From NCBI RefSeq assembly GCF_046119375.1, contig NW_027362765.1, positions 287,556,001 through 287,620,000 on the forward strand: a stretch of 64,000 bases of DNA, read 5' to 3'. This document shows positions 1 to 64,000 of the stretch, one piece after another (positions within the stretch are counted from its first letter, which is position 1; the number at the start of each line of letters is the position of its first letter). The stretch is from Phyllobates terribilis. Taxonomy: Eukaryota. The position numbers and the translations under genes were made by a program. The notes under the pieces are model-generated. The model was not told where the DNA came from. It saw only the letters and a program-made list of their open reading frames with translations, and ran no database searches.

Positions 1-3000
1 TGTACATAAAGTGCAGCACAGATTCATCTCACTGCCTCACCACTGAGCGTGTACATAAAGTGCAGCACAGATTCATGTCACTGCCTCACTACTGAGCGTG
101 TACATAAAGTGCAGCACAGATTCATCTCACTGCCTCACTACTGAGCGTGTATATAAAGTGCAGCACAGATTCATCTCACTGCCTCACTACTGAGCGTGTA
201 CATAAAGTGCAGCACAGATTCATCTCACTACTGAGCGTGTACATAAAGTGCAGCACAGATTCATGTCACTGCCTCACTACTGAGCGTGTACATAAAGTGC
301 AGCACAGATTCATCTCACTGCCTCACTACTGAGCGTGTACATAAAGTGCAGCACAGATTCATCTCACTGCCTCACTACTGAGCATGTACATAAAGTGCAG
401 CACAGATTCATCTCACTGCCTCACTACTGAGCGTGTACATAAAGTGCAGCACAGATTCATCTCACTGCCTCACTACTGAGCATGTACATAAAGTGCAGCA
501 CAGATTCATCTCACTGCCTCACTATTGAGCGTGTATATAAAGTGCAGCACAGATTCATCTCACTGCCTCACTACTGAGCGTGTACATAAAGTGCAGCACA
601 GATTCATCTCACTGCCTCACTACTGAGCGTGTACATAAAGTGCAGCACAGATTCATCTCACTACTGAGCATGTACATAAAGTGCAGCACAGATTCATCTC
701 ACAGCCTCACTACTGTGTGTACATAAAGTGCAGCACAGATTCATCTCACTACTGAGCGTGTACATTAAGTGCAGCACAGATTCATCTCACTGCCTCACTA
801 CTGAGCATGTACATAAAGTGCAGCATAGATTCATCTCACAGCCTCACTACTGAGCGTGTACATAAAGTGCAGCACAGATTCATCTCACAGCCTCACTACT
901 GAGAGTGTACATAAAGTGCAGCACAGATTCATCTCACAGCCTCACTACTGAGCGTGTACATTAAGTGCAGCACAGATTCATGTCACTGCCTCACTACTGA
1001 GCGTGTACATAAAGTGCAGCACAGATTCATCTCACTGCCTCACTACTGAGCATGTACATAAAGTGCAGCACAGATTCATCTCACAGCCTCACTACTGAGA
1101 GTGTACATAAAATGCAGCACAGATTCATCTCACTGCCTCACTACTGAGCGTGTGCATAAAGTGCAGCACAGATTCATCTCACTGCCTCACTACTGAGCGT
1201 GTACATAAAGTACAGCACAGATTCATCTCACTGCCTCACTACTGAGCATGTACATAAAGTGCAGCACAGATTCATGTCACTGCCTCACTACTGAGCGTGT
1301 ACATAAAGTGCAGCACAGATTCATCTCACTGCCTCACTACTGAGCATGTACATAAAATGCAGCACAGATTCATCTCACTGCCTCACTACTGAGCGTGTAC
1401 ATAAAGTGCAGCACAGATTCATCTCACTGCCTCACTACTGAGCGTGTACATAAAGTGCAGCACAGATTCATCTCACTGCCTCACTACTGAGCGTGTACAT
1501 AAAGTGCAGCATAGATTCATCTCACTACTGAGCATGAACATAAAGAGCAGCACAGATTCATCTCACTGCCTCACTACTGAGCGTGTACATGAAGTGCAGC
1601 ACAGATCCATCTCACTGCCTCACTACTGAGCATGTACATAAAGTGCAGCACAGATTCATCTCACTGCCTCACTACTGAGCATGTACATAAAGTGCAGCAC
1701 AGATTCATCTCACTGCCTCACTACTGAGCATGTACATAAAGTGCAGCACAGATTCATCTCACTGCCTCACTACTGAGCGTGTAAAGTGCAGCACAGATTC
1801 ATCTCACTGCCTCACTACTGAGCGTGTACAAAGTGCGGCACAGATTCATCTCACTACCTCACTACTGAGCGTGTACATAAAGTGCAGCACAGATTCATCT
1901 CACTACTGAGCGTGTACATAAAGTGCAGAACAGATTCATCTCACTGCCTCACTACTGAGCGTGTACATAAAGTGCAGCACAGATTCATCTCACTGCCTCA
2001 CTACTGAGCATGTACATAAAGTGCAGCACAGATTCATCTCACAGCCTCACTACTGAGAGTGTACATAAAGTGCAGCACAGATTCATCTCACTGCCTCACT
2101 ACTGAGCGTGTACATAAAGTGCAGCACAGATTCATCTCACAGCCTCACTACTGAGAGTGTACATAAAGTGCAGCACAGATTCATCTCACAGCCTCACTAC
2201 TGAGCGTGTACATAAAGTGCAGCACAGATTCATCTCACAGCCTCACTACTGAGCGTGTACATAAAGTGCAGCACAGATTCATCTCACTGCCTCACTACTG
2301 AGCATGTACATAAAATGCAGCACAGATTCATCTCACTGCCTCACTACTGAGCGTGTACATAAAGTGCAGCACAGATTCATCTCACTGCCTCACTACTGAG
2401 CGTGTACATAAAGTGCAGCACAGATTCATCTCACTACTGAGCGTGTACATAAAGTGCAGCAGATTCATCTCACTACTGAGCGTGTACATAAAGTGCAGCA
2501 CAGATTCATGTCACTGCCTCACTACTGAGCGTGTACATAAAGTGCAGCACAGATTCATCTCACTGCCTCACTACTGAGCATGTACATAAAATGCAGCACA
2601 GATTCATCTCACTGCCTCACTACTGAGCGTGTACATAAAGTGCAGCACAGATTCATCTCACTGCCTCACTACTGAGCGTGTACATAAAGTGCAGCACAGA
2701 TTCATCTCACTGCCTCACTACTGAGCGTGTACATAAAGTGCAGCACAGATTCATCTCACTGCCTCACTACTGAGCGTATAAAGTGCAGCACAGATTCATC
2801 TCACAGCCTCACTACTGAGCGTGTACATAAAGTGCAGCACAGATTCATCTCACTGCCTCACTACTGAGCGTGTACATAAAGTGCAGCACAGATTCATCTC
2901 ACTACCTCACTACTGAGCGTGTACATAAAGTGCAGCACAGATTCATCTCACTGCCTCACTACTGAGCATGTACATAAAATGCAGCACAGATTCATCTCAC

Positions 3001-5868
3001 TGCCTCACTACTGAGCGTGTACATAAAGTGCAGCACAGATTCATCTCACTGCCTCACTACTGAGCGTGTACATAAAGTGCAGCACAGATTCATCTCACTG
3101 CCTCACTACTGAGCGTGTACATAAAGTGCAGCACAGATTCATCTCACTGCCTCACTACTGAGCGTGTACATAAAGTACAGCACAGATTCATCTCACTGCC
3201 TCACTACTGAGCGTGTAAAGTGCAGCACAGATTCATCTCACTGCCTCACTACTGAGCGTGTACATAAAGTGCAGCACAGATTCATCTCACTGCCTCACTA
3301 CTGAGCGTGTACATAAAGTGCAGCATAGATTCATCTCACTACTGAGCATGTACATAATGAGCAGCACAGATTCATCTCACTGCGTCACTACTGAGCGTGT
3401 ACATAAAGTGCAGCACAGATTCATCTCACTGCCTCACTACTGAGCGTGTACATAAAGTGCAGCACAGATTCATGTCACTGCCTCACTACTGAGCGTGTAC
3501 ATAAAGTGCAGCACAGATTCATCTCACTACTGAGCATGTACATAATGAGCAGCACAGATTCATCTCACAGCCTCACTACTGTGTGTACATAAAGTGCAGC
3601 ACAGATTCATCTCACTACTGAGCGTGTACATTAAGTGCAGCACAGATTCATCTCACTGCCTCACTACTGAGCATGTACATAAAGTGCAGCATAGATTCAT
3701 CTCACAGCCTCACTACTGAGCGTGTACATAAAGTGCAGCACAGATTCATCTCACAGCCTCACTACTGAGCGTGTACATAAAGTGCAGCACAGATTCATGT
3801 CACTGCCTCACTACTGAGCGTGTACATAAAGTGCAGCACAGATTCATCTCACTGCCTCACTACTGAGCATGTACATAAAGTGCAGCACAGATTCATCTCA
3901 CAGCCTCACTACTGAGAGTGTACATAAAATGCAGCACAGATTCATCTCACTGCCTCACTACTGAGCGTGTGCATAAAGTGCAGCACAGATTCATCTCACT
4001 GCCTCACTACTGAGCGTGTACATAAAGTGCAGCACAGATTCATCTCACTGCCTCACTACTGAGCGTGTACATAAAGTGCAGCACAGATTCATCTCACTGC
4101 CTCACTACTGAGCGTGTACATAAAGTGCAGCACAGATTCATCTCACTGCCTCACTACTGAGCGTGTAAAGTGCAGCACAGATTCATCTCACTGCCTCACT
4201 ACTGAGCGTGTACATAAAGTGCAGCATAGATTCATCTCACTACTGAGCATGTACATAAAGAGCAGCACAGATTCATGTCACTGCCTCACTACTGAGCGTG
4301 TACATAAAGTGCAGCACAGATTCATCTCACTGCCTCACTACTGAGCATGTACATAAAGTGCAGCACAGATTCATCTCACAGCCTCACTACTGAGCGTGTA
4401 CATAAAGTGCAGCACAGATTCATCTCACTGCCTCACTACTGAGCGTGTACATAAAGTGCAGCACAGATTCATCTCACAGCCTCACTACTGAGCGTGTACA
4501 TAAAGTGCAGCACAGATTCATGTCACTGCCTCACTACTGAGCGTGTACATAAAGTGCAGCACAGATTCATGTCACTGCCTCACTACTGAGCGTGTACATA
4601 AAGTGCAGCACAGATTCATCTCACTGCCTCACTACTGAGCATGTACATAAAATGCAGCACAGATTCATCTCACTACCTCACTACTGAGCATGTACATAAA
4701 GTGCAGCACAGATTCATCTCACTGCCTCACTACTGAGCGTGTACATAAAGTGCAGCACAGATTCATCTCACTGCCTCACTACTGAGCGTGTACATAAAGT
4801 GCAGCACAGATTCATCTCACTGCCTCACTACTGAGTGTGTACATAAAGTGCAGCATAGATTCATCTCACTACTGAGCATGTACATAAAGAGCAGCACAGA
4901 TTCATCTCACTGCCTCACTACTGAGCGTGTACATGAAGTGCAGCACAGATCCATCTCACTGCCTCACTACTGAGCATGTACATAAAGTGCAGCACAGATT
5001 CATCTCACTGCCTCACTACTGAGCATGTACATAAAGTGCAGCACAGATTCATCTCACTGCCTCACTACTGAGCATGTACATAAAGTGCAGCACAGATTCA
5101 TCTCACTGCCTCACTACTGAGCATGTACAAAGTGCGGCACAGATTCATCTCACTACCTCACTACTGAGCGTGTATATAAAGTGCAGCACAGATTCATCTC
5201 ACTACTGAGCGTGTACATAAAGAGCAGCACAGATTCATCTCACTGCCTCACCACTGAGCGTGTACAGAAAGTGCAGCACAGATTCATCTCACTGCCTCAC
5301 TACTGAGCATGTACATAAAGTGCAGCACAGATTCATCTCACTACCTCACTACTGAGCATGTACATAAAGTGCAGCACAGATTCATCTCACTGCCTCACTA
5401 CTGAGCGTGTAAAGTGCAGCACAGATTCATCTCACTGCCTCACTACTGAGCGTGTACATAAAGTGCAGCACAGATTCATCTCACTACCTCACTACTGAGC
5501 GTGTATATAAAGTGCAGCACAGATTCATCTCACTGCCTCACTACTGAGCATGTACATAAAGTGCAGCACAGATTCATCTCACTGCCTCACTACTGAGCGT
5601 GTACATAAAGTGCAGCACAGATTCATCTCACTACTGAGCGTGTACATAAAGTGCAGCACAGATTCATCTCACTGCCTCACTACTGAGCATGTACATAAAG
5701 TGCAGCACAGATTCACCTCACTGCCTCACTACTCAGCGTGTACATAAAGTGCAGCACAGATTCATCTCACTGCTTCACTACTGAGCATGTACATAAAGTG
5801 CAGCACAGATTCATCTCACTGCCTCACTACTGAGCATGTACATAAAGTGCAGCACAGATTCACCTCAA
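1..5868. repeat. 49-bp tandem array (about 120 units; 41-bp and 45-bp deletion variants), open at the left window edge
   Basis: Unit TGTACATAAAGTGCAGCACAGATTCATCTCACTGCCTCACTACTGAGCG repeated head to tail; no unique spacers. Confidence 0.99.
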
Positions 5869-6035
5869 CTAACAGCTGAGATCAGGAACAGAGCAGACAT
5901 TTATAGGACATCTATAACTTTCCCAAATTCTTATGAAAACATTTACAGCACATCCTGAATTGAACTACTGTACCCAATTTATTATATATTTTAGGAGTTG
6001 GAGCATTTTATACAAACTCCGACTCCACAGCCCTG
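5869..6035 (+). mobile_element. 3' part of a hAT-like non-autonomous element that hosts the array
   Basis: Ends CCGACTCCACAGCCCTG, the reverse complement of CAGGGCTGTGGAGTCGG at 14027; alignable to 14155-14335. Confidence 0.75.
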
Positions 6036-6511
6036 CTTTTAGGACATGCAAATATAATAAGGTTGGGTCTCTGACTCTGGAACCCCTAAAAGAGTCACTA
6101 ACAAAAAGCAACTCTGTGCAGACCCTCCATGTACTGCACGTCATTCTACAATGGCATGCAATACTACACAATATGTATGGTTTGTCTGACTGGTATGCAC
6201 CAGTGCCATTTATTTCCATTATATCAAGAAGTATATTTTAGGATTATAGATTAAAGAGTATCCATAGTAGGTTTGCCATCTTCCTTTACCTAAATAATGG
6301 ACCTATATGGATTCTAATGAAATAAGCCCTTACAAAAGCAATGCAATGTGTCCGCACTAAATAACTATTCACGCCTCCGTCTACAAGCCCCAAAGCTTCA
6401 TCTTCCAAAAAGGCAGAATCCCTGGACACTCGGAAGTACCCAAGTCAATTAGACCTGCCTGTAATAAAACTGAAAGTGATGGCTGCACTTACACTAATGC
6501 TCACAGACACT

Positions 6512-6700
6512 TAGACCACGTTCACTCAGTCAGTTTTTTACCGCAGTATTTGTAAGATAAAACCAGGAGTGGAACAGTCAGAGGAAAAGTATAATAGAAA
6601 CAAGTCACCAATTCTGGATTTATCACCCACTCCTGGTTTTGGCTTACAAATACTGAGGTAAAACACTGACCGAATACTGAATGTGTGAATGTGGCCTTAC
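6512..6700. mobile_element. Palindromic Harbinger-like MITE
   Basis: Self-complementary arms (AAAACCAGGAGTGG / CCACTCCTGGTTTT) and TTCAC/GTGAA termini. Confidence 0.5.
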
Positions 6701-9082
6701 AGGGCGCAGTCCACGCCTGCTCATCACCGCTGCACACAATCTGAAACAATCAGGTATGGCGCTGTTTCAGGGGGAGAGGGAAAAAAAAAAAAAAAGAGGC
6801 CACTGCATTTTACCAACCTTCATGGCATATTAATTCTAGATGTGGGGTAAAGGGTGGATCCACCAATCAAATATTGCTAAAATATATAATCAATGATCAC
6901 TGTGCGCGTTTTAAGTGGATCTGTCGTCAGATAAGCTGTCTTTATAACATCTTACTGTCGCCAAATGATTTTGCATCATAGACCAAGCCCCATTTTTTAA
7001 ATCTGACCACTGTCACTTTATGTAGTAATAACTCTGGAACACTTCTCCATATCCCAGAGATTCAGACACTTTTTTTTTTTTGCAATATATTGTAATTCTT
7101 GTTAGTAGTACATTTAGGACCATATGATCCATTATTAAAGAAATTACATGAAATTTGCAACAAATAAAATTAACAAAATTTTCAAACTTTGGATTTTTAA
7201 ACCCTTAAAAAGGGGTTGTCTGGGGATATTCCACAAATATGCCATTTAGGTGCCTAATATGTTGTGCCAAGGTGAAAAGACCTCTCTCTGATTACTATGC
7301 TAGTGTTCCTCATCCTAGAAACACCCTTCATGTGGCCCTAATCTATTATCTGAGTATACAACAGAGCACCATGCACATTTTAGGCCTAAAGATAGAGACC
7401 AAGGAACCAGCCGCTGGAGCGGGGGAGGGTGAGTATTATCTGTCTTTGTTATCTTACTTTACAGGAATCTGGATGCCTTTAAGGATGCTGCTCGGTGGAG
7501 CCATAGACTGTAATGGAAGCAGAACTTTAATTACATGCGACCATCTTTATGAAAAACACTTTTTTTTGTTTTTTTGAAGTGTAGACAATCGTGATATGCT
7601 TGGCTTTTCCACAACCCCCCAACCCCCAAAACATAGGAGAAAAAAAAAAGTAGAACTTTTATACAGATGGTCATATGTAAGAATGGGTAACCCTATCTGA
7701 CCACTAGAGTCCATGGCTGTGCTCAGCGGTACCTTACTCCCTCCACGTATGCCAAGGACATTACATGAACAGCCCCTAAGCTGGGCAGCCTACAGGGAAT
7801 AATATTTTGGGTGAAGGTGGGCCGGAATGGAAAGAACAGTAGTTCCATCACAGTTTCTTGGGTTTTTGCTTTTACAGTGTTCAAATCTTGGTATAAATTA
7901 TCACTGATATAATACTTTCATTATATTTGTCTTTTTCTAACTAACATACAGCCTAACAGACTAAAGGGTTTCAAACATGGCAGACCAGAAGGTCATTGTT
8001 TGACCTCTGGCTGCCATGGCAACTAACAGCACCCTGTTATCATTTTGATGGTGTAGAGACCATCTAGATCAAATCTGGGCAAACTGCAGTCCGTGGGCCT
8101 CATCTGGCTCTCTGGCTATTCCAGTCTGGTCCACAGACCGAGACAAAACAGTGGCCCAGTCCCGGGTCGCTCAATGCCCTCGCCCACCATCCACCCACTA
8201 TCATCGCTATCCACAACCAGGATGCCAACTGTAGTGAATAGATTGGTGGAGGATGGAACCGCCGGCTCCTTCTTCTGCCAATCAGCATGTGCGACTGAGC
8301 CAGCAGACAAAATGACGTCACTTCATCGCGTCTGCTGTGCGGAGAGTTGGTGCATCGGAGACCGGTGCAGAGTACCGGAGAAAAGGGAGCATGGCGAGGA
8401 CGTATTATTTTTTTTTCGTATGGGATGTTTGCATGTATATAGGAGGCTATGTGGGGGCTCACACTGTATTTAGGATGCTATGTGAGGGTTTATACTGTAT
8501 ATAGGGCGAACTAGAATTAATTTCAGCCTATTAGTTCTGCCCTCCACAACAGTCATGTAGCCCCTTAGGGAAATTACTTGTACACCGTTGATCTAGATGG
8601 TGCTGTTGCTATTGATAATGCCATCTAAGGTTAAACAGATATGATCCTCATCCAGCAGCATTACCACACAGCACATATATGGCACTCGTCATCAAAGGCT
8701 TAAGAATCTATTCTATTATAAATCATCGCATTAACAGCACACACACAGAAAATATGGTGTTTTGCCAATAGCTTCTGATTATGTCTGCCGTACACCTTGT
8801 TACTAGTCCGCTGCATTAATAAGGGATCACTGCTGGCTCCTGTATACCGATGTGGATACAAAGGGACTGTTCAAAATGGACGTGAAAGGGAGTCTGCCAT
8901 GTGCTTCTCTTGGCCAAACGTCACAATAAATTAATTCTGTGATATTATGATTAATAGTAAAGGTGACGTGTCACTGAAAATAGGGCAACATATTCTGGTG
9001 ACAGCTTCACTTTCACACCAAAGAACTCCCTTCAATAGCACATTATTTAAAATGACCATCAACAACCCGAGCCTGTCCTTAC

Positions 9083-9181
9083 CTCAATATACATGTTTCC
9101 ATGGACCTCAGACGTGGAGTCTCGTGGTAAGCCACTACGAAGATGAAGCCCATCACAATTCTGCGAGACTACATGCTGCAC
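9083..9181 (-). CDS. SIRT7: SIRT7 exon 6 (99 bp)
   Basis: [33 protein letters not shown] with catalytic His motif HGN; tag acceptor, gtaagg donor. Confidence 0.97.
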
Positions 9182-12100
9182 CTAGCAAGACAATGTATTT
9201 TAATAAAAATGGTTGCAAGATCCAGAAGTTCTCACATCTGACCTATGGCAAGAATATGTACAGCCATTCGACGAGCTGTCACTCCAAGCTATGGGCCAGC
9301 AAGCAGAGAGGCACCGGGTAACGCCCCAGTTTGGAGCTCATAAGGCATTACACAGTGGTCACCACAGGGTGAGGGGAGTCGTAGACACCTACCAGCCCAG
9401 CTCTGTGTAATCGAGCAATGCACATGTGTGTAAAGGTCGGCTCCGCTTCACTTAGATCACCAGTGCTGTGAAATAAAGTGCACACACTTTATAAAAGACA
9501 CCATTAGACATGTCTGATGAGAAGCTTCACACATCAAGCCCCCTCACCTCACACTCCTGCCCTTATTCAGTAGGGTCCACACACCACTTGGTCCACGATA
9601 GTCTGGAATGGCCGCTGCCTATTAAAATAAAGCAGACATCGTTTATTACGTATGTGTTACCATGACTAAACTCAATCTATAGCTTATCTGACGTCACACA
9701 GGCGTATGAAGCCAAGAGCAATAAACCTCGCTTCAGGGTGCATGCGCCATATGCTTTTGTAGGTGACTTGGAATGACGAGGCATCAATTTATGGGGTTTT
9801 GCCACAGTAAAAAAAAAATGCTTCCTATATTAAATAGATCTTGGAAAAATAATGCACTTCTGAAATAAAACTCAATACCAGAAATGAACCCCTTTTCTAC
9901 ATCAAGCATCCCAATGTAGCCTGATCGCTGGTCTCCTAATTTGGTGATCTGTGAATCCTGACTTGAACTCATAGTAACTGAAGAAGCGATCACGGCATAC
10001 TCTGGAGCTGCAGAGAATAATGTGTCTGCATCATATGAACTCTCTGACAGGCATAGTCATCAGCGCTGATCACAACAACAAGCGGCCTATGACACCTCTG
10101 CCGTCTGCCTGGGCCCATGTGCAGAATATCTGCAGTCTATCTGAACACTACAGATGTCATCTGTGCGAGCTCGGCCACTGCAGGAGAAGATAGAAGAACT
10201 GTGTGGTCTGAAGCAACTTAGGAGACCAATGATCAGGTACACAGGTAAGCTTGATGCAAAATAATGGGACATTTCCGGTATTCAATTCTATTTGAAAATT
10301 GTATTATCTTTCCAAGATTTTTTTTTTTTTTTTTAAGATGGGATGTATTTTTTTTATTGTGGTAAAACCGCTTTAAAAAAGGGCATATAACTACATGACT
10401 TCACCTGAATGGCAATGCCCAGATGACTCTTAAGGGGTAATTAGTAGAGTTAAAGAGGCCGTCCACTACTGGATAACCCATGCTTAATCAATTTAGGATC
10501 CCAATAATTAAAAAAAAACATTGTCAGTGCTGCCGTTTCCGGTGGGTGATGTGACATTATTTTGTCATCCCATCAGCGGTTACTGTCTTTACTATTTCAT
10601 CAGAGCGGATGATGAGCGGCAGCCGATCTGCGACAACACTGGGAACAGCAGCGCTGAAATCCCAGAAACGGTGCCGCTGTTGGAGGCGAGGATACACTGG
10701 TAATATCTTAATTGGGATCCTGAAAGACAACTCCTGATTAATCAACTTGTGTACAAGCAAAAACATTCATGCTGTCATGGTGCAATCTCCAGTGCACGGC
10801 AGTCTTCATTTCTGTGGCCAGCATCCTTGAACCACCATGGGTGCCTCCAGTGGACTACACTGTACGCTGGACCAGGGCAGAAAGACATTTTTTTGCTCAA
10901 CTCTAATAACCAGCAATCAGCACATGCACTATTATAAGTGCACTGCTAAACTGGACAGTTTATAATGGGACATTGAGACATTTATTGTAAGTTAGTGTAA
11001 CAGTATGGTAGTGGTTTAGGGTAGGAAAATCACTGGATTTTCTGGATCCCTTTATGACAACCCCTCAGCAGTTCCACAGACGAAAATAGGACAATCAGCA
11101 GAGGATTACTGCTGTGTTTTCTGTAGGATTTCTACAAGACTTTGCTTAAGGCGCCTACAGAAAATCCTGCAGACTGAAATGCTGAGTGCAAATTTACGTT
11201 TTAATTTCTTTTTTCTTTGGCCCCGCCTGGGATGGCGTGATTGGAGGAAAAGTTGGGAGAGGAAAGTTTATAAATAAGAATGTAGGGATAATCTTTGTAT
11301 ATTAATCATTCGCTTTTCTATGGAGCAAATAATATATATAAACTCAACCAAAAATATATAACAATACAACAGGGTTTGTCCTGGGCCCAGAAGTAAAAGT
11401 CCATGCTATGTTGGCTACTGCAGCTCAGGCACATTGACTCATAGAATCATAGAATGGTAGAGTTGGAAGGGACCTCCTGGGTCATCTGGTCCAACCCCCT
11501 GCTCAAAGCAGGATTCACTAGATCATCTCAGACAGATGTCTGTCCAGCCTCTGTTTGAAGACGTCCATTGAAGGGGAACTCACCACCTCTCGTGGCAGCC
11601 TGTTCCACTCATTAATCACCCTAACTGTCAAAAAGTTTTTTCTAATATCTAATCTGTGTCTCCTCCCATTTAGTTTCATCCCATTGCTTCTAGTCTTTCC
11701 TTGTGCAAATGAGAATAAAGATGATCCTTCTACAATGTGACAGCCCTTGACATATTTGTAGACAGCTATTAAGTCTCCTCTCAGTCTTCTTTTTTGCAAG
11801 CTAAACATTCCCAAATCCTGCAACCGTTCCTCATAGGACATGGTTTGCAGACCAATCACCATTCTGGTCGCTCTTCTCTGAACTTGCTCCAGTTAGTCTA
11901 TGTCTTTTTTAAAATGTGGTGCCCAAAACTGTACACAGTATTCCAGATGAGGTCTGACCAAAGAGGAGTAAAGACCGATAATGACTTCACGTGATCTAGA
12001 CTGTATGCTTCTGTTAATACATCCCAGAATTGTATTTGCCTTTTTTGCTGCTGCATCACACTGTTGACTCATGTTCAGTCTATGATCTATTAGTATACCT

Positions 12101-15100
12101 AAGTCTTTTTCACATGTACTGTTGCTTAGCTCTATTCCTCCCATTCTGTATATGCTTTTTTCATTTTTATTGCCCAGATGTAGTACTTTGCATTTTTCCC
12201 TGTTAAAAACCATTCTGTTGGTTGCTGCCCACTGCTCCAGTTTATTTAGGTCTCCTCCTTACCGTGCTGATCCCAGCTCCAGTGTAGATCACCAGATCCT
12301 CTGCTCCGCGTACAGCTACTGCCAGCTCAAAAACCTTTTTCTGAAGGATTTCAGCTCCATCAACAACCTAAAAATGGCACAAAAATCAATCAAAACGTAT
12401 ATATTCACTACATAATCAGCAACTTATGTTCTGTGGTCCATGCTACCAAGTGAAACACCAACAAGACCATCATCAGCATAACTGATGTATTCTCCAAGAG
12501 GACGGTGAAGATTATTTCTCGCACAATGTCTAATAACTTAGATCACAAATGTTGTATATTAGTATCAGGGCTTATCATAATAAATAAGGCTCTGTTCACA
12601 TGTCCCTTAGAACATTCCGTTTTAGGAACAGAATAAATGATCCGTTTCATCAGTTCTACAAACAGAAGTATAGGTAAGGGAATGGTAATAGAGAGGAATT
12701 AAAAAGACGAGTTTTTCTTGATAATGCCTGCTGTTAGGAAAGTGTAATAAAACCTTTAAAGATGAATAGGTTGACATCATATGCACCCCAAAACGGTGGC
12801 AATAAAAATGTTTGTCCCTCATAGCGCTATATCGATAAAAGTAATGGCTTCAGAAACAGTACTGCTAAAAAAATTAATAAAATAATAATTACTGCGTCCT
12901 AAAGTGCAAAATTGGCTTCATTATTTAATGGGTCATTCGGTTAAAACAAATTTATCACCATCTATGGATTGGTGATAAGTTACTAATCAGGTGGCTGTAT
13001 AACCGCTGGGACTCGCACTGATCAGCAGAGCAGGGAATTTTTTGTTCTGTTACAAAATTGAGGGACATTACAACATTCATTCTCTATGGGTGTGCCGGAA
13101 AAAGCCGAGAACAGCCCTCAGCAGCCCCTTAGGGTGGTTGAGCATATGCAATGCCACTTCATACTAACTGGGAGAATGGCTCTCTGATCTGTCGCTCAGG
13201 GCGAGTCCCAACTGATGGACACCCACAGATCAATACCTTATCGCCTATCGCGTGGATAAGTGATAACCTCTTTTCACTGGACAAGCACTTTAATGGGTTA
13301 AAGCGCTTCAACATGCACTACACCTGTGTGACCAGATATGATCAGGATTGGTTAAAGCCACTAAATGTTAACAGCAAGAGTTTACCATCACTCACTGCAA
13401 GCAGAGACCTTGAAGACATTGACTGCTGAAGTGCTGTAGCTGAACTTTTCATTAGGAATGGAATAGGATTGTGCAAATCTTGTAGTCAGCTGTCACCTAT
13501 TGGGGTACGTTCAGATAATCAATACCTGACATGTATTTGCATTGGATTTTGCAGTAGAAATCTGAGGCTGTCTCACAGATTTTAGTAGCAGATTTGCATT
13601 GTGAACTGCACCGGGTACACATGTAGATTGGGGGTTTCACTGTGTGTTTGCAATCTGCGCCTTATAGGATGACAAAGTTGATTTCCTATTAAAAAAAAAG
13701 TGGTTTATGGACATCTTTTTGTCATCATTGTGCTAAAAATGAAGCACTCAATTAGCACACCTGGGCGAGCTGTTTCAAGCTGCAAGGGGTAAGAGGCATT
13801 GACAATGCAAGACAATCGTTAACGAGCGGGGTCAAATACACTAGTTTAATGATTATCTTGTGGTATAAACAGGTGGCTGATGAACGAGTGATACGCAATG
13901 ATCTTTTGTGCAGCATAAAATATCCCGGTCTCGGTGACGCATCGCTCTGTACACAGGAGTCGCACCGCCGGGAACTATGGCAGCCTATACACATTAGTTA
14001 CTTTGGTCTGCCTCTTGTAGTCCAACCAGGGCTGTGGAGTCGGTAAGCCAAACCTCCGACTCCTCAATTTGCATGACTCCAACTCCCTCATACATGGCTC
14101 ATGTTTAAGTGATAAATTTACTGTAGCACAGATTCATCTCCGCTAAAAGTCTAGACCCTTAGATCAGGAATAGGACTGACATTTATAGGACATTTCATAA
14201 CTTTCCCAAATTCTTATGAAAAAAATATTCCCCATAAACGGCATTGAATACTGTACCCAATTTATTATATATTTTAGGAGTCGGTACATTTTATACCGAT
14301 TCCGACTCCACCAAAATGGGCTTCGACTCCACCGACCAGTAAGTTTACTAGTGATGAGCAAGTAAGCCTCATTAACTCTTTCGGCAAGCACGCTCAGGGT
14401 TTCATTCATTGTCGCCGCGCCTGCAAGTGTCACGGATGTTTGACAACTGTGACACATGCAGAGATAGCCCGGCAAACAGCTGTGACACTTGCAGGCGTGG
14501 CGACAATGAATGAAACCCCGAGCGTGCTTGCCGAAAGAGTTAATGAGGCTTACTCGCTCATCACTAAAGTTTACCCATCAATGGTTGTGTCATGCCGCCG
14601 GTTGGTCCGTGTAAACACACCCTTACTTGCAGGTTGGCGGGGTCTGACAGCTGGGACCCTCAGTAACTGGGCTCTAGATGCTGCATTCCTTGTCTGGGAG
14701 GCAGCCAGGTACAGTGTGTGTTATCTCTGGCTATCCCATAAATGACTGGAGTGGCAGCGCGAATACGAGGCCATCGTTGCATTGTAGAAGGACATCTTAG
14801 AGCCGCATTCTCTGGGACCACCTGAGGTCTGTGATTAATGACTGGTCCATAAGGGGCTGTCCAGGCAAAACAAAGTCATACTCCCTTACCAGCACAAGTC
14901 CCTCCACGGTCAGCGCAGACAGGATGCCGTTATGTTTCCGCCAGAACACGCGGCCTGTGATTGGCTGCAGCGCTCAAGTGACTTTAAGTAGTACATCATT
15001 TAAAAACATCCAATGACTCGCTGGATCTCTGCAGCCAATCACAGGCCACAATGGCGCTGCGTCTGGTAGGACAGTGACATCATGGAGTCCCGGTGGGTGC

Positions 15101-15565
15101 CAGCAGAGGAGCACCACTGTTTTGTGCCCTGGTAACCCCTTCATGCTTGGCATCACCCTGGGTCAGGGGTGGCACTTGTGGTCCTTCTGGACCCGGAGTC
15201 CTCGCCTGTTGCAGCCTGATAACACAATGTCAGGTACCAGGTGACCCCTGCTGGTCTGTCACACACCGACCTCCTGCTCCCGGTATAGCAGCCGTTCCCT
15301 CCGCTGCCGCTGCCTCTCCAGCTCCTGTACCAGCTCCTCATAGCCCTCCAGCAGCTCCCGCTCCCCGGGGCTCCGCTCTGCCGGCCGCTTGTGCAGAATC
15401 CGGGAGATCTGCAGAAAAGCAGGGGGTCAGAATGTGATGTTTATCACTGGATCCATCAGCCGTAGCCACGAGCCAGCTCCACAATACCTGTCTCCGCCGC
15501 TCCCGGTGCTGCTCGCGCCGCACAATTTCCTCCCGGGCTTCTGCTTTCCGCTCTGCACGGCCCAT
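9083..15565 (-). CDS. SIRT7: NAD-dependent deacetylase sirtuin-7, coding exons 1-6: join(15488-15565,15271-15408,12263-12367,9548-9618,9393-9465,9083-9181); 3' exons lie outside the window
   Basis: Spliced translation [34 protein letters not shown]...REQE/VVDGAE...[25 protein letters not shown]...; all introns GT-AG, reading frame continuous; adjacent to MAFG as in human. Confidence 0.97.
9393..9465 (-). CDS. SIRT7: SIRT7 exon 5 (73 bp)
   Basis: [24 protein letters not shown]; cag acceptor, gtaggt donor. Confidence 0.96.
9548..9618 (-). CDS. SIRT7: SIRT7 exon 4 (71 bp)
   Basis: [23 protein letters not shown]; tag acceptor, gtgagg donor. Confidence 0.97.
11440..12252 (-). mobile_element. 5'-truncated CR1 LINE (ORF2 C-terminus plus 3' tail)
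   Basis: ORFs 11893-12213 (KCKVLHLG...[15 protein letters not shown]) and 11518-11862 ([15 protein letters not shown]); tail (ATTCTATG)2. Confidence 0.93.
12263..12367 (-). CDS. SIRT7: SIRT7 exon 3 (105 bp)
   Basis: [35 protein letters not shown]; tag acceptor, gtaagg donor. Confidence 0.97.
14027..14337 (+). mobile_element. hAT-like MITE, unexpanded relative of the element hosting the 49-bp array; 3' terminal repeat incomplete
   Basis: Starts CAGGGCTGTGGAGTCGG; single AGCACAGATTCATCTC core at 14125-14140. Confidence 0.75.
14349..14566. mobile_element. 218-bp hairpin hAT MITE
   Basis: TAGTGATGAGC...GCTCATCACTA with about 90-bp inverted arms and exact 8-bp target duplication AAGTTTAC. Confidence 0.9.
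15271..15408 (-). CDS. SIRT7: SIRT7 exon 2 (138 bp)
   Basis: [46 protein letters not shown]; cag acceptor, gtcggt donor. Confidence 0.93.
15488..15565 (-). CDS. SIRT7: SIRT7 exon 1 coding part (78 bp)
   Basis: aacATGG Kozak context with an upstream in-frame stop; gtattg donor; 79-nt intron 1. Confidence 0.93.
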
Positions 15566-15720
15566 GTTACCGGTAACTTGAAATCACCTTCCACTTCCGC
15601 GGGTAGCGCCGAACCGGATGTGACGTCATTCATGCTGCAAGGCAGACCGGTCACGTGACCAGCAACAGGACGCGTACATACTGCCCTGAGAAAGGCGCTC
15701 CTAGCAACCAATCAGATTCT
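15566..15720 (-). promoter_or_regulatory. SIRT7 5' UTR and proximal promoter
   Basis: CpG-rich; GTTACCGGTAAC 15566-15577, ETS-like ACTTCCG, TGACGTCA 15621-15628, GTCACGTGAC 15650-15659, CCAAT 15708-15712. Confidence 0.7.
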
Positions 15721-15722
15721 AA

Positions 15723-18006
15723 GGCTATGTGCCCACGATGCAGAAATGAAGCAGAAAATCTCTGCAGCATTTCTGCGTCTCCCTGGCAGAAAAAAACGTA
15801 TGCAGATTGTGCATGCGTTTTTCCTGCAGAATACATGCGGATCCACATGCGGATTCACTTGCGTTTCCGCATGCAGATTGACAAGCGCTTTCCAGGCGAT
15901 AGCATCACTTGGAAAGTGCTTGACAACTAGGTCACACTGTATAAATCCATGCAAACAGCATGGATTTATACAGTGTGAACCGTAAAAATTAAAACAAATA
16001 AAGCTATACTCACCCCCGAGGCCCCGGTGTGTGCAGCAGCGCTCGTTCCTGTCTGGTTCCTGGCTGCCGGCATATCGCGAGACAGAGCGGTGAAGGGCCT
16101 GTGGTCACATGACTGTGACGTCACCGAAGGTCCTTCAGCGCTGCCGGCATTCAGAGAGAAGCCGCCGGACAGGTGAGTATAAACTTTATTTGTTATTTAA
16201 TTCTTTTTTTACAGGTACAATGGTACCCAGGTCTGGAGGAGAGTCTCATCTCCTCCAGACTTGGGTACCATCCGCACATAGAAACGCATAGAAGCCGCTT
16301 GTACAAATGTACAGACACAGATTCTATGCGTCTCAATGCAAGTCAATGGCGGGAGTTCCGCTGCACTTCCGCAAAATTAAATGACATGCTGCGGATTTTT
16401 GTACGCAGCATGTGCATAGAACATGCGGAATCCCCTTGGGGACCATGGGGTGCGGATTACCTAGCGTTTTACAAGCGTTTCCGCTGCGGAAATTCCGCAG
16501 CATAAACGCTTGGAAAACGCTGAGGCTGTGTGCCCACGTTATGTATTACAAGCGTATATGCTGCGGAATTTCCGCAGCGTAAACGCTTGTAAAATGCATG
16601 TATATCCGCACCCCATGGTCCCCAATGGCATTCCGCAATGTCAATGCCCATGCTGCGGATTTTTCCGCAGCGTATATGCTGCGGTCAAAAATCCGCAGCA
16701 TGTTCATTAATTTTGCGGAAGCGCAGCGGAATCAATGTGCGGATGGTACCCAAGTCTGGATGAGAGGAGACTCTCATCCAGACCTGGGTACCAAAGAACC
16801 TGTAAAAAAAAGAAAAAATAAAGTTTATACTTATCTTCTGATGTCTTCCCGGTGTTTTCCAAGCCGTCGCGCTGTTGTGTGAAGGACCTGCCACGTCATT
16901 GAGTCATGTGACCCATCACATGACTCAATGACGTCACCGCAGGTCCTGCACACAACAGCGTGAGCCGCTCAAGACTCCGGACGGGGCACAGAATGCATCG
17001 GAAAGTGAGTATAAACTTTATTTTTTTATTTTTTACCATTCTGATTCTTTTTTTTTAACTATTACTTGGTCACACTATATAAATCCATGCCGGTTGCATG
17101 AATTTATATAGTGTGAACAAGTAGTCAAGCACTTTTCCAAGTGATGCTTAAATCACTTGGAGAAGTGCTTGATAACCCGCATGCGGAAATGCATGCAAAA
17201 ACGCTGCAAAGACGCCTCACAAACGCTTCTACCTGGCGGGAAAACCGCATGTAAAATCTGCATGCGATTTTCCCGCCAGGGAGAAGCGTGAAAAATATGC
17301 TTCAGTTCCGCAACGTGGGCACATAGCCTGACAAGCGCTTTCCAGGTGATTTTAGCATCACTTGGAAAGTGCTTGACAACTAGGTCACAGTATATAAATC
17401 CATGCAACCGGCATGGATTTATATAGTGTGACTGTAAGAATGTTTAAAAAAAAAAAAAAAAAAACCTATACTTACCCTCTGATGGCCCGGCGTGTGTAGC
17501 TGCGCTCGCTCCTGTCTGCCAGCTGATCGCGGGACACTGCACTGAAGGGCCTGCGGTCACATGACTGTGACGTCACCGCAGGTCCTTCAGTCCTGCCCGC
17601 AAGCACAGGGAAGGAGACCAGGGGCCGTCGGAAGGTGAATATAATCTTTATTTATTATTTTATTCTTTTTTTTACAGGTACAATGGTACCCAGGTCTGAA
17701 TGAGAGTCTCCTCTCCTCCAGAACTGGGTACCATCTGCACATTGAAACGCATATAATCCGTGAGTACAAATGTACAGACACGGATTATATGCGTCTCAAT
17801 GCAAGTCAATGGCGGGAGTTCCGCTGCACTTCCGCAAAATTAATGGACATGCTGCAGATTTTTGAGCGCTGCAGAATCCGCAGCATGGGCATAGAACTTG
17901 CGGAATCCCCTTGGGGACCATAGGGGGCCGATTACCTAGCGTTTAACAAGTGTTTACGCTGCGGAAATTCCGCAGCATATATGCTTGAAAAACGCTACGT
18001 GGGCCC
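15723..18006. mobile_element. Three copies (+, -, + truncated) of an approximately 0.8-kb Harbinger-like MITE
   Basis: Termini GGCT(A/G)TGTGCCCACG; copy 16524-17328 flanked by TGA on both sides; shared internal hairpins. Confidence 0.8.
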
Positions 18007-18540
18007 TTAGGCTATGTGCACACGATGCAGAAATGCTGCATATTTTTTGCGCTTCTCCCTGGCAGGAAAAACGCATGCAGATTTTACATGCGTTTTTCCC
18101 GCCAGGTAGAAGCGTTTGTCAAGCGTTTTTTCATGCATTTCTGTATGCGGGTTATAAAGCGCTTTCCAAGCGCTTTTAGCATCACTTGGAAAAGTGCTTG
18201 ACAACTTGTTCACACTATATAAATCCATGCAACCGACATGGATTTTATATAGTGTGACCAAGTTAGTTAAAAAATAGAATAAGAATGGTAAAAAATAAAA
18301 AAAACAGGAATTATTCCTACCGTTAATTACATTTCCAGGAGTCCATCATAACGGCACAACAGGAGTTAAGTCCTCTGTTCCTCTAGGGACAGGAAACACA
18401 TGAGAGGTTAAAAGCCCCCCCCATCACACCCTCAGTGTTAGTACTAATCACCAAACCAGGATGGATGCAACTCTATTTTATTATATACATATACCAATGT
18501 TACATTCACATTAGTGTCAAGAGCAGGGGCGGGAAATATG

Positions 18541-18630
18541 GTGTCGTTATGATGGACTCCTGGAAACGTAATTAACGGTAGGAATAATTCCTATTTTACC
18601 AGTACGTCCATCATAACGGCACGACAGGAG
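18541..18630. other. DIRS internal complementary region (ICR)
   Basis: 18541-18592 complements 18306-18357; 18595-18630 complements 21387-21422. Confidence 0.93.
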
Positions 18631-18658
18631 ACATACCAAATCAAAAGAAATGGAACAT

Positions 18659-20221
18659 TTAGGGCGGGACTACTGCTTGAAGGACTTTACGGCCATAGGC
18701 TAATTGTTGACTGGACAATACATCCAATTTATAATGTTTACTAAATGTGGATATATTGGACCAGGTTGCTGCCTGGCAAATTTGGCTCACTGACGCTCCA
18801 GCTTTCTCTGCCCAAGAAGCGGAGATTGCCCGAGTAGAATGAGCTTTAAGTGAAATTGGTGGATCCTTCCCCTCAGGTTCATACGCGAGGGCGATAGTCC
18901 TTGTCAACCACTTTGCTAGAGTCGGCTTAGAAGCTTTCTTGCCCTTATTCACACCCGAAAACTGCAGAAAAAGGTTTGAGCCTCTCCTCCAGGGGGCTGT
19001 GATTTCTATATACCGAACAATTGCCCTCCTGATGTCCAAGGTATGGAAGGATTTTTCCTTTTCATTTTTGGGGGACTGGCAGAAAGACGGCAGTATTATC
19101 TCTTGATTCAGGTTCGAACTGGACACCACCTTAGGGTGAAAGGAGGGATCCAGTTTAAGAACCAATATGTCCTCCAGAATCTTAAGGTATGGGTCCAGAA
19201 CTGAGAGAGCCTGGATCTCGCCTACCCGTTTCGCTGTAGTAACTGCCACAAGAAAGGCTGATTTCATAGAAAGCAGGTCTACTGATGTTTCTTCTAGGGG
19301 TTCAAAGGGAGACTTACATAAAGCCCTCAACACCAGGTTCAGATCCCACGGCGGTACTAGACTCCTTATCGTGGGTTTTAAACGAGAAGTTGCTTTTATG
19401 AACCTTGATATCCATGGGTGGTCTATTAAGGAGTAGTCCAAAAAAGCACTTAGGGCCGAGATATGAACTTTTAACGTATTTGGCCTCAGACCCTTATCAA
19501 TCCCCTCTTGGAGGAAATCCAATATCGTTGGAATATTGGGGCGAGATGAATTTCCCACAGACTGACCTGCAAAGCTACAGAACTGTTTCCAAATCCTAGT
19601 ATAGATGGCTGACGTTACTGGTTTCCTACAGGCTTGTAGAGTTGTAATTACCCGATGGGAAAGGCCCTTAGAGGCTAGGATCCGCCTCTCAGGTTCCATG
19701 CTGTCAATTGGAGGAATTGGATGTTCGGATGTAACAAGGGACCCTGCAATAGAAGATCTCTCCTGGCTGGGAGATCCACCGCCATCCGGTGTAGCAGAGG
19801 GAACCAGCTCTTTTTGGGTCAGTAAGGCGCTATCAGAATAAGAGCTCCCCTCTCCTGTTGGATTTTCCTTAGTACTCTTGAGATGAGAGGGACTGGAGGA
19901 AAGGCGTACACCAGTTTTGTCCCCCATGATTGAGAAAGGGCATCTATTCCTTCTGGGCTGTCGGCTGGGTCCAAGGAAAAAAAGCGCTGCAGGTTCCTGT
20001 TTTTTCTTGTTGCGAACAGGTCTATGAACGGGGTGCCCCATCGTTGAATGATTTGGTGAAACACCTCCGGATTCAGCTCCCAATCTGAGGGACCAACCCT
20101 GAAATTTGACGACCTGTGTAGGGATTGAAGGACTAATATATCCTGCCATAGACTTTTGAGATCCACGGGGGAGCGAGGACGAGTGATTTGGAAATGACGA
20201 GGGGGGGGGGGGGGGGGGCAT
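18659..20221 (-). CDS. DIRS tyrosine recombinase; open 520-codon frame, recombinase domain from about 19699 (346 aa)
   Basis: KRVGE, PKV, HSTR, ATWS, KHY motifs (R-K-H-x-x-R-W-Y); PWDLNLVL motif; no stops. Confidence 0.92.
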   Translation of the reverse strand: MPPPPPPSSFPNHSSSLPRGSQKSMAGYISPSIPTQVVKFQGWSLRLGAESGGVSPNHSTMGHPVHRPVRNKKKQEPAALFFLGPSRQPRRNRCPFSIMGDKTGVRLSSSPSHLKSTKENPTGEGSSYSDSALLTQKELVPSATPDGGGSPSQERSSIAGSLVTSEHPIPPIDSMEPERRILASKGLSHRVITTLQACRKPVTSAIYTRIWKQFCSFAGQSVGNSSRPNIPTILDFLQEGIDKGLRPNTLKVHISALSAFLDYSLIDHPWISRFIKATSRLKPTIRSLVPPWDLNLVLRALCKSPFEPLEETSVDLLSMKSAFLVAVTTAKRVGEIQALSVLDPYLKILEDILVLKLDPSFHPKVVSSSNLNQEIILPSFCQSPKNEKEKSFHTLDIRRAIVRYIEITAPWRRGSNLFLQFSGVNKGKKASKPTLAKWLTRTIALAYEPEGKDPPISLKAHSTRAISASWAEKAGASVSQICQAATWSNISTFSKHYKLDVLSSQQLAYGRKVLQAVVPP

Positions 20222-20340
20222 GGGAGAAGTCTATTTTGAAACCTTCCCCTAAGAAACGTATGATCCATTGATTTTTTGTAATGGACGCCCACTTGTCCTG
20301 AAAGAAAAGAAGCCTGCCCCCTACTCCAATGGCGTCATGG
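19675..20340 (-). pseudogene. DIRS pol remnant: N-terminus fused to the methyltransferase-like C-terminal domain; RT and RNase H absent
   Basis: VGGRLLFF...GFKIDF, then DLFAT...YAFPP...IAPY*; frameshift at an 18-nt homopolymer (20201-20218); TGA at 19819-19821 where Trp is expected. Confidence 0.85.
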
Positions 20341-20741
20341 TCTAGCTGGCCTAGGTCTTTTCTGGCGAGGAGAGGGTTGAACTATTTGGGGTGACGGCTG
20401 TGTACGGGAAGGCATGAGGCTCGAGACTGTACTCTGGACCTCCTCACGAATCATAGATCTTATATCCGTCAAAAAGGCTATACATTTTTTACACAGCCAC
20501 TTTTTATATGAGTCCTGAAGCTTCGTGTTACAGTCTACACATCGTCTTGATTTTTTGGAAGAAGATCCAGACCTCTGGGTTCCCCTCTCCTAATCCATAT
20601 AAAAATATAAAAGGACACTGGAGATTTACTATAAAAACCTGTCCTAGAATACTCTGATTTATCCAGAGAAGGGCCTAAGGCTGTACTCACACTGCCCAGG
20701 GACTCTGAAGGGGCTTCTGACCGTGAAGGATTAGCTTCCAT
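20335..20741 (-). CDS. DIRS mini-gag, 101 aa after splicing: join(20691-20741,20335-20589)
   Basis: gacaccATGG Kozak; gtgagt...ttag 101-nt intron; spliced frame gives CVDC-x12-CKKC and ends CCA TGA overlapping the pol start. Confidence 0.72.
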
Positions 20742-22249
20742 GGTGTCAGTGTGTGATCCAGGTGGTAGCCACGCCCCCAACGATAATCGCTATTCTTAAT
20801 GCCCTGGAGGCTCATCACTGCCTCCGGGCACCTGTGCGTTCTGGGTGCCGAAGCCCCTCTTCTCAATGTCGGAAGGAGAAGCGGCGTGCGCTCCACCCTG
20901 GAACGCACGCTGGCCAAAGCGGATGTCCGCCCTTCTGACTCCGCCTCCCGGGCGGATGTCACGCACCGCGCTCGGCGTGCGCTCCACCCTGGAACGCACA
21001 CCGGCCCCAAAGCGGATGTTCGCCCTGATGACTCCGCCTCCCGCCGGAAGCCATACACCGCGCTCCTCCGTGGAGCGCACGCCGGCCTTTCAGCCGGTGG
21101 GATAGCGCAACGCACAGAGCCCCCTGTCCGGGGGATACAGCGGCAAGCGGCGGTCTTCTGGCTGAGGGACCCCGCAAAGGGGTATCAGCATGGAGCCTCT
21201 GGACCGAAGGAAGGGGAGAGTTCTCAGACCCCCCCCAATCCCCCTGGCTCTCAGGTAACTTCTATCTTCGGAGAACCTCTCCATAGCGTCCTGTCCTGCT
21301 AGGGACAGGAAAAACACTGAGGGTGTGATGGGGGGGGCTTTTAACCGCTCATGTGTTTCCTGTCCCTAGAGGAACAGAGGACTTAACTCCTGTCGTGCAG
21401 TTATGATGGACGTACTGGTAAATAAAGTTTATACTCACCTTCCGGTGTCCTCCCGGTGTTATCTCTGCTGAGTCTGGTGTGTTGGGCGGCTCACGGTGGT
21501 GTGAAGGACCTGCGGTGAAGTCATTGAGCCATGTGATGGGTCACATGACTCAGTGACGTCATGGCAGGTCCTTCACAACAGCGTGAGCAATGCAAGAGAC
21601 CGGACGGAGCAGACAAAACACCGGGAGGACATCGGAAGGAGAGTATAAACTTTATTTTTTATTTTCAATTCTTTTTTTTTTTTACAGTTTCTATGGTACC
21701 CGGGTCTGGATGAGAGTCTCCTCTCCTCCAGACTTGGGTACCATCCGCACATAGAAACGCATAATATCCGTGTGTACAAATGTACTGACACGGATTATAT
21801 GCGTCTCAATGCAAGTCAATGGCGGCGATTACGCTGCGTGTCCGCAAAATTAATGGACATGCTGCGGATTTTTGAGCGCAGCATAAACTCAGCGGAAAAA
21901 TCCGCAGCATGGGCATTGACATTGCGGCTCATCATTGGGGACTATGGGGGGCGGATTACCAAGCGTTTCCAAAGCTTTTATGCTGCGGAAATTCCGCAGC
22001 ATATACGCTTGTAAAATGCTACGTGGGCACATACCCTGACTCTGTAATGTCTTTATTGTCTGTACAAGTTCCCTCTGAAATGTAAAGTGCTGCGGAATAT
22101 GTTGGCGCTATAGAAATAAAAATGATTATTTTTGCATTAGTGGCACTTAACTTTCTAGCCTTTTGTTAACCCTCGCCCAACTTTGAGATTTGTTGCTGCC
22201 ATCAATTTCTAAATGAGTTTTTTTTCAAATGAAATGGAAAAATGTCTAA

Positions 22250-22685
22250 CTTAGTCACGCTGGTGGATGTGGACCCACTGAGCCACGAACCGGAAAGAGC
22301 CTAGAGGGGCATAACTAAGTGACCATCTTCACTAGAGCGCCTGATGGTGTAGTTAGGCGTGAGCCACAGGCGATCGCCAGGTACCACTCTAGGGCAGACC
22401 ACGGAACGATAGCAGCGGACCTCAGGGAATAGGGACGCAGGAGCGGACTCAGGGTTTAAGGCTGAACCGGATGCTGATGCTAGTTCAGACAGAGCGTATT
22501 TGGAGTCCAAGTACTGGTATTGAGGAAACATGTTCAGACTAGACAGGTTCAGGAGTAGACAGGACTGGCACAGGTACTGGAACACAGGATGAGTGTAGTA
22601 ACAGGGACCTGACAACGGACTTGAAGATTGGAAAACACTAAAAAAATGAATGTTCCCCAGGCACCTTCCAAGAGGTGAAGGTGCC
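22250..22685. mobile_element. Probable LTR-retrotransposon LTR fragment
   Basis: Resembles recalled amphibian Gypsy LTR sequence; no termini or target duplication resolved. Confidence 0.3.
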
Positions 22686-22689
22686 TTAA

Positions 22690-22988
22690 AGGGGATTTCT
22701 CACGAACGAAAGTTGATTTTAATCAATTGGAATAACTTGGAATAATAATAGCTTCCACAATTGGATGTGTTTATCTTAGCACAGGAATATTTTATTTAAT
22801 CTTATGAATGTGCCCCTGCTGTGTACTGTGTAATGGCTTTGTCTGACCATGCAGGAACACGGTCTGATGATACCACATCTCCTGGGCAGGGGGGGGGGAA
22901 GCAAAAGAGTATACAGACATTACAGCATGGGATCACAGCTGATTCTTTCTGTGAGATAAAACATTTCCCTGCCTGATTTTAAACAATG
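22690..22988 (+). mobile_element. Truncated TTAA-flanked (T2/Kolobok-like) MITE
   Basis: TTAA|AGGGG start; same family as 37801-38349. Confidence 0.75.
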
Positions 22989-22995
22989 TCCGGTG

Positions 22996-23790
22996 GGCGC
23001 TGTTATATGGAGTAAAATGATACCTTTGTTGATGAAATGCGTCCTGTGGTTCTTTTATAATCTTTACTTTCATTTCTGCCATGAGATGCTCGTGCTTTGG
23101 GGCAGCCTGTGGGTGCTCTGCTTATGTATTCTCATTCCTGCCTTCTGACAGGTCACTGTGCTTTCAGTTACCGGCCTACTATTTTAAATATTGCCTTTGT
23201 AATTTCCGTACCAAAGTGAAATTTACATGCCCCAAAATGGCCGCCGCCGCCCGCACATGTGCAGTAGCATCTTTTCGTTGCTGAGAGATGCTACTGGGCA
23301 CGAGTGGGCGCCATTTTGCTAGGGGAAATATAAATTTTGCCTGCAGCAATATGGCCTGCGCTTGCGCAGTAGCATTTCTCTGTTGCCGAGAGATGCTACT
23401 GCGCATGCTTGGCGCCATATTGCTGCACCCAAATTATTTTTCCAAAAGCAAAATTGTGCTCATGCGTGCGTAGTAGCATCTCTTGGCAACCGATAGATGT
23501 TACTGCGCATGTGCGGGTGGCGGTGGCCATTTTGGGGCATGTAAATTTCACTTTGGCACAGAAATTACAAAGGCAGTATTTAAAATAGTAGGCAGGTGAC
23601 TGAAAGCACAGTGACCTGTCAGAGGCCAGAGATGGGCATACATAATGAGAGAACCAGTTACAGCCCCTCCCTAAAGTCCTGCCCCAGAGCACGAGCATAT
23701 CACTATGGCAGAACTGAAAATTAAGATTATAAAAGAACCACTGGACGGATTTCATCAACAAAAGTATCATTTTACTCAGTGTAACGGCGC
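22996..23790. mobile_element. Approximately 0.8-kb palindromic MITE-like element
   Basis: Arms of about 350 bp mirror each other (GAGTAAAATGATAC / GTATCATTTTACTC); internal GCAGTAGCATCT repeats. Confidence 0.8.
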
Positions 23791-24327
23791 CCATGCGGCA
23801 GTGTGTGTGGTTTAGTAAGCACAATCCTGCTGACAGGGGCGCTAAGTGACTGACACACTAGGAATGCCGTATGTCTACAAATTGTTAAGAACTAAGTGCC
23901 TCCCAGCTATTGGCTTGGGACACATCAGGTGCACGCGCTGTCTCTTTAAGAGACAGGGAACGCGAGTGCCCTAAGCGCGCTGCCAGAAGACCTGCGCGGC
24001 ATGCGCAGGCCCTGGGATACAGGAGGCGTGGCGAGACTCGGAACAGAGGACGCGGCTGGGTGGCTGCGGGAGTGAGTATGTCGGAGTCCCTGCCGAAGGG
24101 ATGGAGAAGCAGGGTGCAGGGATGCTGGCGTTATACTTTACACTTCTGATCTGTGTTCTGTTCTGTCGTCAATATATTATGGCTAGAAGAGATTTCTAAC
24201 TTATCATTTTACACAGTGTCAGAACTTTTTTGGTATTGGTGTTGTACTATGGGGAATATGGTATTTAAGGTGGGGTTGTCTGACTAGTGGACATCCCCTT
24301 TAATGCAGAAAGTGAACAAGGTATTGG

Positions 24328-24668
24328 GCTATGTTCACATCTGCGTTTGGGAAGTCTATTAGTCTGTTTCGTTTTAGGAACAAACAGAATTCATGTTCAA
24401 AACAGATTCACTGCATAACTGATGCAGCAGAAGCAGAAGGGCCACATTGACTTTATGGGGAATGTCTGGGTTCCATTATGTGTCAGTTTTTAGAATGGAG
24501 ATGGAGAACTTTCTGACAAATGGACAAATAATGGAACCCAACTCCCATAATAATCAATGGGATCCTTCTGCTTCTGTTTTCATCACTCTGTTTTGGACAT
24601 GAATTCCATTTGTCTTTTCCTAAAACATCTGACATTTGGACTTCCCCAATACAAGTGTGAATACAGCC
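24328..24668. mobile_element. Harbinger-like MITE
   Basis: GGCTATGTTCACA...TGTGAATACAGCC termini, followed by TAA. Confidence 0.6.
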
Positions 24669-27447
24669 TAAGAACAGTATCCTCGCATGAATACCCTCTA
24701 GGTGTACAAATAAAAACACTATAGTGAGGACTACCGCTCCCTACAGGACTCAAACAAATTTTCTTATGGGGCCAACATCATAAAATTGCAGATATAGCCT
24801 TCTGTACTGCTGAATTTCCAAAGGATTGGGCACAAGGTGTAGGACTGTTGGTGCAAGCTTCAGGTCCAACACATAAGATGCATGTTGTACACTTGGTGGC
24901 CATAATCATGAGACCAGTGTTCTTGAAAATAAAGGTTTTAAACCATGACAGTCACCCAATATGTAAGTAACTTACGAGCCATCCTTATGGATGACTGATG
25001 ACAAAACGTCATGGTCCAAAAAGAAGCCAGCATCGTTTGAGATTTCCTTCCGATAGTCGCTCATAGATGACGGCATATGGGTCACTCAAAAAATGATTGT
25101 TCATGAAAGAACAGCGTACAGGGAAGGAGAGTAGGCATAAGTATTCAGGTATAATGGAGGATCGTTTGCCCTTCTACAATCAACATCACTTCCAGCAATA
25201 CATCTGCCAATACATGTACTACCACACAAAACAGATCTAGCCACCAATAGTAGGCATGGATGTATCAGCACCATGACTGCTTACCAGACCACTGTCCATA
25301 AAATGTTCAATCAACCATTAACTAATTTCTGCCCAATGGAATGGCCTTAAAGGGATTTTTCAGAAGTCATCAAAATTAGGCAATGTTACCAGATAGAGAA
25401 AAAAACATCATTACTTACACCATGAATCCCAATGCTGCTCCTGTAGTGGTCCCTGTCAGTACTAGACGAGATAAAAACCCATCCGTCACATAACCACTGG
25501 AGCCAAGGATCGGGCATGGCTGCTGCAGGACTGATGAGGACCTCCAGAGCTGCTGTGCTGGAGAGGCAGGGTATTCAACGACCAAGTCTTATCTCATTGT
25601 AGATAATATTCCTTATTCTTTGCCAACGTTTGAAAAATCGCCAAACCCCGGTCACGGCTAAGCTTACCAGGGATACTGAGAAGTAGGACTCAGCAGGTTC
25701 CATTATAGGGTGCCAGTCACCAGGAGAAAACATAGAAATCATGCCCCCCCTCCCCCAAAAAAGAAAAACAAAAATTAAATAATTGACGGGGTCACAGAAG
25801 AGCATAAGTCACAACTTTCCAGCCTTTACATAGTAATTTTCCTCCTGCTGACATCCTAGATTCCTCTTTAATTGCCCCCATAAAGGTTGATGCCCAAAAA
25901 TGTGCCCCCCAAACACAGTATGATACCCCCATGGTGAATTCCTCCACATTAGCCTCCACGTGCACAGTATAATTACCCTACTGTACCCCACTGTAACTCC
26001 CGAGGCAAAGTATGGTGACCCCAACACAATATGATCCCCCAACTGTGACCCCCACACAGCCCTCCATGCACTATAATGGGCTTACACACAGTATAATAGC
26101 CCGCACTGTATAATGGCCCGCACTAGCCCTCCAAACAGTAAGATGGACCACACACAAACCTTCACACTGAATAATTGCTTGCATACAGTATAATGGCCCG
26201 ACATAGCCTTCCATATAGTATAATGTGCCCCCCATGGTCCTCCATGCAATAGAATGCAGCCCCCATGGTTCTCCATGCAATAGAATGCAGCCCCCATAGG
26301 GCATAGTGCAGGCACAGTTCTCCAGTAATATGGGCACCACATACTCACTGATTTAAAAAAATAAATACAATACTCACCGCTTCTCATTCCCCCGCTACTT
26401 CAGTCTCTGCAGCGGGTCTCCTCACCTCAGCAGCTCCACTACCTGACCCAGCGTGGCGCGATGAAGTGACGTCATGGCCCCCGCTGCATCAGACGGAAAG
26501 GGGGAATGATGAGAGAGGGAGTGTTACATGACGCTCCCTCCTTCATTATTGCTTTCAACTGGATCGGTATCTGCCGATCCAGTTGAATGCGTGTCGGTGG
26601 GGGGGCGCGGTGCTGGCAGTCCGGACGGGTGGCCTGATGCGGGCGCTGACACTGGGCTCCCCCCAGCTCACAGGCCCCATAGCAGTCGTGTGGCCTGCCG
26701 CCATTGGCGTACACCATACATAGCCTGTCAATACGGTATTTTTCAGTGGTATAGAAATGAGCCATTATCTCCTTCCGCCAATTAATTTCAGTCAAACACA
26801 GCTCCTTATAAGATGTTTATTGGCAATATACAATATAAAATAGACCTTATATCAAACATACATAATATACAACAGAGGTACTCCAAAACCATCCATAGCT
26901 CCAAACAGGCTCCTCCGAATCTCAAGCAGAAATCCAGGACAGCTGGAGATCATGGATCAGAAATGGACATCCCAAATATACAGAAATAAATAACACCATA
27001 TACACTTTTATAGTTATGTACAGATGAAAATGCTACAATAATTTAGCAATAAATACCAGTATATATGTCCGTGATACAACCTGCATCAGTGACTCGAAGA
27101 CACAGATTTTCAGGAAGGTGGGTTCAGCAGAGCTGACCGCAGAAAAGCAGAAACCCGAGCGTTCACAGTGAGACCACCAAATGGCACAATATATGGTAAT
27201 GAGAGGAGTCAAGACCCTATTATTTCAAGGCTGAGGTTTACGCCATGGGATCTACTTCTGCACAGGGTTCAGGCTTTTTCCGCCACTTTCCTATACATAC
27301 AATATAGAAAGATACTCAATATCCTGATTTATTATAAAAGCTCTTCATCTCAGTTGGTTTTGGTAAATGCTGGCACAAGGAGTCTCACCAGCCAAGTCAC
27401 ATTTATATCTATGGTTCAGCTCAGTGGTTACAGGTGTCCGGCTACTA

Positions 27448-28640
27448 CCGTGTTTCCCCGATAAGACCTAGCATGATTTTTCAGGGTTTTTGGAGCATGC
27501 TTATAATATAAGCCATAGTCCAGAAATAAGCCATAGTCCAGAAATAAGCCATAGTCCAGAAATAAGCCATAGTCCAGAAATAAGCCATAGTCCAGAAATA
27601 AGCCATAGTCCAGAAATACGCGGTTCTATAAGGAAATTTCGAGGCAGCTGAAAAAGTTAAAGAATACAGCAGGACCCTTCATCAAAGAAACCAGACACCC
27701 CCAAAAGAATCGCACTCAACAGACCCCAAACAATTTAATTTGGCAAGTGCCAATGGTGGGTGGGCTCTCACACTGATCTGCGTCACTGTCAGGTCCCTCG
27801 CCGTTCTAACTGCATTGCACTGCAGCTCACACACAGATCAGGTACCAGTATCACTCCGCTCCCAAGTGTGAGCGATACTGCTTCTGGTCACCAGGGGAAG
27901 CCAACCACTGTCAGTCAGGGGGACCCGACAGTGACGCAGAATTGTGTGTGAGCCCATTAACTTTCCAACAATAAGGTATGTACCCACCATTATATGCTTG
28001 GTAGGGTATACATGGTTCTGCACCATGAGAATAGCAGTTCCGATAAGAAAATGTGTAAATTAACCAGTAATAGGATTAATGCAAAATTTATTACAATTTT
28101 GATAATCTACAATTTCCAAAAGGAATGGATACCACATCTATTTGCCATATACATGTTAGGTAAAATTCCTTTTGGAAATTGTAGGTCTTATCATTTTATA
28201 AATACTTTACTCAGGGTTGCTGCCATAATTTATATGTTCATGCCTTTCCCTATTTATTTGTTCTTATGTGGTGCCATCTACTGTCTAATTGATATATTTA
28301 TATTTTAATTTGCATTTTTCAATAAATTGTATTTTAGCTAAATTTTGTTAGTGTATTTTGTGTTAATCTTATTACTAGTTCAGTTGCACATTTTCCTATC
28401 TGAAAAGCAAATAGGATCTCAAGAATTTCATGGTGGAATTCAGGGTTTGGAGATTTATGTTGATGTTCCAGAATGCAATGACATTATTATATTTGAATAA
28501 ATGTTGATTTTTTTGTTCAAGAATAAATGTGGATTGTTGTTCATGGAAAAAAAATAACACATCCCCCGAAAATAAGCCCTAACGTATCTTTCGGAGCAAA
28601 AAATAATATAAGACCTTGTCTTATATTCGGAGAAACACGG
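27448..28640. mobile_element. TA-flanked pogo/Tc2-like non-autonomous element
   Basis: TA|CCGTGTTTCCCCG ... CGGAGAAACACGG|TA. Confidence 0.7.
27508..27615. repeat. 18-bp tandem repeat, 6 copies
   Basis: ATAAGCCATAGTCCAGAA x6. Confidence 0.97.
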
Positions 28641-30093
28641 TAGTTCGACTACTTGTCTATGGCTAGGGAAGTACTGCATTAATGGCCACTGATGGGCGCA
28701 TACAATCAGGATGTAAAAGTGCAGTGGCCTGAGTCAGGATGGATGCCCAGGCATCCGTTCACCATAAGAACCCCTTGTAATAAATCAAGTATATCGCGTG
28801 GTACACATTTTTTGCAGTGACCCTCTGTTTAGAAAAGTGCAATCTACTGTGTTTTCCTATACAGGTAACCAGCCAGAATGCAGACATATACCAGCCAGGC
28901 GTAGGTCAGACGCACACACGTTTGGACTCGTCTGGCTCCTACGGGAATGTTAAAGTACGCATTGGCAAAAAGTCTGCAAAATATACTTTAGTGTGCACCT
29001 AGGGAATCTAGATTGTCTTCTATTCACCAGGAATTGGTAAAGCTGAACCTGGATCAATTCTTATCAGCAGAGCTCAAATCAAGTGATTCGAACGCCTGTC
29101 TCCATCGGCCATGAGTAGGTTTACAACATACAAAACCGAAAATGAAGCAGCCTGGAATCACTCTTAAGAATATAGCAGGAAGTTTTGCCCATGGTAAGAG
29201 ATTCAATATTTTAGCCAATTTCCAACATTCACCTTAGTACTCTCAATGCTAAAATTTTAGCCTTCTTGAACTACTTGCTCCATAATATGACATACTTCAT
29301 GTGTACACTAAGCGCTGCCTTACCAGATTAGTATATAACTAGCTCGAAAGGGAACCTGTTATGTCCCCAAATGTTATTAACTAGCAGATAAAGGGTTAAT
29401 GTGCAGGATAATAACATTACAATGCTGCCCGGCCGCCTTACTGAAAGCGCGGCTATACGGAGAAAATGCACTTTATTCCTCCCGGGGGCCATCAGCTTTC
29501 AGCATGGAGGCGCTGCTGGAACAAATACAGCACCGTTTGCAGCATCGTGAGCACGCACCGGCACTTCGATTGACAGCTCACTTGTGCACAAAAGATATGG
29601 TTGTCAAAGTGCCGAGGCGCGCTTACAGTCACAACTCATAGTATACTGAGCAATGACAAACCACTCCGTGCACGCCCCCATGACTGAAAGCCAGCGACCA
29701 TTATTCTCGGCATACACAGGATGATGCACTGTCAAGAATGATGATCTTTTACACAAGCAAACCAAAAGATCATTCTACCCATTGAAAGAGAGTTTCACTC
29801 ACTAATCAGGTGATCAGCACTCTGTTTAGGCAGCACGATTATTCGCAATCGTGTAGAGAAAATGCACCTTTACTAGTACTTATATGTCTTTAAAAATATG
29901 AAAGGTCAGATAATGACACATCTACCTACATTTTTTTTCTCATTCCAGTTGAGCATGCATGCTTTTTAATAGTTGACTGGTATTTTTCTGTTGATTTTAC
30001 TGCAGGTATTATGGGCAGATTGACCTAATCTAACAAAAAAAAAAAAATGCTCCACCAGTATGATAAGGCTGATTACAATGGTCTTTGATTTAA

Positions 30094-30483
30094 AGGGAAC
30101 CTATCATGTTGTAAATGGTATGTGATCTGCAGGTAGAATATGATAGAGCAGGAGTAGCTGATCCGATTGATAAATATTTTGTGATAAAAGATTCAGTATA
30201 ACTTGTATTTTATTCATTGAAATTCCTGGTGATTGTATACATGAGTCCGGTGGGCGGTCCTACTAGTGAATGATTGACAGTCTTCCCCATATGACTGTAC
30301 ATGCAGAGATAGCTGTCAATAACTAGTAGGACTGCCCACTGGACTCCTATGTACACAAATACCAGGGTTTCAATGAATAAAATACAAGTTATACTGAACC
30401 TTTTCCCCAAAACCTATATATCATTCTGCTCTATACCATCCTGTCCGCAGATCGGACTGCATGAAGAATGTGACAGGTTCCCT
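30094..30483. mobile_element. TTAA-flanked MITE
   Basis: TTAA|AGGGAACCT...AGGTTCCCT|TTAA, palindromic arms. Confidence 0.85.
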
Positions 30484-30563
30484 TTAAAAGGGATCAGTAG
30501 ACAATAAGGATGGGGTACAATATGCACCCTTCACAGTGCTTCTTCTCTCTCTAATAATATTAA

Positions 30564-31012
30564 AGGGAACCTGTCATTTTTGAAAACTGTTATTTACCTG
30601 AATACGTAGGGTTAATCTGCAGTTAAATAGCATTATAATGCTGCCTTTATTACAGTGCAGCTAATGGGAGAAAATTAACTTATTTCTTCCAGGGAACAGC
30701 CGTCTTTTAGCTGTGAGGTTCTGGACAGAGCAATGACAGTCAGTGATCACAGCACCGCTCAATATACTGAGTGGCAGCTGTACACACAGGTGCACTCCAC
30801 AGCAGGCTGTCAATCAAACTGCCGGTATAGTGAGGAATTGCTGTAATCGCTCCCTACTCCTTCCCTTTGACTCAAAGCTGGAGGCACCCAGGAAGAAATA
30901 AGTTCATTTTCTCCAGTAGCTGTACTTTGGGTAAGGTGGCCGGGCACTAGTTACAAGCAGAGTAACCCTATATATGCAGGCAAATAGCTTTTTGGAAAGT
31001 GACAGGTTCCCT
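30564..31012. mobile_element. TTAA-flanked MITE
   Basis: TTAA|AGGGAACCTGTCA...TGACAGGTTCCCT|TTAG. Confidence 0.8.
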
Positions 31013-31565
31013 TTAGGGCTTGTGGGTCATGGGGAGGAGTATAGATACAGAAGGACATCTCTCTCTACGATATACTGTATATGATTTACAACAAGAGTGG
31101 GACATAGTACAGCACCTCTCGCATGATACGTCCAGAATCTGTTCTTTTGCATCTGCACCACTGACTATCTCCTGTAAGCGTCATGACTGGTACAGAGTGC
31201 CAGGGCATAGAAACATTTAAGAAACAGTACATTTAGTAAGCACACAGCCCTGTGAACCTCCAGCATAATATTGTAATCTGATAACTAATCAGTAGGTCAT
31301 GAATATGTGTGTAATATGTCTAGAAAAGGCAGCAGCACGAAGAACAGGAGGTAATAACGTACCCGGCATGACATTGAGTTAGTCTGTTTTCCCACCATAT
31401 TTCAGGTCCATGTTCCCTTCTGTATTGGATCCTTCAGTTCCTCTGTGGCAATACAATGCAGACGTGAACACAGACCTTGGATGGTCACAACAATGTAAGC
31501 TACACACTGTATATACTTATGATTGGTTATATTCTGTTGTATTCATCATCCCATTAAGATGGATA

Positions 31566-31714
31566 NNNNNNNNNNNNNNNNNNNNNNNNNNNNNNNNNNN
31601 NNNNNNNNNNNNNNNNNNNNNNNNNNNNNNNNNNNNNNNNNNNNNNNNNNNNNNNNNNNNNNNNNNNNNNNNNNNNNNNNNNNNNNNNNNNNNNNNNNNN
31701 NNNNNNNNNNNNNN
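31566..31714. other. Assembly gap (149 N)
   Basis: Run of N. Confidence 1.
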
Positions 31715-33525
31715 ACATAAATCAAAAGACTTTTTGAAATGTGTTGGACCCTTAGAATTTACAACATCATCACAATTAAAACCAACGCATTGTACAGATA
31801 TCACTATTAATACAGGTCTCCCCATTTTGCTTACAAAGCAAATTATTAGGAATGATGACATCACTGATATGTCCAGTGATGTCATGAATACTCATATCCA
31901 TATTGGGCATCCGCTTTTTCTGCTCTAGGAACAACTGTACCTTACAACTAACAGAATAATAAACCCTACCTCATTTTTACAATGCAACCAGCAGCAACAT
32001 GGCCGACACTACTGAGCAGATTCTGACTTTAATTAGACCAGAGATGTGGAAGACCAGAAGTGGAAGGCGGTTTAGTGAACAGATTTTAACTGGTACATTT
32101 TTTCGGGGGTCAAAAGGTAATCTACTCGACTTAGGATCTACAAATGTTACTATAAAATATTAATAAAAGGATTTAAATTGTGATATTTGATCATCAAATA
32201 CCCCAAAGGGTTGGACCATGGCATTATTGGTCCAGCTCCTCTCAAGACAATGCCACCACCATTATACACTTTTCTGGCTTGGGTGGCCTCTGTTAAAAGC
32301 TCAGAAAGGACCACAGTGTCTTTCATAGAGAAAGCTTCAAGGGACTCTATTAGACCAGAATGACTGTTCAAACTAAGCACAGGCGCTCAGTGAATCCACA
32401 TATAAATACACCTTCCCACCTACCTATTTTCCATCTATCTCCACCCTACTGTGGCTCTATAAAGCTGGAGCTGTCAATCAAAAGAGGGGGGTGGAGATAG
32501 AGGGAAAACAAGGAGGTGTGAAGGTGCAGTTAAATGTTTGGCCACACCAAGGGTGCACTGAGCGCTTGTACTTTGTTTGAACAGTCATTCTGTGCTGACA
32601 AACTTTGTTTCAGCACAACATACAAAAGGTCTGGAAATTTTGGATTGGGCCACGTAGTCAGTTGTGAGGCCTCATTACATACAATGCAGACCTCCTCGAT
32701 AAGTACAGTGCATATACCCTCGGAGTGAGTACGAATGGCTGTTCCCATCAAAGCAACGTAAAAGAAGCCATCAACATTTTCTGATATATTAATTTTGGCA
32801 CAGAAAAGCCACCAACTTCAAAAGATCTCACCACATTGAGAACAAACCATAACAGTCACTAGCCCAAGTGAAAAGTGCACACTGACCACAACAGGACGCA
32901 CACTCTGACGACACAGGACAGCACGCTGACCCAGAAGCTGCGTGACCACAAATCCAAAAAGGAGCAGCATAGTCTTAAACCACAAACTACACGACACACG
33001 GGAGAACTGCATACAAGGGCGTCACTCACTATTCCACAAAGAAGCAGAACCACCCGGCATCACACAGTACAGACGGAGCCACAACACCGCGTACTTCAAG
33101 TATCCACTGCACACACCGATTCAGGACGAGTAGCACAACCTGACGTCACACTATACACTGAAGGCTCAACGGGACGGAAACACAGACAAAGCCTACGGAC
33201 TTTCAAGTGTGGAAACTAAAGCTGGTGACTTTGCAGTTCTGTCACTAGCCATTCTGATGGCCAAGGTTTGGACTGAGTGCTTACACACCGCATCATATGA
33301 AGCTTAGTGCGAGACCTCCCACTAATTGTCACTTCCCCTCCTGCTGCAAGGACACAAATTCCGAAAAGTCATATTCCCAGCCAGAGCACCCAAAACCCCA
33401 ACTAGTTCGACAGATTATACTACTGAGTGTCTAGAAACCATTTCAGTAGCTAAGGAAATGTTTGGGTACTTGAGCTTTGGAAAATGCTTCGGAAGGTCAG
33501 TAGTGGCATCATGTTTGTCGCACCA

Positions 33526-36062
33526 CTAAGAACGTGCCTCTGTTTTAGACTTCACTATGGTAATGACACTAGTGGCAGCTACTTTCCCTGGTATAAGAGG
33601 CCTCATGCCAGGTGTATACGCCCCCCTCGGAGGGTTGATGGGATTCCTAGCTACAGTCCTGGCAAAGTTCTGAAGAGCTTCATACTTTGACCTTAGAGAG
33701 TCCAGTTCCTGGCGCATGCTAGCATTCTCAGAGGCAAGCTTCTCCACCTCCTGCTGCAATTCTGCCTTCTGCTTCTCCAGTTCTTCTTTTTGTGTTACCC
33801 GCTTTACCCTGCAGCTTGCAGCATAGCCACGGTTCTTAAGCGTACGGCGACGTTGCTTCAGCTGGATGATCTCCTCCTTGGTCAAACCACGGAGATGCTG
33901 GTTCAGCTCCCGCACAGACATGGTGACCAATTCTTCATCCGTAAGACTGGTGCCATTCTCCCCGGGCTCCCTCTTTACCTAAGTGAAAAGCAGAAAAATA
34001 GTACGAATGGCACCAGAAAGATGCACACGAACTCTTGTCAAAGGTTTTATGTCCTATATGCCATGCTATAGACAGTATTTATGGATGTATTCATGCCCTT
34101 CAGCGGGTACACAGCAACTTCACTGTGTTACTGGAAAGCAAACTCATCAAGTGGAAAATGGTCAGTGCGAGACTATGTGAACTGACCCAACACCAGGGAT
34201 GCAATGCCATAAAACTACCAAATCAAGGGGCCAGAAATAGTGACTCTATTGACAAGTCATTAAAACAGTAATGTTAGAAGAAGGTTATGGAAAGCAATAC
34301 AATCTGGGGGGGTCTCAGCAATCGAACCCCCAGCGTTCTAGAAGTTATCACCCACCCTGTGGAGCCGGAATTCCGCTTTAATTCTGATGTGTGCAAGCAG
34401 CCTAAAAATGACTCTCTGGTTTTAAGTCTATTGACAAGTCAGAGGATTGCATCTGTTGCAGTCTATGGCAACATGGTCAACTTTAGTTTTCTGATCTCCA
34501 AGAAAAAAGCTGAAAAGGCATTTGTATTCTGCCTCCTACTTTACGGAGAAAATAGAAAATATCCGTCAGGAAATCAGCTCCCAGCCACATCTCTCCCATC
34601 CCTCCCCACATCTCCTGTAGCTCACTCTCCACATTTGACCCAGCCAGAAGAAAAAGTCTCCACCCTCCTCTCTTCTTCTCATCCCACTACATGCACCACT
34701 GACCCCATTCCCTCATACCTACTTCAGTCTCTCTCTTCAGTTGACAATACTCACCTAACTAAAATCTTCAATCTCTCCCTCTTTTCTCGTATCTTCCCCT
34801 CCTCCTTCAAACACTCTATCATTACTCCATTATTAAAAACAACCCTCTCGTGACCCATCCTGAACAAAAAACTACAGACCAGTCTCCAATCTCCCCTTCA
34901 TCTCTAAACTCTTGGAGCACCTGGTCTACTCTAGCCTTACCCGTTACCTCTCCACTCACTCTCGCTTCCGCCCCCTACATTCTACAGGAACTGCACTCAT
35001 CAAAGTGACCAATGAACTTTTGACAGCAAAACGTAATGGTGACTACGCTCTGCTGCTTTCGACACTGTTGACCACCAGCTCCTACTCTCTATGCTCCACT
35101 CAATCGGCATAAAGGACACTGCTCTCTCCTGGTTCTCCTCCTATCTTTCTGACCGCTCCTTCAGTGTATCGTTCGCTGGCTCCACTTCTTCCCCCATTCC
35201 TCTCACTATTGGGGTTCCTCAGGTTTTAGTCCTTGGCCATCTTCTCTTTACACAGACCCAATTGGACAGACCATCAGCAAATTTGGCTTTCAGTACCATC
35301 TTTACGCTGATGACACACAACTATACACCTCATCCCCTGACCTTACCCCAACTGTACTACAGAGCACCAATTGACTGTCTGTCCGCAGTTTCCAACATCA
35401 TGTCCGCTCTCTATCTGAAACTCAACCTTTCCAAAACTGAACTTCTTCTGCTCCCACCATCTACTCACCTCCCTAAATCTGACATCTCCCTCTCCATGTG
35501 TGGCACCAGAGTAACGCTGAGCCAGCAGTCTCACTGTCTGGGTATTTTGTTTAACACCAATCTTTCCTTCACCTTCCATATACAATTTCTTGCCTGCTCT
35601 TGTCGCTTGCACCTGAAGAACATCTCTAGAAGCCGCCCCTTTCTCACCTTGGAAACAACAGAAACCCTCACTGTTGCCCTGATCCACTCCCGCCTTGACT
35701 ACTGTAACGCTCTATTAAGTGCCCCCCCTCACTCGACTTTCCCCTCTCCAGTCCATCCTTAATGCTGCAGCCAGGGTCATTATCTGGCTAATCGTTACAA
35801 AGACGCTTCCGCTCTGTGTCAGTCATTAAACTGACTGCCCATACATTATAAGATCCAATTTAAATTGCTTGTTCTCACCTCCAAAGCTCTCCACAGTGCG
35901 GCACCCCCCTACATCTCCTCCCTCATTTCTGTTTATCGGCCTATATGTTCTTTATTCTCCGCAAGCAACTTTCAACATCCGCACTAATCTGCATAGCTCC
36001 AAGACTTCTCCCAAGTTGCACCAATTCTCTGGAATGTTCTTATCACGTTCCCTAATTGAAGT

Positions 36063-36143
<81 letters not shown>

Positions 36144-36599
36144 TATATTACAGCCCATTCACTATTTCTCCAAACATAAGTCTCTACCTAACTCCACTGC
36201 ACCTAAAAGCACTACAAATACTGGCTGGTGTTGAGCTCATGCAGCCTTTATCTATCCCTCATCCCCTCAAGATGGCCGGACCATAATTGTAAATAAGCCC
36301 CTGTACTTTGTGTCAGCCCCACCTCATTGTAGATTGTAAGCTCTTATGAGCAGAGTCGTCATTATTTTTGCTTTAATTATTGTGTTATCTTTAACTATGT
36401 TACCTATGACTGTTGTATATGAACCTCTGAATTGTAAAGCGCTGCGGAATATGTTGGCGCTATATAAATAAAGATTATCATTCTGCTCAGCACATGGAAC
36501 ACCACCACTGCATCCCTTATTAGATCCAGAGGGTGGATTAAATGTAGGGGGTTTTCTTACCTTCAGAGCTTTGCTGTTTCCCTTGCTGAGAGTCGTCAT
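33526..36599 (-). CDS. MAFG: Small Maf bZIP transcription factor MafG, 163 aa: join(36561-36599,33526-33978)
   Basis: [44 protein letters not shown]...[21 protein letters not shown]...[18 protein letters not shown]; GT-AG; exon 2 acceptor at 36624. Confidence 0.98.
34575..36482 (+). mobile_element. Degenerate L2-clade LINE in MAFG intron 2, antisense to the gene
   Basis: RT-like fragments (SSHPTTC..DPIP, IFNLSL...[25 protein letters not shown]); 3' tail GCGCTGCGGAATATGTTGGCGCTATATAAATAAAG, also seen at 22080-22125. Confidence 0.88.
36066..36144. repeat. (TA)n microsatellite followed by (CA)n
   Basis: Direct reading. Confidence 0.98.
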
Positions 36600-36842
36600 A
36601 CCCTGGGAACCGTGTGTCAGCAAACTACAAAGAGAGGAAGCAATGTGTTAGTGTGACCTCCTAAACCTGACCTATCAGCACATCATCTCGTCTGCCCCCT
36701 AACCTAGTGCTGTCCATGTGTCCTGCGGTCCTGATCTGTGACCCAATTTAGTAAAGACAGGGGACAAAAGCAATTACAATCCCCAGTGGACTTAACTTTA
36801 AAAAGAAGCTGGGAGGGAAAGAGCAGCAGAGCAGGCGAGTCA

Positions 36843-36855
36843 TGCTGAGTCAGCA
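36843..36855. promoter_or_regulatory. Perfect palindromic T-MARE
   Basis: TGCTGAGTCAGCA, 219 bp from the MAFG exon 2 acceptor. Confidence 0.75.
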
Positions 36856-37202
36856 CAATGCTGTATCAGAGAGCAGCACGCTGTATCCTGTGTGTGCAAC
36901 TATATATATATGTAGCTGTATACACTGAGAATCATAGCCAGAAAGATGAAAGCGCTACAGCTGGACATACTAAAGTCACAAAAGGGGAGCAGACAGTGCA
37001 ATCCCATGTACAGGGGCCATATGTTACATGTGATACTAGGAATTCCCACACTCACAGTGCGGTTCCATATTGCTGGTCTTTCACGCGTACAAATGTAGTT
37101 ACGGATCCAAATTTATACCAAACAAATCAGCCCCACTCAAATAGTCAATCGATCTGTAGTACCTAGCAATTATTAACCATGGCTATATATCCAATTAATA
37201 GC

Positions 37203-37632
37203 AAAACAAAAAGCCAATCCGGTAATTTGTAAATAGATTTTATTAAATACTAACACTTTTAAACAAAGTAAAGAAAAGAGGAGAAGCTAGAGAGCAACAC
37301 TATAGAGATAGGGAGAGGAGATGGGGCATACAGCAGGAGGGCATGGCTACAGGTAATCGTGTGATTTATTGTGAGTTTACCAATACAGGGTGGCTATAAG
37401 TGAGGACAGTGTTGCTGAAATCTGATGATTAATAGCACATATACAATTTTTGAATTTTATGCCCCCCCCCTCTAACTGTATATGAATTGTTATTTATTAT
37501 GTTGTATGCCCCATCTCCTCTCCCTATCTCTATAGTGTTGCTCTCTAGCTTCTCCTTTTTTCTTTACTTTGTTTAAAAATGTTAGTATTTAATAAAATCT
37601 ATTTACAAATTACCTGATTGACTTTTTGTTTT
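37203..37632. repeat. Inverted repeat: 130-bp arms, 170-bp spacer
   Basis: 37203-37332 is a near-exact reverse complement of 37503-37632. Confidence 0.93.
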
Positions 37633-37800
37633 GGTATTAAAGGTAGTTATGGGAGGAACCTTTAGCCACAATAGTGTTATTTCATGTCACTGTGTGCAAA
37701 AAAAAAAAAAAAAAAATCAACATTATATACAGTGCCTTAAAAAAGTATTCATACCCCATGAACTTTTCCACATTTTTTCACGTTACATTCACAAACTTAA

Positions 37801-38349
37801 AGGGGTTTTCCCATGAACAAAAGTTCATTTTAATCAATAGATCTTGGAATAATAATAATTTCCACAATTGGATGTGTTTAAATAAAATGTCCCTGTGCTG
37901 AGATAATCTTATAAAGGTGCCCCTGGTTTGTACTGTGTAATGGTTGTGTCTGACCTTACAGGGCCATGGTCTGATCATACCACATCTCCTGGGCAGGGGA
38001 GGACACAAAAGAGTATACAGACATTACAACACGGGATCACAGCTGATTCATTTTGTGAGACAAAACATTTTGCTGTCTGTTTTTAAGCAATATTTTTCCT
38101 GAAAGAAATAATCATTTGCGATCCTGTCTGTATCCTGTCTTTTGTTTCCTCCCCTGCCCAGGAGCTGTGGTATGATCAGACCATGTTCCTGTACGGTTAG
38201 ACACAGACATTACACAGTACACAGCAGGGGCACATTTATAAGATTATCTCAGCACAGGAACATTCTATTTAATCACATCCAATTATGGATCTTATTATTA
38301 TTCCAAGATCTATTGAATAAAATGAACTTTCATTTATGGGAAAACCCCT
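37801..38349. mobile_element. Complete TTAA-flanked palindromic MITE inside the Tc1 left end
   Basis: TTAA|AGGGGTTTTCCCAT...ATGGGAAAACCCCT|TTAA. Confidence 0.92.
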
Positions 38350-39629
38350 TTAAATTTATTTTATTGGGATTTTATGTGATATGCCAACACAAAGTAGCAA
38401 GTATTAGCGAAGTGTAAATAAAATGATACATGGTTTTCTAATTATTTTAAAAATATAAATATGGAAAGTGGTGACGTGCATTTGGACCCCTGTAGCCTGA
38501 TACCCCTAAATAAAATCCTGAGTGACCAATTGCCTCCAGAAGTCACATAATTAGTAAATTGAGTCCACCTGTGTGTAAATTATTCTCAGTATAACTACAG
38601 CTGTTCTGTGAAGGCCTCAGAGGTTTGTTTGTGAATATTAGAAATCAAACAGCATCATGAAAACCAAGGAACACCCCAGACAGGTCTGGGATAAAGTTGT
38701 GGAGAAGAGTAAACCAGGGTTAGGTTTTAAAAAAAATAGCTCAAGCTCTGAACATCTCACAGAGCACTGTTCAATCCATTATCCACAAATGGAAGGAGTA
38801 TGCCACAAATGCAAACCTACCACAACATGGCTGTCCACCTAATTTGACATCCCAAGCAAGGAGAGCACTAATTAGATAAGCAGCCAAGAAGCCCATAGTC
38901 ACTTTGAAGGAGCTCCAGAGATCCACAGCTCAAGTGGGAGAAACTGTCCACAGGACAACTATTAGTCGTATACTCCACAAATCTGACCTTTATGGAAGAG
39001 TGGCAAGAAGAAAGGCATTTTTGAAAGCAATCCATAAAAAGTCCCATTTTCAGTTTGCAAAAAGTCATGCAGGGAACACAGCTAGCATGTGGACGAAGGT
39101 GCTCTGGTCAGATGAGACCAAAGTAGAACTTTTTGGGCTGAATGCAAAGTGTTAAGTGTGGCGGAAAACTAACACTGCACATCACCCTGAAAACACCATC
39201 CCCACAGTCAAACATGGTGGTGGCAGCATCATGCTGTGGGGATGCTTTTCATTAGCAGGGGCAGGGAAGCCAATCAGAGTTTATGGGAAGATGGATGGAG
39301 CTAAATACAGGGAAATCCTGGAGGAAAACCTGTTAGAGGCTGCAAAAGACTTGAGACTGGGGCGTAGGTTCACCTTCCAGCAGTACAACAACCCTAAACA
39401 TACTTCCAGAGCTACAATGGACAGATTTAGATCAAATCATATCCATGTGTGTGAATGGACTAGTCACAGTTGAGACCTAAATCCCATTGAGAATCTGTAG
39501 CAAGACTGGAAAATTGCTCTTTATAGACGTCTCCATCCAATCTCACTGACATAGGGCTAGTTTACAAATAAGAATGGGCAAACATTTCAGCTCTAGATGT
39601 GAAAAGGTGAAAGTAAATAAACAATATGT

Positions 39630-39687
39630 TTTTTTTATTTCCTGAAGAAGAAGTGGGTTACCCTTCGAAACGAGTAGAAAAATAAAA
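39630..39687 (+). ncRNA. Minimal type I hammerhead-ribozyme-like motif (degenerate) in a Penelope-like fragment at about 39604-39897
   Basis: CTGAAGA-A-stem II-GAAAC-GA-GTA, flanked by complementary T-rich and A-rich stem I strands. Confidence 0.55.
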
Positions 39688-41329
39688 GAAACTGTAATTT
39701 TTATAAGGCGTTTGATGTTTCCTCACAAGCTGGAAGCGCGGATATGGACCACAAACTTTACATTTTATTTGCTTTTTTGGTGAAATCACCTGTGGATCCG
39801 CAGCAGCCATACAACCCTGGATGAGGTCAGCATATAGCGATACGATTTCTGATACCCATCACCCGGATAAGACCCTATTCTTGTGCTTTTTCTTCTCAGC
39901 TTTTTTGTAAGCTGATACAGACATATCCCAAAAGACTTGCAGCAGTAATTGCAGATAAAGGTGGTCCTACAAAGTACTGACTCAGGGGGGGCTGAATACA
40001 AATGCATGTCACAATTTTCAGATTTATATTCATAAAATAATTAGAAACCCATGTATCATTTACTTAACACTTCGAAAATACTTGCTACTTTGAGTTGGTA
40101 TATCACATAAAGTCCCAATAAAAGTTTGTGGGTGTAACGTGAAAAAATTCACACGGGATGAATTCTTTTTCAAGGCACTGTACATAATATACAGTATATG
40201 TGTGTGTATATATTATATATACACTCTCCTCAACATTGATATTACAACTCCAAGAAGGAAAAGTTGTAAAATGATGCAAATCACAGGAGGATCGACCTGT
40301 TAATGATATGGAAATGATGAAGAAAATGGCTTCTATCCGTGATTATTAATGGTTATCTTAGGAATGTTCTGCTGTGCTGAATGCACTTGGGCAGATCATC
40401 AAGATCCACTGCTGGCAGTTCCTTTGTAACTGCCGACCAATGACGTCCCAGATGTGCTTGATAGGAGACAAGATGCTGCAGACCATGGTAGCACGTTTAG
40501 GCCACACAGCCCGCTCACAGTAGCACGAGCAACATGCGGCCTGACCTAGCTGTGCTGAAAAACAGTTCCTGGAACACTTTGGATTTATATATAACTAAAA
40601 GACATGATGGCCGACTTCAGTATGGACACAAGTCCCATTAGGAAGGGTCTATCTGATCTCTACTGACACCACAGGATGGACGGCAGCGCTACAGGAGACC
40701 CCCGGGCAGGGGTACAAGGTGCTGTAAAGGCCCCTCACTCACACAGAACCTGGACTATAGGAATAAGCCATTATTTAGGAATGACTAGTGAGATAGCGCC
40801 ATCTAGTGTGACAATCATTGTGCAGTCAGCATCATGACAGTGCATCTATGCAGCCGCTGCTTGGTCTGTGCTCACATCTACCGGATAATAAGCACGTTTC
40901 CCTACACATCACAGCATGGCCGAACCGTCAGTCATGGGGTCGTGGCTGGGCCTTGTGGTGATCTGAGCACAGATGCGACCCCACACTGAGCTTGTGGCCT
41001 ATAGGGCTTTGTCACCTGCTCACAGCTGGCTGTTTGCTACAGCCGCACCACGTTCTGCCAGTCTGCGGCCATGTGTCTGGATGCTGGCGCTACTTTCATG
41101 GCACCATGGAAAAATGCTGATCTGGCAGCTGGCAATGGTCTCAGACGCCAAAGTTTCGCAGGCAGGTGTGTGGCTGAGGTGTAGCAGAGCCGGCCGTGTG
41201 GAGGGCAGCAGTGTGTGGAAGCTGGGGGGCGCACATGGCACTGGACACCGGCTCATTACTGACACAACACCCATGACACAGAGCCGCCATAGCCACCTGT
41301 CCCAACCCCAAACCCGGCAAGCACCTGTC

Positions 41330-41600
41330 AATCACAACTCCGCCCCTTCGTCTTCCTCATGACATCACGGCTGCAGTGACGTGGCAGCTCGTATAACACG
41401 GGAGGCCACGGTGACCGAGCACTGCCGGGGGACCACGTGACACCGCTCCGGAATCGATGACCCCTCACTTCGGTCCTCGGCGCTGGATCCTTGGTAGATG
41501 CCTGAGCACAGGGGGTTAAAGGACCTTTGTTGATGTCATGACCATGTGATCAGTCACATGTGGGGGAGGAGTCAGGTGCTGGGCTGTACTGTAGGGGAAG
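41330..41600 (-). promoter_or_regulatory. Candidate MAFG non-coding first exon and promoter
   Basis: CpG-rich; GC box, TGACATCA, TGACGTGG, CCACGTGA; minus-strand donor GAA|gtgagg at 41468. Confidence 0.4.
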
Positions 41601-41715
41601 CACATGTGTAGAGGAAGCTGCAGACCTGTGCATGTAGCAGAGGTGTGTGTGTGTGTGTGCTGGGAGTCTGATGTCAGGGTGAATGATACCAGAAATGAGA
41701 AACCTTAGAGATGGC

Positions 41716-41858
41716 ACCTAGCACTTAAAGGGGTATATCCAGCATTCACAATTGGGACCCAGCACGTAAAGGTATATTCCCAGAATTCACCAATGGGACC
41801 TAGCATTTAAAGGGGTATGTCCAGCATTCACAATTGGGACCTAGCACTTAAAGGGGTA
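41716..41858. repeat. Approximately 42-bp tandem repeat, about 3.5 copies
   Basis: CTAGCACTTAAAGGGGTATATCCAGCATTCACAATTGGGACC-like units. Confidence 0.85.
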
Positions 41859-41859
41859 T

Positions 41860-43156
41860 TGTGACAAAACAGCTTCTAATCTTAATCAGTCAGACGTTTA
41901 GATTTGTTAAACCAAGAGAAATACACTATCATCTTTGTGTTGACTTGTGAATGTATGGGTTTCTTTGGTGGGTCAAGCAGAACAGACCAGTAATAGTATA
42001 ACCCTGAATGTTTACTTCTCTTGGTTGTGAAACAATGATGTTTGTTACTATTCTAATTGCATATTGTACTAAAGCCAGCTAGATGTTTATTTAAAAGAGC
42101 CCCCTGCTATACCAACTATGTAAATTGATTAAATGCTCAAACAATGAGACCTGAGCACTGTGGAATAATACCCTCCCTAATCCTTGACCTGTGGGCGTGT
42201 ACTTGAAAGAACAAATGTGAACTATTTAAGGGACATATGCCTCTGTAGCAGGCAGAATTGAAAGAGACTTTTCAAGGAGAATCAAAGATCAGACTCCCTT
42301 CAGACCATTATCTTGGTAGCATGGCTTTATCCAAAGAGAGACAGATTTGGATTCTACATGATTCCGGCCTAAGGATATAAGGCCTTGACTGGAAGGATAC
42401 AGATCTGCTCCATTGACCATCAGAGAATCCATGGATACATTTCGGGAGACCAGGTTGGAACGATAAAGTCACCTGGCCCCATGAATATGTTGTTTGGGGT
42501 TGCCAGGTGGGACCCTTCGGTCGCCTGGAACCCATGGAGACATTTGGAGAAGCCAGATTGGGACCAGCCGGTCATCTGGCCCCATGGAAACGCTCGGAGA
42601 GGCCAGGGTGGGACCCTCGGGTCTCCTGGCCTTGTACCTCGATGGACTGTCCGCTTCCTAAGCTTGCTGCTACCTTCTCGCTGTGGGGGCCCGCCAGAAG
42701 CGGAGGGCCACTGGTTGAGGTAGTCAGCCCTGGAAGTCCCAAAGTCACAGCATATGTCCAGAATTAAAAGTTGTCTATATCCAACTTACTGATCACTGGG
42801 ATCCCCAGCAGTTCTGAGAATGGGGCTAGTTCTGGCAGGCCTATACGTAATGGGGAGGAGGGTGAACATTGGTGTTTGCAGTCAGGACGGGTCCTGTGGA
42901 GCCCACTTCCCGGGGTTGCTGAGCATCCCAGCAGGTGGACCCCCCTATCCTTTGAATAGACAAAAATAAATAGTTCCAGGAGGAGCTGTAGAGGCTCACA
43001 GAAAAACCATGAGGCAGAGCCAGTAACAAACCTGCCTACTGGAGTCACAAATCACATGGACAGGAAGGTGAATTAACACACCGGCCCCAATCCGATTAAC
43101 ACCAGACTACTGCGGTAAAACACTTGGGAAAAGTGGCAAAATATTTGTGCGTCACA
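41860..43156. mobile_element. Possible solo LTR (1.3 kb)
   Basis: TGTGAC...GTCACA termini; no target duplication found. Confidence 0.4.
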
Positions 43157-43224
43157 AATTTGTGCAAAAACATTGTGATTTCTGGAGCTTCCACATCAGT
43201 TTTTGGCAGCTCTGCTGCTTTCCC

Positions 43225-43655
43225 TGGTTCACCAATTTATAAAAAAAAACAAAAAACATGCAGGTCCAGCAAAGTCCACAAATGGAAACCTGAAAAACAT
43301 AAAAAGAGAAATAAACAAAACACTGTCCCTCGTTCCCCTTATTTTTTAATAAATCGGTGACGACGTAGTCCAGCGCTTCCCACGACGTTCCCCGATTCCA
43401 TCGTTAAAAGCCTATGGAGACTTGTTCGGACTCTCCATAGGCTTTTAGAAGCTGCCACTCCCGGCTCACGCTGCACTCCGTGAGAATTGACGCTTCGTGG
43501 GACCCTTATTTTCTAATAAATTGGTAAATAAAGTACAGTGTTTAGTTTTTCTTTCTTTTTATGTTTTTCAGATTTCCATTTGTGGACTACGTCGAATTCT
43601 CTATACTACGTTTGACCTGCATGTTTTTTTTTTAATAAATTGGTGAACCAGGGGA
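43225..43655. mobile_element. Palindromic MITE-like element
   Basis: GTCCACAAATGGAAA / TTTCCATTTGTGGAC and CCCTGGTTCACCAATTTAT / ATAAATTGGTGAACCAGGG inverted arms. Confidence 0.65.
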
Positions 43656-44128
43656 GTGTTTATTTAAATAAAAAAAAAAGATTTAATTACTGGGTTAGTA
43701 AAGGGGGTGTCTGATAGACACCTCTCTATTGCTAACACCAGGCCTTGAGGACAGCTGTGATTTTTGACAAATCACAGCTGACATCAACCCCACACCCCAT
43801 AGCCACCAAAACAGGACAATCAGAAAGAGTGAAGGCAAAGCGCCAGAGTTGGTGCATCTCATGTGATGCACCACTTCTAGGGCGGCTGCGGGCTGGTATT
43901 TTTAGGCTGGGAAGGGTCCAAAAACCATGGACCTTCCCAGCCTGATAATATCAACCCACATCTGTCTTCTTTACCTTTGGTTATCAAAAATAAGGGGAAC
44001 ACCACATCATATTTGTTTATTTATTGTATTAATTAAGCTGTACAATAAACTACAGGCACTAAAGGGTGCAAGTTTATAACATGTAGGGGGGTTGTGAAAT
44101 TATATATCAACAGGATATCTAGTATCTA

Positions 44129-45135
44129 GAGTGGCTTCAGAAAGTATTCACCCCCTTTGGCATTTTCCGTGTTTTGCTACCTCACAACCTGGAATTTCAC
44201 TGTTTTTTTATGGTTTCCATCAGTTCATGGAAAGAACATGCCTACAATGGTGATCATTTGGTTTTCTCTTTATTGTGAAGCAAACAACACATTTTTTTTT
44301 TTAAGGACAAAATAACTGAAAACTTCAGTGTGCATAACTATTCACCCCCTAAAGTCAGTACTTTGTAGAGCCTCCTTTTGCAGCAATTACAGCTCCAAGT
44401 CACTTTGGATAAGTCTCTATGAGCTTTCTACATCTTACCACTGGGATTTTTGCCCATTCCTCAAAGCAAAACTGCTCCAGCTCCTTCAAGTTAGACGGTT
44501 TCCTCTGGTGAACAGCAATCTACAAGTCTGACCACAGATTCTCAATTGGATTTAGGTCTGGGCTTTGACTAGGCCACTCCAAAACATTTCCAGGTTTTCC
44601 CTTAAACCACTCGAATGTTGCTTTAGCAGTATGCTTTGGGACATTGTCTTGTTGGAAGGTGAACCTCGGTCCCAGTCTCAAATTACTGACAGACTGAAAC
44701 AGATTTTGCTCAAGAATATCCCTGTATTTTGCACCATCCATCTTCCCCTTGAATCAGACCATTTTTCCTGTCCCTGCTGGCAAAAACAGGTGTTCTTCGG
44801 GTGATGAGCTGTGTTGGTTTGGCGCCAGATATAGCGTTTACCTTGGTGGCCAAATAGTTCCATTTTGGTCTCATCTGACCACAGCACCTTCCTCCATACA
44901 TTTGGGGAGTCCCCACATGTCTTTTGGCAAACTGAAAACAAGCCTTACAATTTGTGTAAGTAAAGGCTTTTTTCGGCCCACTCTTCCATAAAGGCCACCT
45001 CTATGGAGTGTACGTCTTATTGTGGTCGTATGGACAGACACTCCAGTCTCTACTTGGGAACTCTGCAGCTTCTTCAGGGTTACCTTTGCTCTCTGTGCTG
45101 CCTCTCTGATTAATGTCCTCCTTGCCCAAGCTGTC
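44129..45135 (-). mobile_element. Truncated degenerate Tc1-type transposon
   Basis: [17 protein letters not shown]...[11 protein letters not shown] fragments. Confidence 0.88.
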
Positions 45136-45534
45136 AGTTTTGGTGGACAGCTCTCTTTTGGTTTTTTTTTTCTTCAATTTGATTTTTCTTGTAATTAGGG
45201 CTGGAAAATTAGCGCCAGTTACAGCAGAAAATCTTCCTTGTGGCTCCATAGCAGACCCGATTGAGGTTTTTAGGACCGAGCAGTTCCGCCTCAATCCCTT
45301 CACTTCGATTGATTACCGGGGCCGGAGGAAGTGCTGTCAGTGTTTCCTATATTGTATATACAACACTTGTTTAACACCGAGTATACAACGATCAGGAAGG
45401 CAGGGATGGTAATAAACCATGTCTGCCTCTGTGTGGGACACTGGCTATGCTCACGCATATTGTGCAGCTGCTCTACTATGTAGGGACGTGGTAGAACGCG
45501 GACTGCCTAGGTGTTTATAGTATATGGATGGGCT

Positions 45535-46020
45535 GGAAGTAGTTAGAGGGAATATTGAGTTTTTGCTTTAGTTTTTTCTAATAACACACACAGCAGGACT
45601 TGATACCGCTGGATCCTGGTTGTTCCTGTTTGAGGGACCCCATCACACACCCTGGATCCCCTTGACTTATATGTAGTGAATATAGCATATATGTCTGATG
45701 AAGGGTTTTCACCCCAAACATTACATATTACTGTACTTATTGCAGTGTAACCAATTGATATGAAGTACTGACAATAAATCCCATTTGAAGCGCCTCCAAG
45801 TGCTTTTAGGTGAGCAGCTCCTTCACTCTGTCTACTGTTTGTCTACAGGATCTCAGTGGGTGGCTCCAGAGGAACTAGCACCCATCTCATGCTAACTCTA
45901 ATTCACTGGGTGTGCCACCTATATAGTCTATGGATAGTCCAGAAGTAGTTAGAGGGAATATTGAGTCTTTGTATAAGCTTTATGTATTTGCCAATAAAGT
46001 TTAAAAACTTATTAAATGCT
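45535..46020 (+). mobile_element. Penelope-like pseudo-LTR fragment with a decayed hammerhead motif at 45689-45728
   Basis: Direct repeat AGTAGTTAGAGGGAATATTGAGT near 45538 and 45943; ATATGT-CTGATGA-A-GGG-loop-CCC-CAAAC...ACATAT. Confidence 0.5.
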
Positions 46021-47429
46021 TAGAACTGCACTTCAGTAATTATAGAAACCTCAAACTAAAAGATCTAAAAAGACAAGCAGCAAACGAGAAAACCAACATT
46101 TGTGCAAGTCTCAAAACTTTTGGCCATGACCATACATATGACATTTAAAACTACAGATCCAGTTTATTTTACCGGCATCTACTGTTACTCTTATGTGCAT
46201 GACCACCACAGACTTGAGATTGTTAGCGGATTTCACCAACTCTGCTGATAACGGTCTCACGTATTACCTGTAGGATTGCCCAACAGCCTTTCCAAAGCAG
46301 CTAGACTACCCGAACAAACGAAAAAACAAACAAAAAAAACAGTCATCACAACACGGTTCAGAGTGATGCATCAAAGGGGGGCACTACAGTTTGAATTTGG
46401 TATCTCTCCACCACCTAGGTCATAGATGTCCATGTTTAGATGCCTCCAGGTGGATACTATTAGCAAGCCTTGTAGTAGCTGCTAATGGTCTCCTCCACCC
46501 TCAGGAACTATCCCAGGACCAGTGATTAAGACTAATGCAAGTATTTCCTGCTCACTGCACCACAGCAGACTTCTCCCTATACATAGGTCACACTGAGGCT
46601 GGGTTCACACGTTTCGGGCGTGAGAGTGGTAATGTGCTGCGCCGCTTAGAACCAAAGTAGAAAACCGCACATATTCTCGCAGCAATAGCTTCCCCTGTAC
46701 TTCCAGCAATTCTTGGCCACGCAGCACATTAACAGAGTTCACGGGTTCCCACCCCATGGAGGTAATCATATATATTTTGTATTTTTATACCACACAATTG
46801 AATAAATGCTACTTTCAAAAGAAGAAAAAAAAGCTTTATTGTCCTGAGAAACCATTTTGTGGGCAATATGGCTGTTGGTGTACCATAATTAATGCAAATA
46901 TAAAAAAATGGGGTGGTAAATTCTGTACAGCACAATTTCTGCTTTGCCTGTATTGAAGGCAGTGCAGAAACTGTTTTTTAATGTGCTGATACACTGAAGA
47001 TGGAAGGCGTTTCATAGCATTCAGCATTTCCTTTAGCCTTATGAAATGCATACAGATAATAATAAAAGTGCATGGCGGCAACAGATCAGCCAACATCAGT
47101 CTTGTTATCAGAATTGTGACAAATTAGCAGAATAAAATTAGCTAAAATAAAAAGTAATTTTCTTGAATTTGATTAAAAGAAATGGCTCTAGCAAAAAAGG
47201 ACCAGGATGTCCCCTGCCAGAAAGGCAAAAGGAGACCATATACATTAGCTAGAAGTAGGCGGAGGGTAAATAACCATTGAACGAACGCTCGTCTGGCGAA
47301 CAACTGTTACACTGATGCAGCCGTGCACATTTTAGCCCATGTTGGCAATAACATTTAAGGGGAACCTGTCACATTGCATACTTGCAGTCTGATTTCTGGA
47401 CACTACAGTTTAGAGGAGACGCTGAGCAG

Positions 47430-47897
47430 AATCATATAAAAAAAGACATCGAAAAACTGGAGCAAGTTCAGAGAAGAACTACCGGGATGGCGAGCGGACT
47501 GCAAACTATGTCCTACAAGGAACGGTTAAAGGAGCTGGGAAGGTTTAGCTTGCAAAAAAAGAGGCTGCGAGGAGACTTAATAGCTGTCTACTAATATCTG
47601 AAGGATATCATAGTGTAGAGGGATCATTCTTATTCTCGTTTGCACATGGGAACACGAGAAGCAATGGGATGAAACTGAAAGGGAGGAGATACAGATTACA
47701 TATTAGAAAAAACTTTTTGACAGTGAGGGTGATCAATGAGTGGAACAGGCTGCCACGAGAGGGGGTGAGTTCTCCTTCAATGGAAGTCTTCAGAGGCTGG
47801 ACAGACATCTGTCTGAGATGGTTTAGTAAATCCTGCATTGAGCAGGGGGTTGGACATGATGACCCAGAAGGTCCCCTCCAAATCTAACATTCTATGA
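47430..47897 (+). mobile_element. CR1 3' fragment inserted in a TTAA-type MITE (about 47360-48225)
   Basis: [13 protein letters not shown]...LRGDLIAVY; ATTCTATGAT tail; the MITE resumes after it. Confidence 0.88.
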
Positions 47898-48488
47898 TAT
47901 ATAGGATTGTAGGAAAAGATTCAGTATAACTTGTTTTTTATTCACTGATATCCCTAAAAAAAAAATGTATACATGAGTCCAGTGGGTAGTCCTATTAGTG
48001 ATTGTGCATGCAGAGATAGCTGTCAGTCATACAGGGAAGACTGTCAATCACTAATGGGACCACCCACTAGACTCCTGTATACAAACACCAGGGATTTTAA
48101 TGAGTGAAATGCTCAGTTTCCTGAAACTTTTCCAACAAAAATGTATATCAGTCTGATCAGCTTCTCCTACTGTATAACATCCAGCCTGCAGATCAGATGC
48201 CATTTACAACATGACAGGTTCCCATTAAACTGCCCATACACGTTCAATGACTATGGGCAAAGGGCGAATAATCTTTCTGGCAATATTATTGTACAGAAAA
48301 TTCTTTCATTGGCTAGGATCTATTAAATAAAAAAATTCCACATGATGACTGGGGATCACAGGGCAAACAATCCTTTTGGTTGAAAACATCCATTTTGATC
48401 ACCTTTAGACCAATCTGTATGGCCACCTTAACACTCTTTGACGCCATCTTAGTCTATGGCTTTGGTTGATCTGGATTTTTGGAATTAC

Positions 48489-55280
<6,792 letters not shown>

Positions 55281-55385
55281 GATGATCCTTGGTACGATCA
55301 ATACAGTGGTCACAAAGCCAACGAGTACAGATCAGACCCTGCAATGTAGACATGTAATATGTGCTTAGTACAGTCATTCAGCAGC

Positions 55386-55423
<38 letters not shown>

Positions 55424-55426
<3 letters not shown>

Positions 55427-57049
55427 TACAGACCAAACGTTTGGACACACCTCATTTAGAGATTTTTCTGTATTTTCATGACTATGAAAATTGTACATTC
55501 ACACTGAAGGCATCAAAACTATGAATTAACACATGTGGAATTATATACTTAACAAAAAAGTGTGAAACAACTGAAAATATGTCTTATATTCTAGGTTCTT
55601 CAAAGTAGCCACCTTTTGCTTTGATGACTGCTTTGCACACTCTTGGCATTCTCTTGATGAGGTTCAAGAGGTAGTCACCGGAAATGGTCTTCCAACAATC
55701 TTGAAGGAGTTCCCAGAGATGCTTAGCTCTTGTTGGCCCTTTTGCCTTCACTCTGTGGTCCAGCTCACCCCAAACCATCTCGATTGGGTTCAGGTCTGGT
55801 GACTGTGGAGGCCAGGTCATCTGGCGTAGCACCCCATCACTCTCCTTCTTGGTCAAATAGCCCTTACACAGCCTGGAGGTGTGTTTGGGGTCATTGTCCT
55901 GTTGAAAAATAAATGATGGTCCAACTAAACGCAAACCGGATGGAATAGCATGCCGCTGCAAGATGCTGTGGTAGCCATGCTGGTTCAGTATGCCTTCAAT
56001 TTTGAATAAATACCCAACAGTGTCACCAGCAAAGCACCCCCACACCATCACACCTCCTCCTCCATGCTTCACGGTGGGAACCAGGCATGTAGAGTCCATC
56101 CGTTCACCTTTTCTGCGTCGCACAAAGACACGGTGGTTGGAACTAAAGATCTCAAATTTGGACTCATCAGACCAAAGCACAGATTTCCACTGGTCTAATG
56201 TCCATTGCTTGTGTTCTTTAGCCCAAACAAGTCTCTTCTGCTTGTTCCCTGTCCTTAGCAGTGGTTTCCTAGCAGCTATTTTACCATGAAGGCCTGCTGC
56301 ACAAAGTCTCCTTTTAACAGTTGTTGTAGAGATGTGTCTGCTGCTAGAACTCTGTGTGGCATTGACCTGGTGTCTAATCTGAGCTGCTGTTAACCTGCGA
56401 TTTCTGAGGCTGGTGACTCGGATAAACTTATCCTCAGAAGCAGAGGTGACTCTTGGTCTTCCTTTCCTGGGGCGGTCCTCATGTGAGCCAGTTTCTTTGT
56501 AGCGCTCGATGGTTTTTGCTACTGCACTTGGGGATAGTTTCAAAGTTTTCCCAATTTTTCGGACTGACTGACCTTCATTTCTTAAAGTAATGATGCCACT
56601 AGTTTTTCTTTACTTGGCAGCTTTTTTCTTGCCATAATACAAATTCTAACAGTCTATTCAGTAGGACTATCAGCTGTGTATCCACCAGACTTCTGCACAA
56701 CACAACTGATGGTCCCAACCCCATTTATAAGGCAAGAAATCCCACTTATTAAACCTGACAGGGCACACCTGTGAAGTGAAAACCATTTCCGGTGACTACC
56801 TCTTGAAGCTCATCAAGAGAATGCTAAGAGTGTGCAAAGCAGTCATCAAAGCAAAAGGTGGCTACTTTGAAGAACCTAGAATATAAGACATATTTTCAGT
56901 TGTTTCACACTTTTTTGTTAAGTATATAATTCCACATGTGTTAATTCATAGTTTTGATGCCTTCAGTGTGAATGTACAATTTTCATATTCATGAAAATGC
57001 AGAAAAATCTTTAAATGAGAAGGTTTGTCCAAACTTTTGGTCTGTACTG
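55424..57049 (-). mobile_element. Full-length Tc1-superfamily DD38E (Intruder-type) transposon, 1626 bp, with one 5' frameshift
   Basis: Terminal inverted repeats of about 240 bp (CAGTACAGACCAAA); 319-codon open frame 55584-56543 with WSDE, QQD-38 aa-E. Confidence 0.92.
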
Positions 57050-57417
57050 TATATATATATATATTGCAATGGAAACAGCAGACAGCAATTTACTGGCAAG
57101 TGCAAGTGAGGTCACTGATCTAAATGAGGGTTTGTGAGGTTATTTGCCAGCAGAGAGCAATGCTGAGAAGCCTCCTGTCACTGGGAATATACTTAGTGCA
57201 TAAAGGCAACAGCCACGTCACAGGCAATATGCCATGGCAGAAATACACTGTAGAGAGGAGCCCATAGGACAAGACCACTGCGCACCTAAAACACGGCCTG
57301 CAGTCCACACCGCTCTTGATGCCTTATTTTTGATCCATTTTTATCAGTCATAAGATTCTTAGTCTTAGTATTTCTCTATTTTTAATAAATAATTTAATTT
57401 TGCTTTAAAAACTTTAA

Positions 57418-58260
57418 GGCTATGTGCCCAAATGCAGAAATGCTCCGGATTTTTTCCTGAGCGTTTCTACATGTCCCCTGGCAGAAAAAAACACATGCGG
57501 ATTGTACATGCGGATTGTACATGCGGATTGTACATGCGTTTTCCTGCCAGGGACATGCGGATGTGAAGCGTTCTTCACATGCATTTCTGCATGCGGGTTG
57601 ACAAGCGATTTTAGCATCACTTGGAAAGTGCTTGACAACTTGGTCACACTATATAAATCCATGCAACCGACATGGATTTATATAGTGTGACCGAAAGAAT
57701 GGTAAAAAATAAATATTAAACTTACCTTCTGATGGCCCCCGGTCTCCATAGCGATCCGTCCTGGCTTCCCGGCGGCTCGCGGTGGTCTAAAAGGACCTGT
57801 GGTGACGTCATTTAGTCATGTGACAGGTCACGCGACCGCCGACGTCAGTGGTCGCGTGACCCGTCACATGACTAAATGACGTCATGGCAAGTCCTTTTTA
57901 GACCAGGACGGATCGCTGTGGAGACCGGGGGCCATCAGAAGGTAAGTATAATGTTTATTTTTTATTTTATTCTTTTTTTTTTACAGGTTCTACGGTACCC
58001 GGGACCAGAGGAGAGTCTCCTCTTCTCCAAACCCTGGTACCATCCGCACATTGAAACGCATGATATCCGCATTTGTAGATGCAGTGATGCGGATGTCATG
58101 CGGTCCAATGCAAGCCAATGGCGGTGAAAATGCCGCGATTTCGCAAAATAATTGGTAGTGCTGCGGATTTTTCCGCAATGATAATCTGCAGCGGAAATTT
58201 CCGCAGCATGTGCACAGCACATGCGGATTATCATTGGGGAACATTGCAGGCCTTCTACCA
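57418..58260 (+). mobile_element. Fifth copy of the approximately 0.8-kb Harbinger-like MITE family
   Basis: TAA|GGCTATGTGCCCA start; same internal hairpins as 15723-22036. Confidence 0.8.
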
Positions 58261-58429
58261 AACGTTTTTTAAGCATTTCTGCAGCAGGTTAGTAACCCCA
58301 TATCTGCACTGTAATAGTGGTTTTCTGGTGACAGGTTCTATTTAAGAACTAAATTCAACGTAAAGAAGAACATGGAGTCCTGGAAGTGATGATATGGCCC
58401 CCACAGTGCCCTAATCTCAACATCATGAT

Positions 58430-58793
58430 AGGGTATTCCCATCTCCAATACTCTATCCCAATATGTAGTAGGTATTAGAATAATAATATTAACAAAAGCC
58501 TCCAATTAGAAATGTAGTATAGTCCTTCTGATTTGCTATGTCTCTTTCCTCATGTGTAGGCATTGCAGGACCTTAGGTATCCATGGTTATAACCACTGCT
58601 ATAGTGACAGTTAGCTAGCTGTTAGTGGTCATAACCATGGATACCTAAGGTCCTGCGATGCCCGCACATGAGGAAAGAGACACAGCGAATTAGAAGAACT
58701 ATACTACATTTCTAATTGGAAGTATTTACTAACATTAATTATTATTACACCTACTACATATTGGGATATGGTATTGGAGATGGGAATACCCCT
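58430..58793. mobile_element. Palindromic TTAA-type MITE (half copy at about 48745-48899)
   Basis: GGGTATTCCCATCTCCAATA / TATTGGAGATGGGAATACCC. Confidence 0.8.
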
Positions 58794-58799
58794 TTAAGC

Positions 58800-59105
58800 C
58801 TGTGTGGGATTACATGAAGAGATACAAGTATTTGTACAAGCCTACATCCACAGAAGATCTGTGTTAGTTCTCCCAGATGTTTGGAACAACCTCCCTGCTG
58901 AGTTCCTATAAAAACTGTGTGCAAGTCTACCAGAAGAAGTAGTGGTGTTCCGAAGACAAAGCGTGGTCACACCAAATATTAATGGGATTTAGATTTTTCT
59001 TTTGTTCGCTCATTTTGTTAAGAAATATATAAACTAATGACACTTTTATTTGTGAAAGCATTCTTACTTTGCAGCATTTTGCCTGCCTAAAACGTTTGCA
59101 CAGTT
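58800..59105 (+). mobile_element. Tc1 3'-end fragment
   Basis: Resembles transposase C-terminus and a terminal repeat ending TTTGCACAGT. Confidence 0.5.
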
Positions 59106-60119
59106 GTGTAATTCGTGGCTGTACAAGACACTGTGCCATTAGTGGGCATACCATTATTAAGAAAAATGGAGACCATGGGAGGCCAAGATGCTTTCTAGGT
59201 GCGATGTTGGATCACTTTGGAAGAGGTGAGAAATGGCAATTAGGGCTCGCTCACATGAGTGAGTAAATCGGACAAGTGCTACCTGATAGAAGTTTGCATA
59301 GCACTCGGACCAGTGTTATACTATAGGGTAGTGCAGATCTGTGTTTTGCAATGCCGAGTCGGCATGAGAAAAAAAACATTTGCCACATGCTGAGAGTACA
59401 TCTGATGATCGGATCGTAGTCGCCCATTCAAATCTATGGGTGTGAGTGAAAAATCTGACTGCACTCAGATATAATCTGAGTGCAGTCCGATGTACTCGCA
59501 CAGAGACAATGGAGAAATTTTGTTCTCCATCTTCTCCGCACCTGTGCGGTGATTCATAGGAGAGAATCGGATCACACTAAGGTGACACTCGGATCAAATT
59601 GTGGCAGAGTACTGTCAGAATGTCATTAGCATAATCAGCCCAATTCTCTCGCACAAGAGGATATTCACTCATGTGCCCCCGGCCTTAATCAGAGCTGGGG
59701 AAGCGGCAGCCACCCCGTCCCCAGCAGAAGACCCGGCATGTCTGCTGGGCGTTATCCCCAGTCCGGCAGAGCTCAGGCCGCAGTGACACGCAGGTCGTCC
59801 ATACATCCGTCCTTGCCTTTCCTACCATTAGTTGTAGACTATGGCCACGCGGAGCCTTCGCACTGTGCCCTATTAGTCCAGCACCCGGGTCACAAGTGGG
59901 GGGCTGCTGTGCCAGTCTTACACCGTGGCTAGGAGGTCACATGCCACCTGCAACCATGTGCCCATCAGAGGTGGCCCCAGCTCTATAATCAGCTGTCTGG
60001 TAGTCCTACTACAGGATGATAGGGAGAACCACAAGTCTCAGCCAGTTAGAGGTGCCCGGATTTAGCACCAGAGGATAACACTATATGAAATGACAACTCT
60101 GCATTCTGCACCGGTCAGG

Positions 60120-60600
60120 GCCTGCTGGGAGATGTAGTTCCCCCACCGGTTGCAGCCCTGACTAGGTGCAGTAAGAATGATGCAATCCATCATCACTGAA
60201 ATCACAGTGACGTGTCTGATGTAACTCCATGACACGTGTCGTCCCAGCGCCCCCTTCCTGTCCTTTACCTCCGCTCTGGCTTCTCCTCTTGCCTTCGCCG
60301 TCAGCTGCACGTCGTCCTCCTCTTCCTTCGCGGCTTCGCACACTTTGCAGGACACAATACCGGTACCGAGTTACCGGGTGTCAGCGAAAGCCCCGCCCTC
60401 AATGCTAGATTATTCATGCCACGCCCTTTTAGTGTTTCTCCATAGGAAGCCTTCGCAGCCACGCCCACTGTATTATTGCCCAGGCACCGCCCTCATGCCG
60501 CATGGCTTAGATCAAATCGACACGCCCCTTTATCGAATGCCACCAATAACAGCCGTTCTAGCAAGCCCCGCCCATTTCCCTAAAGAGCCAGTGACAGCCT
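60120..60600 (-). promoter_or_regulatory. Candidate PYCR1 promoter, non-coding exon 1 (donor GAG|gtaaag at 60268) and start of intron 1
   Basis: CpG-rich; several GC boxes 60389-60572; TGATGCAAT 60178-60186; TGATGTAAC 60217-60225; ACTACAtcTCCCAG on the minus strand at 60125-60138. Confidence 0.6.
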
Positions 60601-61522
60601 GTGTAGCTGTAGGGGGCGGTATGGGGATGAATGGCTGTGCTGGCTCCCTGTGAGGAGTGAACATGTGATGCCGCCCCTGCTGGTTGTCACTGTCAGCAGC
60701 CCCGGACCACCTCTTATACAGTGTGAGAAGCCTCCAGTCACCTCTGGCTGCACCTCGTCATTAGGGCGCTGTGCCCAGGTCAGGGACTTCTGGTTAAAGG
60801 GGTTGTCCAGCTAGAAGCAAGCCTATGACAACTTATAGATAGCAGGGAGTCCGCCTGCTGGGCCCGCACCGATCAGCAGCATGGGAGCTGTTACCCCTGT
60901 TAGTATGGAGCAGCATTCTCTATGGGGCTGCGGTGCTGCTCTGGGATTATTCAGACAGCCTCATATGAACTGAATGGAGCAGCTGTGGGGGCCTCCGACC
61001 TGCGGCGACATCTAACAGGGATTGGAGACCCCCGATATGCCGATCAGTTCCCAGTGCTCAGCCAGTTATCACCTGTGGATAGTTGATAAGTTGTTTAAAC
61101 CGGACGACCCCTTTAACACTGATCCAGGCGGTTTAATCCCTCATATATAGATTTTAAATCTTCCATACAGTTCCTGAGATATGGGCATTTTTATTCAATA
61201 CCATTTTTTGGGGGGTCTTAATAAGGGGGTGGTGGGTGCAGGGTAATTATACAGAGCAGCCTAAAAGTGCGACCCCAGAGAGTCCGGTGAGCCACAAGGG
61301 TATCAAGACCATAAAAAATAGCACTAAAGAAAAAGGCCTATATCTCTGGAGCCATAAGGAAGATTAAAAAACAAGTCTTCTTCCAGTTCCATTATCACGT
61401 CCTTAGAAGGTTGAAGGCCATGCGTCTGTTAAGAAGTACGTCCGGGGTATGTGGGCAGTTCTTGAGACAAGCTTGGTCAGATAGTTACCCTCTGCTGGCT
61501 GTACTTGACATATATCTATTAA

Positions 61523-61760
61523 AGGGGTTTTCCAGTGAACAATTTATCAATAGATCTTGGAATAATAATAATTTCCACAATGGGATGTGATATAATAAAA
61601 TGTTCCTGTGCTGAGATAATCTTATAAATGTGCCCCTGCTATGTGCTGTGTAATGGCCGTGTCTGACCGTGCTGGAAAATGGTCTGATCATACCACAGCT
61701 CCTGGGCAGGGGAGGAAGCAAAAGAGTATACAGACATTACAGCAGGGGATCACAGCTGCT
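61523..61760 (+). mobile_element. Truncated copy of the 37801 MITE family
   Basis: TTAA|AGGGGTTTTCC start and alignable body. Confidence 0.75.
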
Positions 61761-61969
61761 GGCAGTGGTGTAACTAGAGTTCGATTGGTTCCGATTTGTA
61801 CCTGGGCCCCTTTCCCACCGCATGTTGGTCATATGTATGGGCCCTTGTAGTGTTCTAAATCTTATAAGGACATACAAGTTGCACCTCCTCCCCCATTATG
61901 TAGTAATGTCCCCCATCTTGGGCTCCTTCCTTGTATATATGTCACTTATCCTGGCCCCATCCTGATATA

Positions 61970-63518
<1,549 letters not shown>

Positions 63519-64000
63519 TATATGTCCTCCATCCTCGTATATATGTCCCTTATCGTGGAATATATATTCCCCTTCCTGGTATATATGTTCCGTTTCCTAG
63601 GCCCCACCCTGGTATATACTGTATATATCCTCCATCCTGATCCCTTATCCTGGGCCCCATCCTGATATACTGTATGTCTCTCATCCTGGTATATATGTCC
63701 CTCATACTGGCCCCATCATGGTATATATATTCCCCCATCCTGGTATATGTCCCTTATCCTGGGCCCCATCCTGGTATATATATCCTCCATCCTGGTATAT
63801 ATGTACCTCACACTGGCCCCATCCTGGTATATATATTCCACCAACCTGGTATATATGTCCCTTATCCTGGGCCCCATCCTGGTATATATATCCTCCATCC
63901 TGGTATATATGTCCCTCATACTGGCCCCATCCTGGTATATATATTCCCCCCATCCTGGTATATGTCCCTTATCCTGGGCCCCATTCTGATATATATGTCC
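63519..64000. repeat. Compound minisatellite built on CCCCATCCTGGTATATAT, open at the right edge; also at 61905-61970
   Basis: Direct reading. Confidence 0.95.

What the first reader, a model, noticed from the sequence alone, without database searches (positions are those of the whole stretch)
18305..21422. RT-less DIRS element that keeps an intact tyrosine recombinase and all cis signals
Seen: both inverted termini, a complete ICR, and a stop-free recombinase frame with R, K, HxxR, W and Y motifs. RT and RNase H are wholly deleted and the pol remnant has a frameshift and a nonsense codon. Termini differ at only about 3 of 99 positions. Established: DIRS1 elements integrate circular intermediates using this recombinase. 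Inference: a non-autonomous family that borrows RT in trans but still supplies its own integrase-equivalent, or a streamlined recombinase cassette. One recent deletion copy would look the same.
Basis: partly seen in the sequence, partly recalled or inferred. Interest (0 to 1): 0.8.

Follow-up and report, generated by a model that had tools for sequence, protein, structure and literature searches.

The report
Gutted frog DIRS retrotransposon, recombinase intact
This is a 3.1-kb internally deleted copy of a frog DIRS-type retrotransposon that has lost its capsid-like and reverse-transcriptase genes but keeps intact ends and an apparently sound Cre-like recombinase gene. It is most likely an ordinary defective copy rather than a new kind of element, and the decisive copy-number test could not be run here.

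Summary
A DIRS-like element lies on the minus strand at 18304-21422. Its inverted termini match at 96 of 99 bases. A 90-nt internal complementary region (ICR) mirrors the joined ends. TTT sits at both ends, and an uninterrupted paralogous target site fixes the boundaries to the base.

The 520-codon recombinase ORF is open. It keeps 69 of 70 highly conserved residues and all catalytic motifs, and it folds like full-length Cre. No trace of RT or RNase H is found with 122 pol homologues.

The element would therefore need gag as well as RT in trans.

The "family that keeps its own integrase" idea could not be tested. The element is single-copy in the window, no protein above 57% identity exists in the databases, and exact-word scans found nothing. 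Apart from one stop, the methyltransferase remnant is about as well preserved as the recombinase, so the recombinase shows no selective sparing. At the estimated age (about 1.8% divergence), an open ORF is only mildly unexpected (P about 0.05-0.45).

Most likely this is a young, one-off or low-copy defective copy. Interest is modest.

The parts
21313..21422 (-). 5' inverted terminal repeat. The element starts with TTT (21420-21422, AAA on the + strand).
   Evidence: I3: 96/99 identity in the core, 104/110 with the outer part. TTT ends match the Xenopus DIRS-like families (PMC9210276).
20599..21312 (-). 5' leader, GC-rich and CpG-island-like, with a 93-nt tandem repeat (20882-21065). No recognisable coding sequence.
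   Evidence: GC 0.66 and CpG observed/expected 0.84 at 20750-21250; tandem repeat. ORFs here have no Pfam hit.
20335..20598 (-). gag remnant. It has an ATG at 20596-20598, a stop at 20590-20592, an N-terminal CxxC...CxxC knuckle at 20541-20365, and the natural gag stop at 20335-20337. The LAP2alpha-like body (about 1 kb) is deleted between about 20375 and 20340.
   Evidence: It matches L001 gag residues 10-77 only. The sequence context of the gag stop is conserved with L001 and L002.
20196..20339 (-). pre-RT stub of pol, equivalent to L001 pol residues 138-181.
   Evidence: more than 50 homologues hit this stretch in one frame.
20090..20211 (-). Zone holding the RT/RNase H deletion junction (about 1.2 kb missing) and the change of reading frame. 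It also holds a G18 homopolymer at 20201-20218.
   Evidence: Upstream-frame alignments run to 20178-20142 and downstream-frame alignments start at 20199-20157. The exact junction cannot be resolved without a close full-length relative.
19675..20088 (-). Dam-like methyltransferase (MT) domain remnant. It is interrupted by a stop at 19819-19821. The natural pol stop is at 19675-19677.
   Evidence: PF05869, weak; 55% identity to L001 pol residues 629-767..
18659..20221 (-). Tyrosine recombinase ORF, 520 codons, open. Homology to relatives runs from 20086. The two-domain core lies at 19714-18662.
   Evidence: 69 of 70 conserved columns kept; profile hit to Cre; pLDDT 82.6, TM 0.66-0.74 to Cre.
18541..18630 (-). 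Internal complementary region, the complement of the joined element ends.
   Evidence: I6/I11; 54/57 and 35/36; as RNA it pairs with the 3' end, z = -13.
18304..18439 (-). 3' inverted terminal repeat (18332-18439) plus a unique terminal extension (18304-18331) that ends in TTT.
   Evidence: I3/I6.
18301..18303 (.). AAA shared between the element end and the target. It is present once in the uninterrupted paralogue.
16996..17086 (-). Paralogous uninterrupted copy of the host MITE-like repeat. It serves as a stand-in for the empty site.
   Evidence: and I12/I23.

Best explanation
This is a defective, non-autonomous copy of an anuran DIRS-like (DIRS1-group) tyrosine-recombinase retrotransposon.

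Shown:
- The ancestor had the usual layout of about 5.5-5.7 kb: ITR, long leader, gag with a LAP2alpha-like domain, pol (RT, RNase H, MT), a recombinase ORF overlapping pol, ICR, ITR.
- Two internal deletions removed the gag body and RT/RNase H.
- The copy entered a T-run of a MITE-like repeat precisely, at a TTT.

Inferred:
- The deletions most likely arose by template switching during reverse transcription, in the cycle that made this copy or shortly before. A less likely origin is later deletion in place.
- Because both ends and the ICR survived, the cDNA could still be completed on the ICR and inserted.
- If the deletions came first, gag and RT came from autonomous relatives in trans.
- Since insertion the copy has picked up a few point lesions.
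- The recombinase ORF is still open because the copy is young and the ORF lies next to the 3' cis signals, not because a special RT-less lineage selects for it.
For: - Canonical anatomy and precise insertion. The same layout is seen in a full-length Dendropsophus copy (L003, 5.7 kb) and in transcript contigs L001 and L002.
- Both deletions are mapped against 122 pol homologues.
- Decay is low and even. The recombinase deviates at 1 of 70 conserved columns and ranks at the median of its homologues. MT deviates at 1 of 21 or 3 of 32, within the homologue range.
- Repeats inside the element differ by about 6 events in about 339 nt, mostly at CpG. This gives about 1.8% divergence.
- Neutral simulation gives P(475 codons intact) of 0.45, 0.20 and 0.05 at K = 0.005, 0.01 and 0.02. 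An open ORF is therefore not compelling evidence of selection.
- The element is single-copy in the window and no DIRS partner lies nearby.
- RT acting in trans on a gag/RT-less DIRS-1 construct is published (PMC7192593).
Against: - All three point lesions (two stops and a frame change) fall outside the recombinase frame (P about 0.06 by length).
- At K about 0.02, with a 10% indel share, an intact ORF has P about 0.05.
- The gag deletion keeps the gag frame and its natural stop, and a short island holding the gag-stop/pol-start region survives between the two deletions.
- Two deletions of 1 kb or more in one young copy is more than simple decay in place would predict.
- Copy number in the source genome is unknown.
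Confidence: 0.6

Rival explanations
1. One reading: this copy belongs to a propagating RT-less (and gag-less) DIRS lineage. The lineage borrows replication proteins from an autonomous partner but keeps its own recombinase under purifying selection.
For: - The recombinase is open, keeps 69 of 70 conserved residues and has a full Cre-like fold.
- The cis signals are complete.
- All point lesions lie outside the recombinase frame.
- The gag deletion is in frame.
- RT can act in trans in DIRS-1 (PMC7192593).
Against: - No sibling copy was found anywhere.
- Apart from one stop, the MT remnant is as well kept as the recombinase, so there is no signature of a long RT-less history.
- The statistics are marginal.
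- No reason is known why a trans-supplied recombinase would not do.
Confidence: 0.15
2. It is a member of a propagating non-autonomous subfamily in which the recombinase ORF is carried along incidentally, for example because 3' cis-acting sequences are embedded in or next to it.
For: - Non-autonomous DIRS families exist: TOC1 in Chlamydomonas (PMC9940879) and the DIRS-N1 name in zebrafish (PMC5400779).
- The termini and ICR are intact.
- Insertion was precise.
Against: The same lack of sibling copies applies. Known non-autonomous retroelement families usually shed more coding sequence than this.
Confidence: 0.15
3. It is a streamlined recombinase cassette that now moves as DNA (Crypton-like), or a host-domesticated recombinase gene.
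For: The only intact ORF is the recombinase. The 5' CpG island could drive expression.
Against: - It keeps an ICR, which is needed only for cDNA completion.
- It keeps broken gag, pre-RT and MT remnants.
- TE termini are still attached, and it lies inside a MITE in intergenic DNA.
- About 1.1 kb with many upstream ORFs lies between the element's 5' end and the first ATG of the recombinase ORF.
Confidence: 0.04
4. The deletions or the frame change are assembly artefacts of a collapsed repeat.
For: A G18 homopolymer (20201-20218) lies in the junction zone. Its length is error-prone in long-read assemblies.
Against: There are two separate clean deletions. The flanks continue into a paralogous empty site. 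No N run lies nearby.
Confidence: 0.03

Closest known systems
Anuran DIRS-like families (Repbase DIRS-n_XT/XL of Xenopus, PMC9210276; full-length copy L003 in Dendropsophus ebraccatus)
   Same: - ITRs of about 110-120 nt.
- A two-part ICR that slightly overlaps at the junction.
- TTT at both ends.
- gag with an N-terminal knuckle.
- A Dam-like MT domain after RNase H.
- A recombinase ORF overlapping pol.
- The ITR motif AT(G/A)ACGGCAC, shared with L003.
   Different: - 3.1 kb instead of 4.1-6.2 kb.
- The gag LAP2alpha-like body and RT/RNase H are missing.
- Protein identity to any database member is at most 57%.
trDIRS-1 construct of Dictyostelium (PMC7192593)
   Same: It is an internally deleted DIRS that lacks GAG, RT and RNase H but keeps the ends and the ICR. 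It was reverse-transcribed by endogenous RT in trans.
   Different: It is an engineered construct in an amoeba. Full retrotransposition of that construct was not demonstrated.
Chlamydomonas TOC1 (non-autonomous DIRS) and INT1 (DIRS remnant with RNase H, MT and recombinase but no RT), PMC9940879
   Same: TOC1 shows that non-autonomous DIRS families exist. INT1 shows an RT-less remnant that keeps MT and the recombinase.
   Different: INT1 is a remnant inside a tandem repeat at the mating-type locus and is not described with transposon ends. TOC1 is not reported there to keep a recombinase.
Cre recombinase of phage P1
   Same: The predicted two-domain fold matches (TM 0.66-0.74). The H-x-x-R, W and Y motifs align to the region of Cre that carries its catalytic H, R, W and Y.
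   Different: Identity is only 13-16%. The protein is eukaryotic and encoded by a retroelement. Its target appears to be a TTT-centred junction.

Membership tests
DIRS-like (DIRS1-group) tyrosine-recombinase retrotransposon | Inverted terminal repeats | tested here: met
   99-nt core with 96/99 identity (I3).
DIRS-like (DIRS1-group) tyrosine-recombinase retrotransposon | ICR complementary to both termini, in circle-junction order | tested here: met
   18541-18630, with 54/57 and 35/36 matches and a 3-nt overlap (I6/I11).
DIRS-like (DIRS1-group) tyrosine-recombinase retrotransposon | Tyrosine recombinase in place of a DDE integrase | tested here: met
   PF00589 hit below the cut-off, profile hit to Cre at 1e-6, fold match to Cre, catalytic motifs present.
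DIRS-like (DIRS1-group) tyrosine-recombinase retrotransposon | RT and RNase H domains | tested here: not met
   No Pfam hit. None of 122 pol homologues aligns outside the pre-RT stub and the RNase H-end/MT segment. The copy is a member by descent only, as a deletion derivative.
DIRS-like (DIRS1-group) tyrosine-recombinase retrotransposon | Dam-like MT domain after RNase H | tested here: met
   PF05869 weak hit. 55% identity to L001 pol residues 629-767, with one internal stop.
DIRS-like (DIRS1-group) tyrosine-recombinase retrotransposon | gag-like ORF1 (LAP2alpha-like in anurans) | tested here: not met
   Only the part matching L001 gag residues 10-77 is left, plus the natural stop.
DIRS-like (DIRS1-group) tyrosine-recombinase retrotransposon | TTT at both ends and no target-site duplication beyond the shared trinucleotide | tested here: met
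   The Xenopus pattern is described in PMC9210276.
Non-autonomous retroelement family (TOC1 or DIRS-N1 type) | Lacks RT but keeps the cis signals | tested here: met
Non-autonomous retroelement family (TOC1 or DIRS-N1 type) | Several copies at independent loci that share the same internal junctions | not testable with these tools
   Single copy in the window. The source genome cannot be searched. No close protein, no exact 25-mer match in metagenome or prokaryote contigs, and the exact protein is not on record.
Non-autonomous retroelement family (TOC1 or DIRS-N1 type) | Autonomous partner with matching termini | not testable with these tools
   No other DIRS coding sequence in the 64-kb window.
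Crypton (tyrosine-recombinase DNA transposon) | Recombinase as the only element-derived coding sequence, with no retroelement remnants or ICR | tested here: not met
   gag, pre-RT, RNase H-end and MT remnants and an ICR are all present.
Domesticated recombinase gene | Loss of transposon ends and orthologous conservation | tested here: not met
   The ends are intact and the copy lies inside a MITE. Orthology could not be tested.

The most novel reading that the evidence does not exclude
The copy is one of many in a gag-less, RT-less DIRS lineage that outsources replication to an autonomous partner but keeps its own Cre-like recombinase under purifying selection. Such a partial parasite would control its own integration. 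It would sit halfway between a retrotransposon and a Crypton-like DNA element.
Probability: 0.12. Interest if true: 0.65.

Novelty: new member of a known kind. Interest (0 to 1): 0.3.

Why it matters
As it stands, this is a well-preserved example of how DIRS elements decay. It also gives base-level evidence of TTT-centred integration in a frog.

If same-junction copies exist and show selection on the recombinase, this would be the first non-autonomous tyrosine-recombinase retroelement known to keep its own integration enzyme. That would bear on two questions: whether DIRS recombinases act preferentially in cis, and how retroelements and Cryptons exchange recombinases. DIRS surveys usually keep only copies that have RT, MT and the recombinase (PMC3266345), so such derivatives would have been overlooked.

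Tried and rejected
- **Sibling copies.** Self-BLAST of the window found only the element itself. The protein search gave a best hit of 57% identity. An exact 25-mer from the ITR/ICR found nothing in the metagenome or prokaryote collections. The exact protein is not on record.
- **RT-less relatives in other frogs.** All candidates were rejected.
  - P0001 (909 aa, single exon) is the long recombinase ORF overlapping pol, not an RT-less element.
  - P0058 spans 4.18 kb for 438 aa, so it is a spliced gene model on full-length elements.
  - P0011 lies on a full-length 5.7-kb element.
- **Differential decay of MT against the recombinase.** A first count (4/36 against 1/70, P = 0.04) shrank after alignment-uncertain columns near the junction were removed. 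Measured against the spread among homologues, the window's MT is not an outlier.
- **Locating the RT/RNase H junction to the base.** Short-peptide matches were ambiguous. Only a zone of about 100 nt can be given.
- **Species identification through the Tc1 transposase.** It is 92% identical to copies in both fishes and dendrobatid frogs, so it is not diagnostic. The source is an anuran, and the recombinase's best hits are dendrobatids.
- **ITR divergence as a clock.** It was used only with a caveat. Xenopus consensus sequences also show differences between the left and right ITRs (PMC9210276).
- **Rfam.** No hit in the window.
Full report
**What is there.** The window is anuran DNA. All close protein hits are frog "uncharacterized proteins". 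Reading the region and scanning for repeats shows a DIRS-type element on the minus strand.
- The inverted termini are 18341-18439 and 21313-21411, identical at 96 of 99 bases. The match extends to 110 columns with 6 differences.
- The internal complementary region (ICR) at 18541-18630 is the reverse complement of the left end (18301-18357, 54/57) joined to the reverse complement of the right end (21387-21422, 35/36). The two halves overlap by three bases. This is exactly the complement of the junction that would form if the ends were joined in a circle.
- As RNA, the ICR and the 3' end form a 57-bp stem (z = -13).
- In its own orientation the element begins and ends with TTT. The same is reported for the Xenopus DIRS-like families (PMC9210276).

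**Boundaries and insertion.** The element sits inside a palindromic MITE-like repeat. A paralogous uninterrupted copy of that repeat (16996-17086, reverse complement) aligns to the left flank up to 18303 and to the right flank from 21420. The two alignments abut in the paralogue with only AAA shared.
- The insert is therefore 18304-21422 (or equivalently 18301-21419), 3119 bp.
- It went into a T-run at a TTT with no other duplication.
- This fits the published idea of a trinucleotide shared by the circle junction and the target (PMC7192593, PMC9210276).

**Coding content.**
- The only long ORF is 18659-20221 (-), 520 codons.
- Frog homologues align from about 20086 to 18662 at 40-57% identity.
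- Against 58 homologues the window protein keeps 69 of 70 columns that are at least 90% conserved. That puts it at the median of the homologues themselves.
- A profile of the core hits Cre recombinase (E = 1e-6) across the H-x-x-R, W and Y block.
- An AlphaFold model (pLDDT 82.6, pTM 0.72) matches full-length Cre with TM 0.66-0.74.
- Counting from the ATG at 20219-20221, the catalytic positions are R332, K364, H461, R464, W487 and Y497.
- By every sequence test available the recombinase gene looks sound.

**What is missing.** Full-length relatives give the reference layout. They are two transcript-like contigs (L001, L002) and a 5.7-kb genomic copy from Dendropsophus ebraccatus (L003) with the same ITR and ICR plan. 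The layout is gag of 387-413 aa with a LAP2alpha-like domain, pol of about 700-770 aa (RT, RNase H, Dam-like MT), and a recombinase ORF that stays open for 1.2-1.9 kb across pol in another frame. Against these, the window keeps only four pieces:
- the N-terminal CxxC...CxxC part of gag (20541-20365) and the natural gag stop with its conserved context (20335-20337);
- a pre-RT stub (20339-20196);
- the end of RNase H;
- the MT domain (to 19678).

All 122 pol homologues hit only these stretches.

**Point lesions.**
- A stop at 20590-20592 falls two codons after the only upstream ATG of the gag remnant.
- The reading frame changes between the pre-RT stub and the MT domain. This is probably at the deletion junction, though a G18 homopolymer (20201-20218) in that zone could also be misread.
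- A stop at 19819-19821 falls at an MT column conserved in at least 98% of homologues.
- None of these touches the recombinase frame.

**Is the recombinase specially preserved?** Three tests were possible, and all gave weak or null results.
- **Age.** If ITR against ITR and ICR against termini were identical at insertion, as the Cappello model holds (PMC7192593), about 6 independent changes in about 339 nt give about 1.8% divergence, several of them at CpG. A neutral simulation then gives P(no stop) of about 0.45. With an assumed 10% indel share, P(open ORF) is about 0.05. At 0.5-1% divergence it is 0.2-0.45. The clock is shaky, because Xenopus consensus sequences also show left/right ITR differences (PMC9210276).
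- **Lesion placement.** Three of three point lesions fall outside the recombinase frame, P about 0.06 by length.
- **Differential decay.** Apart from its stop, the MT remnant deviates at no column (of 21) or at two conservative columns (of 32). That is within the range of its homologues. The recombinase deviates at 1 of 70.

Together these say the whole element is young and evenly little-decayed. They do not show a lineage that long ago gave up pol while selection kept the recombinase.

**Family or one-off?** This could not be tested.
- The element is single-copy in the window and no other DIRS coding sequence is present.
- No database protein exceeds 57% identity.
- A 25-mer that occurs three times in the element has no exact match in the metagenome or prokaryote collections.
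- The exact protein is not on record.
- Apparent RT-less relatives in other frogs turned out to be long overlapping ORFs or spliced gene models on full-length elements.

**Mechanism.**
- Shown: canonical DIRS cis anatomy, a precise TTT-centred insertion, loss of gag body, RT and RNase H, and a sound recombinase ORF.
- Inferred: the deletions arose by template switching during reverse transcription or, less likely, later in place. If the deletions preceded insertion, gag and RT were supplied in trans. This is plausible, because DIRS-1 RT copies a gag/RT-less construct in trans and the ICR is essential for completing the cycle (PMC7192593).
- Whether this copy's recombinase is ever made is unknown. 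About 1.1 kb of leader and remnants with many short ORFs lies between the element's 5' end and the first ATG of its ORF.

**Comparison and novelty.** Non-autonomous DIRS elements are known (TOC1; the zebrafish DIRS-N1 name), and so is an RT-less remnant with RNase H, MT and recombinase (INT1 in Chlamydomonas) (PMC9940879, PMC5400779). This copy is a new member of that known kind. A demonstrated family with selection on the recombinase would be a new variant.

**Verdict.** The most likely reading is a young defective copy (0.6). Interest is 0.3.

Noticed in passing
window 16802-16860, 16996-17086, 17630-17660, 21420-21657: A family of palindromic MITE-like repeats, with one hairpin of 117-nt arms at 21420-21657. 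The DIRS copy is inserted in the T-run of one member.
   Followed up: partly
window 33526-33930 (-): An exon encoding a Maf-type bZIP domain (PF03131, E = 2e-30). It is probably the main coding exon of a small Maf gene, about 12 kb from the element.
   Followed up: no
window 55584-56543 (-): A Tc1/mariner transposase ORF of 319 aa. It is 89-93% identical to copies in several fishes and in dendrobatid frogs. The spread across hosts suggests horizontal transfer.
   Followed up: partly
L001 1641-4148, L002 2317-4521, L003 4413-6278: In full-length relatives the recombinase ORF stays open for 1.2-1.9 kb upstream of its conserved core, across RT/RNase H/MT in another frame. Overlap of these ORFs is known for Xenopus DIRS-like families, but its extent here is striking.
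   Followed up: partly
window 18341-18357 and 21395-21411; L003 1000-1012 and 6662-6674: An ITR motif, AT(G/A)ACGGCAC, is shared between two DIRS families whose recombinases are only about 44% identical. Each family also has a short palindrome next to the 3' terminus. These could be a recombinase binding site and a priming hairpin.
   Followed up: no
P0058 (Bufo gargarizans, four loci) and P0023 (Engystomops): These gene models join the gag N-terminal knuckle directly to the recombinase core across about 2.9 kb. This is either a spliced subgenomic recombinase mRNA or an annotation artefact.
   Followed up: no
window 20750-21250: The element's 5' leader is a CpG island (GC 0.66, observed/expected 0.84) with a 93-nt tandem repeat at 20882-21065. 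The high CpG retention fits a young or unmethylated copy.
   Followed up: partly
   Followed up: no

Follow-up and report, generated by a model that had tools for sequence, protein, structure and literature searches.

The gag region of a retrotransposon in this 64,000-nucleotide stretch of Phyllobates terribilis DNA, hereafter the window, reads as two exons separated by a short intron. The locus thus raises the question of whether the intron is real, how it would persist in an element that is copied through RNA, and whether the 101-aa protein encoded by the two joined exons has any meaning of its own. How a retroelement keeps an intron through its RNA stage is presented as an open question for Penelope-like elements (PMC8557442, partial text). 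The answer considered probable here is that gag carries a real phase-0 intron, lost exactly in seven genomic copies, that this intron is likely kept through the use of two different RNAs, and that the 101-aa product of the window is likely a by-product of deletions.

The DIRS element and its gag reading frame

The element is a DIRS-like tyrosine-recombinase (YR) retrotransposon, and the features that define this group are found in the window copy itself or, for some of them, in its relatives. Its main parts are the following:

18302..21424, minus strand: internally deleted DIRS-like tyrosine-recombinase retrotransposon of ~3.1 kb (relatives ~5.4 kb; right end placed within a few bases)
21313..21421, minus strand: left inverted terminal repeat, 109 nt, 94.5% identical to the right repeat
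18332..18439, minus strand: right inverted terminal repeat
18541..18630, minus strand: internal complementary region (ICR), complementary to both element ends
20882..21065, minus strand: two 93-nt GC-rich units of a tandem repeat in the leader, possible upstream promoter elements
18659..20230, minus strand: open frame with tyrosine recombinase (Phage_integrase E 0.0017, below the Pfam cut-off)
19819..20097, minus strand: pol methyltransferase remnant with a premature stop at its end (Dam E 7e-4, below the Pfam cut-off)
20097..20120, minus strand: short island between the 981-nt and 249-nt in-frame deletions that remove reverse transcriptase (RT) as well as RNase H, from alignment to relatives
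20201..20218, minus strand: C run grown to 18 (+11 relative to the reference copy), shifting the pol and ORF3 frames

Two segments of the ICR, 18630-18595 and 18597-18541, pair with the two ends of the element, which has TTT termini and is inserted within a T run of another repeat; empty-site copies of this host repeat are found at ~16175, ~17007 and ~21641. The host repeat is palindrome-rich, occurs in several copies at window 15890-18300, 21430-22040 and 57600-58290, and is probably a non-autonomous DNA transposon. Elsewhere in the window, positions 1-5867 are occupied by a satellite array whose 49-nt unit is repeated ~123 times and shows higher-order spacing.

Relatives at ~97% DNA identity measure 5.4 kb and encode a LAP2alpha Gag, RT, RNase H and recombinase. 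The LAP2alpha domain of their ORF1 (E 7e-15 and 3.4e-15) is deleted from the window copy, as are the RVT_1 (E 8.7e-21) and RT_RNaseH (E 5e-6) domains recognized in the related copy L136. The recombinase frame of the window copy retains R, HxxR and Y of what we take to be the catalytic set. The same organization is described for Xenopus DIRS-like elements, which share the LAP2alpha ORF1, the RT/RNase H/methyltransferase frame, the tyrosine recombinase, the ICR, the TTT ends and inverted repeats of ~110-120 nt; in contrast to that account, the window family joins the start of gag to a cysteine motif by splicing (PMC9210276, partial text).

A protein search with the full natural Gag returns 40 matches, the nearest named ones belonging to hylid-line frogs and toads, and a search with only a region of exon 2 gives no match. 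Among P0001-P0054, many frog RefSeq entries that bear the name "lamina-associated polypeptide 2-like" are in fact DIRS Gag, with the cysteine motif behind a leader of 25-45 residues. Numerous DIRS copies (L002-L019 and L074-L079, on C5, C659 and small contigs) are almost identical, carry frame breaks and have their flanks in common; they have spread through segmental or tandem duplication, not transposition. At another locus (L048, G000:C37:5692600-5700600), a cut copy of the main family is followed immediately by a second, different DIRS element.

The gag gene of the window copy is composed of the following features:

20691..20741, minus strand: coding part of gag exon 1, 17 codons from a Kozak ATG
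20590..20690, minus strand: spliceosomal GT-AG intron of 101 nt, phase 0
20335..20589, minus strand: remnant of gag exon 2, 84 codons and the family's own TGA (430-432 codons and the same stop in relatives)
20482..20541, minus strand: CxxC-x12-CxxC motif, a predicted zinc finger

A re-reading of the sequence agrees with the initial annotation on the ATG at 20741 (gacaccATGG, minus strand) and its 17 codons, the intron running from GTGAGT to TTAG at 20690-20590, the 84 open codons with CVDC-x12-CKKC, the stop ending at 20335 and the 101-aa length of the joined product. The unspliced frame, described as missing the cysteines, does stop after 68 codons without reaching them, and the large gag deletion, said to leave the frame open, removes 1017 nt and is in frame relative to the relatives. 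A scan for a Kozak ATG, a GTRAGT donor, a YAG acceptor and a product of at least 100 aa, run over the whole window in both orientations, has a single match, the gag site. All 21 aligned proteins, which were picked because they have the motif, share the four cysteines without exception. Frog DIRS ORF1 is mis-started when read from DNA alone, with the predicted zinc finger being reached only by splicing. This has consequences for repeat libraries and for the numerous "LAP2-like" gene models of frogs that represent DIRS gag.

The end of gag is organized differently from what had been described, namely a TGA overlapping the start of pol. The overlapping ATG opens only five codons, MTPLE in the window and in three of four relatives and MRPLE in the fourth, followed by a stop, and is thereby ruled out as the pol start; the pol frame is a different one and enters ~60 codons upstream in full copies. 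Other candidates fare no better: the CAG of a splice acceptor at 20298 leading into the pol frame is lost in 2 close and 6 distant of 15 copies, and an ATG at ~19699 proper to the recombinase has no support, being missing in 2 of the 12 copies inspected. ORF3 continues the frame of the gag TGA (20335-20337, in a TGA-C context), as it does in the four relatives inspected, and pol overlaps the end of gag with no ATG of its own. This arrangement suggests read-through and frameshifting.

Conservation and exact loss of the gag intron

All of the first 30 loci compared (window included, many of them near-identical duplicates) have a 51-nt exon 1 and, behind it, 100-102 nt that open with GTGAGT and finish with TTAG; read without splicing, each of them meets a stop after 29-70 codons. 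In four of the 30, exon 2 stays open for 430-432 codons, up to the stop that the window also uses. A wider set of 145 loci was reduced to 82 distinct ones, from which six without the intron and five without a homologous exon 1 were dropped, leaving 71 copies for analysis. The initial annotation had asked whether related copies keep GT/AG and phase 0. Both splice-site dinucleotides are kept in 65 of the 71 (GT in 67, AG in 69), the ATG is present in 65, and the length of exon 1 is a multiple of three in 69. The intron itself ranges from 74 to 120 nt, and its three length classes modulo 3 hold 28, 13 and 30 of the 71 copies. Between L049 and the 16 most distant copies, identity is 79% over exon 1, 40% over the intron and 69% over exon 2. 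This is the signature of a U2-type intron, in which the GTRAGT donor and the AG acceptor are kept while the interior drifts. Two distant copies (L146 and L147) show GC instead of GT at the donor, and may represent either GC-AG introns or decay.

The same layout extends beyond the main family. A search with a distant frog Gag led to 30 loci, of which 19 were examined (the rest being main family) and, after exclusion of five without a readable cysteine motif, 14 were left. Inspection by eye of these loci, which cover four more distant DIRS families, shows that 10 of the 14 have kept a GTRAGT donor, at 51-54 nt from a Kozak ATG that precedes it, or in one of these ten at 42 nt after a short deletion, and TAG/G ahead of the cysteine frame in all 14.

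The decisive observations come from copies in which the intron is missing. An exact motif for the joined exons has 6 matches in the genome and the donor motif 140, while the reversed controls have 0 and 0. A looser joined motif has 10 matches, consisting of four known intron-less copies, a new one (L153) and five with changed donors. Precisely intron-less genomic copies therefore total seven, six from the exact motif plus L153. The six were fetched whole: five have both terminal repeats and the ICR, and the sixth is without its first 195 nt. In L153 the left repeat is present and exon 2 is interrupted. The intron-less copies retain the whole leader and the left repeat.

These losses are scattered over the family. 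In a tree of gag exon 2, built with no intron letters, the six intron-less copies occupy five places among intron-bearing ones, and L153, whose nearest copies by leader distance bear the intron, adds a sixth. The loss events number six or seven, since L056 and L057, mutual nearest neighbors in the leader and 1.5% apart overall, are as close to each other as L056 is to an intron-bearing copy; in this case, a single intron-less element may have given rise to one further copy. Because seven genomic copies of at least six independent origins lack exactly the GT-to-AG stretch, the gag intron of this DIRS lineage is real, of phase 0 and family-wide, and the initial annotation's proposal of an intron in a retrotransposon gag is supported.

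It could still be argued that the splice signals are there by chance and that the exact losses are ordinary deletions, in a family that suffers many deletions and for which no spliced read has been seen in the runs aligned (not on record as RNA). This explanation is in practice refuted: it would need the same stretch to be lost to the base in seven copies from at least six lineages, although GT..AG ends occur in none of ten ordinary deletions of large size that were checked, among them the five of the window copy, and it leaves the signals being kept while the intron interior drifts. A full-length relative with the cysteine motif in an uninterrupted frame had been named beforehand as evidence against the intron. 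Such a relative exists, as the intron-less copy L126 encodes a LAP2alpha Gag of 449 aa that begins at the same ATG and has no break, but its frame arose through exact intron loss, and the case therefore speaks for the intron.

Spliced RNA initiated in the repeat is thus reverse-transcribed and integrated through the element's own pathway in about 4-5% of insertions, a value that compares the matches of two exact motifs differing in length and is not a census. Intron-less copies seldom spread, and no large lineages have been founded from them. The genome in this way records numbers on intron retention: about one insertion in 20-25 derives from spliced RNA and, because such copies seldom found lineages, the intron appears to be under selection.

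Spliceosomal introns are reportedly mentioned for some DIRS or Ngaro elements by Goodwin and Poulter in 2004 and by Poulter and Butler in 2015. The words "intron" and "splic" are absent from the main text of the Xenopus account (PMC9210276, partial text, supplements aside), "intron" is absent from PMC3266345 and PMC6681497, and the portions available of PMC4495291 (the origin of LAP2alpha aside), PMC3212892 and PMC5890265 contain nothing relevant on DIRS introns. Overall, the literature search, supplements aside, brought up no listing that deals with introns in the gag of amphibian DIRS elements or with DIRS copies from which the intron is exactly missing. New here are the genomic proof and the rate of splicing in the copied RNA, together with a conserved promoter-exon-intron plan in which the promoter is predicted.

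Retention of the intron through the RNA stage

If 4-5% of insertions lose the intron irreversibly, it would be expected to vanish over the many copying rounds between these families unless intron-less copies do worse. The mechanism proposed here involves two RNAs. A predicted internal TATA promoter would direct the synthesis of a short-leader gag mRNA that is spliced, and the long RNA starting in the left terminal repeat would stay mostly unspliced and provide the template for copying. Intron-less copies would be selected against, most simply through a lower Gag output.

A TATA-like box (TATAAAA, TTTAAAA or TATTTAA) lies 39-53 nt above the ATG in six of the seven leaders inspected, kept in leaders that are otherwise dissimilar to each other; L180, from one distant family, has no clear TATA box. 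Initiator-like letters are found near +30 in some leaders. The long leader that starts in the left repeat contains 6-10 upstream ATGs in four copies. Among the intron-less copies, L129 (G000:C7:270397000-270404500) has also lost its TATA box, via a separate short deletion. Eight runs, in the form of contigs and none on record as RNA, were considered, four of them presumed to be RNA and four of unknown type. Four of the eight, possibly DNA, were aligned to L049 and reveal five joints, none of them at the intron, which the contigs cross unspliced. Some runs have reduced coverage in the part above the TATA box, but contigs cannot show a start.

The same facts might be explained by one promoter and one RNA from the left repeat, which is spliced with low efficiency, or on which Gag bound close to the 5' end blocks splicing, and whose unspliced part is packaged, the TATA-like box being no promoter at all. 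The whole leader and left repeat of the intron-less copies do indicate that repeat-initiated RNA can be spliced, and an intron placed near the 5' end is partly retained in DIRS-1 cDNA (PMC7192593, partial text). However, a single RNA leaves unexplained why a TATA-like sequence is kept at this position while the leaders around it diverge, and its many upstream ATGs would hinder scanning from the repeat. A single RNA is accordingly regarded as unlikely, and two RNAs remain the preferred reading.

A further element of the leader may take part in this division. Each of the five DIRS families inspected (examples are L049, L159, L161, L164 and L180) has a CAG/GTRAG motif, located 3-10 nt above its TATA box, that varies in the manner of a 5' splice site. 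Splicing from this upstream CAG/GTAAG to the gag acceptor has left no joined copy in the genome (0 matches), and joints to other next letters have 0 and 1 matches, the one being a point change. It could be speculated, as a guess drawn from the leader sequences, that the motif restrains splicing. In the corresponding programme, which is put forward tentatively and is rather less probable than its negation, CAG/GTRAG would occur only in the long RNA and mark it for intron retention and copying, the short RNA would be spliced for Gag, and the 4-5% leak would give rise to near-dead-end copies. If this programme is true, these near-dead-ends constitute a natural experiment on why a retroelement keeps its intron. 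The use of one donor with several acceptors was also considered and has no support: a scan for alternative acceptors, made with no control, lists 16 conserved AG sites, and exon 1 is joined to another acceptor in none of the 10 looser-motif matches, a search that covers exons starting with G.

Another possible role of the intron, instead of export or translation, would be mainly to shield the element from HUSH-type silencing, which is directed at retroelements without introns. In human cells, the repression of reporters by HUSH is counteracted by introns (PMC8770142, partial text), and the rarity with which intron-less DIRS copies spread in this genome would fit such a role. In the same reporter system, nevertheless, a small artificial intron is unprotective and protection rises with length (PMC8770142, partial text), while the DIRS intron measures 74-120 nt; moreover, that work was done in human and not in amphibian cells. 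A protective role of this kind is therefore held to be improbable.

The closest precedents for the use of two RNAs come from other groups of retroelements. BARE1 and copia have two RNA pools, and resemble the proposed arrangement in their pair of TATA boxes and in the use of one RNA, which is spliced, for Gag and of another, which is left unspliced, for copying (PMC3735527, partial text). Penelope-like elements share an intron near an internal promoter that survives retrotransposition, although theirs is located in the 5' UTR, and their enzymes (GIY-YIG) and copying route differ (PMC8557442, partial text). Dictyostelium DIRS-1 belongs to the same order, is copied in an ICR-dependent manner and partly retains an engineered 5' intron in its cDNA; unlike the frog intron, that one is an artificial marker and not a natural part of gag (PMC7192593, partial text).

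The 101-aa product of the window copy

According to the initial annotation, splicing creates a miniature Gag. In the relatives, splicing makes the full Gag of 447-449 aa, and the short product is specific to one deleted copy. Three deletion junctions are involved:

20477..20478, minus strand: point at which 27 nt are missing in frame, directly after the last cysteine and within the helix that follows the motif, unremarked in the initial annotation
20349..20350, minus strand: junction of the 1017-nt in-frame gag deletion, which removes the LAP2alpha core, in a single copy
20755..20756, minus strand: junction of a 37-nt deletion removing the CAGGTAAG motif and the TATAAAAG box of relatives (36-43 nt missing relative to 10 of 10 aligned relatives)

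The last of these deletions, equally unremarked before, is placed 14 nt above the ATG and takes away the TATA box kept by relatives; the leader of the window copy contains 5 upstream ATGs. The protein is left without the LAP2alpha core and without nine residues of the helix behind the cysteines. The motif of the gag deletion junction has one match in the 10.6 Gb genome, and the pol junctions are spanned by the window copy alone among 40 scored of 281 candidates. By the exact motif and among these 40 scored candidates, no second copy sharing the deletions, as an amplified non-autonomous mini-element would leave, was found. Because it is single-copy, has no LAP2alpha core and has lost the TATA box, the 101-aa mini-Gag is probably debris of one deleted copy.

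The pattern of the deletions invites a different interpretation, in which the window copy is a selected miniature, whose products would be a mini-Gag with the zinc finger and, if the TGA is read through, a fusion of mini-Gag and recombinase; it would have been kept as a mobile lineage that is non-autonomous, or because it serves the host. Relative to its relatives, the copy has coding deletions of 27, 1017, 981, 249 and 12 nt (window 19773-20478), all multiples of three, and none of the five has the GT..AG ends of an intron. Only 4 of the 27 private deletions in 25 other close copies are in frame (Fisher p = 0.0006), and the excess persists for the three deletions outside gag (p = 0.009); the locus, though, was picked on account of two of its five deletions. 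Indels of 1-2 nt are absent from 1920 aligned coding bases, as they also are in 2 of 22 other close copies (3 of 25 with L126, L133 and L137 counted). The recombinase frame is open and has its catalytic residues, and ORF3 follows in frame after the gag TGA in the relatives inspected, but in the window copy the expansion of the C run shifts the frame between gag and recombinase. Private changes are few: in the recombinase, six nonsynonymous to two synonymous do not depart from those of the other, neutral copies (121 to 61, p = 1.0), and the gag remnant has 0 to 1. Together with the single-copy state and the missing TATA box, the shifted frame and the recombinase ratio make a selected miniature improbable. 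The fact that all the deletions are in frame is poorly explained by pure decay, and the excess beyond the two for which the locus was picked may be chance. Debris remains the probable interpretation, and the mini-Gag matters little unless its in-frame deletions prove to be selected.

The fold of the cysteine motif was also modelled. A single-sequence structure model gives one long helix and is uninformative, and a search of solved structures has 0 matches at E 0.001, with weak rows rich in LIM, S14/S29, GATA and PHD fingers. The structure model of the motif predicts a hairpin followed by a helix, with pLDDT values of 81-94 over residues 11-50, and this hairpin and helix with four cysteines may correspond to a fold resembling the treble-clef zinc finger.
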